Assembly (NCBI RefSeq): GCF_036321535.1 | Contig: NC_087436.1 | Location: 37,140,001-37,204,000, forward strand | From: Camelus dromedarius | Lineage: Eukaryota | DNA: 64,000 nt | Reading direction: 5' to 3' | In this document: piece after piece, positions 1 to 64,000 of the stretch | Layout of the letters: every line of letters begins with the position of its first letter | Position numbering within the stretch: the stretch's first letter is position 1 | Notes under the pieces: generated by a model | What the model was told of the DNA's origin: nothing | The model's input: only the letters and a program-made list of their open reading frames with translations | Databases searched by the model: none | Program-made: the position numbers and the translations under genes

Positions 1-830
1 ACTTAAGTGAGGTGGTATTTGTCAAGTTTCTTCACCATAAGGTTATTCTTTTTGCCCCCTTTCTGTGCTGTACTCTTTGGAAAGAAGTCGCTACTTGTAG
101 CCCACACTTAAGGGATAAGCGTTTATGCTCCACCTCCTATGATCCATTTGGAGTTAATTTTTGTGAAATCTATAATGTGTCTAGTTTTATTTAATTGTTT
201 GCCTGTGGATGTTCAATTTTTGCAGCACTGTTTAAACAATCCTTTGAGTTGCCTTTGTGCCTTTGTGAAAATCAGTTGACTTTATTTGTGTGGGCAATTC
301 ATGTGACATTGAAGGTACACTTGAGAGTGATTCTTGAGGAAATTAGTTGACTTTAATTTTATTTCCACTAGTCTGTGTAATTTAATTTTATTAAAGTCTT
401 TTATCTCCATATAAGTAGCTATTATCTTAGCCTTTGAAAGTGGCATCTCTTTTTAAAATTAAATTAAATTAAATTAAATTAAATTTATTTTCAGTATTTA
501 CACTTTATTCATATTTTAACACCTTTCTTGTGGTATGATTCCTGTACAGTAAACTACACATATTTCAGGTGTACAATTTGATGAATTTTAGTAGATATGT
601 CTACCAATGAAACCAATCAAGACAGCTAACATTTCCATCACCCCCCAAGAGGTGCAAATTTCTCATTCCTGATTTATCCCTTACCTCCCCCTTCTCGCTT
701 CTCCCCCCAACTTCATAACCATAAGTTTGTTCTCTATGTCTGAGTCAGTTTCTGTTTTGTAGATAAATTCATTTATGTCCTTTTTTTTAGATTCCACATA
801 TAAGCGATATCACATGGTATTTTTCTCTCT
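1..830 (-). mobile_element. L1 fragments (old ORF2/3' UTR pieces plus a younger 3' end)
   Basis: L1 3'-end phrases such as 'aaccataagtttgttctctatgtctgagtcagtttctgttttgtagataaattc' and 'ttagattccacatataagcgatatcac'; boundaries approximate. Confidence 0.6.
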
Positions 831-3504
831 GAAAATGGCGTCTCTAAATAAGGAACAAAAAACTTCCATTTCAATTTCCTTTTCTTACCTTAACAGGTAA
901 GATTAATAGAAAGGGAATTTAGAAACCCGCCACTCTAACAATATTGTTTCTCCTGTGAGAAAAGGCAAGATGCCTGTGAATGACTCACTCAACGTCAAAC
1001 AGCTGGTAAGTGGTAAGGCCACAAGCCAATGATCAATGATTCATCAAGGACTCCAGTCCGACCTGGCACCCTACGTGGTCTCCTCGTTTAAAGACGCTTC
1101 TGCCTTTTCAGATCTTTCTCTCCAGTCACACTCATTCATAAACATACATACTTCTCAGGTGACTGAGTAAACACATCATCCACAAGTCTGGCCAGAAAGC
1201 TAGCCCGGGGGAAATCCTTCTGAGAAGATAACTTACAGCAAAGCACTAATGAGGCAAACTCATTAGTTTTTGCATCCAGGAGACAACTGGCTTATTTTTG
1301 ATTTGTAGACAAATGGTACCTGTGAAACCTCTTAACAAGCTTGGAGAGGTTTGCTTCTGGTTACAGAAAGAACTCAGTGAGAAGATGCTGGAGTTTATAT
1401 GTACAATGCACTACTGCTATGGAAAAATATAGCTCAGTGGGCATGCCCTATTAATACTGAGTTATGAAGAAAATTTTCATATGAGAAAAACAATAGTGCA
1501 CCTAACTTTGTGGGTGGGCATTATGTTAGGTGATTGCTTTGTTCACAAGTAGACATATGAAGAGATGATGAACCTCAATAAATGGGGAGAGAAGATTTTA
1601 ACTATAAACTTGCACAGAATTTCTTAAATATATTAAATAGGTTTGTAAATCTATGAATATTTAGGTTTGTATGCTAAACAATTAGATCACAAGGCGCTTG
1701 CAAGTCTTTCATGCATCATCCAAAGCAGCAAAAATGATCTTGGACAGTGAGTTGAGGGGTTAATTTTATTCTTTTCTTAGACTTTATTCAGATCCACTGC
1801 CATAACCATCTTGCCAATTCTTTAAAAATACATTTGATTTAAAAATTTTCTCCATTATTGCAAAGTCAAATAATTGTATTAATTATAAAAGTCATCATTT
1901 GTTAAGCACCTACTGTGTGCCTGATACTATCGTAAACAAATTTATGCTTATTACTCTCATGCAGTCTTCACCTCAGTTCTATGGGGTGGGTTACAGTATT
2001 ATTTTCATTTTGTGTGATCAAGAAAATGACAACCCTGTAGTTAAAGTTCAAAAATTGTCATGACTTGTGCTTACTTTGTCCCAGTCAAAACTCCAGCTTC
2101 CTTATGCCCCGATCACAGCTAGCTGCCCATGAGACTGAGTTGTTTCATTAATTCATACTAACATGAAAATGATGACAAATGTTTGATTTACCTGTACAGA
2201 AGAGATATGGAGAGATCAAGTCTAACAGTAGAGTTTTCTGGCAGTGAAAAGGCGTTGTTGGGAAGGGGAGTGTGGGAGACGGGGAGGGATTTCCTGCTGT
2301 GCAGTCCACTGTCCTTTCAAACACATTTCTTAAGTAAGAAACATAGTAAGGTGGCCATCCAGGTATGTGTGTCTGTCAACAAGAACTGTGGGTATGAAAG
2401 AATGAAGGCTTGGTTTCCAGGGAGTACTGCTGGAAGAGGCCTATGTATGTGGAATTTTCTGCCAAGGTTATCTACCCACAGGTAGGATGAGTGAATTAAC
2501 TGTAGTTCTGCAGCTAAGGATTCACAGGTGGCAATTATAATAATTCGAGGATGTCTAGGCGAAAGTTGACAAAAATAACTTAAATGGTGGTAAACATTGA
2601 GCACTGTTTTGGTCAAATTTTACATACTTGTTTTTATTTTCTATTTTTCATCTACTTAAAATTAGACACATTTCTTCTTGGTCTTTTGTACTTCCAGACA
2701 GACATTATTGGGCAGCTTGGATTCAAGAATACATATCTATGCAATTTAGGCTAAGTTCGAACTCTCACATTCTTACGGTTTGGGGCCATGAGAAAACAGA
2801 AAAACATTTTAGTGCCCTGGATAATTTGAACTGTCAGGATTCTACATCGCTTTATCCATAGCATAGTCTATCTATGGCTATTGTAATTGTACAAGATGCA
2901 TACTCTATATAGAGTTGTGGCTAAATGCTGTATGTGTTTATATAGGGCTTTGTGGTTGGACTACCTGAGTTCAAATTCTTGTTCTGCCATTAATAGTCAT
3001 GTGACCATAATCATTTATTTAATCATTTTCTACCTCAGTTTCCTCATTTGTAAACTGGGGGCAATAATAGTACTTATTTCACAGAATTGTGAGAAATCAA
3101 AGAATCACTTAAAACAATACCTGGTATGCATTTGTAGTATTATTGTCACTTTTTGGATATATGTTGCCCTCCACAGCTCATACTTATGATTTTAACTAAT
3201 AACATACATTCTTTTCATCTATTTTTTCCTGAGCAGATTAATCACACTTATTTTAAATGTCTTTTGAGAACTAAAATATCTGGATTGATGTGTTTATTTC
3301 TATTTTTTATTTACAGTTTTAAATAATTATTTTTGTGTCCTGGAATGCCTGGTAAATTTTAATCCAATCTGATCCAGACATTATATTTTAAAAATTAGAG
3401 ACTGAGGTAAAAATCTGCTAGAGAGGCTTAACCTCTTCTACTAGAGAGCTGATCACTTTAATCCAATCAGAGGTAAAACCAACTGCAGTCTGCTTTACAG
3501 GTAT

Positions 3505-3890
3505 TTTTTTTGACTTTAGTTTTTAGAGCAGTTTTACATTCCCAGAAAAACTGAGCAGAAAGAAGAGTTCCTATATGCCCCCTACCCCAACGCTTGTAAT
3601 AGCCTCCTTTATTATCAACGTCCCTCACCAGAATGGTACACTTTTTTTTTCAAAGGATGACTCTACGTTGACACATCATTATCACCCAAAGTCCATAGTT
3701 TGCATTAGGGTTCACTGTTGGTGACAAATGTATAACAACGTGTATCCACCATCACAGTACAGTGCAGAGTAGTTTCACTGTAGTAAAAATCCCCTGTGTT
3801 CCCTCTAGTCATCCCTCCCTTACCCCAGCCCAGGCTGCTACTGATCTTTTTATTGTCTTTGTAGCTTTCCCTTTTCCAGAATGACGTAAG
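3505..3890 (-). mobile_element. L1M-type 3' UTR fragment
   Basis: 'ttttagagcagttttacattcccagaaaaactgagcaga...acacatcattatcacccaaagtccatagtttgcattagggttcact' resembles old L1 3' ends. Confidence 0.6.
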
Positions 3891-3957
3891 TGTATTACAG
3901 TTTTTGTGAGGCTCTTTTCCATCTCCTATCCATCCCTGCTCCTAGAGAGTAACCTTC

Positions 3958-4317
3958 TGCTCTAGACTGAATGTTTATGTCTCCCCCAAATTCGTATGTT
4001 GAAACCCTAACCCCCTAATGTGATGGTATTAGGAGGCGGAGCCCTGAGAGGTGGTTAGGTCATGACGACAGAGTCCCCAGGAATGCGATTAGTACCCTCA
4101 TAAAAGAGACCGTGCCGGGCTCCTCATCTCTTCTGATAAGTGAGGACACAGCAAGAAGATGGTCTATAAACCAGGAAGTTGGCTCTTGCCAGAAAATGAT
4201 TCCTCCGGAGCCTTGATCCTGGACTTTCCAGCCTCCAGAACTGTGAGCAATAATGTTTGTTGTTTAAGTCACACAGCATATGGTGTTTTTGATATAGCAA
4301 CCGGACCCAACTGAACA
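3958..4317 (+). mobile_element. MaLR solo LTR (MLT1-like)
   Basis: 'gactgaatgtttatgtctcccccaaattcgtatgttgaaacccta...ggactttccagcctccagaactgtgagcaataa...' resembles MLT1 consensus. Confidence 0.75.
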
Positions 4318-4935
4318 CCCTCCTGGGGTTCTACCTGAGGACCTGGGGTGCTCACAGTGACCCTGTCCTCCTGGTGAGGCTTTTAAGTTTGCAAAATCTC
4401 TGCTCTATTTTATAGAGACTTTCTGCCAACTTTCTTAGTATCTCACTCCATGTAGCATCAGAATTTGGGAAAAAGGTCAAGTGTGAGATTCGTGTTTCCA
4501 CCCACCCTTCTCACTGGCATCCCAGTCTCACAAGATTCCAATTTTTCTCTCCAGCTCCTCAGACTGCCAAGAATTCTGCTGCCTTCTCCACCCTTTGGTG
4601 ACCTCCTGCCCAAATCTCTGGCCTAGATTCTTGACCTCTTGCCAGGTAGTCAGAACTGGCAAGTGCCCCAAGAGAAAAATCAGTTGCAGAGTGCCAACGC
4701 TCCTCTCCAAGTTTCTTCCTTCTCCAAAGTCTTATTGCTCAAGTCCGAATTTCCCCAGCAGATCTTTAATGCCTTCAAACAGATACCGTTTTGTGTATTT
4801 TGTCCAGCTTTTCTAGTCATTCTCAGTGAGGGCACTGGCCTTCATCTCAGCTAAAAGCAAAGGTCTTGACATACATCCCTGACAGGTGTTTCTATATTTT
4901 CTTATTTATTCTGTTAAGATTAACTAATTATATAA

Positions 4936-5373
4936 TAAAAATAATGCCATTTGCAGCAACATGGATGGCCCCGGAGAATGTCATTCTAAGTGAAGTAAGC
5001 CAGAAAGAGAAAGAAAAATACCGTATGATATTACTCATATGTGGAATCTGAAAAAAAAAAAAGACAAATGAACTTGTTTATAAAACAGAAACAGACTCAC
5101 AGACATAGAAAACAAACTTATGGTTATCAGGGGTGAAGGGATAAATCAGGAGTTCGAGATTCACAGATACTGACTGGTATATATAAAACAGATAAACAAG
5201 TTCATACTGTATAGCACAGGGAACTATATTCAATGTCTTGTAGTAGCTTATGGAAAAAGAGTATGAAAACAAATATATGTTATTCATGTATGACTGAAGC
5301 ATTGTGCTGTACACCAGAAACTGACACAACACTGTAAACTGACTATACTTCAATAAAAAAAAGTAAAAATAAA
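4936..5373 (+). mobile_element. 5'-truncated lineage-specific L1 (end of ORF2 + 3' UTR + polyA)
   Basis: IMPFAATWMAPENVILSEVSQKEKEKY matches the L1 ORF2 C-terminus; A-tail; 20-bp TSD aagattaac(t/a)aattatataa at 4916-4935 and 5374-5393. Confidence 0.9.
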
Positions 5374-7314
5374 AAGATTAACAAATTATATAAACAGTTT
5401 GACCAAGCAATCTACCTACATGTTTGATTTTATGGATGATTTGTCACTAAATATAAATCTGTGCTTTAATTTAGCATGTTGCTGTATTAACATATTTGAT
5501 CATCTGTTGTGTAAATATTTGTCATGAATTTTTTAATGAATTTAGAAATGAATATCTGGTGGTCATTATCACTATATTTGTATACTTATTTTTGCCTTTA
5601 TAGGTTTTATGTATATGAATTGCAACTAACCAATAGGAATATTGTGGAAAAACAATTTTATTTTTTTATAACTCATCTTAATTTCAATCTTTCAATCTTC
5701 AATCATTTTACTTGGGAAAGTAAATGTTTGGTTGACAATATTTTACCTCAGTATTTTGTTTATGCCATGAGCCTTTTGAATTTTCCTAAAGACCCTGAAC
5801 TTTTGAAACTGAAAATCCAGGCAGAGTTTGCTTTCTGTTGTCCGATGCATTCCCTGAAGCAATGATAACAGAGTCTTAGTCAATTTGGGGATTTCTCTAG
5901 GATTGTGTTTAAGTAACGAGAGACTTACATAGTACCACAGCATCAGGATAGGAGGGATCGCAGTGTCATCTGTCCACGATGTATCTACCCATATGGGCAC
6001 CACCTATCTCCTCATTCACTAGTCCAGTCTGGCATATCTTGACCTTCATTCTTATTTACAAGGCCCCTTTAGATCCACTGATTTTCTCTGTTTACCTTGT
6101 TTTCATCCTTGAATGCAAAGGAAACTTTCCAGTGCTCTGGAGCTATTCCAGTGGGATGAGCTGATCCCACCTGCCCAGACACACTATTTTTTCTACACAG
6201 CTTTGCTGCCTCCTTAGAGAAGGGCTCTGATTCTCTTTTGGATCAATCCTCCAGTTTTAGGGGAGAGGTAGAGGTATGTTTCACAATGCTTTGCCCCAGT
6301 ATTTTGTTTATGCCATGAGCCCTTTGAATTTTCCTAAAGGTATAAACTTTTGAAACTCAAAATCTAGACAGAGTTTGCTTTCTGTTGTCCCATGCATTCA
6401 CTGAAGCAGCAATAACAGACTAGCCTAGCTGAAAAGAGGAAAATGAAATACCGGAGAGAAAAACAAAGCAAAACCTTGGTTACTATTTCAAAAAAAATTA
6501 CTGTGCTACATGTGTATCCATTCAACAAACCCTTACTTTCTTATTGAGCTCCTAATGTATGCCAGGCAATACACCAGGCTGTCATGATGAATGAGATGCA
6601 GTCTTTGCCTCAGCCACCTCCCAACTGAACAGGGAACACACACAGACAAGAGAGAGGCAGTTTCAAGCCTTCTGGTTAAAATAGGGCACAGTAAATATGA
6701 GTGTTTACTCACTCTCCCTCCCAAAATTACATAAAAGTGACAGTAAGTGGTTTTTTTTAAGCCAGAAACTTATAAAGGCAGAAAATGAGATATTTATAAG
6801 TAGAGGACATGGAAGCAACAGAACATTGGAAACTGGAAAGCAGATGGACTGGTGGCAAAACTGAATTAACACCTGAAACCAAAGCTGGCAGTAAGGAAAG
6901 CTGAGAAAAGGGCTGATCGGACCTACAGGATCTCAGAAATATTTAGAAATATTAGAATAGGGGTGCAGGTGTGCTGACAATGGGAGGATTAATTGCAAGT
7001 TTGTCAAAGAAATGAATTGGCAGCCAAAGTTTTACTTTCCTGGTGAGACTGTGGTTGAATTCTCTGTGGGAAGCTCGCTGAAATCAAAAACAAAGGAACA
7101 AACAAGAAACAACGAAAGAGCCCAGTCAGCTCACCCTACGGGGATGTGTACCAGTCTGTTCCAGTCAGTTCTTTTTTCCTGCTTAATTTTAAATATGAGC
7201 AGACAACTGGGAATTACCAGTTGTTTAAGAAAAGCCTCTGCCATGACAGAATCAAATCAAACAACCACTTGAGGAAAATAGAAACTACATATGAAATGCA
7301 AGAAAACTTAAAAC

Positions 7315-7315
<1 letters not shown>

Positions 7316-7348
<33 letters not shown>
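7316..7348 (+). repeat. (AAGC)n microsatellite
   Basis: About eight tandem AAGC units. Confidence 0.9.
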
Positions 7349-7349
<1 letters not shown>

Positions 7350-7379
7350 ACTCTGTAGTTAATATCCTCATGGGGAAAG

Positions 7380-8051
7380 AAGAGATACAGCATTTGGGAA
7401 GCAATGGGAGAAGGCTATAGAATGAAACTATTCAGAGAGCAAAAGATTGTTCTTTGAAGTTAAAAATAATAGAAAATTTCAGAAGAGAGTTTCGAAGTTA
7501 AATTTGAGGAATCTTTCAGAATGGCAATCAAAAATAAGGTAATGGAAAATGGAAAAGAAATGGAAAATATTAGATTTCAGGAGGCGCAAAACTCTAATAA
7601 GCCAGGAGTTCCAGAAAGAGAGAATACAAAAACACAGGGTAGGATTTTTGAAGAAATAATGAGAGTTTCCTGAACAGAGGGACGTGAGTTTGTGGATTAA
7701 GAGGCCTCACTTAGCACCCTACACAATGCACACAAAGACAAAAACCTACACTAAGGCAAGCTGTTGTGAAATTTCAGAACCTCGGAGATAAGAAAAGGTC
7801 CTACAAACTCCCAAAGTTAAAAACATACAGAAGATCCAGAATCTGAAAGGTATCAGACTCCTTCCTTGCCTCATGGAAGACAATCAATGGAGCGATCCCT
7901 TCAAAACACAGACGGACGGTTATTTCAAATCTTGATTTCTGTTCTCTGTCAAATTTTCTAACAAGTGTGAAGGCAGATTAAAGACATTTTAGACATACAA
8001 GGTTTAAAATTTTACCTCCTTTTCAGGAAAATACTAGAGAGTGGGTTCTAC
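7380..8051 (+). mobile_element. Old L1/HAL1-like ORF1 relic, interrupted by the provirus (continues from 16104 to about 16190)
   Basis: A-rich decayed ORF1-like text (ggagttccagaaagagagaa, gtgaaatttcagaac). Joining the two flanks gives a continuous L1M/HAL1-like phrase (...caggaaaatactagagagtgggttctac|aaaataaggaaataaaccaagaagacataggatccag). Confidence 0.55.
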
Positions 8052-8594
8052 TGAGGCGGGAAGCCCCGTAAAAAGACCAGCAGGACCCCTGGGCAGGGCC
8101 ACTGCTCTCCTCCTGGCACCGCCTGGTTCCCTGGCCCAGAAGCTCTATCTCACTTTTTGCCTCTAAAGCGGCTAACTTACATCTAGAAGTCTATTGGTTC
8201 CCTGAGCTCACTTCTGATTGGTTATTTCCTTCACTCCTGATTGGTTATTACTCTCACTTCTTATTGGTCCACTTCCCTAACTTCTGATTGGTCCATTTGT
8301 AGTAACTTCATTTGCATGGAGCTCACTCCTGATTGGTCTATTTCTACAAAGCTTGTTCCTGGTTGGTCAACTTCTGTTGTACTTTATTTGCATATGATGT
8401 TGCAAAGTGTAAAACTGGCAGCCTATAAAAGGCCTGTGTAACCCTACAGACAGGGTCCGGAGCTTGAAGTGTTGACTCCTCTGTGCCTGCTGGTGTAATA
8501 AACCTGAGTTCTCCAATTCTCAGAGTGCTACTTGGTCTCCCGCCTGGGTCCAAGTTGCTGTCACAGCTGAGCTGTAACACATATTTCCACAACA
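8052..8594 (+). repeat. 5' LTR (543 bp)
   Basis: TGAGGCGGG...CACAACA; six ATTGG boxes; ATTTGCAT at 8310 and 8386; TATAAAA 8424-8430; AATAAA 8497-8502; direct repeat of 15623-16103. Confidence 0.96.
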
Positions 8595-8598
8595 TTTC

Positions 8599-8616
8599 TG
8601 GAGGCCCCAGTGAGAT
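8599..8616 (+). promoter_or_regulatory. Primer binding site, tRNA-Thr type
   Basis: TGGAGGCCCCAGTGAGAT just after the 5' LTR is complementary to the recalled 3' end of a mammalian tRNA-Thr (...TCTCGCTGGGGCCTCCA), with a C>T mismatch at a CpG. Confidence 0.8.
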
Positions 8617-9882
8617 TCCATCCACGCCAGCCCCTTGAGCTATCAGGACGGTGGAGCGACCACCTGGAGGTCAGGAGCTCTGAAAGTGAACGAGAAGGTG
8701 CGCCACCTGACAATATTCCGGGTCTTTCTTCGCGGAGGTGATTCAGGCCTCCAGGCAGCTGTGCTCCAACCGGACTCAGTGGAGGGATGGACCAACTCAC
8801 CAGGCAATACGGCCGAATAAGGTAGGAGTCCTGAGAAGCGTCCATAGTTAGTTTAGGGTAATCAGGTTCTGCCCAAGTGGACAGAAGAGAAGACTGATCA
8901 CCTTCTTCAGGCTCTCTGCCTGACGGTAATCCGGATGGGGAGATCAGGTTATGCTCCCCGCCAGACAGTAGTCCGACGGGGAGATCTGGTTAGATTAGGT
9001 TAGATAAGGGGTGCCCCAGTGATAGGGAGGGAATGTGCAAATTATCTCTGTGTGTTTGTGTGTGTGTCCTGAAAAGCGTGCGATCAGGTTTGAGTTTGTA
9101 GCTCCACGGCATTCTGCTATGGAGTTTGAGTGAGTCCCAACCTGCGGTTCCGTGGTGACCTCATACGGCTCATGGCGGTATCGGCCCCTCGGGGTACCAA
9201 TCGGAGTCAGCGGTTTATGCTGACCCACCAAAGCTAAGAGGCACCTTCCTCCCCGCGAGGGGAGCGGCCAGGTGGACACAGCAAAAACCCTCCCTTTGTC
9301 TTGTTTGCGACACCGGCACAGGGTGGCTACACGGGGAGGGAAAGGGACATAGAACAGCCTATAAGTAAACGACCCCTGTGCCCTTAGGGACTAAGATGAG
9401 ACTACATTAAAGAGTTTCAGACACGACCTTGTCACTAGTACCCCGGAATATCCTGGCACAATTAATAAACTAGCCTCAATACTACTTTTCTGTCTATAAT
9501 TACAACCACAAGACCTAAGCCAGTGGGAACCACCCCAGGACTGTCCGGGATCCTCTTTTAAGGTCCCCTTGTGGTCCATTTATCCTACCACTGGCCGGCC
9601 ATCCCAGCCTTACATTTTGTTGAATCAGACTATAAAAAGACTACACAGGGACCCCCTGAAGCTTGTCCAGGCCCGGAAGAGCATCAGGGACAGCTCCCTA
9701 ACGTGAAACCCTAACTCATTGGCAGGACTTGCAGCCAAACGGGAAAATATTAGGCCCAGTGAGGCAGCAGGCTTTTTGAGAACTCCACTGTTTTTGAGGA
9801 GTGAAAAACAGGTACTGGGGTCACAGCCTACAGTGCCAGAAGCAGACCCATGCCTATTGGCCACAAAATCTGTCAATCAATA

Positions 9883-11451
9883 ATGGGAGCCTCAAAATCA
9901 AAGCCGACAGTTCTGGACTGCATGATTAAAAATTTCAAAAAGGGTTCCTCAGGAGACCATGGGATTAAATTGTCACCAGGAAAATTGTGCACATTGTGCG
10001 AGTTAGAATGGCCCACCTTTGGAGTGGGATGGCCCTCAGAAGGCACACTTGACTTGCCAACTATCCGGGCCAGGTACAGAATGATTACTGGGACCCCAGG
10101 GCGCCCCAACCAATTCCCATATATTGACTCCTGGCTAACAATTGCCCAAACCTTGCCCTCATGTATCCGGTTCTGCACAAATGGTAAGGGGCAATGTCAG
10201 ATCCTCACGGCCCAGACAGTGAAAATAAAAAAAGAAGGTGCAACAAAGCCAATTCTACAGGGGGACCCTGAAAAAGAGCCAATAATGCCCCCGCCATATA
10301 TTCTTTCTTCTACGGTGCCACCACAACCGTCTCTATCTGATAGCCCACCTCCACCTGTGTCCCCACCGCCACAACCCCAGACTCCAAGCCAGGAACCCAT
10401 AGGGAGGAGACTCCGTTCAGCCCAAAAAACCAGCCAGCCAGCGACTGCCCTCCAGATGCCTCTCTGGGAAACCCAAGGGCCCCAACTCATTAACAATGAT
10501 GGCTCCGGACACTCCATCCTGTACTACCAACCTTTCAGTACAACAGACCTCCTAAACTGGCAACACCACACTCCTCCATATTCAGAAAAACCCCAGGCCA
10601 TGATTGACCTCGTAGAGTCTATCTTCCAGACCCACCAGCCAACTTGGGACGACATCTGTCAGCTGCTCTTCAATACTGAAGAAAGAAAGCGTATCCTGAC
10701 AGAAACAAAAAAATGGCTACAAGAGCAAGCTCCAGAGAGAACCATGGGTGCAGAAGGGTGGGCCCAAAATGCAGCCCCAGAAAAAAGGCCAAACTGGGAT
10801 TTTAACACCCAAGATGGACAAGAGACTCTGCGGACATATCGGAGAGCTCTCCTGCATGGGTTGCGAGCTGGGGCAAAGAAACCAACATGTTTAAGACCAC
10901 CACAGTGATCCAAAAGCCAGACGAGTACCCCATGGACTTCTATGAGAGGCTATGCGAAGCTTTTCGGATCTATACCCAATTTGACCCCAAAGCCCCTGAA
11001 AACCAGCAGATGGTCAGTGCTGCTTTTGTGGCCCAATCCTACGCCGACATCCGCCGAAAACTTCAAAAACTGGAAGGTTTTGCTGGAATGAATTCCACTC
11101 AACTGCTGGAGGTGGCCAACAAAGTCTTCATAAACCAAGACCACGAAGCCTGACAAGAAGCAGACAGATGAACAAAACAGAAAGCATCCCTGCTGGCAGC
11201 AGCACTAGGGAACTCTTACCCAAACCAGCATCCCACCTCAACGTGGAAAGGGGGGACCCGTGCGGGGCCCTCCCTGAGGCAAGACCAATATGCATACTGT
11301 AAGAAGGTTGGTCACTGGAAAAATGAAAGTCCTAATCGTGGAGAAACAAAAAACTTACCAAAGAGAAAAACCTCCAGCCAGCAAAGAAAAGTACCAACCC
11401 GAGTCTCCTCCGAGGAGTCTCATCGGATTGGCAGGGCTGGACTCAGACTAG
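9883..11451 (+). pseudogene. gag: ERV gag (MA-p12-CA-NC), frameshifted with premature stops
   Basis: MGASKS myristoylation-type start; WPTFGVGWPSEGT; PPPY late domain; YQPFSTTDLLNW; MHR (IQKPDEYPMDFYERLCEAFRIY); degenerate zinc knuckle YAYCKKVGHWKNES; frameshift near 10885; TGA at 11151 and 11169; terminal TAG at 11449. Confidence 0.93.
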
Positions 11452-14400
11452 GGAAGACCGGGCTCCCTGCACCTGGGCCCCCGGGAACCCATGGTCAAGA
11501 TGTTGGTAGGGGGCCAACCGATGACATTTATGGTGGACACAGGTGCAGAACATTTGGTGGTAACCAAACCTGTGGCCCCCTTGACTGAGAAAAAGGCGAT
11601 TATCATAGGAACCAGCAGGGACGAAGCTGCTCGCCCATTTTGCCATCCACGATCATGCCAGCTGGGAGGATGTTTAGTGACTCATGAGTTTCTCAACCTA
11701 CCAGAATGCCCCATCCCCCTCTTGGGAAGAGACTTAATTCGTAAACTGGGGGCCCAGATAACATTATCTCCTGGAAAGCAAACACGTCTAACTCTGAGGG
11801 GAAAGGAAGCCTTGCTCATGATGGTGACCGTGCCCTGAGAAGAAGAATGGCGCCTATACCAAACAGAAAGCGCCCAGACAAACCCTGACTCTCTGCGAGA
11901 AGAATTCCCCTCCGTCTGGGCAGAAGGGGGACCCCCCCCGGACTGGCCCAAAACCATGCACCATTGGTAATAGAACTACAACCAGGTGCAACTCCATCCA
12001 GGCTGCGACAGTACCCTATACCCAGAGAAGCCCGCCTGGGAATTCAGAAGCACACCCAGCGTTTGCGTGATGAGGGAATTCTCATAGAGTGCCAGTCTCC
12101 ATGGAGCAACTCCCTCCTGCCTGTCAAAAAGGCGGAAGGAAAAGACTATAGGCCAGTGCAGGATCTGCGAGTAGTTAACAATGCTATAATCACAACACAT
12201 CTGGCGGTCCCAAATCCATACACTCTTTTAAGCCTCCTACTGGCCCAAGCCAAATGGTTCACCTGCCTAGACCTCAAAGATGCTTTCTTCTGCCTCAGGC
12301 TGGCACCAAATATTTGCCTTTGAATGGGAGGACCCCCATATGGGCAGGAAAACTCAGTTAACCTGGACTCGCTAACCTCAGGGTTTTAAAAACTCACCCA
12401 CCCTGTTTGGAGAAGCACTGGCCACAGACTTAACTGCCTTCCCAGGAGAAGCTCTAAACTGCACCCTGCTACAGTATGTAGACAACCTGTTATTAGGCAG
12501 CCCCAATCAAAAGAACTGTTGGAAGGGAACCCAGGCCCTGTTAGCTCTGCTATCAGATGCTGGCTATAAGGTTTCCTGGAAAAAGCACAAGTTTGTAAAA
12601 GGACAGTTAAGTATCTCGGGTTCATTGTCTCAGAAGGACACCGAGCTTTGGGCCCAGAGTGAAAACAAGCCATTTGTGCAATACCATGGCCAGGCACCAA
12701 GAGAGAGATCTGAGAATTCCTGGCGGCAGCAGGGTTCTGCCAAATCTGGATCCCTGGTTTCTCAGACATAGCCAAGCCCCTGTATGAAGCCACTGCTGGA
12801 TCTGGGAAAGAACCCTTGGACTGGGGACCCAAGCAGGAAGAAGCATTTAATAAGATCAAAAGACTACTAACCAGGGCCCCAGCCCTGGGACTACAAGATG
12901 TGACAAGAGAATTCAACTTGTTCGTCCATGAGAAGAATCATACAGCCCTAGGGGTTCTCACCCAAGCAGTGGGGCCATGGCAGCGGCCCGTGGCCTATTT
13001 GTCAAAGTGTCTGGACCCTGTAGCTTCATGGTGGCCACCATGCTTATGAGGGTTGGCTGCTACAATAACTCTAGTCAAGGAAGAAGACAAGCTCACCCTT
13101 GGACAGACTGTCAACGTGAAGGTTCCACAAGCAGTCACCACCCTAATGAACAGCCAGGGGCACCAATGGCTAACCAACACTAGAATGACACGTTACCAAG
13201 GGCTCCTTTGTGAAAACCCCAGGATCCGCCTGGAGATGGTACGAACCTTGAACCCAGTCACCTTCCTGCCTGAGGGAGAGGGCCCACCTGACCACGACTG
13301 TGAGAAGATAATCGAGGAAGTCTACTCAAGCAGGCCTCATCTGTCTGATGTTCCGTTCCAGAACTCTGAACTTGAACTTTTTACAGACAGAAGCAGCTAC
13401 GTGCAGGATGGACAATGTAAGGCAGGATATGCGGTGACCACAGCATACGAGATAATAAAAGCCAAATCTCTACCACAGGGATGGTCGGCACAGAGGGCAG
13501 AAATAGGGGCACTCATCCAGGCATTATGAGAAGGAAGAGGAAAGCGGGTCAACATTTATACGGACTCTAAGTACGCCTTCGCTACCCTGCATATACATGG
13601 TGCTGTATATAAAGAAAGGGGTCTATTAACAGCTGGAGGAAAGGAGATCAAAAATAAAGATGAGATATTACAACTGTTAGAGGCAGTTTGGGAGCCGGCG
13701 GAGGTGTCCGTCATCCACTGCAAGGGACATCAGAAGAGAGATGACCCTGTAAGCAGAGGAAACCGACTGGCAGACCAGGCTGTGCAAGAAGCAGCGAGTC
13801 AATCTGGCCACACCAGAGATTCTGGGACCATTGCGAAGGTTCTGCTAGCACCTGAACTGCCAACGCCTCCGGAATACAGCCGAGAGGAAAACTTATGGGC
13901 CAGGACTGAAGGAGGAATCAAAGGAAAGGAAGGATGGTGGGTGATGCCTGACAAACGGATATACATACCTGAACAATTAGCCCATCACGTGGTCCTCCAG
14001 CAGGATGAGCTCACCCACTTGGGAAAAACTGCCTTGGGGCCCTGCTGGATCGATACTATCTGATCGCTCGACTTCCTTCCCTCTGTGCCTCAGTCTCACA
14101 GTGCTGCCTTGTATGGGCCCAGAACAATGCAAAACAGGGGCCAGTTGAACTAAAGGGAATCCAGCGCTGTGGCCAGGCTCCTTTAGAAGCTATGGAAGTG
14201 GATTTCACAGAAATAGGGCCTAGCAGAGTATACAAATACTTACTGGTTTTTGTCTGCACTTTTTCAGGATGGGTGGAGGCATACCCAACACGGACAGAGA
14301 AAGCAAGGAAAGTAACAAAGGCCTACTCAGAGACATTATTCCCAGATTCGGGATGCCATTGACCATAGGGTCAGAAAATGGACCTGCATTTGTGGCAGAA

Positions 14401-15102
14401 ATAATACAAGTGGCAGAAGCGCTACACATCCACTGGAATCTACATGAAGCCTACAGGCCCCAGAGCTCAGGGAAAGTAGAGCACATGAACTGAACCCTAA
14501 AGCAAGTTATGGCAAAACTCAGTCAGGAAACTCAGCTACCTTGGACTGACATTCTGTCCCTGGCTCTTCTGTGGGTACACTGTGCCCCTCGATCCAAGAT
14601 AGGATTCTCCCCTTTTGAAATCCTGTATGGGAGACCCCCTCCTTTAATTAGACTAGGGGAAAGTATTAAGGAAGTGGGAAGCTTAGAACTTCATAAACAA
14701 ATACAGGGCCTTGGAAAGACTATGCGAGAAATCCATAGGTGGGTAACTGACAGAATCCCAGTTTCACTGGGAACAATGTTACACCCATATGAACCTGGGG
14801 ACCAAGTCTTGGTGAAAGATTGGAAAAGGGATCCCCTCAAACTCACTTGGAAGGGCCCCTACCCAGTTATATTAACCACCCCAACAGCTCTAAAAGTTGC
14901 AGATATCACCCCGTGGATTTATCACACCAGAGTAAAGAGAGCAACACCACCACGAGACGAGGACATCTGGAGAGTCGCCCAGGTTCCCGGAGAGCCTCTT
15001 AAAATCAGGATTCAGAAACGCCCACCTCACCTACCGGAGAGCACCAAGCCTTGCTCTAGCCACACCCGGAAGCTGGCTAGTCAACGCACGGTGGAAGCCT
15101 GA
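11452..15102 (+). pseudogene. pol: ERV pro-pol (protease, RT, RNase H, integrase), disrupted
   Basis: Protease FMVDTGAE; RT DYRPVQDLR, LDLKDAFF, LPQGFKNSP and YVDN (12475-12486); RNase H FTDRSS and YTDSKYAF; integrase EVDFTE, GSENGPAF, YRPQSSGKVE and WKGPYPV; several stops and frameshifts. Confidence 0.95.
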
Positions 15103-15560
15103 GGAACCACCAGTCAAGACGTAAAAAGAACTGCTGCCCTTTCTTTATTTTATTGAGCATTGTTACTTTATTACTAGTTATAGGACTGATAGCCACTGCA
15201 CCCCAGGATTGGAACATAGACCAGAAACTAATACCAGCTGTACTCTATCCGTCTACAATAGAAAGCCTAATGGTCAGTGTCTGCTATAGGAACTGTACCC
15301 CTGAAAGCCCATAATTGATCAAAAAGGGCCACCCAATTAATACCACTACTCATTGGGCTAGGGTTAGCAACTGGAGTTGGGCCTCCTGGCTCCTCCCCCT
15401 AGCAGGCCCCCTCCTTATGATCCTTCTAGCACTGCTGTTTGGTCCCTGCATCCTTAATCTCATTACCCATTTCAGTAGCTTACAAATAGTGTCACTATGA
15501 CTACAGCTACTAATTACTCAGTACAGGCCCCTGGACCAGGTAGAACCCAATGAAGAATAA
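15084..15560 (+). pseudogene. env: env remnant: signal-peptide-like segment joined in frame to TM anchor and cytoplasmic tail; most of SU/TM missing
   Basis: Hydrophobic FFILLSIVTLLLVIGLIATA (15141-15200); WLLPLAGPLLMILLALLFGPCILN anchor; tail ..LQLLITQYRPL..; internal stops at 15312 and 15498. Confidence 0.8.
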
Positions 15561-15610
15561 GGGACACCACTCTAAGGTTGATGCTCACTACAGATGTTAG
15601 AGAGAGCATC

Positions 15611-15622
15611 AAAAGGGGGGAA
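15611..15622 (+). promoter_or_regulatory. Polypurine tract
   Basis: AAAAGGGGGGAA directly abutting the TG of the 3' LTR. Confidence 0.92.
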
Positions 15623-16103
15623 TGAGGCGGGAAGCCCCATAAAAAGACCAGCAGGACCCCTGGGCAGGGCCGCTGCTCTCCTCCTGGCACCACCCAGTTC
15701 CCTGGCCCAGAAGCTCTATCTCACTTTTTGCCTCTAAAGCGGCTAACTTACATCTAGAATTCTATTGGTTCCCTGAGCTCACTTCTGATTGGTCCATTTG
15801 TAGTAACTTCATTTGCATGGAGCTCACTCCTGATTGGTCTATTTCTACAAAGCTTGTTCCTGGTTGGTCAACTTCTGTTGTACTTTATTTGCATATGATG
15901 TTGCAAACTGTAAAACTGGCAGCCTATAAAAGTCCTGTGTAAACCTACAGAGTCTGGAGCTTGAAATGTTAACTCCTTTGTGCCTGCTGGCGTAATAAAC
16001 CTAGTTCTCCAACTCTCCGAGTGCTGCTTGGTCTCTCGCCTGGATCCAGGTTGCTGTCACAACTGAGCTGTAACACTGAGCTGTAACACATTTTTCCGCA
16101 ACA
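15623..16103 (+). repeat. 3' LTR (481 bp)
   Basis: Begins immediately after the PPT; homologous to the 5' LTR; followed by TSD CTAC. Confidence 0.96.
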
Positions 16104-16188
16104 CTACAAAATAAGGAAATAAACCAAGAAGACATAGGATCCAGTCAAAAGGACCTAAAAACAGGAGTGAGGCAAAAGGATGCCCAGG

Positions 16189-16296
16189 TAGGGTGACCAA
16201 TTGTTCCAGTTTGCCTGGGCCAGAATGGGTACCAGATGTGGGACTGTCAACCTTAAAACTGAGCCAGTCCCTAGCAAACTGGGATGAGTAGGTCAT
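16189..16296. mobile_element. Short hAT-Blackjack-like DNA transposon relic (MER81/MER94-like)
   Basis: tagggtgaccaattgttccagtttgc...gcaaactgggatgagtaggtca, with degenerate terminal inverted repeats. Confidence 0.55.
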
Positions 16297-19200
16297 TGTA
16301 GTCCAGGAGAACAGTGAGGGGAAGTCCCAAGTGGAAAGCTGGTAGCAGATATAGAACTGGACCAGACAGGGAGGAGAGAGTGCTCCAGAAGGGAAATCTG
16401 GAAAATATATCCAGGGGAAAGTACATGCATACATACGTGTGTGTGCATGTGTGTATTTCCTGGTGAGTCTGAGTGTATTAAAGAAATTTCTTTTTGAGGG
16501 GAAGAGTTTACAGATCACTAAAATATAAACATATAAGCAATGAAACCAATGATGACAGTGGAGACAAGAGGGAAAATGAAAATTGATAGATGAAAGAAAG
16601 TGAAATCAGAAGACATTACCATGGCTGTTCTGTGAGTTATATTTATGTAATCATGATAATGTGAGCACTGAATATTGTACCAACCAGATATAACTATTGT
16701 CATGGTAGAGAAAGAGGGAGCAAGAGAGTGTATGTAAAGTTCATATTATTATCTTCCACGGTATGGAGTCAATAGCTACTATCCTGAAAGAAAGCAAGTT
16801 ATTTAAAAACGTGGAGGTCAGTTTCAGATAAGAAAAGTATTTAAAAGAGTTGAGAAAATCTAGAGAATGGAAGTTAATAGTGGTAGCAAGTAAGATGGGA
16901 GACTCTTTATTGTAAACATATTAGAAAAACTTGACTTTAGAAATTATGAACATGAATATCTTTGAAAGAGTAATGTATGTTTAAAAGAAGTAATTACAGT
17001 TAGCAGCTTGTGTTTTAACTTCATTTATGTAATATTTTATCACTCAGCATTTTTTATTTTAATGTTGTCAATTGCATTCATTTTTTTTGATGTTTTCTTC
17101 GTGATCTTAATTTCTTCATTAATGTAATGTCAAAACAGAGTGAAAAAATTGCTAAAGAGCATGCAGAGAATATTACTGATTATATTAAGTTTGAAACATA
17201 TGAAGAAATACAACATACTGTTTTTGATTATGACTAGACACAGAAATGACTAAGATACGTAAGCGAGAATAACAACAGTAATACTATCCTGTGTCTACAG
17301 CATTTTATTTCTTTATTTAAAAATCTGTTGAGTTAACAAGATACGAATTTTAACAACGTTTGATTGGTAACAAGTATCCTTTTTTGGGGATATTTCATAG
17401 TTAAAAAAAAATATCAGTAGGCAGTCACAACCCGGAGGCAAGGCTTACCATAGAAGCAGGTACAGTGGTGTTGGGGAACCCGTAGACAGGCAGACTGGGG
17501 GTGGGGGGTTGGTTACGGAAGACTTGGGAAGGTGATGGCATCTGAGCTACAACCCCAGGGAAGCATTGGCAGCGCTGGGGGCGGGGGCAGTGGGTGTGCC
17601 AGGGGTGGGGTGGCTATGTGTCCCTAAGAAAGTTAGGGGCATTTGTGATTTGTGTTTTGGGGGGAAATAGTGAAGACCCTATAAACCACGTTCCATGAGT
17701 CAGGATCTCATTCCAGGGAAAAGGTGAAGCATAAAGGGCGCTGAGCTTCCGGGCGATGGAAGGACCTGGGAGACCTGGTGAGGAATCTGGTGTCTGTATT
17801 TAATTGGTGCAGAATGGTTTTCCCCCAACACTAGGAGGTCTTTCTGCTTCAGGGAGCCTACTGGTTTTGCCTTTTCTGACTTCCCCACCAGAGGGCAGCG
17901 AGGTGCCCTTGTCCCTAATTGCTTCCCCGCTGTGTCACGCGGAGGCCCCTGGCCTGCCCCAGTCTTGGCTAAATTGTGCCCAACGCTCCCTCTCTGCCCC
18001 AGCAGCAGATCCCACCTGTGTGTCAGGCAGCCCCAGTTCCCAACTGTGAAGGCCTTGTCAATATGTTTTTTCCTTTTTAGTCTCCCTTCTATGCCAAAAC
18101 CCCTCCTCCTCGTCCTTGTCCTCGTGGGATTCCTGGACGCTGAGTCACGCGTGGAGCCCTCTAAGTCCCGCCCACTGCCCTTGACTCTGCCCTGCCCCTG
18201 CCTGTCTGCCGCGCGGGAGGGTCTGCTGCCTGCAGAGTGTGTTTGCTGAACAGAGCAGTGTCCGAAGTGAGGAGGGTTGAATGTTGATTTTCCTGCCCAA
18301 GTCCAGCTTGAGAGACAGGGCAGGGCTTGTGCTAAGAATTTGTGGGTATTTATTGTGGCCCAGGGCTGGAGTTATTTCTTTTCTCAAAGGTAGTTTTTGG
18401 AAAGTACTTGGAAATATGTACTTTTATCCTGCTTGTGTGATGTGAAGTCTCCTTCTATTTGGAATTCCCTGTTTACACCTTCTAAAAGAGAGGTTATCCC
18501 TCCAAAGGGGAAACATGATTTGGTTTTGATATTTTGCACTTTTTTTATGTTGTCTCTTTTTATTTTGAGGAAAAATTTACATAAAGTGGAATGAACAAAA
18601 GCAAATTGTGATTTTTGATAAATATCTATACCCATGTAATTATAATCCAAATCAAGATAGAGAATCTTTTCTTCCTTTCTGGAAAATTCTCTTTTCCTCT
18701 TTTGGTTAACTTTACTCTTGATTTCTATCACTTTAGCTTACTTTTCCTGTTCCTGGAACCTCACATAAATGGGATCAGATAGAATCTATCTTTCTTGTGT
18801 CTTGCTTCTTTTCCTTTTTGAGATTATACCCTACTGTTGTGTTCTTTTTTATTGCTGAATACCATCCCATTTCATGAGTATACCACAATTTATCTATCTG
18901 TTCTCATTCTGATGGACGGTTAGGTTGTTCCTACACACTAATTTTTAAAATGTAAACTAACTGTGTAAAAAGGTTTAAAACTTTTCTCTATAGTGGAGGC
19001 TGCTTTTTATGAAATCCAAATTACATCCTTAGCTGATTCTCTGAAATACTGAATTAGATTCTCTCTATCCTATAGATTCTGAACTTGGAAAGATAGAAGC
19101 TTGATTGTTAAACAAGAATGTGTCTTTCTTGAGGACATGTGTCTTCTTTGGGGCTCCAGCAAAGCTTAGTGCTTTACTTTGTATGTGGTTGGTGTTCAGT

Positions 19201-20349
19201 GAATGTGTGTCAAGTTGCTCCACTCCCTTAGTTTTGAGCCCATTTAGTAGTTGTAAATCCTGTTTCCTAGGCTTTCAGATCTTAAAATCATGTATCCTGA
19301 TAGCTAACTATGGCCTAGATGACCTGTAGAGAAACTGGAAGGAAAGATGATGAAGGGCAAAGGAAATGTGATAAACTTGCGGAACGCTGAGAGGCAGTGC
19401 TCTTGGGCTGGTCCAGGACAGAGTGTGATTCTGCAGCATTGTGAGTCCTCTGTTCACTCCCCACTATGGCTTCCTTTCACATTTATTAATCTGGTTAAAA
19501 GAACTTAAATGTTTCCTTTAAATTGCCTAGATAATTTTGATTTGGAATATTAACACCACATGGACATTTGCGTTCTTTGAAAACATTGAAATTTTGTCTT
19601 TCATTCTAAGTATTGCCTGATCTTCGGAATCCTGTTCTTATAACTTCATTTGTGGTGCTGACTCAAGCAGTTCAGACTTTCTTGGTAAACGAAATGTTTA
19701 TCTAATGTTTCACTTCTTGTGATCTGGGACATGGTGGCTTTTTAAAAAACCAAAATTGCATAAAATAACCAAAATGAAAACACATTTTGTTTAATCATAT
19801 ATGCCTATATATGCGAGCATGCCTAGCTACTAGTTATATTATTATTACTATATATAATGTCTAAAGGCTGCATATCAAACAGTATACAGTCTGGGCAGAA
19901 GGACTGTGGGTGCTGAGAGACCTGGGAAGCAGAGGAACATTTAAATATCACTGTGAAGATACACTCAGCCAAATCCAGAATGTGAGAGATTCTCCAGGAC
20001 ATGTGAACTAATTTCTTCAGTAAATACATGGCATGAAAAAACAAAACATAAAAAAGAACATGTCTTGATGTTCCCTCAATTCCCATCCTGAGTCTTTAAG
20101 GCCATATTAAATAATAATAACAGAATTTTGAACTCTTTGTATTTTGCTGTATGAATACTGAGTAGTTAATCTACTAAAACATAATTGGTTTTACTGTGTT
20201 TCAAAAAGAAACTAGAGAAATAAAAGATAGTTCATGGGAATTGCTAAAACCCATTGGAGGCTTGAGTTAGGAAGATTGAGCACCCCAAGCTTGGAACTTG
20301 GGTCTGGAATTTCATTTACGCTGACTTCCGCAAGTAAACTATTTGAACA

Positions 20350-20515
20350 AGTTATCTATTGATCTGTAACAAATTTCCCTAGAACTTGTAGCTTTAAAAA
20401 GTAAACACTTTTAATCTCATCATTTCTGTGGGTCAGGAATTCAGGAGCAGCTTAGCTGGGTGGAGGTGGCTCCTGGTGGGTCCTAAGGTTGCTGTCAAGG
20501 GGTCAGGGCACATGG
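20350..20515 (-). mobile_element. MaLR LTR fragment (MLT1-like)
   Basis: 'ttatctattg..tgtaacaaat..tctcatcatttctgtgggtcaggaattcaggagcagcttagctggg'. Confidence 0.6.
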
Positions 20516-21258
20516 CCAAAGAGGAGCCTGAAGAGAAAGAATTGAGAGGAAGATGCTACTGACGGGGCCTCAAAGGAGGAGTAGGTGCTGCTTCAGGCGA
20601 ATGAAGAGAAGGTAGGGGAAGATAACAAATGCAGTAACAGGGAGTTTTTAGTTGCTTATTAGCAAGAAAGTAGAGAGTGGGAGTATAGTTGGAGGAAAAG
20701 TTCAGGAAGGCTCCTAAAGAATTGTGAGTATTTCCCACCAGCAGTTTGGATCTGCTAAAGCTCTGTTGATTTCAAGCATGGGGTAACACAAATTAGATTT
20801 GCATTTAGAAGACAAATTAGGGAGAGGAGCAATTAAGAGTCCAGTAGAAAATGATCACAGTAGCAAGTGGGGAGAAGGGAGCCAGAGCAAGACAAGAAGT
20901 GTTATTAGCATCTCCCACCTTAGATGTGGTGGTGGGAGGGGCTGGTGACAGAACGTGAAGGATCCAGAAATACTGCTATGATTCTGCGTGAGTGACTAGT
21001 TAACAGTGGTGTCATCACCCAGGACAGGGAATGTGGAAGAAGCAGCTGGTCTTGAAGGGGTAATGATGCGTTCAATTTGAGCATGTTGGTTTTGCATTAC
21101 CTGTGGCCTGTCCTGGTTGAGACATGAGATGCGGGCAGGTAGGTATGTGATCCTAGAGCTCAGGAGACAGGGCTGAGCTGAACAATGAGGATTTGGAAGT
21201 GTCGTTTGCTGTGGCCAGGCCAGCTTCTGGGTGACACAGTAACAAATAAACACGGAGC

Positions 21259-21712
21259 TGTAGAGGAGAAATTAATCAATCAAGAAAGAGATGGAAATTT
21301 CATTTGAGCCAAATTTGAGGATTATAACCTGGGGAAGAGAACCTCAAAGAGCTCTGAGAACTGTCTTACTTGTTGGAAATCAAAGCACAGTTAACTTAAA
21401 TTTTTTGAGACAGAGAGCTGTACATCAAATGATGTATTATTGACAGTTTACATAGTCCAGATCTAAGTGTCATCCTGGTGGGTCATGTGACCCCTTACAA
21501 GATCAGGAAGGACTGTTGTCTTTTAAAGAGTTGTTGATACTAGAAGAATGTCACTCTTGATGGTTGAGCAGGTATTCCTGCCGATGGGAAGGTTTGTTCC
21601 ATGTGAAATGCAGATACACAGTGCACAGTGCAGGGAGAAAGGAGGACAAAGTGCAAAGAATTTATATTTAAATTTTCCTTGTCTAGCCATGAAATATGAA
21701 TTTTATTTCACA
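21259..21712 (-). mobile_element. ERV solo LTR (454 bp)
   Basis: TG...CA termini flanked by a perfect 4-bp TSD GAGC (21255-21258 and 21713-21716); strand inferred from a polyA-like signal near 21300 on the minus strand. Confidence 0.8.
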
Positions 21713-21746
21713 GAGCTGCGGCTCAGCAGGGAATCTCTTATATGCT

Positions 21747-22565
21747 TAGGGGTTCTCAACTGGGGACAGCTTGGCCCTGCAGGAGACATTTGGCAATGTT
21801 AGGGGACATTTTTTGTCACAACAGGGGAAGGTGCTGCTACTGACAAATAGTGGGTAGAGGCTGGAGAGGCTGTTACCTGAAAACTGGGTTCGCCTCTTGG
21901 TGGGTGTCAGGCCAAAAGACACAACGGAGCCAAAGATCGGGAGAAGGAAGGATTTATTTATTGCTTGCAGCAAGTAAGGAGAACACCAGGGGTCTTTCCC
22001 AAAGTATTGTCTTCCCAAACAGCAAAACTGGGGAAGTTTTAAGCTAAGGATACATGCATATTCATGCAGAGGCTTGAGCAGAGCAGAATTCAGCGTGGAG
22101 TCGGGGCCACGGTTGGCAGAGTCCACACTTTAGCTGATTGAGGGTCAACACCATCATTCTGCTCTCCACATGTGGGCATTCATTCCTGCAGAACTCAAAG
22201 CTGTGTATCAGACTATTATGTGTGTTCCTTGAGGAGGAACTAGGACTCTGTTTATGCTGAACTATTATTTTTTGGCTGCTTCTCCTTTGTTTCTGTTCCC
22301 TCACTTCCCTTAAGATCATTAATTACTGAGATCCATTCAAGGGCAAGCATTGTGGCCAGGCTTATATCACAACATGGCTTAGGTCAAAAATGGCTTCTCT
22401 TCTGTCGAGAAAGTCCTGCCTGGTTCTTTTTCTCTGGAGCCCCCCACCCTATCTGTTTACAATGCTGCTGAACTTCTTTCAGAGCACAGGACAGCTTCCC
22501 TTGTCCCCCACCAACAAATAATTTTCTAGCCAGCGTGTTGCTAGTGCTGTGGTTGAGAAACCCTG
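21747..22565. mobile_element. MER20-like hAT DNA transposon, split by an LTR insertion
   Basis: Left half taggggttctcaac...ggagacatttggcaatg...agtgggtagagg (21747-21870); right half atgctgctgaac...gcacaggacagc...ggttgagaaaccctg (22462-22565); terminal inverted repeats. Confidence 0.8.
21871..22461 (-). mobile_element. ERV solo LTR (591 bp) nested in MER20
   Basis: TGTTAC...TTTACA termini; TSD aggc/atgc with one mismatch; AATAAA on the minus strand near 21953. Confidence 0.75.
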
Positions 22566-25500
22566 ATTTGTAGCAGTAGACTCTTCTAGGAAATCCCCCC
22601 ATCATGTGATTATAGGTCTTTCTAGACATTGTGCTAAGCTACCTAAAATCCTTTAATAATTTTTTTGTTTAAGGTAGTTAGAATGCTTTGTGTTGTTTAT
22701 AGTTAAAGGCCCTGCCAGACACACCTTCCAAAAAAAAAAAAATCCCTTTTTACCTAAGCTAGCTTGAGTTGGGTTTCTATCACTTGAAACTAAGGGAGTC
22801 CTGACTTAAACAGCTTTAAGTCAGGCTGACAAGAAGCAGCTAGTGGAAGGAAAAGATTTAAATACAGGTGAGACTAAGATTATTATTCTGGAGAGTGAAC
22901 CTTAAATTTTAGGTAGGAAGAGGGTTCTCTCACCTGCTGAGCGAGAAAGAAGGAGGTAGGAACGTGCAGGAGCACGTAGGATGAGGATTCCGGGCAAGTG
23001 GGCTTGCTGCTGGGAGAAAGGCTGAGGGCTGGGATCTTAAGGAGAGCAGTGAAAGATTAAAGTAAATATTATGAGGGAAGGAAAAAGAGCTGAGCAGGGG
23101 CATAGTAAAGGGTTGCTAAGAAAAGCCAAGAGCCCAGTTGAGATTGATAACTCCAAATTTGTTGCATGGCCAATCTGTGGTATAATTTTGTTGTGTCCAA
23201 CTGCACTTGGCAGCCTGCACATAAGAATAGGTGATGGTGGGCTAGGGGTTAGATGGATGTGTGAAGAGAGTGGACTGGAGGATAATGACAGATGGTGGGG
23301 GCAATGACTTACTATATATAGGCCATAGGTAGGAGAGAGAAGAAACGAGCTGGAGAAAGGATGAATGGTAGGCTGGGCGAAAAAAGAGAGGCTAGAGGTC
23401 TGGGTGAAGTCAGAGAGGAATAGCAGATGTGGTAGGAATGACCACACAGAAGACAGGAGGAAGCCATCAGGGGTGGGAATTAGACAGTAAGATTTTAGAG
23501 GAGGAACCGTGCAGAGAATGGCGGTGTCCAGGGGGTGAGAGGGTGAGTGTTACGCACTTTCCTTCACCTTCCTTCAGAAGGTGGGGCCGCTTCATCTCCC
23601 TTCTCAGGCAAGATCTCTCCTGTCAGTTTTCTTCTTCCCTGAGCCCTCATTCCCATCTCATCCAAATAATAAGATTGCATAAAGGGGAAAAAATCAGCAC
23701 TGTCCTTCCATCCATCACATGCCTTGTTCCCTGTTAGGCTGACTTCTGGGAAGGACACCTCCCCGCCACATACACACCCATCCTGCAGAGGCTTTCCCTG
23801 TAAAAGCCTACTTCCTACTCTCTTACCTCTTACCCTAAAGTTAACAGAGTTCTGCTGTATCATTTCATTTAATCTGCTAGACCAAGTGCTGTAATTGGAC
23901 AGCTTCTGTGTATCTTTTTTTTTTTTAAATCACCGTATCCTCAGTGCCTATGATAGGGTTTGCCACAGAATAAAGTTGTTGAATGAATGAAGAAAAACTT
24001 CAGATAAAGAAATCAATGCTTAGAGGACCATAAACTGGCCCCAGGAGTGGGAGTGGGTTAGGGCCGGGTGGGGGCAAGTGCTGAGAAGTTGGCTTTGATC
24101 CGTAAAGTCTGCCGCAGTGGAGGGGTGGATTCACAGGGACTTAATTTTGGCTTTTGAGTGGGATGGGTGGGGACTGAATCATCAGCATGGAAGAAATGAG
24201 GGTGGGGTTTAGTGGTGAGAGTTTTTGGAAGGAGAAAGATGAGAAATTGAAACCAGTCTTCCTGTTATTTTTAAGCATTAAACAAGTGAGCTCATCTAAT
24301 CCTAACCACTGCTCCAAATTAGGAAAAATCAAATCATTGTCAAAGGTCACACACTAGTACGATCATAAGACAAAAGTTTATCCACCCAGAGACGAGTCCT
24401 CTCCAGAATTCAGAATCCCTGTCTGAGAATACATCTATTCCCCTGGCAAAATTCTCCTTCAGGGTTTCCTTTTAACTTTTTTTTGTGTCTTCATCATTCT
24501 GAATATCAGTGGATTGCAGTTAATAACCCACACCACAGTGGATTCATTCATCCATCCACTCAGACATTCAAAACATTTAATGAGCTACTACAAAGTGCTG
24601 GGCATTGGGCTGCGTGTTTGAGATTCAGCAATAAACAAGGGAGACAGGATGCTTGTTGTTTTATAAGCAGGCTGAGTATTTTTATTGTTTCCTTTTACTA
24701 ATAGCTCTGAAGATCTTAATCAAGCTTAACAATTCTGCCTGAAAGTTTCCTATGAGAATCTTTTTTGCCTAATTGTTTACCCAAGACCTACATTCCAGTC
24801 TTCTACGAGGGAAGTTGATTTACTTTTTACTGGATAAATTCAAATACTGTTTGAGTTAAAAACAGTGGAAGGACATTTAAAGCTAAAAATCTCCTAAGGA
24901 GTCTCTGCTTTTAATTTCCAGTGAGCATGTGGATCTCAATACGGGGAGATTAAAGGGTCTCCTAATAATTTCACACTGTTGGTTCAGGATGAGGTTTGGA
25001 AAATTAATCTGGACCTATTTTCCCTAAGGACATTACACCCTTTAAATCTGAAGTTCAAGGTTGGGGAGCCACTAGAATGCTGGTTACATTCCAGTATCAC
25101 TTCCCGGAGGTAGAAGTGATGGTGGAGCTGGAAGGGGCAGGATCTGCAGAGGGATGCAGCCTCACCTCCACTGCTCACCCTGGGACGCTCAGGGATGGAC
25201 GAGACGAGGTGGGTGGTGGGTGGCTTGGATTAAATTCCAAGTGGTGCTTCTGGACTTTTTGGCCCCATCAGATGCAAACCGTGGGGGCCTGTGTATGGAG
25301 AGGAGTGTGGGGGGTGGGAGTCTCATGTAGCTGTACTTGATAGGGGCCACTGATGGAAGAGTCTGGCTGAGGAAGGATAGGAGGGCACCAGGAAGCATCC
25401 GGTTGGCCCCAGAGATTTGGACCCTGCCAGGTCTGAGAGACTGGCTGGTCATAGGACAGGTCCTGCTGCAGTAGAGCAGTGGGACCATCAGAGATTAATT

Positions 25501-25666
25501 TCGTCTTTAATGTCAGAGTGGGGGCTGAATCATCAGGCTAGGAGCTGAGAATGGTAGTGAGAATTTTTCAAAGGAGGAACAACTATGGAGGAATGGAACT
25601 AATCTTCTTATAACTGTTAGGCATTTTTATAAATTACCTTAATCTTTAATTTCCTGTAATTCACTT

Positions 25667-25764
25667 AAAAATTATTTATTTTCCCTCAGTGGAGGGACTG
25701 GGGATTGAACCCAGGACCTCATACAAGCCAAGCATGTGCTTTACCACTGAGCTATACCCCCAAC
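25667..25764 (-). mobile_element. tRNA-derived SINE (camelid Vic-type, short form)
   Basis: Minus strand reads ggtatagctcagtggtaaagcacatgctt...ggtcctgggttcaatcccc (A and B boxes); TSD cctgtaattc(a/g)ctt at 25653-25666 and 25765-25778. Confidence 0.85.
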
Positions 25765-26390
25765 CCTGTAATTCGCTTTCTTGTGTTCTTCCCTTCTTCT
25801 TTAAGTAATCATGATTTATAACAACTATATCAAATGAAATTAATTTTAAAAGGCTAGTTGAAAATTTTATATTCTAAAAAACAAGACTCCAATTCTTCTA
25901 AAATTAAGGAAAAGTTGTACTTATATAGCCTATTACTCATTTTTTCTCTCTATGGATCAGTATAGTTAAGGGAAACAGTGAATACATGATGAAAATGTTG
26001 GATCTGAGAAATGTAGAAACTGCAACACAAACTGCAACTGTAGAACTGATGACCTGTGTAGAATAAACTGCTAGTTTCTGAATGATCCAAATTATTGAGG
26101 GAAAGAGGGAGATCAGGAAAATCTCAAGTTTACAAATAAACTGAGATTCAAAAATGTGTTAATATATCAGTTATCTGACATTTGGTATATTTCTTCAATG
26201 AGAAGAGAGTTTTAGGTAGGGTTGAAACCTGATTATCTCATCAGAAAATTGCTGAAATCCATTATTTGTACCCAAGAACAGTACAGCAAACAAGCCAAAA
26301 TTAATATGAAATACTTAAAATGAACACAACTAAAGACAACACACTGAGTAAGAAGGGTTTTAATTTTAAATTCAAGAAAGAGAAAGTTTA

Positions 26391-26528
26391 GGGGGAGGGT
26401 ACAGCTCAGTGGTAGAGTGCATGCTTAGCATTCACGAGATTCTGGGTTCAATCCCTAGTACCTCCATTAAAACAAACAAACAAACAATCAAACCTGATTA
26501 CCTCCCCCCCAAAATAAAAAACAAGAAA
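26391..26528 (+). mobile_element. tRNA-derived SINE (camelid Vic-type)
   Basis: gggggagggtacagctcagtggtagagtgcatgcttagcat...ctgggttcaatccctagtacctcc, then (AAAC)n, aaacctgattacctcccc and an A-tail. Confidence 0.88.
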
Positions 26529-28829
26529 CGTTTAATTAAGAGGATTAAAGAGTTAACTGGAGAATCTGCTGGAGAGTTTGAGGATGACTTTAGGACACTG
26601 AACAGGGACTTTTGGGATGGAAGAGAGACACGTTTTACCATAATATTTATAACAGTCAGTAGTTTAAAAAAGTCACTTGTTCAAAACCCATCAGTTAAAT
26701 ATACCATTCAAAGCTGAGTCTTTAAGTGGCTGTTTCTCTTTCCATTCCAGCCATTTTAGAAATTCAATTCAGACACACACAAAGGCACTTTCCTTCTTTC
26801 AGTTTCACTGTTCACTTAACCAGATCACACTTTCTCCTCTCTACTGCCTGATAAAATATCCTCCCTCGAAGCCTAGTTCAAGTGACGCATCAATTTTTAA
26901 AATCCCTTGACAAGATATTAGCTGTACCCCTGAAACCAACTGCACTTTGATTGCATTTTATACATCTGTTTAGGATTTACAGTTTGTCTCCCATTTTAGT
27001 ATTTGTATTCATGCTCCTTCTATAATACAAAGCAGTAGACTTGTGTAGGCCTTCTCCACAGGTGCTCAGGAAACAGCTGTCAAATACAATTAAATTGTAA
27101 CAATTCAGATTTCTCCTCAAGTCTTCTCAGAAACGCCTTCAGACCAACGTTGGAAAATAGGGTTCCTCTCACCCCGACTCCCTAGCTCCCCTTTATTTTC
27201 TTTACAGAAAAGTTCATACTGGACACAATAGATATTTGTTTATTGTCTGTCTCCACCAGAACGTAAGACCTGTGAGGTCATACTTTTACTGCATTATCCT
27301 ATCCCCAGCGCCTAGAGTAGGAGCTGAATAAATCGAAGTACCTGGAAGTGAAAGAAATACTAACTGGGGGATATCAAGACACCAAGTCTAATAATCCATT
27401 GATTCTATCACTATTTAGCTGCAGGACCCAGAGCAAGTCATTAACCCATGATGGGCTTCATTTTCCTATAAAATCAACAGTATTGTTAAATATCGGATCA
27501 CTGCGGTCTGAGGTAATTCCTCTGAGAGTAGAAAAGGAGAAAGATAAGGAAGGAAAGGAGTTCAAGAGGATGTGTTGAGGGAAAGAATGCTCCAGGACAC
27601 ACTGATGGCACTACTCTTGGAGAAGGGCAGCGAGAAAATGAAAAGCGTTAAGTGAGGAGAAAAAAATTACAGGGGAAAGGGCTGCCTACAGACACCCGTG
27701 CCTGCCAAGAATGTTCTGGGAGAGGTGCTGAAAGTGGGGAGCATGAGGCCCTGGAGGGAGAGAGAGGGAGAGGTTGAGGGAGGGAGACAGAGAGAGACTG
27801 TGTGAGAGAGGGTGTGTGTGTGTATGTGTGTGGCTCTATACTCCGCAATTTTGCCTTTATTTCCAGCCAACAACCATTCTGCAGCGACTGTCAGGGCCTG
27901 ATTAAGCATGTGGCTCACACGTGAAAGTAATTGAGAAGTTCTATCTATACAAAGAACAACATTAGTTACACATTTAATTTATGACAAACCTCTTCTTTAT
28001 TCCCCAAGGCAGACTAGATGATCTGTTACCCTGAATCGCCACAGCACTTTGCTATTCTCATCTTAGAATATCTTACTAGGTCTAGAGTTGCAAGCTTCTG
28101 TCCTCTGGCCTCCTTGCTCCTGCCCCGTGCCTCCCCTCCCCAACACATAAGTCTGAGAAGGACACTGTCTTTCTGTCTGTGCGTTCTCTGCACCAGCCTA
28201 GGACAATATGCTGGTAGTGTCTGTCTCTCTCACATAATCATATACTTTATGTTTAACTAATACTAGGGCATGGTTCAAATTAGTTATTTAAAAGTTCTAG
28301 GGTGGTTTTGCGAACAGAAACTGATCGCAGGCAGAAGTTCTGAAACTTCCCAATTAAGCTACCAAAGACCGTACATGGAAGAGGTTACCTAGGAAGCAAC
28401 CATAGACACTAAACAAAAGAAAACAAAACAAAAAACTTAAAAATAAATTTGTAAACTGGCCCTCAAAGCTTCACGGTTTGCCTAGATCCTGGTCAAAGAC
28501 ATGCTGTCCTCACTACAGCGAGTGTCCCGTCTTTAAAAAACACTCCCATGCACCGCTATGCCCGAGCACCGGGTGAGGCCCCCATTCCTGCGGCCACGAA
28601 AGGGAGGGAGGCCTCAACGACCCCAAGCCTAGAGTCCTGGACAGTTCCCCAGCCCTTCCTGGGCCCCCGGGACCCCTAAAGCCAGGCGAGGAGAGCGGCC
28701 CCCCTCTGGGTTCCAACGCAGCTGCGGCCCAGCCCTACACAGGCGGAGAAGACTCGGGCGAGCCGCGCCCCACGCAGGCGCACTGAGGCCGGGGCGGGGC
28801 GGGGCGGGGCGGGGCGGGGCGGGGTCGGC

Positions 28830-28951
28830 GGTGTTTCCGCTGCTCCGAGCCGCCTGTTAGCAGTTGCTCGGAGTCTTCTCCGCTCGCATCCTTCCCTGCT
28901 CGGCGTGTCGCTGCCCCGCGCTCCGCCGCTCTCCGGGAGGTTCGGGTCTGG
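28830..28951 (+). other. ANXA5: ANXA5 non-coding exon 1 (5' end approximate)
   Basis: Lies just downstream of the GC-box array and ends at the donor CTGG|GTGAGT (GT at 28952). ANXA5 is known to have an untranslated first exon. Confidence 0.75.
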
Positions 28952-29168
28952 GTGAGTGAGCGCTCGCCTAGTCTGTGGAGGGGAGCGGGGGCGTCGGGCT
29001 GCGCGGGCGCTCTGCGGGGAGCGGTCCCGGGAGCTGCGGAGCGGGCGGGTCTGCGGAGCGCGGAGGTGCTGTCTGGGCGCCGCTGCGGGGAGGTCTCATT
29101 CACTGAAGCCGCGGTCTTTATCTTGCAGTCCTGCATCAAGTCACCTTTTCCTGACCTGAGCAGTCGCC

Positions 29169-29177
29169 ATGGCACAG
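29169..29177 (+). CDS. ANXA5: ANXA5 exon 2 coding part (MAQ); exon starts at 29129
   Basis: Acceptor ttgcag|TCC at 29128/29129; Kozak context GTCGCCATGG; donor CAG|GTAAGG. Confidence 0.93.
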
Positions 29178-32100
29178 GTAAGGCCGTGCGCCCCCGAGCA
29201 GCGCTTGCATTGACCAACTTTGTAAGCTGCTCAGGAGTTCTAGCAGTTGTCGGAAAGCCAAAAAAGTTTAGGAGTAAACTGAATCTGCCTTCGGGAGATG
29301 TCTTAACACCTTTCTTGTTTCCCCTTTGCTCCCCCCAACCTCTTTTCCTGCTTCTTCCCTCGGAGGGTCCACCGGAACCTGCTCCCACCAGGGCGCAGCC
29401 GCCGGTGACGTGGCCGGAGTTTTGCGCACTCCCTGTTCGTGAGTGAATGTGTAAAAGGAGGCCCTCCCCCAAATCCAAAGAGTCGCTAAAATTAGATCCA
29501 GAGCAAGTACAGCTCATTGTGGTCATGTGAAGAGAACGCATTACCCACCCCCACCTTTTCTTATTTGAAAAAATAAAGGAAGCCCTTTTTCCTGGCTTCC
29601 CTTTTTTTTTTCTCGCAAAGTTTCCTGTATTTTAATACTAGGTATTGGCTTTTTCCAGTAGAGCTCTAGGGGAGATTTTTCCAGTTGCTCAACTCGGTTT
29701 TACTGAAAGAAACTGTTCGTCTTCGGCAGTGAATTTTTTTTTCCTCCAGTGCAAAAGATTAAGAAGAGCTGCTTTTAGGTAACGAGCTCGTGGAACGAGT
29801 TCTGAATTGAATTTGCCTTGGGACTGTTTCAGAACTTGTTTACCCAATATTGGCTGTCTTTGCTGTTCTTAACATTTATCAAAAATATAGGGAAGAGAAA
29901 AGCAATTTATATAGCATTCGTTAAAAATTGACCGTGTTATGCAATCTTTTGTGAATAAAGTATCAGTGCTTAAGACACTCCACCCCAAAACTAATTTTAG
30001 AGACGTCATCCATCTAACTGGCTTATCAGAGTCCAGAAACTTTTTTTTAAACAAGTGTTTTAACTGCTCAAACAATGCCCTCTCTTATTTACAGTTCACT
30101 TTTTGAAAAAAATCAGATTGATTTATCAAAATAGAATAAGGTTTCATGGTTCTTTCCAAGAGAAAATGGGAGGATTAAGAGGAGTTGGTAACTTTATTAA
30201 ATTTTTACAGTGCTTCCATTCTTTCTTTCTCTTTAGCACTTAAGGAATATAACAGTAAACCAATTCTCATATTACATAAAGTGGAGACTTTGGTTTAGAT
30301 TCTTCCCCATAAAGGATACTTTTATATGGAATTAACTTTCCTTCACCGGGAATTACTTTTCCTATCTTGATATGCTGGTGGTGATGTAAATGATGATTTA
30401 GCACGCATCAGAGAATTGTTCTCATTATCCTAGCTCATTTGGCTGTTTCTCTTATCTCTTACCCAGTGATTTATGAAGTTTTTCAATCAGTTCTTTTAAT
30501 TATGTAGACTCTTTACCCAAGATAGTATCAGTAATCACATTTTCCCAAATGTGAGCATTAATAAATTCAGAGTGAAAATAGTGTGAAAGCCCTTATATAT
30601 ACAAAACCTGGAGAATGTGGCTTGTATTACAGAGTTATGTATATGACCTCTATCACAGTATAACCAGGACTGTTTTCTATCCAAGTCACAGATTTTAGTT
30701 ATCATGAAAGTGACAAGTAATGTTAAGAAAGATCCGGTGTTGAATTTTGCAGTACCTTTGTTGTTAGTTATCCTTGGAAACCATGGAAATAAAACATTTT
30801 GTTAAAATATTTAATATTAAGATGGAGTTTTGTTGGCTTTAGTCTTAACATTTGATGGTGGGCAGAATGCCCACATTATGGAATTGGACTTTTACTGTCT
30901 AAAATTTCCTTGGGATCCCAGTATCATTATTGGAAAGCTGAAGTCCTTCAGTGTTAGGTTTCAAATGGTTTCCATGGTAGTACCTTTTGTTGATCTGTGG
31001 GTATGGGAACCAGAGACCTCCACTCTGTGGCTCTCTGTAGAGTAATGGGGTCAGATGCCTGAGTCTTAGAGTTTTGCGTTTTGGCAATATAAAATGTATT
31101 GTAAAATATTAATGTCTCTTATTTACTGAAAAATTAGAAGGAAGCCTCCTCCAGCAGTGGTTCTTCATATTTATGAACTAAATCTTCCATGCTGGTGGTT
31201 TTCTCTTTTTACTTAACATTGGAACTACCCCACCTATAACAGTCTTTAAGATATCCAGGAGTCAGTTATCGTATACATAGATCACAGGCATGACTGTCTT
31301 GTTAAGAATTTGACAGGAGAGCATTGATCGGTCTTCACTGATAGATACATTGAAGTTTTTTTTAATGTAATTATATTATTAGGGATATTTTACGCTTTTG
31401 TGCATATCTGTGTTAATATATTTATTATATAAGTAAGTTATAAATTATTATGGTTAATGTAATTCATATCAATGCCATTTTTTTAGTTTAATTTTAGCCT
31501 AATGATGTCAGTGTAGCGGGCAAAGCTGTGGCACATATTGGAAACTACGTAAAAAATGACTTAAATGATCATGTTGGGCAAATACATTCGGAGTTGGAGG
31601 CATTTATGGGTAACCACCACTTGAGCTCTGCCTTCTCTTTCTGATCCTAATCCTCATCCGTCAGTATTGAGATAGGTGGGATTTAACCAGTTGACTATGG
31701 AGAGAAGTAGTCTAACGTGAGGCTTCCCAGACTCTTTCAAGAACACACTGGCTAACTGTATGTTCTCCATGATATACAAGAAAAATATAAATTATAAATG
31801 TACCTGCTTATAAACAATTCCTAGACAGTATTTACTTTTATATGCTTGAAACTATTCATTTGAATGCTTTAATATTTATCTGGTTTGAAACTACAACATC
31901 CATGTTATTTTAGCATAAAGTTTGCTAAATGAGTAATAAATTATCATTATTGGATCGGTAACACAATCTACTATGTTAAATTTGGGTGCAAGCTAATTCA
32001 AGATATTTACTAAGGAACGGCCAGAGTGCTATTAAAATTGCCTGCATTGTCTATAGTACATATTTTTGAATACTTTCATCCAACAGTCAACTTCTGATTA

Positions 32101-35100
32101 TATAAATGTGGATTTTTCATTAGATTTTAGGGTCATTTCTTTAATCTGACTTATCACATATTGGGTTGGATTTCTTAAATTGGGTCCTGACTTATTTCTT
32201 TCCTATTGCTGAACTTGCTCACACAGGTTTATTTTATTTTTTTTAAATCTCACTGCTTAGCTAGAGCCAAATTATTTCGTAGATATTCTAATTTATTTAA
32301 GTACTTAAGGTTACATTGTGTACTGTGTTCTTTGGTTCGGAAAGATCAAGAGTTGGCTATATTTCCTAGATGAATGATCCATTTAATATATTTTAATTCA
32401 GTTTAAGGCTTTTATATCTTTCCTTTAAGATAATGAAACTTTAAAAAGTTATACTTTGGGCAGTTGGAACTTAGTTTTATTTATAATATTGTTTGTAAAG
32501 AGTTAACGTATTCAGGGTCGCAGGACTGTCATGAAGCAAAAGCAGGCTACATAATTTTTTGCTAGAAACTTCACGAATATCAGAGTTATCAGTCTGATAC
32601 ATACTTAAACTGTACAAGATTTGATTAGAAATTTTTTTGGTTGGTTTGAAATCATTACACTATGATCATTTACAAGGGCCCTGTGCAGAGCAAGCAGGTT
32701 GAATGTAAATAAGTACATTTGAGATGAGGTTTATGCCAGAGGACGTGCCCGGGTGTCACGTGCATCTTTTCTTCAGGTCTGTCACTTTAAGGTCAGACCT
32801 CTCCGTATTGAATGATTCCCTCGGGGGTTCTGAGATCAGGTTACCTGTTTACCAGTGGCCTGTGCTGCTTTGGGTTAGTTTCTCCCAGTTTCTGATTCCT
32901 TTGACTGGTCTTCATTTTGGATGCTGAGAAAGAACTAGATTCGAATCTGCTTGGCTGCTTTGCAAGCCACTGAGCAGTTCATTGGCGTTCAGTTAACTTT
33001 AATTCTCTTGTCTTGACCTAGTGCCCCTTGGACACAGGTGGCAGCCAGTTAGAGGTGGCAATCTGGTTTTCTTCTTTCAATGATTTAGAAGTTTATTATT
33101 CTAAAACTTCACAAATTATCAGTTAATATTTTTACAAAAATTAGGGCTCCTAAGACCTTGGCTTTAAGTGTTTTTTGGACCGACCCTTTCAGTTTAGTGG
33201 TTTGTATAATGTGTAAACCTATAAGCCATTGATTAGTTGGAAGGAATGCATATTCCAGTTGGTGTCATTTCTTTGGACACCAGTTCCTAACTGTGCTCTT
33301 TACTTTTCATTCATGCATGCATTCATGACTGTATGAAACTTGAGTTCCTACTGTGTGCCAGGTATTGTTAGTTATGAAAAATAAAAAGGCAAATGGAACT
33401 AAGTTTTATTGGTATAACAGATGCATTGCCGACTCCTTTGTATGCATTGTTTAGTGGTCATAATCCAGTTTTGGAAATAAGTAATACTATTTCAGTTTCA
33501 CAGAAAAGGAAATTGAGATTACTTAGCTGGCACTAGTCACATGGGACAAAGGAGGAAAGGCATGATATGTAGAGGCAGCAACAGCGAAAGCACATGCTCG
33601 GGGTGTAAAGGAGTCTGGCCTGGCCGGGAGCTGCAGGCAGCGTGGCACTGCTGGGGTAAAGCTGCAGTCAGTGGGGAGATGGGGCCCTGCCTTGGAAAGG
33701 GGTGCCAGAGAGGCAGACTGGAGCCAGAGCTGAAGAATACGAGCCATTTTGTAGGTAATGTCGAGCTACCACAGAGTGGTAAGTTGGGGTGTGCCGTGGT
33801 CAGATTGATATTTCACAAAGATCGCCCTGGGGCCAGTGTGTTGTTGTGTTTCTGGGGGCTGCAGAGGTGGGGTGGTGAAGCAGGGGAAGAAGAGGGAAGC
33901 TAGATATTGGAAGAACACTTAGGAATCTGTGGCTGTAATCCTAGTGAAATCTTAAGGGCTTAAACCAGGCAGTAGCTGGGACTTCAGAGAGGAGGGCACT
34001 GTAGGAGACTGGGCAGATTGGATGCATGAATAGGATGGGAGTTGGGGGTGAAGGGCCAGATTGAGGTCAAGATGACTGACTTGCTTGATGGTGTGGTTGG
34101 TTGTGTTTTTCTTTGAGGAAGGAATGTGGGGGAAAAACGGTGGATTTGCTGAATTTGAGTTTTATAAACACTTAGGTGGTGCTGTCTAATACACAACAGA
34201 GTGTATAGCATCTTTAAATCCTCTTTCATCTCTGTAGGTCATCCATTTGTTTATATATTATTCATCTCTTCCTACAATTGAAAAGACTGGAGGCTGACTT
34301 ATTTCCTACCTTTGTCTAGGACCAGCCATGTTCATTAGATTTCTGCCCCTTGTGTAGATGCAAAAGGAGGTAAAGTTGTGAACCCACACACACTATTCTC
34401 TAATGTGAGAAACCTATAAACTTGATTGAAGCATTGATATGAATGAATTGGTTAGTGATAGAGCTTTTCTTGTGCTGTGTGCACAGTGGCCAGTTGAACC
34501 ACTGGGAATATCCCCCCCCCCATCATGTGTATTCAGCAGAGATCGGTGTGTTTGCCCGAGTTAACCAATTCAGAGGTATCACCGTTATGCAAAAGCAGTT
34601 AATTAAACTTTCCATTGTATTGGTAATTGCCAAGGGAAGGCATTCTTGTACTAGCTGGGAGGTAGCCAGAGGAGCATTAATGAAACACAACAAAAGCCTG
34701 AGTCATATTGACAACCTTGGTTTTGTTAAGTTTCTAAAGACTTCTTTTCTACCACTGTGTGCACTACTTGAACTGTTTTATAGTGATGCTTTTTTTCCTT
34801 ACATCTGAGTTTAAGAGAGAAGTCAAAGGTAGTAGGATACTCAGACAGAATGGAAAAAATGCTAAAATAAGGAGGAGCATGAAAGGCAAAGGAAGTTATG
34901 GGAAACTTAACAATAGTTATAGACCAATTTAAATTTAAGGCTTTGAACTGTGGGCTCGATAGTTTGATGGTCTCGAGCAACGGTAAAGATGCAGGTGTGA
35001 GTTCTTATTTCTGAGCCCTGATTGTATGTGTTTGTACCCCTCAGTCCTCTGGGAGGTTCTAGTGTTTCCTGGTCTTTAATTTACTGTGCACCTCAAGTCA

Positions 35101-38100
35101 TAATCCTGTCACCCTGGCTTTTCCCCCCTTCTTGCTCATCTCATTTCTTTCTTAGTACAGTGATTTTTCAGTTTTTTTCCTTGCTCATCAGGGGACCCAT
35201 TATCACAGGAAATATTAGTGGGCCTGTACTGTGTCCCTCACATAAGACCTGAATTACTGTGCCTGGAGAGAGGAGGGAGGACTCTGCCCTTGGCCTTCGT
35301 CCTCCCCACCTTCCTTGAGGGCCTCCAAAAGCTTTTTGCAAAACCTGAGCCTCAGAAGAACCACACACAGAAATCCTTGTGTAGCTGCTCAGCCCCAGTG
35401 GTCTGCTTCACGATGCCTGGCTCCTGCTTCGCGGCACCGAGGGGTATTTAGGTGTCGATTTCATTGAACTGAAGGCAGATTTAAAGAGGATTTAGTTCTC
35501 CTCTGTGCCTTCAGGAAAGCTTCAGTTTAGAATGTTTCAGACTAGGTGAATGTTTTCTCGTCTTTCAATTTAGAGTATTGTTTCTGTGTTATTTTCCTGT
35601 GCTTCTAAATTCTGTGTCTAGAAAAGCAACCCTCCACTTGTGTTTTGGCTTAATTTTATTCATTTTATCTTGGCATACCTAGTCTTTGAAGGTAAAGAAC
35701 TTTTTCACTTAGAGCAAACAAACAGAAAAAGCCAAAGAAAATTACAGAGCTAGGAGAATTGAAGTTGAGAGTTAAAAGAGTGAATTACATGTTTTGGCCA
35801 TGTATTGTCTGAGTATATGTAATAATTCCCTTAGTACAGCGTTGGTGGCAGGGGCCCAGGGTAGTTGAGGATGAACTGAGGATGGGTGAAGGGAACAGTA
35901 GCTACTTAGGACTGGAATTAACCTGGGGAAGGTGCACCCACTGAACTTGAGGCTAGTGGGAATGACAGGAAGCAGGGACGTCCTCTTGTGAGTCCTGCAG
36001 GATCCCCTTTGTCCAGTGTGGACAGTTTTGTGAGGGCGGGTTCTGCCCTCGTGAGTCACGTCCTGTGATTTCACATCTGGTCCCTTACTACGGCTACGTG
36101 GCTTTGCTAGCTTTCATGATGACTCTAATCACATGGAATGTAGCGAGAGTATTTCCCAATTTCTAGAAAGCTCTCAAAAATACAGCCAGCAGGTATGTCT
36201 TCTTCCTGTTAGGAGCTGAGACTCTGAGGATACCTCTTTTTTTCCCGTGGTTCACTACGCTTCCTTCAGGCTCGGGGGTCAGATGTCCCTTCTTTTTACG
36301 ACAAATCCCTCCTGTCTCCTCTGTTCTTAACCTCTTCCCTGTTTTTAACTTCTCTATCTGCTAGCCACTTCTTCAGAGTCATAAACTGGATAAGGTATTT
36401 TTTAAAGTGTCTTTCTGAAAAGGATTTAAAAAAAAAGTCATTTGTAAAATAGGAGTTCACAGAGATGCTCTGCCTCCCAGTTCACCCTTCAGTGTCCTCC
36501 AGTCAGGCTTTTACCACCACCAAGGACCTCCTAGTTACAACTCCAGTGGGCCCCTTTTCATCGTCCCTCTCACTTGACTTCCCTGTGGTTTGGACACTGG
36601 CTTTTCTTCCTTTTCTCTTAGAACATTTCTTCTCCTTTGACTTCCATGCTGTCACCTTCTTTGGATTTTCCCTTTGCCTTTGGGAGGCTGTGGAGCATCA
36701 TAGTTAAGAGCCCACAGTCCCATAGCCTGTGTTCAAGTCCCGGCTCTGCTACTTGTCTTGCTTGCTGGTCATTGGGTGATTCACCAAACCTTTCTACGAC
36801 AGTGTGTCTTTTCATCTGTAAAATGCGGTTTCACTGAGAAGATCCACATGAAGCCCTGAGTATGGTGCCTGGCTCGTTGTTGCCCTCAGCTGATGTTAGT
36901 TGCCATTCTGTTTGTAGGTGACCTTCCCTTCTTCTCCAACTCTTCTTCCCACCCCATCAATATTGCCTTCATGAGCCTCCTCGCAGGACTCCAGTTTTGC
37001 CCTGGTAACAGACAATCCTGCTTCTCTTCCAGTACGTGGAGAAATGCAAAACCAGCCTTCCTTTCCCTATCAGAAAAAGGAGTCATCCTAAAAGGTTCCC
37101 TTCTGCCTTAGCCCTGTCTGTTCGTCTGTCTTTTTCTTTCCATTTCCACTGCTCCTGACTTAGATCAGGTCTTTTTTTTACCTTCTTTTTATATTTACTA
37201 GTTTTTAAAACAGGCTTCCTGTCTCCACAGATGCACAGTCCCTCCCGTTGTCCCTACTACTGCCCTAGTCATGTGACTGCAGGGTCAACATTGTTCCTCC
37301 CTGCTTAGGCGCTCTCCAAGGGCTTCCCGCCGCCTTTGGGCTGACAGCTGCTCTTCTTAGCAGGGCTTCCAGCCTGTGCTTGCCCCCCACTGTGACCTTT
37401 CCCTTGTTTGCTTTTCTGACCGACCTTACTGCTTGTTCCAGCCTGTTGAAATGCTTAACCCTTTGTCCAAAGTACAGCAAAGTTTCATTCTCCCACATTT
37501 TCCTGTGTGTTGAAATACCTGCCTGCCCTTCTCTGCTTTCCCGAACCTGCAAAGTCATAGGCAATTTTCAAGACGTTTGGGGAAGTTTTTCCCATTTCTT
37601 TCCCTTCCACTCTTCCCGTCTCAGTCCCTCCTGTATGTGCTCACGTCACGCTGATGAAATCTCCGTGTATATATACTCTACCGCACCTGATTATTTACAT
37701 GCCTGTCATTTTTTCTTGACTTAAGAGGTCATGACTTTTTCCTAATGGTTTGTACAATGCTTGGCATGTGGAAGGCATTCAAAAAAATGGTTGTTGAGTG
37801 AATAAATAAACAGACAGGTGAACTAATCATCCAAGTTCTCACATTAAGAAAATCTATGGTATTTATCCATTTTTATGATGATGTTGATGGTGTCTTCATC
37901 ATCGTTTTGAACTGGTTTTACTAAACAGAGAGAAACTGCAGTTTGACCTGAGAGAAATAACTTTGCTAACTCACACCAATTTTGAAGGGCCATCTTCTTA
38001 AATCTTACCAGTTTCTCTCCCAACCTATTGCTCCTTTTAATTATGTTGAACCTTGGGAAAGTGCTAGTACTCAGCCATTCAGTTTCAAGCAGCTCCAGCT

Positions 38101-41100
38101 TGATAGAACTAATGGCAGGGAGTTTATTGGCCAGTATGCATCTGTGCTTTTTAGGTAGGGTGGAAATGGAGACTAGCCTGGCTGTGGGTGGATTTCTAAG
38201 AGTTCTGAGCCCAATTCCAATGTAGGGGGTGGTTTCCGCACACCAACAGGCAATTCTTCTGCACCAGCTGGGTGTCCTGCAGTCCAACTCCATTCTGACA
38301 CTGTCTACCTGAGATAGTATCAGATCCCACAGTTTAAGGGCTCAGTCCTACAAGACTGCCTCCTTCATCTCCCCCCACATCCATTTCATTCAGATGCCAG
38401 TTTCAAGTCCAGATTGTCACCTGTGCTTCTGACTGGCTATAGATTGAAATTTCTAGTGAGCCCATCATTGTATTTGATTGTGCTAGAGTGGCTCACAGAA
38501 TTCAGAGAAACATTTTACTTACAGGGATCATTGGTTTATTATAAAAGGATGTAACTCAAGAACAGTCAGGTGGGAGAGATGCATAGAGCAAGATATATGG
38601 GAAGGGGTGTGGAACTTCCTCTCCATATCTCCATGTGTTCAACAGCCTGGAAGCTCTCCAGCCTTTTCTTTTTGGGTTTTTATGGAGGCTTCATTACATA
38701 GACATTATTGACTAAATCATTGGTTATTGTGAGTGAAGTCAATTTCCGGGTCCTCTCTCCTCCCTGAGGTGGGGGTGGGGGTATGGGACTGAAAGCTCCA
38801 ACCCTCTAATCACATGGTTGGTTCCCCTTACAAGCATCCTTAGATGCTTTCCAAAAGTCACTTTAGTAACATAAACTCAGATGTGTTTGAAGGGGGTTTG
38901 CTATGAATATTCAAGCTCTTATCATTAGGGAATTCCAAGGGTCTTAGGAGCTCTGTGCCAGAAATGGGGATGAAGACCAAATATGTATTTCTTATTATAA
39001 TCACAGAATCACATTTTCCCACTTAGTAGAATGAAGAGCTCTGGCTTAGTTTCGTGACCTCCCATGAGATAAGTAGGAGCGAGCACCCCTCCCCACCCCC
39101 CTTTCCTAGTTGACCACAGTCTTTTGTTTAGCTCAGGGCCCAGGGAGTGAAAGCTGCTACCAATCAACGCTCTGAGGCTGGGAAATCAAACTGGGAGACA
39201 CTTCTTCTCTTGTTTGTATACTTTTGGCTGCTATAGCAACACTAAGGTTTTCCTATACGTCGTCTCAAGGCTGACTCTGATGTTGTAATGGTCCAGTTCA
39301 CGTTTCAGATGGGGTTTCTATATCTTATCAAATGGTAATGTATTTAAAGTCTGAACACGATATAGAGCCAGTGGCTTGCTGTTTATGTGGATTGTCGTAT
39401 TAGCTGTGCTTGAATGATACCACTGTTTTTCCTGTGCCAGGTTCTCAGAGGCACTGTGACGAGCTTCCCCGGATTTGATGAGCGGGCTGATGCGGAAACT
39501 CTTCGGAAGGCCATGAAGGGCCTGGGTAAATTCAGCCTTCTTTTTGTTCTAAAAAAAAATGTGACTTTTGTTTTTCTGAACAAAAGTCATTCTTTTGTAG
39601 TAAAATTACTTTTAGAATATTTTGATTTGAAATGTATGTAGACAGAAAAGTTACCTTAAGATAGCAAAACGATGACTGGCCACCTCCAGTCTTCATTGTC
39701 TAGAACCGAACGGGAGTGCAGTTCAGCCTCTGTTTTTTTTAGCTGTTCCACTTTGTCTGTGTGATTGAGTGGCTGATTGAGTAGATAAGTGGACATTCCT
39801 GAGAGTGATCAGCTGTGCAGCATTTCTCTCTCATTGCGCAGTCACATAGCAGTTCTGTAGGATTCTTCTCTCCAGCTGTCTTCTCTTTCCTCGCTCTCCT
39901 TTCTAGCCACTTAACTCATCATGAGGATTTCCATCTATAACTAACTGATCCCGTTGTCGTCCGGCCCCCTCTGTACTCATGTCCATGTGAAGGGATCCAC
40001 CTTCCTCAAACTTGGCTCTGACCCCGTCACTCTCCATTTTGAACATTGTGTGAGATTTCCTGTTGTAGCAGGGTTAGGTGCAGCTTTCTGGCCGTGCAAG
40101 GCCTTCCCTGTATCGCCTGTGTCCTCTGATCCAGCCATGCCGGCTGATCTGCTGTTCAGGAAAACCCTGTATTTTCCTGCTGCTGACCTTTTCCCCAGTT
40201 CTAAAAGCCTGTCTTCCTTCCCTATGTCGTCACTGCCTGTTGCAGTCTTTTCATTCTTCAAGATGGTTTTGGATGTCACCTTCTCCATGAAGCTTTCCCC
40301 TGGACTCTGTTCCACCTCCTATCAGCTAAGAGAACCTCCTTTGAACCCTGTTTAGCACCTGGACCTCTCTTGATGCACTTGTCCCATTCTGTCTTACCTC
40401 ACAGTTATTTGTATTTTTGTATTTTTACCCTAAATTGCCAGTAACTTGAAACCTGGGTCTATATCTTTCTCCCCTCAATTCCCTGTAACACCCAACACAC
40501 TGTGCCTTGTGAATAGCTGTTATATGAGAAACTTTTAGTTGCAAGAAAAGCTAGATGCACTGTTTCTAAAAAGTCAGGAGGATTTTTGCATTTACTTCAC
40601 AATGTATGGGGCTAGTATGTATTATTGGAAATGATAACATTTTGTAATTGTTAATTTTAAAGTTTAATAAATTATGTAATAGAATATATTTTGTGAGGTA
40701 AGGAATTAATGGAGATCTGGTTACACAGGTTACTGAGAGAGTGGGATGTAGGGGCTGAGATGTAACAGTTCGAACATAAATTGCAGGCACTGATGAGGAG
40801 AGCATCCTGACCCTGTTGACATCCCGCAGTAACGCTCAACGCCAGGAAATCGCTGTGGCTTTTAAAACTCTCTTTGGCAGGGTAAGAGCACACTTCATCC
40901 CAAGGTCAAATGTGAGAGCAGCTTTATCTTTTAAGACGAGTTTGAAATCTAATATGCTTTCATAAATATCATTTATTTTATGATTCTGACTTTCCTATTC
41001 CTCCTTTCTTTTCCAGTCTCTTGGTTACTGGATGTTGGTTTATAATGCTCACCCAACTTATCCTCATGTGATTGTTTTTCCTGGCTTGACAGTCTAGAGG

Positions 41101-44100
41101 TGCTGGAAGATCCCATGGGGATAACTGCCCTTTCCTTCTGTGCTTCCCACTCAGGACTGTTGTGTTATCTGTTTTCCAGGTGTAAACCTGCATTGCAGTA
41201 TGTTTTGTTATGACACAGCACCTGCATGTGTCTTGATTCCTTTTGGAGTGGTGTTTTAATAAATGAATTTTTAAATCATTGATTTAAATGCTCTTATTCG
41301 ATAAATAATTGAAAGTGAAAATTAAATTTTTTACTAAATGAATTAGTACAGACATGAAAAATTTAAATATAGTTTTGTTATTCTGAAAATTTGTGTTTGT
41401 TATTTTGAGAAACAAGTGCAAAGAAAGAACAGAAATTATTTTAAGCACAATTCCTAGTTGTCTTTGTGCTGAAACTGAAATGGATAAGAAATACTGCTTT
41501 TCTCCATAATTTTACACACAGTTTCCCCATGGCAGCTGTCCCGCAGTAGTCAGGAGCGCAGTAATGAACGTAATCCGTTATGTGCGTGTTAGACTATCAT
41601 TAGATGTGGAGAGAAAGGAAGACATTGTTTTGTTTAGGTGTGATAGGCCAGATTTTGTCCCTTCTAAAAATGCATTTATGAGTTTTTTTGAGGAAGTTTT
41701 TTTTTTAAGATACACGTTTCTCAGAACAGTGTTTTTAAAATAAAAATTTTTAACCTATTTTTAAAGTATTTTTTTAAAACTCTTGAGATAAAGAAAAACA
41801 TCTCTTAAAAACAGGTACCTTGACACTTGAATGGGTTTGCTTTAGCTTAAGCTTTGGGTCAGATGTCCACAGTACGTTGTTCGGAGCTTCCGCATGTGGT
41901 TTAGCTTACTGTCTTACTTCTGCTGGGAGATAGCAAGGTAAAGAATTCATTAGAATAAAGGGCTGTCTCTCATTTTTTAAAAGAATCTCCTTAAATTTAT
42001 GCCTGGTTAACAAATTTATATTTTTTTTGTGTTAGGACCTTTTGGATGACCTGAAATCAGAACTGACTGGAAAATTTGAAAAATTAATCGTGGCTCTGAT
42101 GAAACCCTCTCGGCTTTATGATGCCTATGAACTGAAGCATGCTCTTAAGGTAAAAGGAGGAGTGCAAGGAACATTCCTATCATGTATCATATTATTTTGT
42201 GTTGGTAATTACTTCATTGTATTTTTTTTTTATATTAAAAAAATGAATTTTTTAGTGAGGGTTTCTTGGAGGACAAAACTGTAGGAGGCAATAAGAAAAA
42301 AAGAAGGGAAAAAAAAAAGGTGGGAGAAAATGAATAGAGTGTCATTTAATCTCTTTGTACAGTTAATAATAGTGGGTATTTAAAATTTTAATATATTTGA
42401 CAGCCTTTTATATTCTATTTTCATGCTCGTTTTCTCATTTTGAGATGTGTTTTTAAAATGTTACAGATTAGATACTTTATCTTTTAGTATAGAGGAGCCT
42501 GAGTAGGAAACAATAATATTGTCAATCATTTTAGATTAAAAAAATTAAGCTTCAGAGAGAATTTTGATATAAGATAGATTTTCTTCTTTCTTTTTGATAC
42601 TTCTAAACACTTTCCTTTTCTGAACCCTTTTCCCTTTCCTTCTTTCCTGTATTTCTAAACACTAAAATGAAATAGCTGGTAAACTTGATATAATTTCACT
42701 GTAGCAAATAACTGAATACATATTCCCTTGCCTGGTGTTTGGAATGTTGTATAAATATGACCATGCTGAATCATTTGTTTAGACTTATGGGACGGAATAG
42801 TTCAGTCATTAGTAGTTAGGTTTTGAATGGGCAAATTGAAATTTAGCAACAAGGAGGTTAATGTAGCTCAGGTGGCGGGAAGAGGGGCTTTATCAAGTTA
42901 GGAACCTTTCTGTGCTTCTTCTCTTCATTTTCCTGCAGTGATTCTTTGGAATGAACAAAATCTTTGGTTATTGGAAATGAGCACTTTTGCAGCCTTCTGA
43001 AATGTTAGCAGTAGCTGAAATTCTGCCAGAGCATAAACCTAGTTTTTTCAGTGCTTGATTTTTGGTAAAGAAACAGAAATATAAAGAGAATAAGGCTGTC
43101 TTTTAAATTAAGTTCTGCTGTGTCATTGCTTTTGTCTTCTAATTCAGCAGTGTAGATGTGACTTTATAATCAGAAAAAGGAAAACCAGTTAAAATTATTT
43201 TTCAAAAATTCAGAAAGCAAGTCACAATTCCTTTATACTGACCCCAAAACTGATTTCCTAATAGCTAAGTGATGCTGTGTTTATTGTTACCTTTGCTGCA
43301 GAATTTTCCTGTGGATCTATAGAGAACTTAATTTGGAGACAGGGGTGTTTATATTTTGAGGTGTATATTAAGTATCAGTGCACCTCCAAGTAAATTTATG
43401 TAAAGTTTTCATTTTTACTATTTAGCCTTTTTATTTATTTCCTGTTTCATTAAAATGTTTTACTTTTAAAAAAAATTTAGTTCTTATGTTTTTTTCTTGG
43501 GGAGGGAGGGTAATTAGGTTTATTTATTTATTTATTTAATGGAGGTACTGGGGATTGGACCCAGGACCTCATGCATGCTAAGCATAGACTCTACCACTGA
43601 GCTGCACCCTCCCCCCTAAAATGTTTTACTTTTAAACCATTTAGAATTAAATTGATAAAATTATAAATTTATATATGTTATATGCTATATATATGTATAC
43701 ACATACATACATGCAATAAACATTTTTTTCATTAGACCAAAAAAGGGATAAAATTGTCTTTGGAAAGAAAATTAATTTGACATTTTTTATTTCTACAACT
43801 GCTAGAACTCATAGAATAGGAAGTGAATGTTTAAGATTATATTTTCAAATACAATGATGCTACGCTCCATTTTAAAAATTTATGGTTATGTTTCATCTTC
43901 AAAATAACATTGCCTATATTGTTGGGCTCTATCATTACAGTAATCAGAAGACCCCACAACTGCCTGTTAGATAACTAAGAGATTTAGGATTAAGCCTTTA
44001 TCAAACTCTTTGAAATTTATAATTCATAAAAATTGTTTAGGAAGTAAAAGACATCTCACAATCTTTGAATTTCCTAAAGTACCACACTTGACAATATGTG

Positions 44101-47100
44101 GGGACCTCGGAAAGTAGATGTTCACTTTCATCCTTAGCTTTTTATCTTTCACTCAGGAATAAAACCCTCCATAAAATAAACCCCACAATAAGTGCAGCGT
44201 CCACTACCATTCATAGACGGTGCAGTATGTAAACAACAACATGTTGGAAAATAAACAAAGCTGCCTTTTACTTCTGTTGTCCTTCAATATGGATAAAGTA
44301 AACACGTTTTCTGTGGAAAGAAAAATAAAGCATCCTTTGTCAAAGTAGGAAAAAAAGTGAATGTTATGTTGGGTAATATTTATATATTTATGCAATTTGG
44401 GTAACACCCAGGAAAATCACTTTCTTTTTAATCTTAATTGACGTTTTTTTTCCTACTAAAAATCAATCTCCAAACAGGGAGCTGGGACAGATGAAAAAGT
44501 CCTGACAGAAATTATTGCTTCAAGGACACCTGAAGAACTGAGAGCCATAAAACAAGTTTATGAAGAAGGTACATGTTTTGAATTACATTTCCCTTCATTG
44601 CCACTGTCACTTTCATTTCTCTAAAGTGAATGCAGTTCCTTATAGTTACAGGAGGCAGGCCACACATGATTTCCGTATGAATGAATGACTGAATAAGCAA
44701 CAATTCAAGCTAGTTTTCTCCTTCTGTAGGGAAAAGGGCTGCCTTTTACTATACCTGTAACTATTTTAGTATTTATAAGAAGCTTCTGTTGAGGATGGAA
44801 TTTATTTTCACATAGGATTTGCAGCTAGCATAGGGATATACAGATTGTCATTCTTCTGCATTAAGTTTAAGATGTAAGTTGTTTTTCTTCCTTAAAAAAT
44901 TCAATTTTATGTTAGTGGAAGTTATGAGCTGTCTAAAAGGAAAAACCTTGTTCAAGTCAGAGTTGATAATACATGAGTAAATGTATCTCGTTTTAGCTGA
45001 TGGCAATGCTTGAATACTCTGCATTTTGATTTTTCTTTCTGTTGTCTTTTCTTTTTTATTTCTAATTTTTTTGTGGGTGGGGGGGAAGCCTGTATTTCAG
45101 TCAGAAGCATATCCTGTGAATGGAGCCAAGAAAATGAAATAGGAAGTAAAGGTGGAGAGTTCTTTTCTCATCGGATTTCATGTAGAAGACTCTCCCTCTC
45201 AGCTGACTGAGGAGGATCAGACCTTCCAGATTGTCACCTCCAAGCATAGTGGCTGCAGTGAGGAAAATGGGTCCCTGTCTTGGCATTAGTCTGTTAATCT
45301 TAAAAATGACATTGTAACCTAGCCAGTGAGAACAGTGTGAAATTTACCGCAGCTAAATAATTTACCTTTGAAGTGCTGGATCTTTCTTTCCTGCTCCTCT
45401 TTTTACACTTGGATAGGTGCCCACCACTAAGGCAGAGGGAATACATGTATCTCAGTTGCAGCTGGTCACCCTTGAGTTTCTAATTTTCAGATATCTCTTT
45501 CTGGGGATGTTGACATTGCTGAGTGAGCCTTTGTGCTGCTGGGTGACAAATGGGGTGCCTCAGGTATAATAACTGCTTATGGCCCACCCAGCCAGCTGTG
45601 TTATTGTGCACTCGCTGTGTGTCCGGCAGTGTACTGGCTGTCATGAAATGACGCAAAAGATGTACATAACATAGCTCCTGTCCTCGGGAGTTTGCAATCT
45701 ATCTAGGGATGACATGACTGAGAAAAACTGCAGTTAAAGGATAGTAAAAGTCAAACACAAAAAATGCAAAATTCATTCAGAGAAGAGAGGTCATCATGGC
45801 TTTGGATGTTAGGAGGGGGCTTCACGGTGCGTTCAGACACTGAGCGAGGGCTTCAAGACCAGATGGGTTTTGGGTGGATGACAAAGGCATTTTTGGTCAA
45901 GGTGCATCCACTGTCTGCCATGGCACGGAAACCGGACTGAGAAAAGTACGTTGAGGGAGGGTACGTGCATGTCCATTCTGGAGATGAACTGACTAGCGCA
46001 GTTAGGCTCTGTTACAGGTGGATTTGTAAGACTGGATTAGAAGTTTGGACTTGACTCAGAGGCTCCTTGATTGTAAGCTCCTGAGTGGGCAGTGGAGTAT
46101 TGAAGGGATAGTTGAGGGAGTGAGGAGATTTGAATCAAGAGGCTGATTAGGTAGCTGGGTGGTGGGGGAGGTAAGCTTTGCAGGTATGGCTCAGCCTAGG
46201 TTGGTGGGAGGTAGGAGGCGCATACATCAGAGAGAGGAGGAATATTTGAAAAGATTTGATGGTTAATTATATATAGGCATTGGAGCAGAGGGAGGAATAA
46301 ATAATTCCTTCAAAGTCTTGTATTTGGGTAACTGACTGAAATAAATATGTAACTCTTTTGGAACTTTAAAAATAGAAGTTTCAAATAAAGTTTATCTCCT
46401 TTCAGATAATGGTGAAATATTTAAATGCCTTAGAGCATTTGATCCTTCAACAGCAGCTGTTTGAAAGTTACAGGGCAGTGCCTGTAACTCTTACAGATCC
46501 TGCTTCTCCCCTTTGCTGTGGCTTCACACTGAATGGTGGGAAGGGCATATTTTAAAATAGCTCTGCTGCCTCTCAGAGTTAACTTTATTTGTTGCAGAGG
46601 AAAAAAATATCTTATTAGGGGAAGCAATGGCCATGCCCCAATGAAAGAAATATTAGAATATTAGATATCAGAATATTAGAGAAATACCTTTGGAGGGGAA
46701 TCATGTAAAACAGTTGAAAGAAAGCAAAACAAAGTTTAAAATTATGATCGATTGTATTTTAGAGGCTTTCCAGTACCATCATGTGTCTGTAGACTAATAA
46801 CTACATTGGCTGAGAGCATTTCTAAACGGCTGAGTCATCATTTAAGTTTCAGTCGAGTGCTTTTGGGAGACTTCGTTTTCACCTAGCCACTCACTTAAAG
46901 CGTTTGCCTTCAGTCTTTAAAGCCCTTAGAAAAAGATGAACATTTATGCTAATCAAATATTTCTTCCTTTATGTCTCTTCTATTTGATTATTGAGACAGG
47001 ATGTCTTTCTAGTTGAAAGAAGCTGTAAATAAGTGTGGAATTATTCTGTTGCAGAATATGGCTCAAGCCTGGAAGATGACGTGGTGGGGGATACTTCAGG

Positions 47101-50100
47101 GTACTACCAGAGGATGTTGGTGGTCCTCCTTCAGGTATTGGGTGGAGACTATTTATGGTTTGATTAAAAAACTCTGAAGCTGGACTGATCTGAATCTAGT
47201 TAAGTAAGGTCATTTAAAATTCTTTTAATTATTTCTGGTACTTGCTTGATTCTGGCTTTGTGGTGCCTGTGTTTGTGTTTCAGAATATCTGACCTGAACT
47301 CTTCATAGCTAACTCATAGTGTTTTTGTTTGTTTGCTTGTTTGTTTGGATGTCACTTTCCTCTTTTGTTCATAGAATTTAAAATCAAGAGGGTCAGTTTG
47401 GTTTTGGACAGTGCTTGTGTGATATTGTAGGACTGATAAGGTCTGATATGGTACTTTATCTCTTGTAGGCTAATAGAGACCCTGATGCTGGAATTGACGA
47501 AGCACAGGTTGAACAAGATGCTCAGGTGGGTGAGACTTACTATGTGATGACTTGCTTATGACATATTGAATCATATGTCATTGAATGAAAAAAAGAATCC
47601 ATGCTTATGCTAATGAAAAATACATATTTATATATTATATATGTAGTATATAATATTATATAATATATAATGGCATCTAAAAATAACTTGGTGGGTCCTT
47701 TACAAATCATAAGACCCATGTAGGTCGATTTCTCACATTTTGATATGGCCAAAAAATATTTTATCCCAAAGCTGAAATGAAATAAAATAAATTATATGGA
47801 TAGTGAGTTCCACCTAGATGTTATTTTTTTCTGTGGTTGTGGAACAGTCACAAAGTAGAGAATTTTACCAGAAAAACAGGTAAATTCTTCTGCCAATGAG
47901 CCAGTCAGTCTCTTGGCAGAGAAGGATATAGAAGAAAGAGTAAAGTATTTTAGTGATAAATTGTGATTTATCACATAATAGATGAAGTTAATTGTAGGAT
48001 TTGAAAATTCCTCCACCTTTCCTCTGGTAGAATTCTAAATAGGATTGTTCTTTTTGTCAGCTGCTCTTTAGTGACTCCCAAATGAAATTTTGTACTGAAA
48101 TGGCTTTTCAATCCCATTATAGTCTCAGTATGGTTTATAAAGTAATCAAATGTAGGAAACAAGTATTAGGAAATTTGAAACGAGGAACTTGAAAACTGGA
48201 GATTGATAATAAAGAAATTACTCGGGTTCCTGCAATCACATATCGTAGTCCTGTCTTTCTGGTCACATGGTTCAAATACAGGAGGTATTGTGGGTTCGGC
48301 TCCAGACTATGCAATAAAGTATATATCACAATAAAGTGGATCACATGAAGTTGTTTGGTTTCTCAATGTATATATAAATTAATGTTTACACTTACTGTTT
48401 ATACTTACAATATTTATATAATTACATCGTTGAAAGGGGAAAAGCCGTATTCTCTCCTCCAACTGACTGTTCTCTCTGAAGAAGCCATTGGGTGTGTGAA
48501 CTGACTTTGCTAATAGGAGAAAGGAGGGCCTTATTCTTCTTTTCAGGAGGTTGATTTCCTAATGGCTGTGGGATGCCGGCATTTCTTTGTGTAGCTGGAG
48601 AGGGAAGAGGCGAGGAAACAGAATGTTTGCTGAGGGCCGTCTGCAGTGTTTGATGCTTGCCTCACTATCCCTTAAAAAATGCAAACCTATTGTGTCCCAT
48701 CCCTGCTTAAAATCTTAAAACCCTTCCGTGGATCTCATTGTCCTCAGGGGAAACCTCAAGTGTGGTTTTTAAGCCTCCTTGTTTCCTGTCCCTTGCTTGC
48801 TTATGCCTCCAACCTCTCTCTTACTTGCTCTTTCTCCTCCCGCCCCTTCCTCCGCCCACTCGCCTAATTCCTCTTCAAGGGTCTGTCCTCAGATAGGCTG
48901 CTTTTCAGGGTGCCCTGCCTGACCCCCCTAGGTGTGTGTCAGGTGCTCCTTACGAGGAGGACTGTAGCATCTCAAGCTTCCTGTCCCAGTGCTGGCCACC
49001 TGATACTGAAGCTGCCTGTTCACTTGACACCCACCCAGGGCGCCCTGAGCCGTCAGTTCAGTTAGCCTAGCATATTGGCAGCACTCAGTAAATAACTCAG
49101 GAGTGAGTTAGTGTCTAACTCTAAAGTAGAGGGGATCGTTTCAGTTTTTACAGATGAGGAAACGGAGGCTCAGGGATTCAAGAAACAAGCCCATGGTCCC
49201 CACTGAGTGGTGGTGGAGCCTGGGGTTCCTGCCTGCACCTGTCCAACCTCAAAGCCCTCTCTCTTAAACTAGATGACAGGCTCCGTGTTCTTCCCTGTTA
49301 GCTCCTTTCTCACTTTCTCTACTGTAAAACCCGTCTATTAAGTATAGATTGGAAGGAAGGAGCTAGCTTAACCCCGCCTTCTTAAGGGGCAGGGCCAAGG
49401 CTGCCTGCAGACCCACACTCCCTGCTGTTAGGGGCTTTGCTCATTGCTGAGACCACCTCGGTACTTTCCCAGCATTCATTGTCTGTAGGTCTGGAGGTGA
49501 CCGTGCTGGTTCTCACATTCCTCCTCTCAGGAGTAGGGGTCATGGTCACAGGGAAAGAAGCCAGCTTTAATAATCTCAGATGACTGTGGTGAGGCCTCCA
49601 TTAGTGGGCGGTGGGTCGATTTCCCAGCACAACTGGTGGTGTAATGAGATCGCTGCTGCCCTGTGAGCAGGAACAGTACATCTTTATCTCGTTTCCATTG
49701 ATGTCTCTGCTCGGAGCACTCACTCTGAGAAGCAGTGCTTCTCAGACTTTTCTGTGCAGGTTGTGACTCAGGAGGTCTGGGTGGGATCTGGGATCGTATT
49801 TCTGACAGGCTCTCAGGTGACGTCCATGCTGGTCAAGGGACTGCACTTTGAGGTCAGGCTGTGTAAGCATCACTTAGCTCTCCTGCAGGGATGTGACCAT
49901 CCGGGACCCTGAACGGAAAGCTTTGTACATCTGAAAACTGACTTACAAAGTTACTTTAAAATATCCCTGAAACAGTATCCAGGCTCTCCTTACCTTTTCA
50001 GTGACCAGGAACAACACAGCATACAGTCTTTGATTTGTAAAAATGTATTTTTATTAATTAATTCAGCCTGTTGAAAATGATCCTTTCAGCATTATAAAAA

Positions 50101-53100
50101 GGAACACACCCATTTATACCTTGTAGAAAGAGTACCTGGACTGTTACCACTAATGGGAATTTAAGATTTCTTAATTGAGAGTAACTGAAGGGCCCTTTCG
50201 TAAGCTTTTGAATTTTTTTTCTCAACCGATACCTGGCACTAAGAGAATTCCTATTATTTCAAGGATTTGATAAGCCACAGTGAGTCATTCACCTGAGAAT
50301 TGAACATTTTGTAGATAACCCACTTTTCTTTTTAACATTTTTAATGTGTTAAACTGATTTTACCTCCTTCCCCACCAAGTCCTTGTTTTGTGCTTTCTCT
50401 GGAGGGAAGGTTGAGCTCTTCAAGGAAGTGGGGGAACAGTGTTTATGGAGCACCTACTGTTGGTTACCTGACATTGCTCAGTGAATTCATTATCTAAGTT
50501 ACAAAATCTCCAGTAATAACTCCATAGAAATACTATTCCTAGTCTGTAGATGAAGGCACTGAAGCTCAAGAAGACATTAAGTAACTCATCTAAGACTCAG
50601 ATGAGGACAAGGACCAGGTCTTTTTTGACTCTAAAACCGCTATACTTTGCTTATCAAAGTGTGCTTGGGCTGCACCGTCAGGCCCCCTCTGAGGACGGAG
50701 GACGGTGAGGAGGTGTGAGGGCCCCTCATCCAGGGTGGCTCCATGGATGCTAAGCATCCTCATTCAGAAGAAAGGACCCTCAGGTTAAAACAAGACAAAA
50801 CAAAACTTGTAAATACCGCTCTGCGTGAAGATGCCGTCGTTACTGCTGTGTATGATTTACTTAGTAGTAGTTCCAGAATAGAGACTGATACCAAACATAA
50901 TCCTTCCAAGAAAATTAAGAGATGGTTAAAAATAGCCATTTCACCAGTTATTCCCGTACGACAGGCTTACCTGCTATACCTACTCGGGGAGATTCCTAGC
51001 AATCTAGCACAGTTGATAAGGAAGGAGGGCTTCAGCAGGGCTTGCCGTGTGGTACAGGATGAGCCCCACACCCTCCTAGGTGTTACCGTATGTGTCTATC
51101 TTACCTGTATGTAGTGAACATACTAGAGGTAAGTAACCAGTATCCTCAGAATGTTGGTATTCATAGTAATTTTTATTTTTCAATGATTTTTCTCTTTTTC
51201 ACAAAATTTCTCAGTGAACATATTTCATTGTAATTATATGTAAAAAAGTTATTTTAAGATGGGTCTGTAACACTGTGATACAGTTCTAAAGTTTACATAC
51301 TTTCATGACTTTCACACTAACTCCTTTTCAGTTTGGAATAGCATGCTCACATGACCAGGATTGGTGTTATTTTTCTCACTAAAATAAATTAATTTCCAAA
51401 TTGAGCGTAAAGATGATTCTCTGGAAATGGAAAAAAAAATAAATCTGTAACACTATATAATAATAATCTATATTCTTAAACATAATGTGATAAGAATTTT
51501 GACATCCAAATACGTGTTCTGATCACCTCCTATCCTTATTTGTTTTGCCATTTGTAGGCATAAGGGCAGCTGCAAGTAGCAGTCTCAGCAAATTGCATTC
51601 ATCTGGTTTTAATAGGTATACTTTTACCTTGAAATGAATAAAGGGTAGTAAAGACATTTTAAAGATTCTTTGAGTTTTAATAAATTATCTATGTCTTAAT
51701 AAATAGACTCAGATATAATGGTATTTGTGTATGATTTTATTTTTTCAGCAAGTATATGAACACTGGAAAGCATATAGTCTTTTCCATGTGAAAAACTAAA
51801 TATGAACACTCATACTGTTCAACAAGTATATGTTAAGTGCCTGCTGTATGCCAGGAGCTGTGATACACCCACAGCCTTTCAGTTTTATTGTGATCTTTTA
51901 GAAATGGGGAAACTTCCTGTAGCTAGCATTGTTTAAATTTCACTTATAATGAGAAAATACAGAGTTTCCTTTTTATCATGTGTTATTGAACAGCTGCAGA
52001 GCAGGCAAAACAGAAAAATGCAGACACCTTAGCTCCTGGTTAAATTTTTTCCCTGTAAGTGGATGCATCAACAGTGGGGTAATCAGAGCTTTCCACCAAC
52101 CACACCATTGCTCCTGAATGACTGGAAGTTATGGTAGACCTTTTGGGAACATTTAACTTGGCCTTATTGCTATGCCTTATCGCTCTGACCCACTAATCTT
52201 CTGTGGCACAGTTCAGGGGCAAGGTCCAAAGTCGTCCCAAGCTCAGTGAGGGGAGTTTCAGAGTAGGAAACATTAGAATTGAAAAATAGGAGATGAAGAA
52301 TCAGGTAAATCAGCATTCAGGGACTAAAACACAAGTGTGATGAAGAACATGGAAATGAGATGGAAGAACAGTTTATTAACTGGGGTTGAAATTTTCACAG
52401 GCTTTGTTTCAGGCTGGAGAACTTAAGTGGGGGACGGATGAAGAAAAGTTTATTACCATCTTTGGAACACGGAGTGTGTCTCATTTGAGAAGGGGTGAGT
52501 GAAAAAAGTGTGTATGACACAGGTACTTTGGTAAATTTTTTTTCTGTATGTAATGGTTAATTTTTAAAGTACAGGAGCCAGTTTGTCAAAATTATCTGAT
52601 GCATAACAGACGCTTACTAAATGAATCAGTTTTTATATTTCTTTCTTTTGGTGACCTCGAGAAATCTCAATTCTCTTTGCTATTGTAGCTTTCACAAAAC
52701 TAGACATCTTTAATCTAACTCTCTTCACTGTCATATGATGATTAGGGAGGTGGGCCTCTAGATTGTTACTCTCATAGTCACAAATCACCGAGCTGTAGCT
52801 CCCTACAAGAATTTCCTCCTAGATAGTGGTACCTAAGGGCTCATTTCTGGATATTCATCAGTATTTGTGTATCAGGTAGGAATGAGTTCAGTGGCAAGTG
52901 ACAGAAAACACTATTAATAGTGGCTTTAAAAATTGGGCTTTCTGTAGGTAGGATTCCTTGGCTGATTTGGCAAGACCTGGGCTCTTTTTCTTTTTCTGCT
53001 TCACCCCCCTGAGTGCTTTGGTTTTCTTTCTCATGCTTGGTACCTCTTTGTCACAACGTGGCTGCTGTTGCTCCAAGCATATCAACCATTTTTGCTTCAA

Positions 53101-56100
53101 GAAGAAAAGAAAGGGGTAAATTAATAGCTGTCTGTTGCTTTTAATAAGGAAAGGGAAAGATTACTCAGAATCCTCTCCAACAGATTTATTTACCTTTAGG
53201 TCTCATTTAAACTAATAAGGAGGTTCTGGGAAGTGAGTAAACAAAGAATATTTATAATCCATTGTTTAGGGCTTGGCACATTGAGGTTCTGAATAAAATT
53301 AGGGTCTCTCAGCAAGGAAAAAGGGGAGATTTGTGTTTGGTAGGAAAGTACCTGGTTAGAGTAAATACCTTGTTTCTGGAAAGTGATTCTTATGTGATTA
53401 AGAAATTGCTTTCCTGTTTTCTAGTGTTTGACAAATACATGACTATATCAGGATTTCAAATTGAAGAAACCATTGACCGAGAGACTTCTGGTAATTTGGA
53501 GAAATTACTCCTTGCTGTCGGTAAGTAATTTTTTATTGTGTATGATATTTGTGGTGTTAAGAGCTGAAGTATTTGATTCAGTTGAAGCTGTATCTGAAAA
53601 TAGCTAGCTGTTTCTTCATGAAAAGATCTTACCTTGATATTTGGGTGAAGCATACCCCTAAATTTCCAATTCAAAGTCTGTTTTGATGTTGGAAATACAT
53701 GATTTTCTAGTTAGTTCATCTAATTCTATGGGAATACTAAGAGAATTGTTTACAAATCATTTAGAAGCTGCATTAAAAATAACACTATTTCACTGTGAAC
53801 CTGAAATGTCATTGTCTCAGAGGCGTGTAAATGTTATTTCTGACACCTGTGGAATTCTGCTTTTCTTTTGAATATCGTTGTCACAGCTTTGAGGCCGACT
53901 GAGAAATTAGAATCTGATTTAGAAAAAGTATCTTTGATAACCGTGGAAAATGTGATGGTGACTGTCTTCCTGATTAAATAGTTTGATGTTTAATTTTAGC
54001 TAAATATTCAGAGTAACCTAGAAAAATTGGAGAACTGAGTTTGTGCAGTTTATTGTAGTAGTAGATATTCTTCTAGTCCAGGGAGAATGTAGCTTGTGAG
54101 TCGCCTGTGGTCCTGGTCTTCATATGGGTGTGGAGGGAAGCTTTGGCTGCTGTTGTTCCGAGTATTTGGTGTTGAGTTGAAGTTCTTGTGCTCTCTGACT
54201 TCTGGAGAATGAGCTAAAAATGTGCGTGAACCAGGACTAACAGTAACCTTTCACTTGAGTCCACTGTTAATGAATTTTAATAGAAAACTTTTAGATATCC
54301 CCTTTGTAACTGGAATACGTGTAAAAATTATGGTGTTTTTAGTTTTGGTGGCTGCTTTTCTTAAGCATTGGAAGAAAGAAAATACTGCTTCCCATTCAAT
54401 GATGTGTTATTTTGGTATATTAAGGAATTCTCATATGATAGTTTCTGAAGCTAAGCAGATTGAGTTCTGAGCAGCCCTAAGGTACTGTCGATTTGTACAT
54501 TTTCAGGGAAGACACTCTTTTCTGTTACCAGTTTATCTGGGTATTTCTCCCAAAACGTATGAGTCTCACGCCGCCCTGTGTGACTCACGGATGTTAAAGA
54601 ATACGGAGAGAATACCTGGATTAAGATTACAGGCAGATGTCTAAGGTTTGTCACAGATTAGAGAGAGTAAGTAGCTTGTATTATTTGCTTGAATATATTG
54701 AAGTGAAAACTCTGAGGATGTTTGTATAATTCACTGGGGATGAAAAAGGTTGTGGCTTAACAGCCCAGTCTGCCGAAACTGCCATTGCAGAAAGGTGCTC
54801 ATAGAACAAAGGGGCACTGAAACCCCTGCACCCCGTGTAGCGCTCAGAACTGTGAGGAGAGCTCAAGCCAGGATCTGTGGAGATACTCGGTAGCAAGGAG
54901 GTCAGAGCAGCTTGCAAATGAGCAGTTAGTTAGCCTGTGTTCCTTGCATAGTTTTATATAAGTAGAGCTGTAAGCCTGGGGCAGCTTTTGATTTTTAATT
55001 ACTTCATCTTTTCTCACATCAGAATAGCATGTGACCATTATATTACTTATTTTCTTAGTGAAATCCATTCGAAGTATACCTGCCTACCTCGCAGAAACCC
55101 TCTACTATGCTATGAAGGTAAGTGCATACGTTGAGTCTTCTAGTTAATTTATCTCTCTAGCATGTTTTAGATAATAGACATTGAGTTTTTTTCTCCTTAA
55201 AATGTGTAGTTCAATTCTGCTAAATTGTTTTACTTTATTGATTCACCCAACTCAGGGGAGTTTGATGATATAATTGACTTTTTTAAACAACGTGCCTCTC
55301 TTTCTTTTTTAAAGGGAGCGGGGACAGATGATCATACCCTCATCAGAGTGCTGGTTTCCAGGAGTGAGATTGACCTGTATAACATTAGGAAGGAGTTTAG
55401 GAAGAACTTTGCCACCTCTCTTTATTCCATGATTAAGGTAGTAGAACCTTTCCTTAAATTACACATAGAAATCTACAGCAGACCAGTATGTATCATGCAA
55501 GACATGGATGGGAGAACCCAATTATTGTGTTAAGTTTAAAATTTTACTGGTATGATTAGAGCTATGAGTTACAAAGCTTGGCATAATGTTTTCCTGGAGT
55601 ATGGATGATGGCTTCCGAGTGAAAGATTGGCTCTTGGTGAGCTTAGAAGCATTATTTAGTAGTGGTGACAGATGACTCACCAAAACCCAACCCCTTGTCC
55701 ACGATAATAATGTGTTCTTTCTCTCTTTTATCAGTTCCAGCTGTCTTATCAGTTCTTCCTTTCTTTTCATGTCATGGTCTTTTCTTCCTTCATTGTCTGT
55801 TATCACCTTGTCTCTGGTATTGGTTCATAGTTCAGGAAAGAACAAACCAGGTGTTATTAGAAGTAAGTAAAAAGCTTAAGTATTACTTTAATTTTTGTCC
55901 ATTTAAAAGCAGGGGACACTGTGGCCTATAGTGGAATTTGGCTTAAGACCTTTTGACTTCTTTTTCTCTTCCTTCCTTCCTTTCTCTGTCTCTGTCTCCC
56001 CCTCCCTTTCTTTCTTTATATCTTTCTCTCTTTTTCTCTTTGATAAGGGGGAATGTAGGCTGTATGCAAAGCAGTATCTCGGTTGAGCAAGATTTTAACT

Positions 56101-56712
56101 GTGTGTGTGTGTGTGCTCAGCTGAGCAAGATTTTGTGTGTGTGTGTGTGTGTGTATGTGGTGTGTGGCGTGGCTGGGCTGAATGAAAGGCAGAGCTCTTC
56201 CATGCATACATCTGTGTATAAGACTAACAGAAGCAAACTGTATCCTGCCCCTCTGTCTCTGACGCAGAGCCATAACAGCCAGGCAGTCCCAGCATTGCTC
56301 CTGTAGCCAGATGTGTACTACGTGATGGAAACTTACATCTTGTTTAGAAAGCTTGGCCTTAGCATGGTTGTAAAAGCATCCCTGTTCTCTGTGTTCCTAG
56401 AGGGAAGAACATACCCCACTGTCTTAGAACTGTGCTTTTAAGGGGTAAAATTAGGGATAAAGCTAAGCGAAGTCCCATCGGTAGGAAACTGCCTGTATAA
56501 CATTCCTGATGTGAAAGTCACACGCAGAGAGATTGTCCACTTGGGAGAAAAGTCATATGAATAGTATTTGTTGTCAAATATGTCTTAGTTTCATATTTTC
56601 TGTGACTTCTGTGAGTCACGGAGGCTAATGGAGTACATTTGGGTTTTAGGGTGATACATCTGGGGACTACAAGAAAGCCCTCCTGTTGCTGTGTGGAGGT
56701 GAAGATGACTGA
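29169..56712 (+). CDS. ANXA5: Annexin A5, spliced CDS: join(29169-29177,39441-39525,40787-40881,42036-42149,44478-44568,47055-47134,47469-47525,52401-52494,53425-53520,55059-55117,55315-55437,56650-56712); 321 aa
   Basis: Twelve coding exons, all bounded by AG/GT, total 966 nt in one frame. They translate [39 protein letters not shown]...[21 protein letters not shown], with annexin repeats (GLGTDE, GAGTDE, KWGTDE, GAGTDD). Exon sizes match the known ANXA5 layout. Confidence 0.98.
38221..39013. mobile_element. LTR element (MER21-like) in ANXA5 intron 2
   Basis: TG...CA ends; resembles MER21 ('caccagctgggtgtcct..tctgacactgtctacctgagatagtatcagatcccaca', 'aggagctctgtgccagaaatggggatgaagaccaaata'). 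Confidence 0.75.
39441..39525 (+). CDS. ANXA5: ANXA5 exon 3
   Basis: ccag|GTTCTCAGAGGC...CTGG|gtaaat; encodes [28 protein letters not shown]. Confidence 0.97.
40787..40881 (+). CDS. ANXA5: ANXA5 exon 4
   Basis: gcag|GCACTGATGAG...GGCAGG|gtaaga; encodes [32 protein letters not shown]. Confidence 0.97.
42036..42149 (+). CDS. ANXA5: ANXA5 exon 5
   Basis: ttag|GACCTT...CTTAAG|gtaaaa; encodes [38 protein letters not shown]. Confidence 0.97.
43471..43616 (-). mobile_element. tRNA-derived SINE (camelid Vic-type) in ANXA5 intron 5
   Basis: Same family as 26391; perfect 20-bp TSD taaaatgttttacttttaaa at 43451-43470 and 43617-43636. Confidence 0.92.
44478..44568 (+). CDS. ANXA5: ANXA5 exon 6
   Basis: acag|GGAGCT...GAAGAAG|gtacat; encodes [30 protein letters not shown]. 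Confidence 0.97.
47055..47134 (+). CDS. ANXA5: ANXA5 exon 7
   Basis: gcag|AATATGGC...CTTCAG|gtattg; encodes [27 protein letters not shown]. Confidence 0.97.
47469..47525 (+). CDS. ANXA5: ANXA5 exon 8
   Basis: gtag|GCTAAT...GCTCAG|gtgggt; encodes [19 protein letters not shown]. Confidence 0.97.
48279..48400. mobile_element. Tigger1-like terminal fragment
   Basis: ta|caggaggtattgtgggttcggctccagac..gcaataaag..atcacaataaag resembles a Tigger1 end. Confidence 0.65.
49733..49855. mobile_element. MER5-like hAT relic
   Basis: cagtgcttctca...caggaggtctgggtggg...tttctgacaggctctcaggtgac..gcactttgag. Confidence 0.5.
52401..52494 (+). CDS. ANXA5: ANXA5 exon 9
   Basis: acag|GCTTTG...AGAAGGG|gtgagt; encodes [31 protein letters not shown]. 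Confidence 0.97.
53425..53520 (+). CDS. ANXA5: ANXA5 exon 10
   Basis: ctag|TGTTTGAC...GCTGTCG|gtaagt; encodes [32 protein letters not shown]. Confidence 0.97.
55059..55117 (+). CDS. ANXA5: ANXA5 exon 11
   Basis: ttag|TGAAATCC...ATGAAG|gtaagt; encodes [20 protein letters not shown]. Confidence 0.97.
55315..55437 (+). CDS. ANXA5: ANXA5 exon 12
   Basis: aaag|GGAGCG...ATTAAG|gtagta; encodes [41 protein letters not shown]. Confidence 0.97.
56100..56166 (+). repeat. (TG)n microsatellites within a small tandem duplication
   Basis: Two TG tracts, each preceded by tgagcaagatttt. Confidence 0.8.
56650..56712 (+). CDS. ANXA5: ANXA5 exon 13 coding part
   Basis: ttag|GGTGATACA...GATGACTGA; encodes [20 protein letters not shown]. 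Confidence 0.97.
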   Translation, partial: GDTSGDYKKALLLLCGGEDD

Positions 56713-57142
56713 TGAGCGCCGGGGGGCCCTGGCCCGGCCTGCCGTCCTTCAGCACATCTCGCTGCGCTTCTCATCCGCTAGCACTTGGCGCGTTGCCTTA
56801 TTCGTCCTAGCATGCTCTGACCAAACGTGTATGCTGTAGAAGAGAGTAGTGGTGCTCCTTTCTGATCTTCCATTAAGATCTTTCTCTTTGACTGTTGTAG
56901 TACTGAAGTGTACTTATGTTACTGAGACCAAAGTCTGGATCTTTCATACTTTCCTTTAAGAGATCCGACTGCTTGTAGCTTTTTTTTTTTTTAAAGCTTC
57001 ATTTATATTAAACTGATAACCGTATTACCTTAATCAGAACCTTAGCCTTGGAATTGTGAACTCCTGGAAGTGTTATTAATCAAGTTTGCTACTAAATTAA
57101 ACCTGAAAAATTATGATGGTTGCATTCAAAAGATTAATGAAT

Positions 57143-57148
57143 AATAAA
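57143..57148 (+). terminator. ANXA5: ANXA5 polyadenylation signal AATAAA
   Basis: AATAAA about 430 nt after the stop codon, followed by a GT-rich downstream element (tgtgtgggtgtgttg). Confidence 0.8.
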
Positions 57149-57900
57149 CATTTCCTTCCTCTTAATTATGTGTGGGTGTGTTGAGAAAATTTACTTAATT
57201 TACCTGTTTGACAATGATGTCTTTTTTCAAGCTAGTCAACTGACAGTGGTGTCAGTTAACAGATGAATTTATAGTTGGCTTTTGGGTGAAAAGCTTGAAA
57301 TATAGTACGGAAAAATGAATTTCTTCTGCAGTGTGGAATGAGGGAGAGGTTGAAGGGGGTCTCTGATTATTGGTAGCATGTTTACATGGACATCAATTAA
57401 AGCAGGGTTTATGCTAGTTGCTTAGTAGAAAACTGATTTTAAACTTAACCTGAAAATTCAGAGTGCTACTTTTGACTCTACTTTTATTAACTTGTTTTTC
57501 TTGTTTTCACCTTCTTTGAGATAAAAAAGCAGACAGTAGGGAGACAAAAAGAGAGTTTCTTTCTCTCTTCTAATATTTACCTTTCAATTTTGTTTTCAAA
57601 CTGCTTCGGTTGGTGTCAATTTCACTTACTCCCTTAGAGATGCATTTTGTTTGTTTTGTTTTTTTAAGGAAATGATTGTTGTTAATAAGACATTTTAAAT
57701 AAATGGACTACTCTCCTGTTGAAAACTTAAATAGTGATACTATTTTTTTCACAAGCTTGGCTGGTCATCAGAATAACCATGAGAGCCTTAAAAATTATGA
57801 GTGTATACGTATCACATTGGATTTTTTTTCAGAAGCTTCATAGGGGATTCTGATGCAGAGCCAAGTTGACAATCAGTTGTCTCTACTCCCCTGCCTTCCC

Positions 57901-60145
57901 AGTTTTATTGAGATACAGTTGACATACAACACATGTTTAAGGTGTACAGCATAATGACTTGACTTCTATGTATTGAGAAATGATTATCACAAATAGTTCA
58001 GTTAACATCCATTATCTCATACAGATTTAAAAAAAAAAAAGGAAAAAATGTTTCTCCCTGTGATAAGAACTCTTAGGATTTACTCTTAGCAACTTTCAAA
58101 TATGCCATATAGCAGTATTTTTTAAAATATATTTTTATTGAAGTATATGGTCAGCAGCAGTATTAACTATAGTCATCATGTTGAACATTACATCCCCACG
58201 ACTTACTTATCTTAAACTGAAAGTTTGTACCTTTTGACCACCTTCCTTCAATTCCCCACTCCCTACCGTCTGCCTCTGGGAACCACAAATCTGATCTCTT
58301 TTACTGTAAGTTTTTGTTTTTTAGATTGTACATATGAATGAGATTGTACAGTACTTATCTTCTTGTTACTTCACTGAGTATAATGTTCTCAGTGTCCATT
58401 CACGTTCTCCTAAATGGCAAGATTTCCATCTTTTTTATGGTTGAATGATATCAGTGTGTGTGTATCTGTCTCACGTTACTTTATCCATTCATTTGTTGAT
58501 AGATACTTAGGTTGCTTCCATATCTTGACTATTGTAAATAATTTTGCAGTGAATGTGGGGGTGCCTATATCTTTTTGTGTTAATGTTTTCATTCTCTTTG
58601 CATAAATACCCAGAAGTGGGATTGCCGAATCATGTGATAGTTCTGTTTTTAATTTTTTTTTATTGAGTTATAGTCAGTTTACAATGTTGTGTCAATTTCT
58701 GGTGTACAGCACAATTTTTCAGTCATACATGAATGTAGTCAAGACTTGTAGCTCATGGTGAAAAAATACGAAAATGAATACATGTTTTTAATTTTTTGAA
58801 GAACCTCCATGCTGTTTCCATAGGGGTTGCATCAATTTACATTTCCACCAACTGTGTAGAAGAGTTCCCTTTTCTCTATATTCTTACCAACGCTTGTTTT
58901 TTTCTTTTTCATAATAGCCATTCTAACAGGTGTGAGATGATACCTCATTGTGGTTTTGATTTGCATTTCCCTGATTAGTGATGCTGAGTACTTTATGATG
59001 TACCTGTTGGCCATCTGTATGTCTCCTTTGGAAAAATGTCTGTTCAGATCCTCTGCCCACTTTTTAATTGGATTATTTTTGTTGCTATTGGGTTGAGTTC
59101 TTTATGTGTTTTGGTGTTAACCCCTTAACAGGCATCTGATTTGCAAATGTTCTCTCCCATTCTGTAGGTTTCCTTTCTATTTTGTTGGTTTCCTTTGCTG
59201 TGCAGCAGCTTTTCAGCTTGATGCATTTCTACTTGTTTATATTTTCTTCTGTTACCTTTGCTTTTGGTGTCAAATCCAAAAAAAAATCACCAAGTTTGAT
59301 GTCAAGGAGCTTGTCACCTATGTTTTCTTCTAGGGTTTTTGTGGTTTCAGGTCTTACGTTTAAATCTTTAATCCATTATGAGTTAGTTTTTGTGTATGGT
59401 GTAGGTTAGTGGTCCAGTTTCTTTTGTATATGGCTGTCCAGTTTCTCCAGAACCATTTACTGGACAGACCGTTCTTTCCTCGTTGTATATTCTTGGTTCT
59501 TTTGACGAAAATTGACTGTATATGCATGGGTTTATTTTTGGGCTCTCTGTTACGATGATCTATGTGTTTATTTTTAGCCCAATAACATACTACTGTTTTG
59601 GTTACTATAACTTTGTGATATAGTTTGAAATCAGGGAGTATGATGCCTTCAGCTTTGTTGGGGTCTTCTGTGGCTCCATACAAATTTTAGAATTGTTTGT
59701 TCTGTTTCAGTAAAAAATGCCATTGGAATTTTGATAGGGATTGCATTGAATCTGTAGGTTGCTTTGGGACATTTTAACAATATTATTCCAGTGATAAACA
59801 TGGAGTATCTTTTCATTTATTTGTGTCTGCTTGAATTTCTTTCAGCAGTGTCTTGTAGTTTTCAGTGTACAGGATTTTTTTATCTACTTGGTTAAATTTA
59901 TTCCTAAGTATTTTATTCTTTTTGATGCAATTGTAAATGGAATTGTTTTATTCATTTCTCTTTCTGATAGTTCATTGTAGGTGTATGGAAATGCTGCAGG
60001 TTTTTGTGTATTGATTTTTTATGTTGCAGCTTTACTGAATTCATTTATTAGTTTTAGCCTTTTTTTTTTTTTTGGTGGAGACTTACGGGTTTTCTTTTTA
60101 ATATCATGTCATCTGCAAATAATGACAGTTTTACTTCTTCCTTTC
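57901..60145 (-). mobile_element. L1 3' half (RT to 3' UTR), decayed
   Basis: Minus-strand ORF2 remnants ([38 protein letters not shown] near 60105-60132) and an L1MA-like 3' UTR. Confidence 0.9.
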
Positions 60146-61678
60146 AGGCTGCTGTCTCATGCTGTGCTGTGAGTGGGGGTAGCCGGTTAAGGATAATGTC
60201 TTTGTAACAGTCCTGTGGGACATACCAGTGCGAGCGCTGCTGGCCACCAGAGACAGGTGACCGAGAAGTGTCACCTGAGCAGCAGCTGCGAACGTTGTTG
60301 CACCGTGCACAAGCTCCCTGGGAGACACTGGAGACGAGTGAGGCAGAGAGCGTACAAAGATGGTGCCCACTTGCAGCCATCCCTGGCGAGCACTTCTGTA
60401 GGTCCCTGTAAGTGTGCCAGGCCGGAAGCCTAGCCCGCAGGCCGAGGTGCCAAGACAAGCAAACAGGCCTCTTTTCACAGAAAGGCTGGGGGTGTGTTTT
60501 TGTCTGCTGTCTGTGCAGTGCCTGGTGGGGGCAGCCCACCAAGAACTGTCTCTCCATTTGTTACAGCCCCACACGTACAAGCCATGCTGGCCACCAGAGC
60601 TGGGTGATCAAAGGGTGTCCCCGGGGCAGCAGCCACAAAACCCAGGATACCAGATATACGCACATGCTCCCTTACGGGACATGCAGGTAACCTGGAGCGT
60701 GGCAGCGGGACAGTGCGAAGACAGTGCCCGCCCTCCAAGGTCTCCAGAGAGATTTACAGTCAGCCCTTAGGTGTGTGTTTAGTTAGAAGTCTGCCCCTTA
60801 GGATGCAGCTATGAAGATAAACAATCAACCTCTTTCACAGAGACTGGGCGCCTCAGTCTTTGCATCTCTGCTGTGCCCTGGGGGCAGCAGCCAGGTAAGA
60901 ACCTTTTCTCCATCTGTTACAGTTTCGTGAGACCTGTGAGTGTGAGCCACACTGGCCACTAGAGATGTAGACACATCTGAGCGGCAGCTGCAGAATTGAG
61001 GCACCAGATGGTGTCTAAGCTCCTCTCCAGAGACACCAGTGGCCTGGAGCGAGGCAGAGGGACGGTGCGACATGGCACCTGCTGGCCTCCATCTCCGGAG
61101 AATATTGCAGGGGGCCGTTAGATGTGCGTTAAAGTAGAGGCTTGCCCCTCAGGCTGACACTTAAAGACACTCACATAAGCCTCTTTAACAGAAATCTGGG
61201 TGCTTTTCAGTTAGCTGCCTCCACCCTGGCCTTGGGTGGGTGAGTCTATGCCAACCTTTTCAGAACTGTTGTTCAGTTTGCTATAGCCTTGTGGGTGGGT
61301 CTCATGGATGTGAGTCCTGATAGTTTTCAAAGCTAGCTACCTGGGGGGCTTGTCGGGTGTAGGTGTTAAAATTGGGGTACCTGATGCTGGGGTGCCTCAA
61401 GCCTTTAGCTGCTCAGGGAGAAGCTCTGGAATTGCATTTTCCTGCACGATTGTGGGTTGTCGCGCCTTGGGTGGGGTTTGTGGTGAGATTGTGTCTCAGC
61501 CTCTCCTATCTGCTTCAGTGTGGGTTTTTTCCTCATTTGTCTGATAAGTGGGAGTCACTGAGAGAGGTGAGTTTTTTCCCCCAGAAGAAATTGCTTCCTA
61601 CATGGCTATAGATTTGGTGTGCCTGTGAGAGGAGGCGACTTCAAGATCCTCCTATGTTGGTAGCTTGAACCAGACTCT
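60146..61678 (-). mobile_element. L1 5' UTR block with about three internal ~350-bp repeats
   Basis: Minus strand begins ggttcaagctaccaacataggaggatcttgaagtcgcctcctctcacagg, resembling an L1 5' end; anchor ctggccac(c/t)agag recurs at 60240, 60587 and 60952. Confidence 0.7.
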
Positions 61679-61679
61679 T

Positions 61680-62075
61680 GGTTTTTCTTCCTTTTCTATG
61701 GATAAGGTGAATTATATCAATTGATTTTTGAATATTGAACAATTTTGCATTCCCAGGATGAACTGCACTTTGTCATAATGCTTTATCATTTTTATATGTT
61801 GCTGGATTTGTTTTGCTAATATATTTTTGAGGATTTTTGCTTCCCTCATGTTCATGAGGGATATTGGCCTGTAGTTTTCTTTTCTTGAAATGTTTTTTGT
61901 CTAGTTTTGGTATCAGAGTAATGCTGCCCTCATGAAATGAGTTGAGAAGTATTTCTATTCTATCCTGTGCAAGTTTATATAGAGTTGGTGTGAAAATTTT
62001 CCTTATATATTTGGTAGATTTGCCAATGAAGCCTGTCATGAAACTTTTTTGGGGAAGGTATTAAACTGTAAATTC
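61680..62075 (-). mobile_element. Older L1 ORF2 (RT region) fragment
   Basis: ORF 61773-62039 contains PTLYKL..LLNSFHEGSITLIPK, an L1 RT N-terminal motif. Confidence 0.8.
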
Positions 62076-62139
62076 AAATGTCTGTCTGTCTGTCTATCTG
62101 ATTTTTAATATACAGACATCAGTATATGTATTTATCAAA

Positions 62140-62610
62140 CACTTAATGCCTTAAAATAACCTGAATTATTATCTTACAGTTCTAGAGGTCAGAAGTCTAA
62201 AATCAGCCTCACTGGGCTGAAATAAAGGTGTCGGCAGGACTGGGTTCCCTTCAGGAAGCTCTATGGGAGATTCCATCTCCTTGTCTATCTCAGCGTCTAG
62301 AGGAGACCTGCATTTCTTAGCTTTTGGGCCCTTCCTCTGTCTTTGAAGCCAATAATCAATGCACTCCAATTTCTTCTTTCTGACCTCACATCTCCTTCTC
62401 TGACTCTAACTCTTTCCCTTTTTAAGGATCTGTGTTATATACACTGGGCCTACCTGGGTAATCCAGGTACTTTTCCCATCTCAAGATTACTTCTGCAAAT
62501 ACCTTTGTGCCATATGACGTCACATACTCACAGATTCTAGAGATTGACATGGACATCTCTCTCTCTTTCTTTTTTTGGTGGGAGCAGGGGTATTTTTCTG
62601 TCTCCCACAG
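62140..62610 (-). mobile_element. MaLR solo LTR (MLT1-like)
   Basis: 'ttatcttacagttctagaggtcagaagtctaaaatcagcctcactgggctgaaataaaggtgtcggcaggactg' resembles MLT1C/D. Confidence 0.75.
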
Positions 62611-64000
62611 GTGGTCTCCAAAAAATGGTTTTGTAATATACACAGTATTTTCTCTTTGTTAGGGTAGGAGTGATGTTCTACATCCTAGGTTTAAGTGCAA
62701 TTTCCAAATTATATACTCTTAGTTTAGCTGACATAAATGGGGAAAGACATTTTATTACTTGATTTGGTACTTATACTTAATGTTAGTGATCAGAACCCTC
62801 TGGGGATGTTTTTCTCTCTTGAACGTGTGTGCGCGCGCGTGTGCACACGTGCACGCTCACACATTCGCTTAAGACTCTCCTGCCAAGTCTGTGGCAGTCT
62901 GCCTTGTGCCCAGGGGGTGGTGCTGTTGGCGTAAACTTACTTCCTTCACAGTTGAACTTCACTTCTGTTTTCTGTTTACGCTGCACTTTCTGATTTTTCA
63001 GCTTCAGAGAGTATTCCTCCGCAGTCTTCCTCACCCGAACACTCAGACAAAACTGAATCTAAACGTTAACCCTCTGCTTGGTTACTCAACTGTCAGTAGC
63101 TTAGAATCATCCTGTTTTGCCTGTTGTAGAACGTTCAAAGCTGTTTTCTAAAGCACTGGTTCCTCCTTTCCCCTGTGGTCTTTGGTAGTTAATGAATTCC
63201 CACCTTCCCGCCTGCTCCCCACCCTTCAGTGGAGCACTGAGCGTGTCTCCTTCCCCTGTAGAGTCTTTGGATATTTTCTATGGATGACGCACATTTGTCT
63301 CCATTTTTCAACCTGACAACAGTTAAAAGACACAGCCAGAGGTGCACATAGAGAAGAAGAAAAAGAATAACAAAAAACTCCAAAACCTGCAGAATGAATT
63401 TGTCCTCTGGGTTTTGATATTTGAAATAAAGGAATATTTTAAACAGTTAAATTCACTTTTAAAAACCGTTGTCCCTTATACACCAATGTCTAAAACGACA
63501 TTCATCACAGATTCCACAGATGAGTCTGCCCTCCCGAATTCCCTGTTTTTGATGGTGGCTCTAAAATTCTTCTAATTATTCAGTCCCCAAACTTTGGGAA
63601 TATTTTCGTATCCTCCCTTTCTTTGTCCTTCATGTTAAACAAATTATCACATCCAGACAGTTCTTCATTATGTCTATCACATCTACCCCTCCTTTCTGTT
63701 CCCGCTACTATGCTATTTCTGGAATTAATTACTTTATTTGGACTACACGAATGGCTTCTTTTTATTAAAGAAAAATTTCATTTTTATCAAAGGAATAAAC
63801 ACCCCAGTTTAAGAAGTTGAACAGCATGGAAATATAACATGCTGTTCCCCCTTGGGGTGGGTGTCAAAAGCCTTAAACATTTTCATCATTTTCCATTTAA
63901 CTTTTTTCCAGGAAGTTTCATCCGTATTTCTGAGATATGTGTGTGTGTATAAAATGTGCTACTATATATCCTACTATTTCCCTAGTTATTCACTTCGAGA

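What the first reader, a model, noticed from the sequence alone, without database searches (positions are those of the whole stretch)
9395..9885. Hidden decayed 'pre-gag' ORF in the ERV leader, ending in a TAATG stop/start overlap with gag
Seen: the PBS-to-gag leader is about 1.27 kb, long for a gamma-like virus. The frame 9395-9883 runs 163 codons with only two internal stops (TAA 9497, TGA 9704), each one C>T change from a sense codon, like the stops in gag/pol. It reads DETTLKSFRHDLVTSTPEYPGTINKLASILLFCL*LQPQDLSQWEPPQDCPGSSFKVPLWSIYPTTGRPSQPYILLNQTIKRLHRDPLKLVQARKSIRDSSLT*NPNSLAGLAAKRENIRPSEAAGFLRTPLFLRSEKQVLGSQPTVPEADPCLLATKSVNQ*. Its stop TAA (9881-9883) shares a base with the gag ATG (9883-9885). 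The ORF track missed it. Known: TAATG overlaps mark termination-reinitiation coupling in several RNA viruses, and a leader pre-gag ORF has been described for HERV-T, which also uses a Thr PBS. Inference: the ancestral virus encoded an accessory protein upstream of Gag, out of frame and possibly translationally coupled, distinct from MLV glyco-Gag. No start codon can be identified.
Basis: partly seen in the sequence, partly recalled or inferred. Interest (0 to 1): 0.72.

Follow-up and report, generated by a model that had tools for sequence, protein, structure and literature searches.

The report
Decayed retroviral gene upstream of gag
An old retrovirus in this mammal's genome really did carry an extra protein gene in front of its main structural gene, but here it is a broken remnant, and the reading frame and stop/start overlap first spotted are not the real ones.

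Summary
The 163-codon frame with two internal stops and the TAATG junction are in the sequence, but alone they are close to chance. Across 84 copies of this class I provirus family in the same genome, the frame as read shows no codon-level constraint (net pN/pS 0.91-1.12). It is a mosaic across frameshifts, in register with the true gene for only 55 of 142 comparable codons.

A real pre-gag gene of about 165 codons does lie under it. In its own register, lineages diverged under purifying selection (0.33-0.59; other frames mostly 0.9-2; gag 0.16-0.25 on the deep branches). It probably starts at a weak-context AUG (homolog of 9361) and stops 13-19 nt before gag. TAATG is a lineage-specific AAT repeat, absent from 34 of 34 copies of the other major clade. 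The gene was already dead when the window's lineage spread.

The protein has no database homolog, no transmembrane segment, and a BC-box-like motif (a lead only). Leaky scanning or reinitiation after a 4-codon mini-ORF is the likeliest route to Gag. Pre-gag ORFs are known in primate ERVs; this looks like a new non-primate member with direct selection evidence.

The parts
8052..8594 (+). 5' LTR; target-site duplication CTAC at 8048-8051 and 16104-16107
   Evidence: LTR-LTR K2P 0.053 over 469 aligned sites
8599..8616 (+). Primer-binding site for tRNA-Thr(TGT), one mismatch in this copy
8822..8823 (+). Candidate major splice donor (GT)
   Evidence: GT in 72 of 84 copies; contigs of one RNA run leave the leader at the homologous place of L060; partner not identified
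9100..9350 (+). Most conserved non-coding leader block, packaging-signal-like (inferred)
   Evidence: between-lineage identity 0.74-0.82 against 0.63-0.69 in the pre-gag segment
9320..9321 (+). Candidate splice acceptor after a pyrimidine tract; use not shown
   Evidence: YAG in 75 of 84 copies but no more conserved than neighbouring AGs; no joint in 4 RNA runs
9361..9866 (+). Broken remnant of the family pre-gag gene (about 165 codons). Frame breaks in this copy near 9410, 9490, 9570, 9650, 9750, 9800 and 9810; no ATG at the homologous start codon, no stop at the homologous end codon
9396..9410 (+). Four-codon mini-ORF (ATG, three codons, stop) nested in the start of the gene
   Evidence: ATG in 59, stop at codon 5 in 75, both in 54 of 84 copies
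9488..9566 (+).
   Evidence: net pN/pS 0.45 (0.28-0.68) in this register, 1.35 and 1.39 in the others
9647..9737 (+). Second in-register block; holds the start of a BC-box-like motif at about 9716
   Evidence: net pN/pS 0.65 (0.48-0.89), 1.18 and 1.55 in the others; motif counts
9881..9885 (+). TAATG junction: last unit of an AAT micro-repeat in lineages A-D, not the stop of the gene
9883..10908 (+). gag, first open stretch (MA and CA domains); strong start context
   Evidence: Pfam Gag_MA 1e-11, Gag_p30 3e-29; purine at -3 in 79 of 80 copies with the ATG
15623..16103 (+). 3' LTR

Best explanation
The stretch is the decayed remnant of a genuine accessory gene of about 165 codons that an ancestral gamma-like (class I) retrovirus carried between its packaging region and gag. 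SHOWN: the gene was under purifying selection on the deep branches between lineages, and was already broken in the common ancestor of groups A, B and C, to which the window copy belongs. INFERRED (about 0.5): the gene was read from a weak-context AUG. Most ribosomes bypassed it by leaky scanning, or translated the nested 4-codon mini-ORF and resumed scanning through an AUG-poor stretch to the strong gag AUG. The gene's own stop lies 13-19 nt before gag, with no overlap. INFERRED, weak (about 0.25): the product was a soluble, mainly helical intracellular protein that bound Elongin B/C through a BC-box, that is a ubiquitin-ligase adaptor in the manner of Vif or adenovirus E4orf6. It was dispensable for germ-line copying, since three lineages spread after losing it.
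For: Net pN/pS in the register of natural copy L075: F-E2 0.33, F-D23 0.46, F-ABC 0.56, E2-D23 0.51, D1-D23 0.40, D23-ABC 0.59; third positions exceed second (P 0.0005 for the first four). The two other frames give 0.83-1.95, with one exception at 0.49. Groups found by DNA search only give the same: E-D23 0.50, E-ABC 0.58. The two 5' blocks, where the protein query was out of register, still show the signal in the family register (0.54 and 0.45), which argues against search bias. Gag control 0.16-0.25 on deep branches. A, B and C are neutral among themselves (1.03-2.00) and share breaks near 9410, 9490, 9750 and 9810, while F shares none. The ATG at the 9361 homolog never has a purine at -3 or G at +4 (0 of 59), while the gag ATG has a purine at -3 in 79 of 80. 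ATG is under-represented in the segment (observed/expected 0.25-0.79; 0.71-1.08 in gag). A 4-codon uORF with proposed reinitiation on gag is described for MuLV (PMC5778647). A BC-box pattern occurs in 53 of 84 copies (consensus from PMC3355856).
Against: No copy examined is fully intact in the family register (L075 has 3 stops; F copies average 3.7). The 9361 ATG is in register with the constrained frame in only 32 of 59 copies, including 3 of 7 F and 0 of 22 E1. The first block (9373-9406) has the weakest signal (0.68, interval 0.37-1.61). Constraint is weaker than in gag. E2-E1 (0.84) and D1-ABC (0.55, interval to 1.09) are not significant. ATG depletion is strongest in the lineages where the gene is dead and mild in F and E2 (rank 11 of 64), and D23 shares five internal ATGs. 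Shared start contexts may reflect descent. The unspliced leader holds 5-8 further ATGs per copy upstream and no splice removing them was seen. The BC-box pattern arises in 8.9% of shuffles and is absent from D1 (0 of 2). The fold is uninformative (pLDDT 41.5). The statistics are pairwise, uncorrected for multiple hits, and copies are related.
Confidence: 0.8

Rival explanations
1. One reading: the frame 9395-9883 itself is the ancestral gene and is coupled to gag by termination-reinitiation at TAATG.
For: Only 2 internal stops against 9 in each other frame. TAATG is present in 38 of 50 copies of clade A-D.
Against: Net pN/pS 0.91-1.12 along this path. A stop 24 nt upstream in the same frame in 43 of 50 A-D copies. 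TAATG in 0 of 34 F/E2/E1 copies and 2 of 8 D23. In three out-of-register blocks this frame gives 1.57-2.97. No UGGGA motif (recalled calicivirus-type signal) in the 130 nt before gag in group A, 0 of 4.
Confidence: 0.03
2. The region coded an N-terminal extension of Gag (glyco-Gag-like), or one ORF fused to gag, as raised for the HERV30 ORF.
For: Position directly before gag; glyco-Gag is typical of gammaretroviruses (PMC5778647). The fusion idea is raised in bioRxiv 2022.11.04.515135.
Against: A stop ends the constrained frame in 55 of 57 F and A-D copies and in 4 of 4 E2 copies. The spacing to gag is 13, 14, 16 or 19 nt, never in frame. No hydrophobic anchor: maximum 19-residue hydropathy 0.83-1.18 in 5 copies.
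Confidence: 0.04
3. The segment is a captured piece of another gene (pol or host) whose coding signature predates capture, like the HERVIP10 pol piece in the HERV-W leader.
For: The segment is less conserved than its flanks, and leader and gag trees disagree, showing recombination. Precedent in PMC6995185.
Against: Constraint acts on several branches inside the family (F-E2 0.33, D1-D23 0.40), so after any capture. No Pfam, PDB or protein hit. Own-genome hits that were fetched all lie before gag (20 of 20).
Confidence: 0.07
4. No gene: the periodicity comes from RNA structure, composition or alignment.
For: Close subgroups show no constraint. Leaders carry structured RNA.
Against: Alignments were nucleotide-based and blind to frame. 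The low ratio follows one register through 7 blocks and rises above 1 in most others. That register has about 2-4 stops per copy against 4-13 in the others.
Confidence: 0.05

Closest known systems
HERV-T 5' pre-gag ORF (PMC5388530; passages read)
   Same: Class I ERV with an extra ORF of unknown function 5' to gag; Thr PBS (the HERV-T primer type is recalled).
   Different: Sequence homology untested: the ORF is in a figure supplement that is not held. Here the evidence is codon-level selection across lineages in a non-primate genome.
HERV30/HERV17/HERV9 pre-gag ORF homologous to molluscum contagiosum MC132 (bioRxiv 10.1101/2022.11.04.515135; whole text read)
   Same: Separate ORF upstream of gag; lineages that spread after its frame broke; the same puzzle of how gag is then translated.
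   Different: 879 bp there against about 500 bp here. That paper found no hits in the non-primates it tried. No comparison was run here; none is evident by eye.
HERV-V pre-gagV1 (seen only as cited in PMC12679747; primary paper not held)
   Same: Predicted coding ORF upstream of gag.
   Different: Reported beside a host-co-opted gag; here no sign of host co-option (within-group ratios 0.77-0.97).
ERV-W and HERV-H pre-gag regions (PMC6995185; passages and section 11 read)
   Same: Long leader with a putative ORF and splice signals.
   Different: There the whole pre-gag region can be spliced out and partly derives from pol; here no such splice or pol origin was found.
MLV glyco-Gag (PMC5778647; passages read)
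   Same: Leader-encoded accessory function; short uORFs with proposed reinitiation on gag.
   Different: Glyco-Gag is in frame with gag, CUG-initiated and membrane-targeted; this gene is separate, AUG-initiated (inferred) and has no hydrophobic anchor.
Viral BC-box adaptors, Vif and E4orf6 (PMC3355856; passages read)
   Same: One match to the BC-box pattern.
   Different: No sequence homology found, no tested binding, no established cullin box.

Membership tests
Class I (gamma-like) ERV | Gamma-type Gag MA/CA and integrase C-terminal domain, paired LTRs, 4-bp target duplication | tested here: met
Class I ERV pre-gag accessory ORF | Separate coding frame between PBS and gag | tested here: met
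   purifying selection in one register with a terminal stop before gag
Class I ERV pre-gag accessory ORF | Translated from its own start codon | tested here: inconclusive
   ATG in 59 of 84 copies, in register in 32 of 59; no translation data
HERV-T-like pre-gag ORF | tRNA-Thr PBS | tested here: met
HERV-T-like pre-gag ORF | Protein homology to the HERV-T ORF; RT grouping with HERV-T | not testable with these tools
   sequence not held; no ERV reference library
MC132-like ERV protein | Homology to MC132 or the HERV30 ORF | tested here: inconclusive
   no hit in protein searches; direct comparison not run
Glyco-Gag | In frame with gag, no intervening stop | tested here: not met
Glyco-Gag | Signal-anchor hydrophobic segment | tested here: not met
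   maximum hydropathy 0.83-1.18
Termination-reinitiation coupling at a TAATG overlap | Upstream gene's stop overlaps the downstream AUG, conserved | tested here: not met
Termination-reinitiation coupling at a TAATG overlap | UGGGA motif upstream of the junction (recalled) | tested here: inconclusive
   absent in group A (0 of 4); present at varying places in 54 of 84 copies, partly explained by Trp-Glu codons, mostly paired in folds
BC-box ubiquitin-ligase adaptor | (S,T,P)Lxxx(C,S,A)xxx-hydrophobic motif | tested here: inconclusive
   53 of 84 copies with a slightly stricter pattern; 8.9% by chance
BC-box ubiquitin-ligase adaptor | Binding to Elongin B/C and a cullin | not testable with these tools
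   no host Elongin sequence available to the complex tool

The most novel reading that the evidence does not exclude
A so far undescribed family of retroviral accessory proteins, unrelated to the primate pre-gag ORFs, with which a 'simple' gamma-like retrovirus recruited Elongin B/C ligases in a Vif-like way. It sat upstream of gag behind a weak AUG and a mini-ORF that let Gag still be made.
Probability: 0.2. Interest if true: 0.75.

Novelty: new member of a known kind. Interest (0 to 1): 0.46.

Why it matters
Pre-gag ORFs in class I ERVs have mostly been inferred from reconstructed primate sequences, and how gag is translated behind them is called a puzzle in print. Here several lineages in one non-primate genome give direct codon-level evidence that such an ORF was a selected viral gene. 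They show it was lost repeatedly in lineages that went on copying, and they offer natural leader variants to test the translation route. It also shows how a single decayed copy can mislead about frame and stop.

Tried and rejected
Viral-contig scan with gag: no relative. Single-sequence fold pLDDT 41.5, so no fold search was run.

My first reading, a pure chance frame, came from close subgroups only and was overturned by distant lineages. The 151-166-codon open frames of group D are themselves out of register in their first third. Three of the four lie in a cluster on C29 whose copies share flanks (4 of 5 tested), and that cluster is neutral (1.12), so host co-option was rejected.

Spliced pre-gag mRNA: no joint between the candidate donor and acceptor in 4 runs, but raw-read depth over the leader was 0-2, so this is no evidence against. 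Donor partner not found. A link between gene loss and env loss could not be tested; coordinates show that relatives keep more env than the window. Earlier scan notes: none. Literature searches listed no description of this family's ORF; the library lacks most subscription papers.

Full report
OBSERVATION. The stretch lies in a class I provirus: LTRs 8052-8594 and 15623-16103, target duplication CTAC, gag with MA and CA domains, broken pol and a largely deleted env. LTR divergence is 0.053; with a recalled neutral rate of 2-3e-9 per site and year that is roughly 9-13 million years. The PBS matches a host tRNA-Thr(TGT) gene. The 1,266-nt leader is ordinary for class I ERVs (423 to about 2,000 nt in PMC6995185). 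On one sequence the frame is near chance: 807 of 2,000 leader shuffles do as well, and local shuffles give 1% for a given frame and 3% for any.

COPIES. Searches of the own genome (counts are lower bounds) led to 89 leader-bearing loci. Five were left out: L009, L080 and L090 as duplicates, L007 with a truncated gag, L053 without gag. The 84 kept form two clades, A/B/C/D1/D23 (the window is in A) and F/E2/E1. All tests are pairwise on homologous triplets of nucleotide alignments; net divergence is between-group minus within-group.

THE FRAME AS READ IS NOT A GENE. The triplet homologous to 9857 is a stop in 43 of 50 A-D copies, and the stop at 9704 is shared with 3 of 4 A and 7 of 11 C copies. 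Read back from the gag ATG in their own sequence, 28 of the other 29 copies of the first set have 6-13 stops in that frame; the exception has a deleted junction. Net pN/pS along the path is 0.79-1.44 among groups A-D and 0.91-1.12 against F and E2, with flat codon positions. The gag matrix region gives 0.16-0.25 on deep branches. TAATG is the end of an AAT repeat of variable length, present in 38 of 84 copies and in none of 34 F/E2/E1 copies.

A REAL GENE LIES UNDERNEATH. Group E, first seen as non-matching, is a distant homolog (scores 142-260 against shuffle maxima of 65-87) that shares amino-acid motifs with an open frame of group D. A protein search with that natural open frame found lineages F and E2, all 20 fetched loci lying before gag. 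Along the continuous frame of natural copy L075 (165 codons, 3 stops) net pN/pS is 0.33 (F-E2), 0.47 (F-E1), 0.46 (F-D23), 0.43 (F-D1), 0.56 (F-ABC), 0.51 (E2-D23), 0.58 (E2-ABC), 0.40 (D1-D23) and 0.59 (D23-ABC), all with intervals below 1. E2-E1 (0.84) and D1-ABC (0.55) are not significant. The other two frames give 0.83-1.95 except one value of 0.49. Search bias is unlikely: groups found by DNA alone give 0.40-0.59, and the two 5' blocks where the query was out of register show the signal in the family register (0.54, 0.45) and not in the query's (2.18, 1.35).

HISTORY. F copies share no frame break (0-3 private ones each). D23 shares one, E2 one, E1 two. A, B and C share breaks near 9410, 9490, 9750 and 9810 and are neutral among themselves (1.03-2.00). 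So the gene was under selection in replicating ancestors and dead before the window's lineage spread. The window copy has 7 frame breaks, no ATG at the homologous start and no stop at the homologous end. Within-group ratios of 0.77-0.97 give no sign of host co-option.

ENDS AND LIKELY EXPRESSION. An ATG at the homolog of 9361 occurs in 59 of 84 copies, never with a purine at -3 or G at +4. It is in register with the constrained frame in 32 of 59, so the start is likely but not certain. The frame ends in a stop 13 (E), 14 (F), 16 (D) or 19 nt (B, C) before gag. A 4-codon mini-ORF at 9396-9410 is complete in 54 of 84 copies; the gag ATG has a strong context in 79 of 80; ATG is under-represented between them (0.25-0.79 of expectation), though less so in F and E2. 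Leaky scanning, or reinitiation after the mini-ORF as proposed for a 4-codon uORF of MuLV (PMC5778647), is the best inference. The unspliced leader carries 5-8 upstream ATGs per copy, which needs a splice, shunt or internal entry. A donor at 8822 and an acceptor at 9321 are plausible (72 and 75 of 84 copies) but not more conserved than neighbours. In four RNA runs laid on copy L060, contigs of one run leave the leader at the donor, but no joint to the acceptor was seen, at very low raw depth. Reinitiation after the gene's own stop is not excluded.

THE PROTEIN. No homolog in 5.8 billion proteins by word search, 1.8 billion representatives (searched with the partly out-of-register L040 frame), Pfam, PDB sequences or the Atlas. 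These collections hold few decayed mammalian ERV frames, so this is weak evidence of novelty. No transmembrane segment. The low-confidence model is mainly helical. One BC-box-like motif, with S, L, L and A conserved at 0.63-0.82 between clades against a mean of 0.44, is found in 53 of 84 copies, but 8.9% of shuffles have such a match. An Elongin B/C adaptor role is my best guess at about 0.25.

COMPARISON. Pre-gag ORFs are reported for HERV-T (PMC5388530, passages; supplement list seen, files not read, the figure with the ORF not held), HERV-H and ERV-W (PMC6995185, passages and section 11), HERV-V (cited in PMC12679747, passages) and HERV30/17/9, where the protein is homologous to poxvirus MC132 (bioRxiv 10.1101/2022.11.04.515135, whole text; supplements closed). 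PMC9604959 (passages) does not mention such an ORF. This gene works like those in position and fate; membership in any of their protein families is untested. It fails the tests for glyco-Gag and for TAATG coupling.

VERDICT. Observation partly confirmed; interpretation right in kind, wrong in frame, stop and coupling. A new, probably non-primate member of a known kind, with clear selection evidence and an open function. Interest 0.46.

Noticed in passing
window 15100-15622: The window's env is reduced to about 520 nt; relatives such as L002's provirus keep about 1.57 kb between pol end and the polypurine tract. A hydrophobic 77-codon frame at 15081-15314 is probably the env signal-peptide remnant.
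   Followed up: partly
G000 coordinates: Many B and E1 copies have gag start to pol end of 2.1-3.1 kb against 5.2 kb in full-length A, D23 and F copies, so internally deleted non-autonomous lineages spread widely.
   Followed up: no
L038, L040-L043 (G000:C29:2.94-3.19 Mb): Five copies clustered within 250 kb; four share upstream flanks, so they are segmental duplicates of one insertion.
   Followed up: partly
groups C and E, gag versus leader trees: Group C has an A/B-type pre-gag segment but an E-type gag, a recombinant lineage.
   Followed up: partly
L060:360-361 (homolog of window 8822): RNA contigs of run X10 leave the leader at the candidate donor towards a sequence not found exactly in this assembly.
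   Followed up: partly
L060:1-132: Single-cell RNA reads pile on the LTR end with poly(A) tails at about 82-89, so LTRs of the young group give polyadenylated RNA ends.
   Followed up: no
window 8190-8345: The U3 region holds repeated CTGATTGG (CCAAT-box, reverse) units whose number differs between the two LTRs.
   Followed up: no
window 5720-5872 and 6268-6419: A direct repeat with about 548-nt spacing upstream of the provirus.
   Followed up: no
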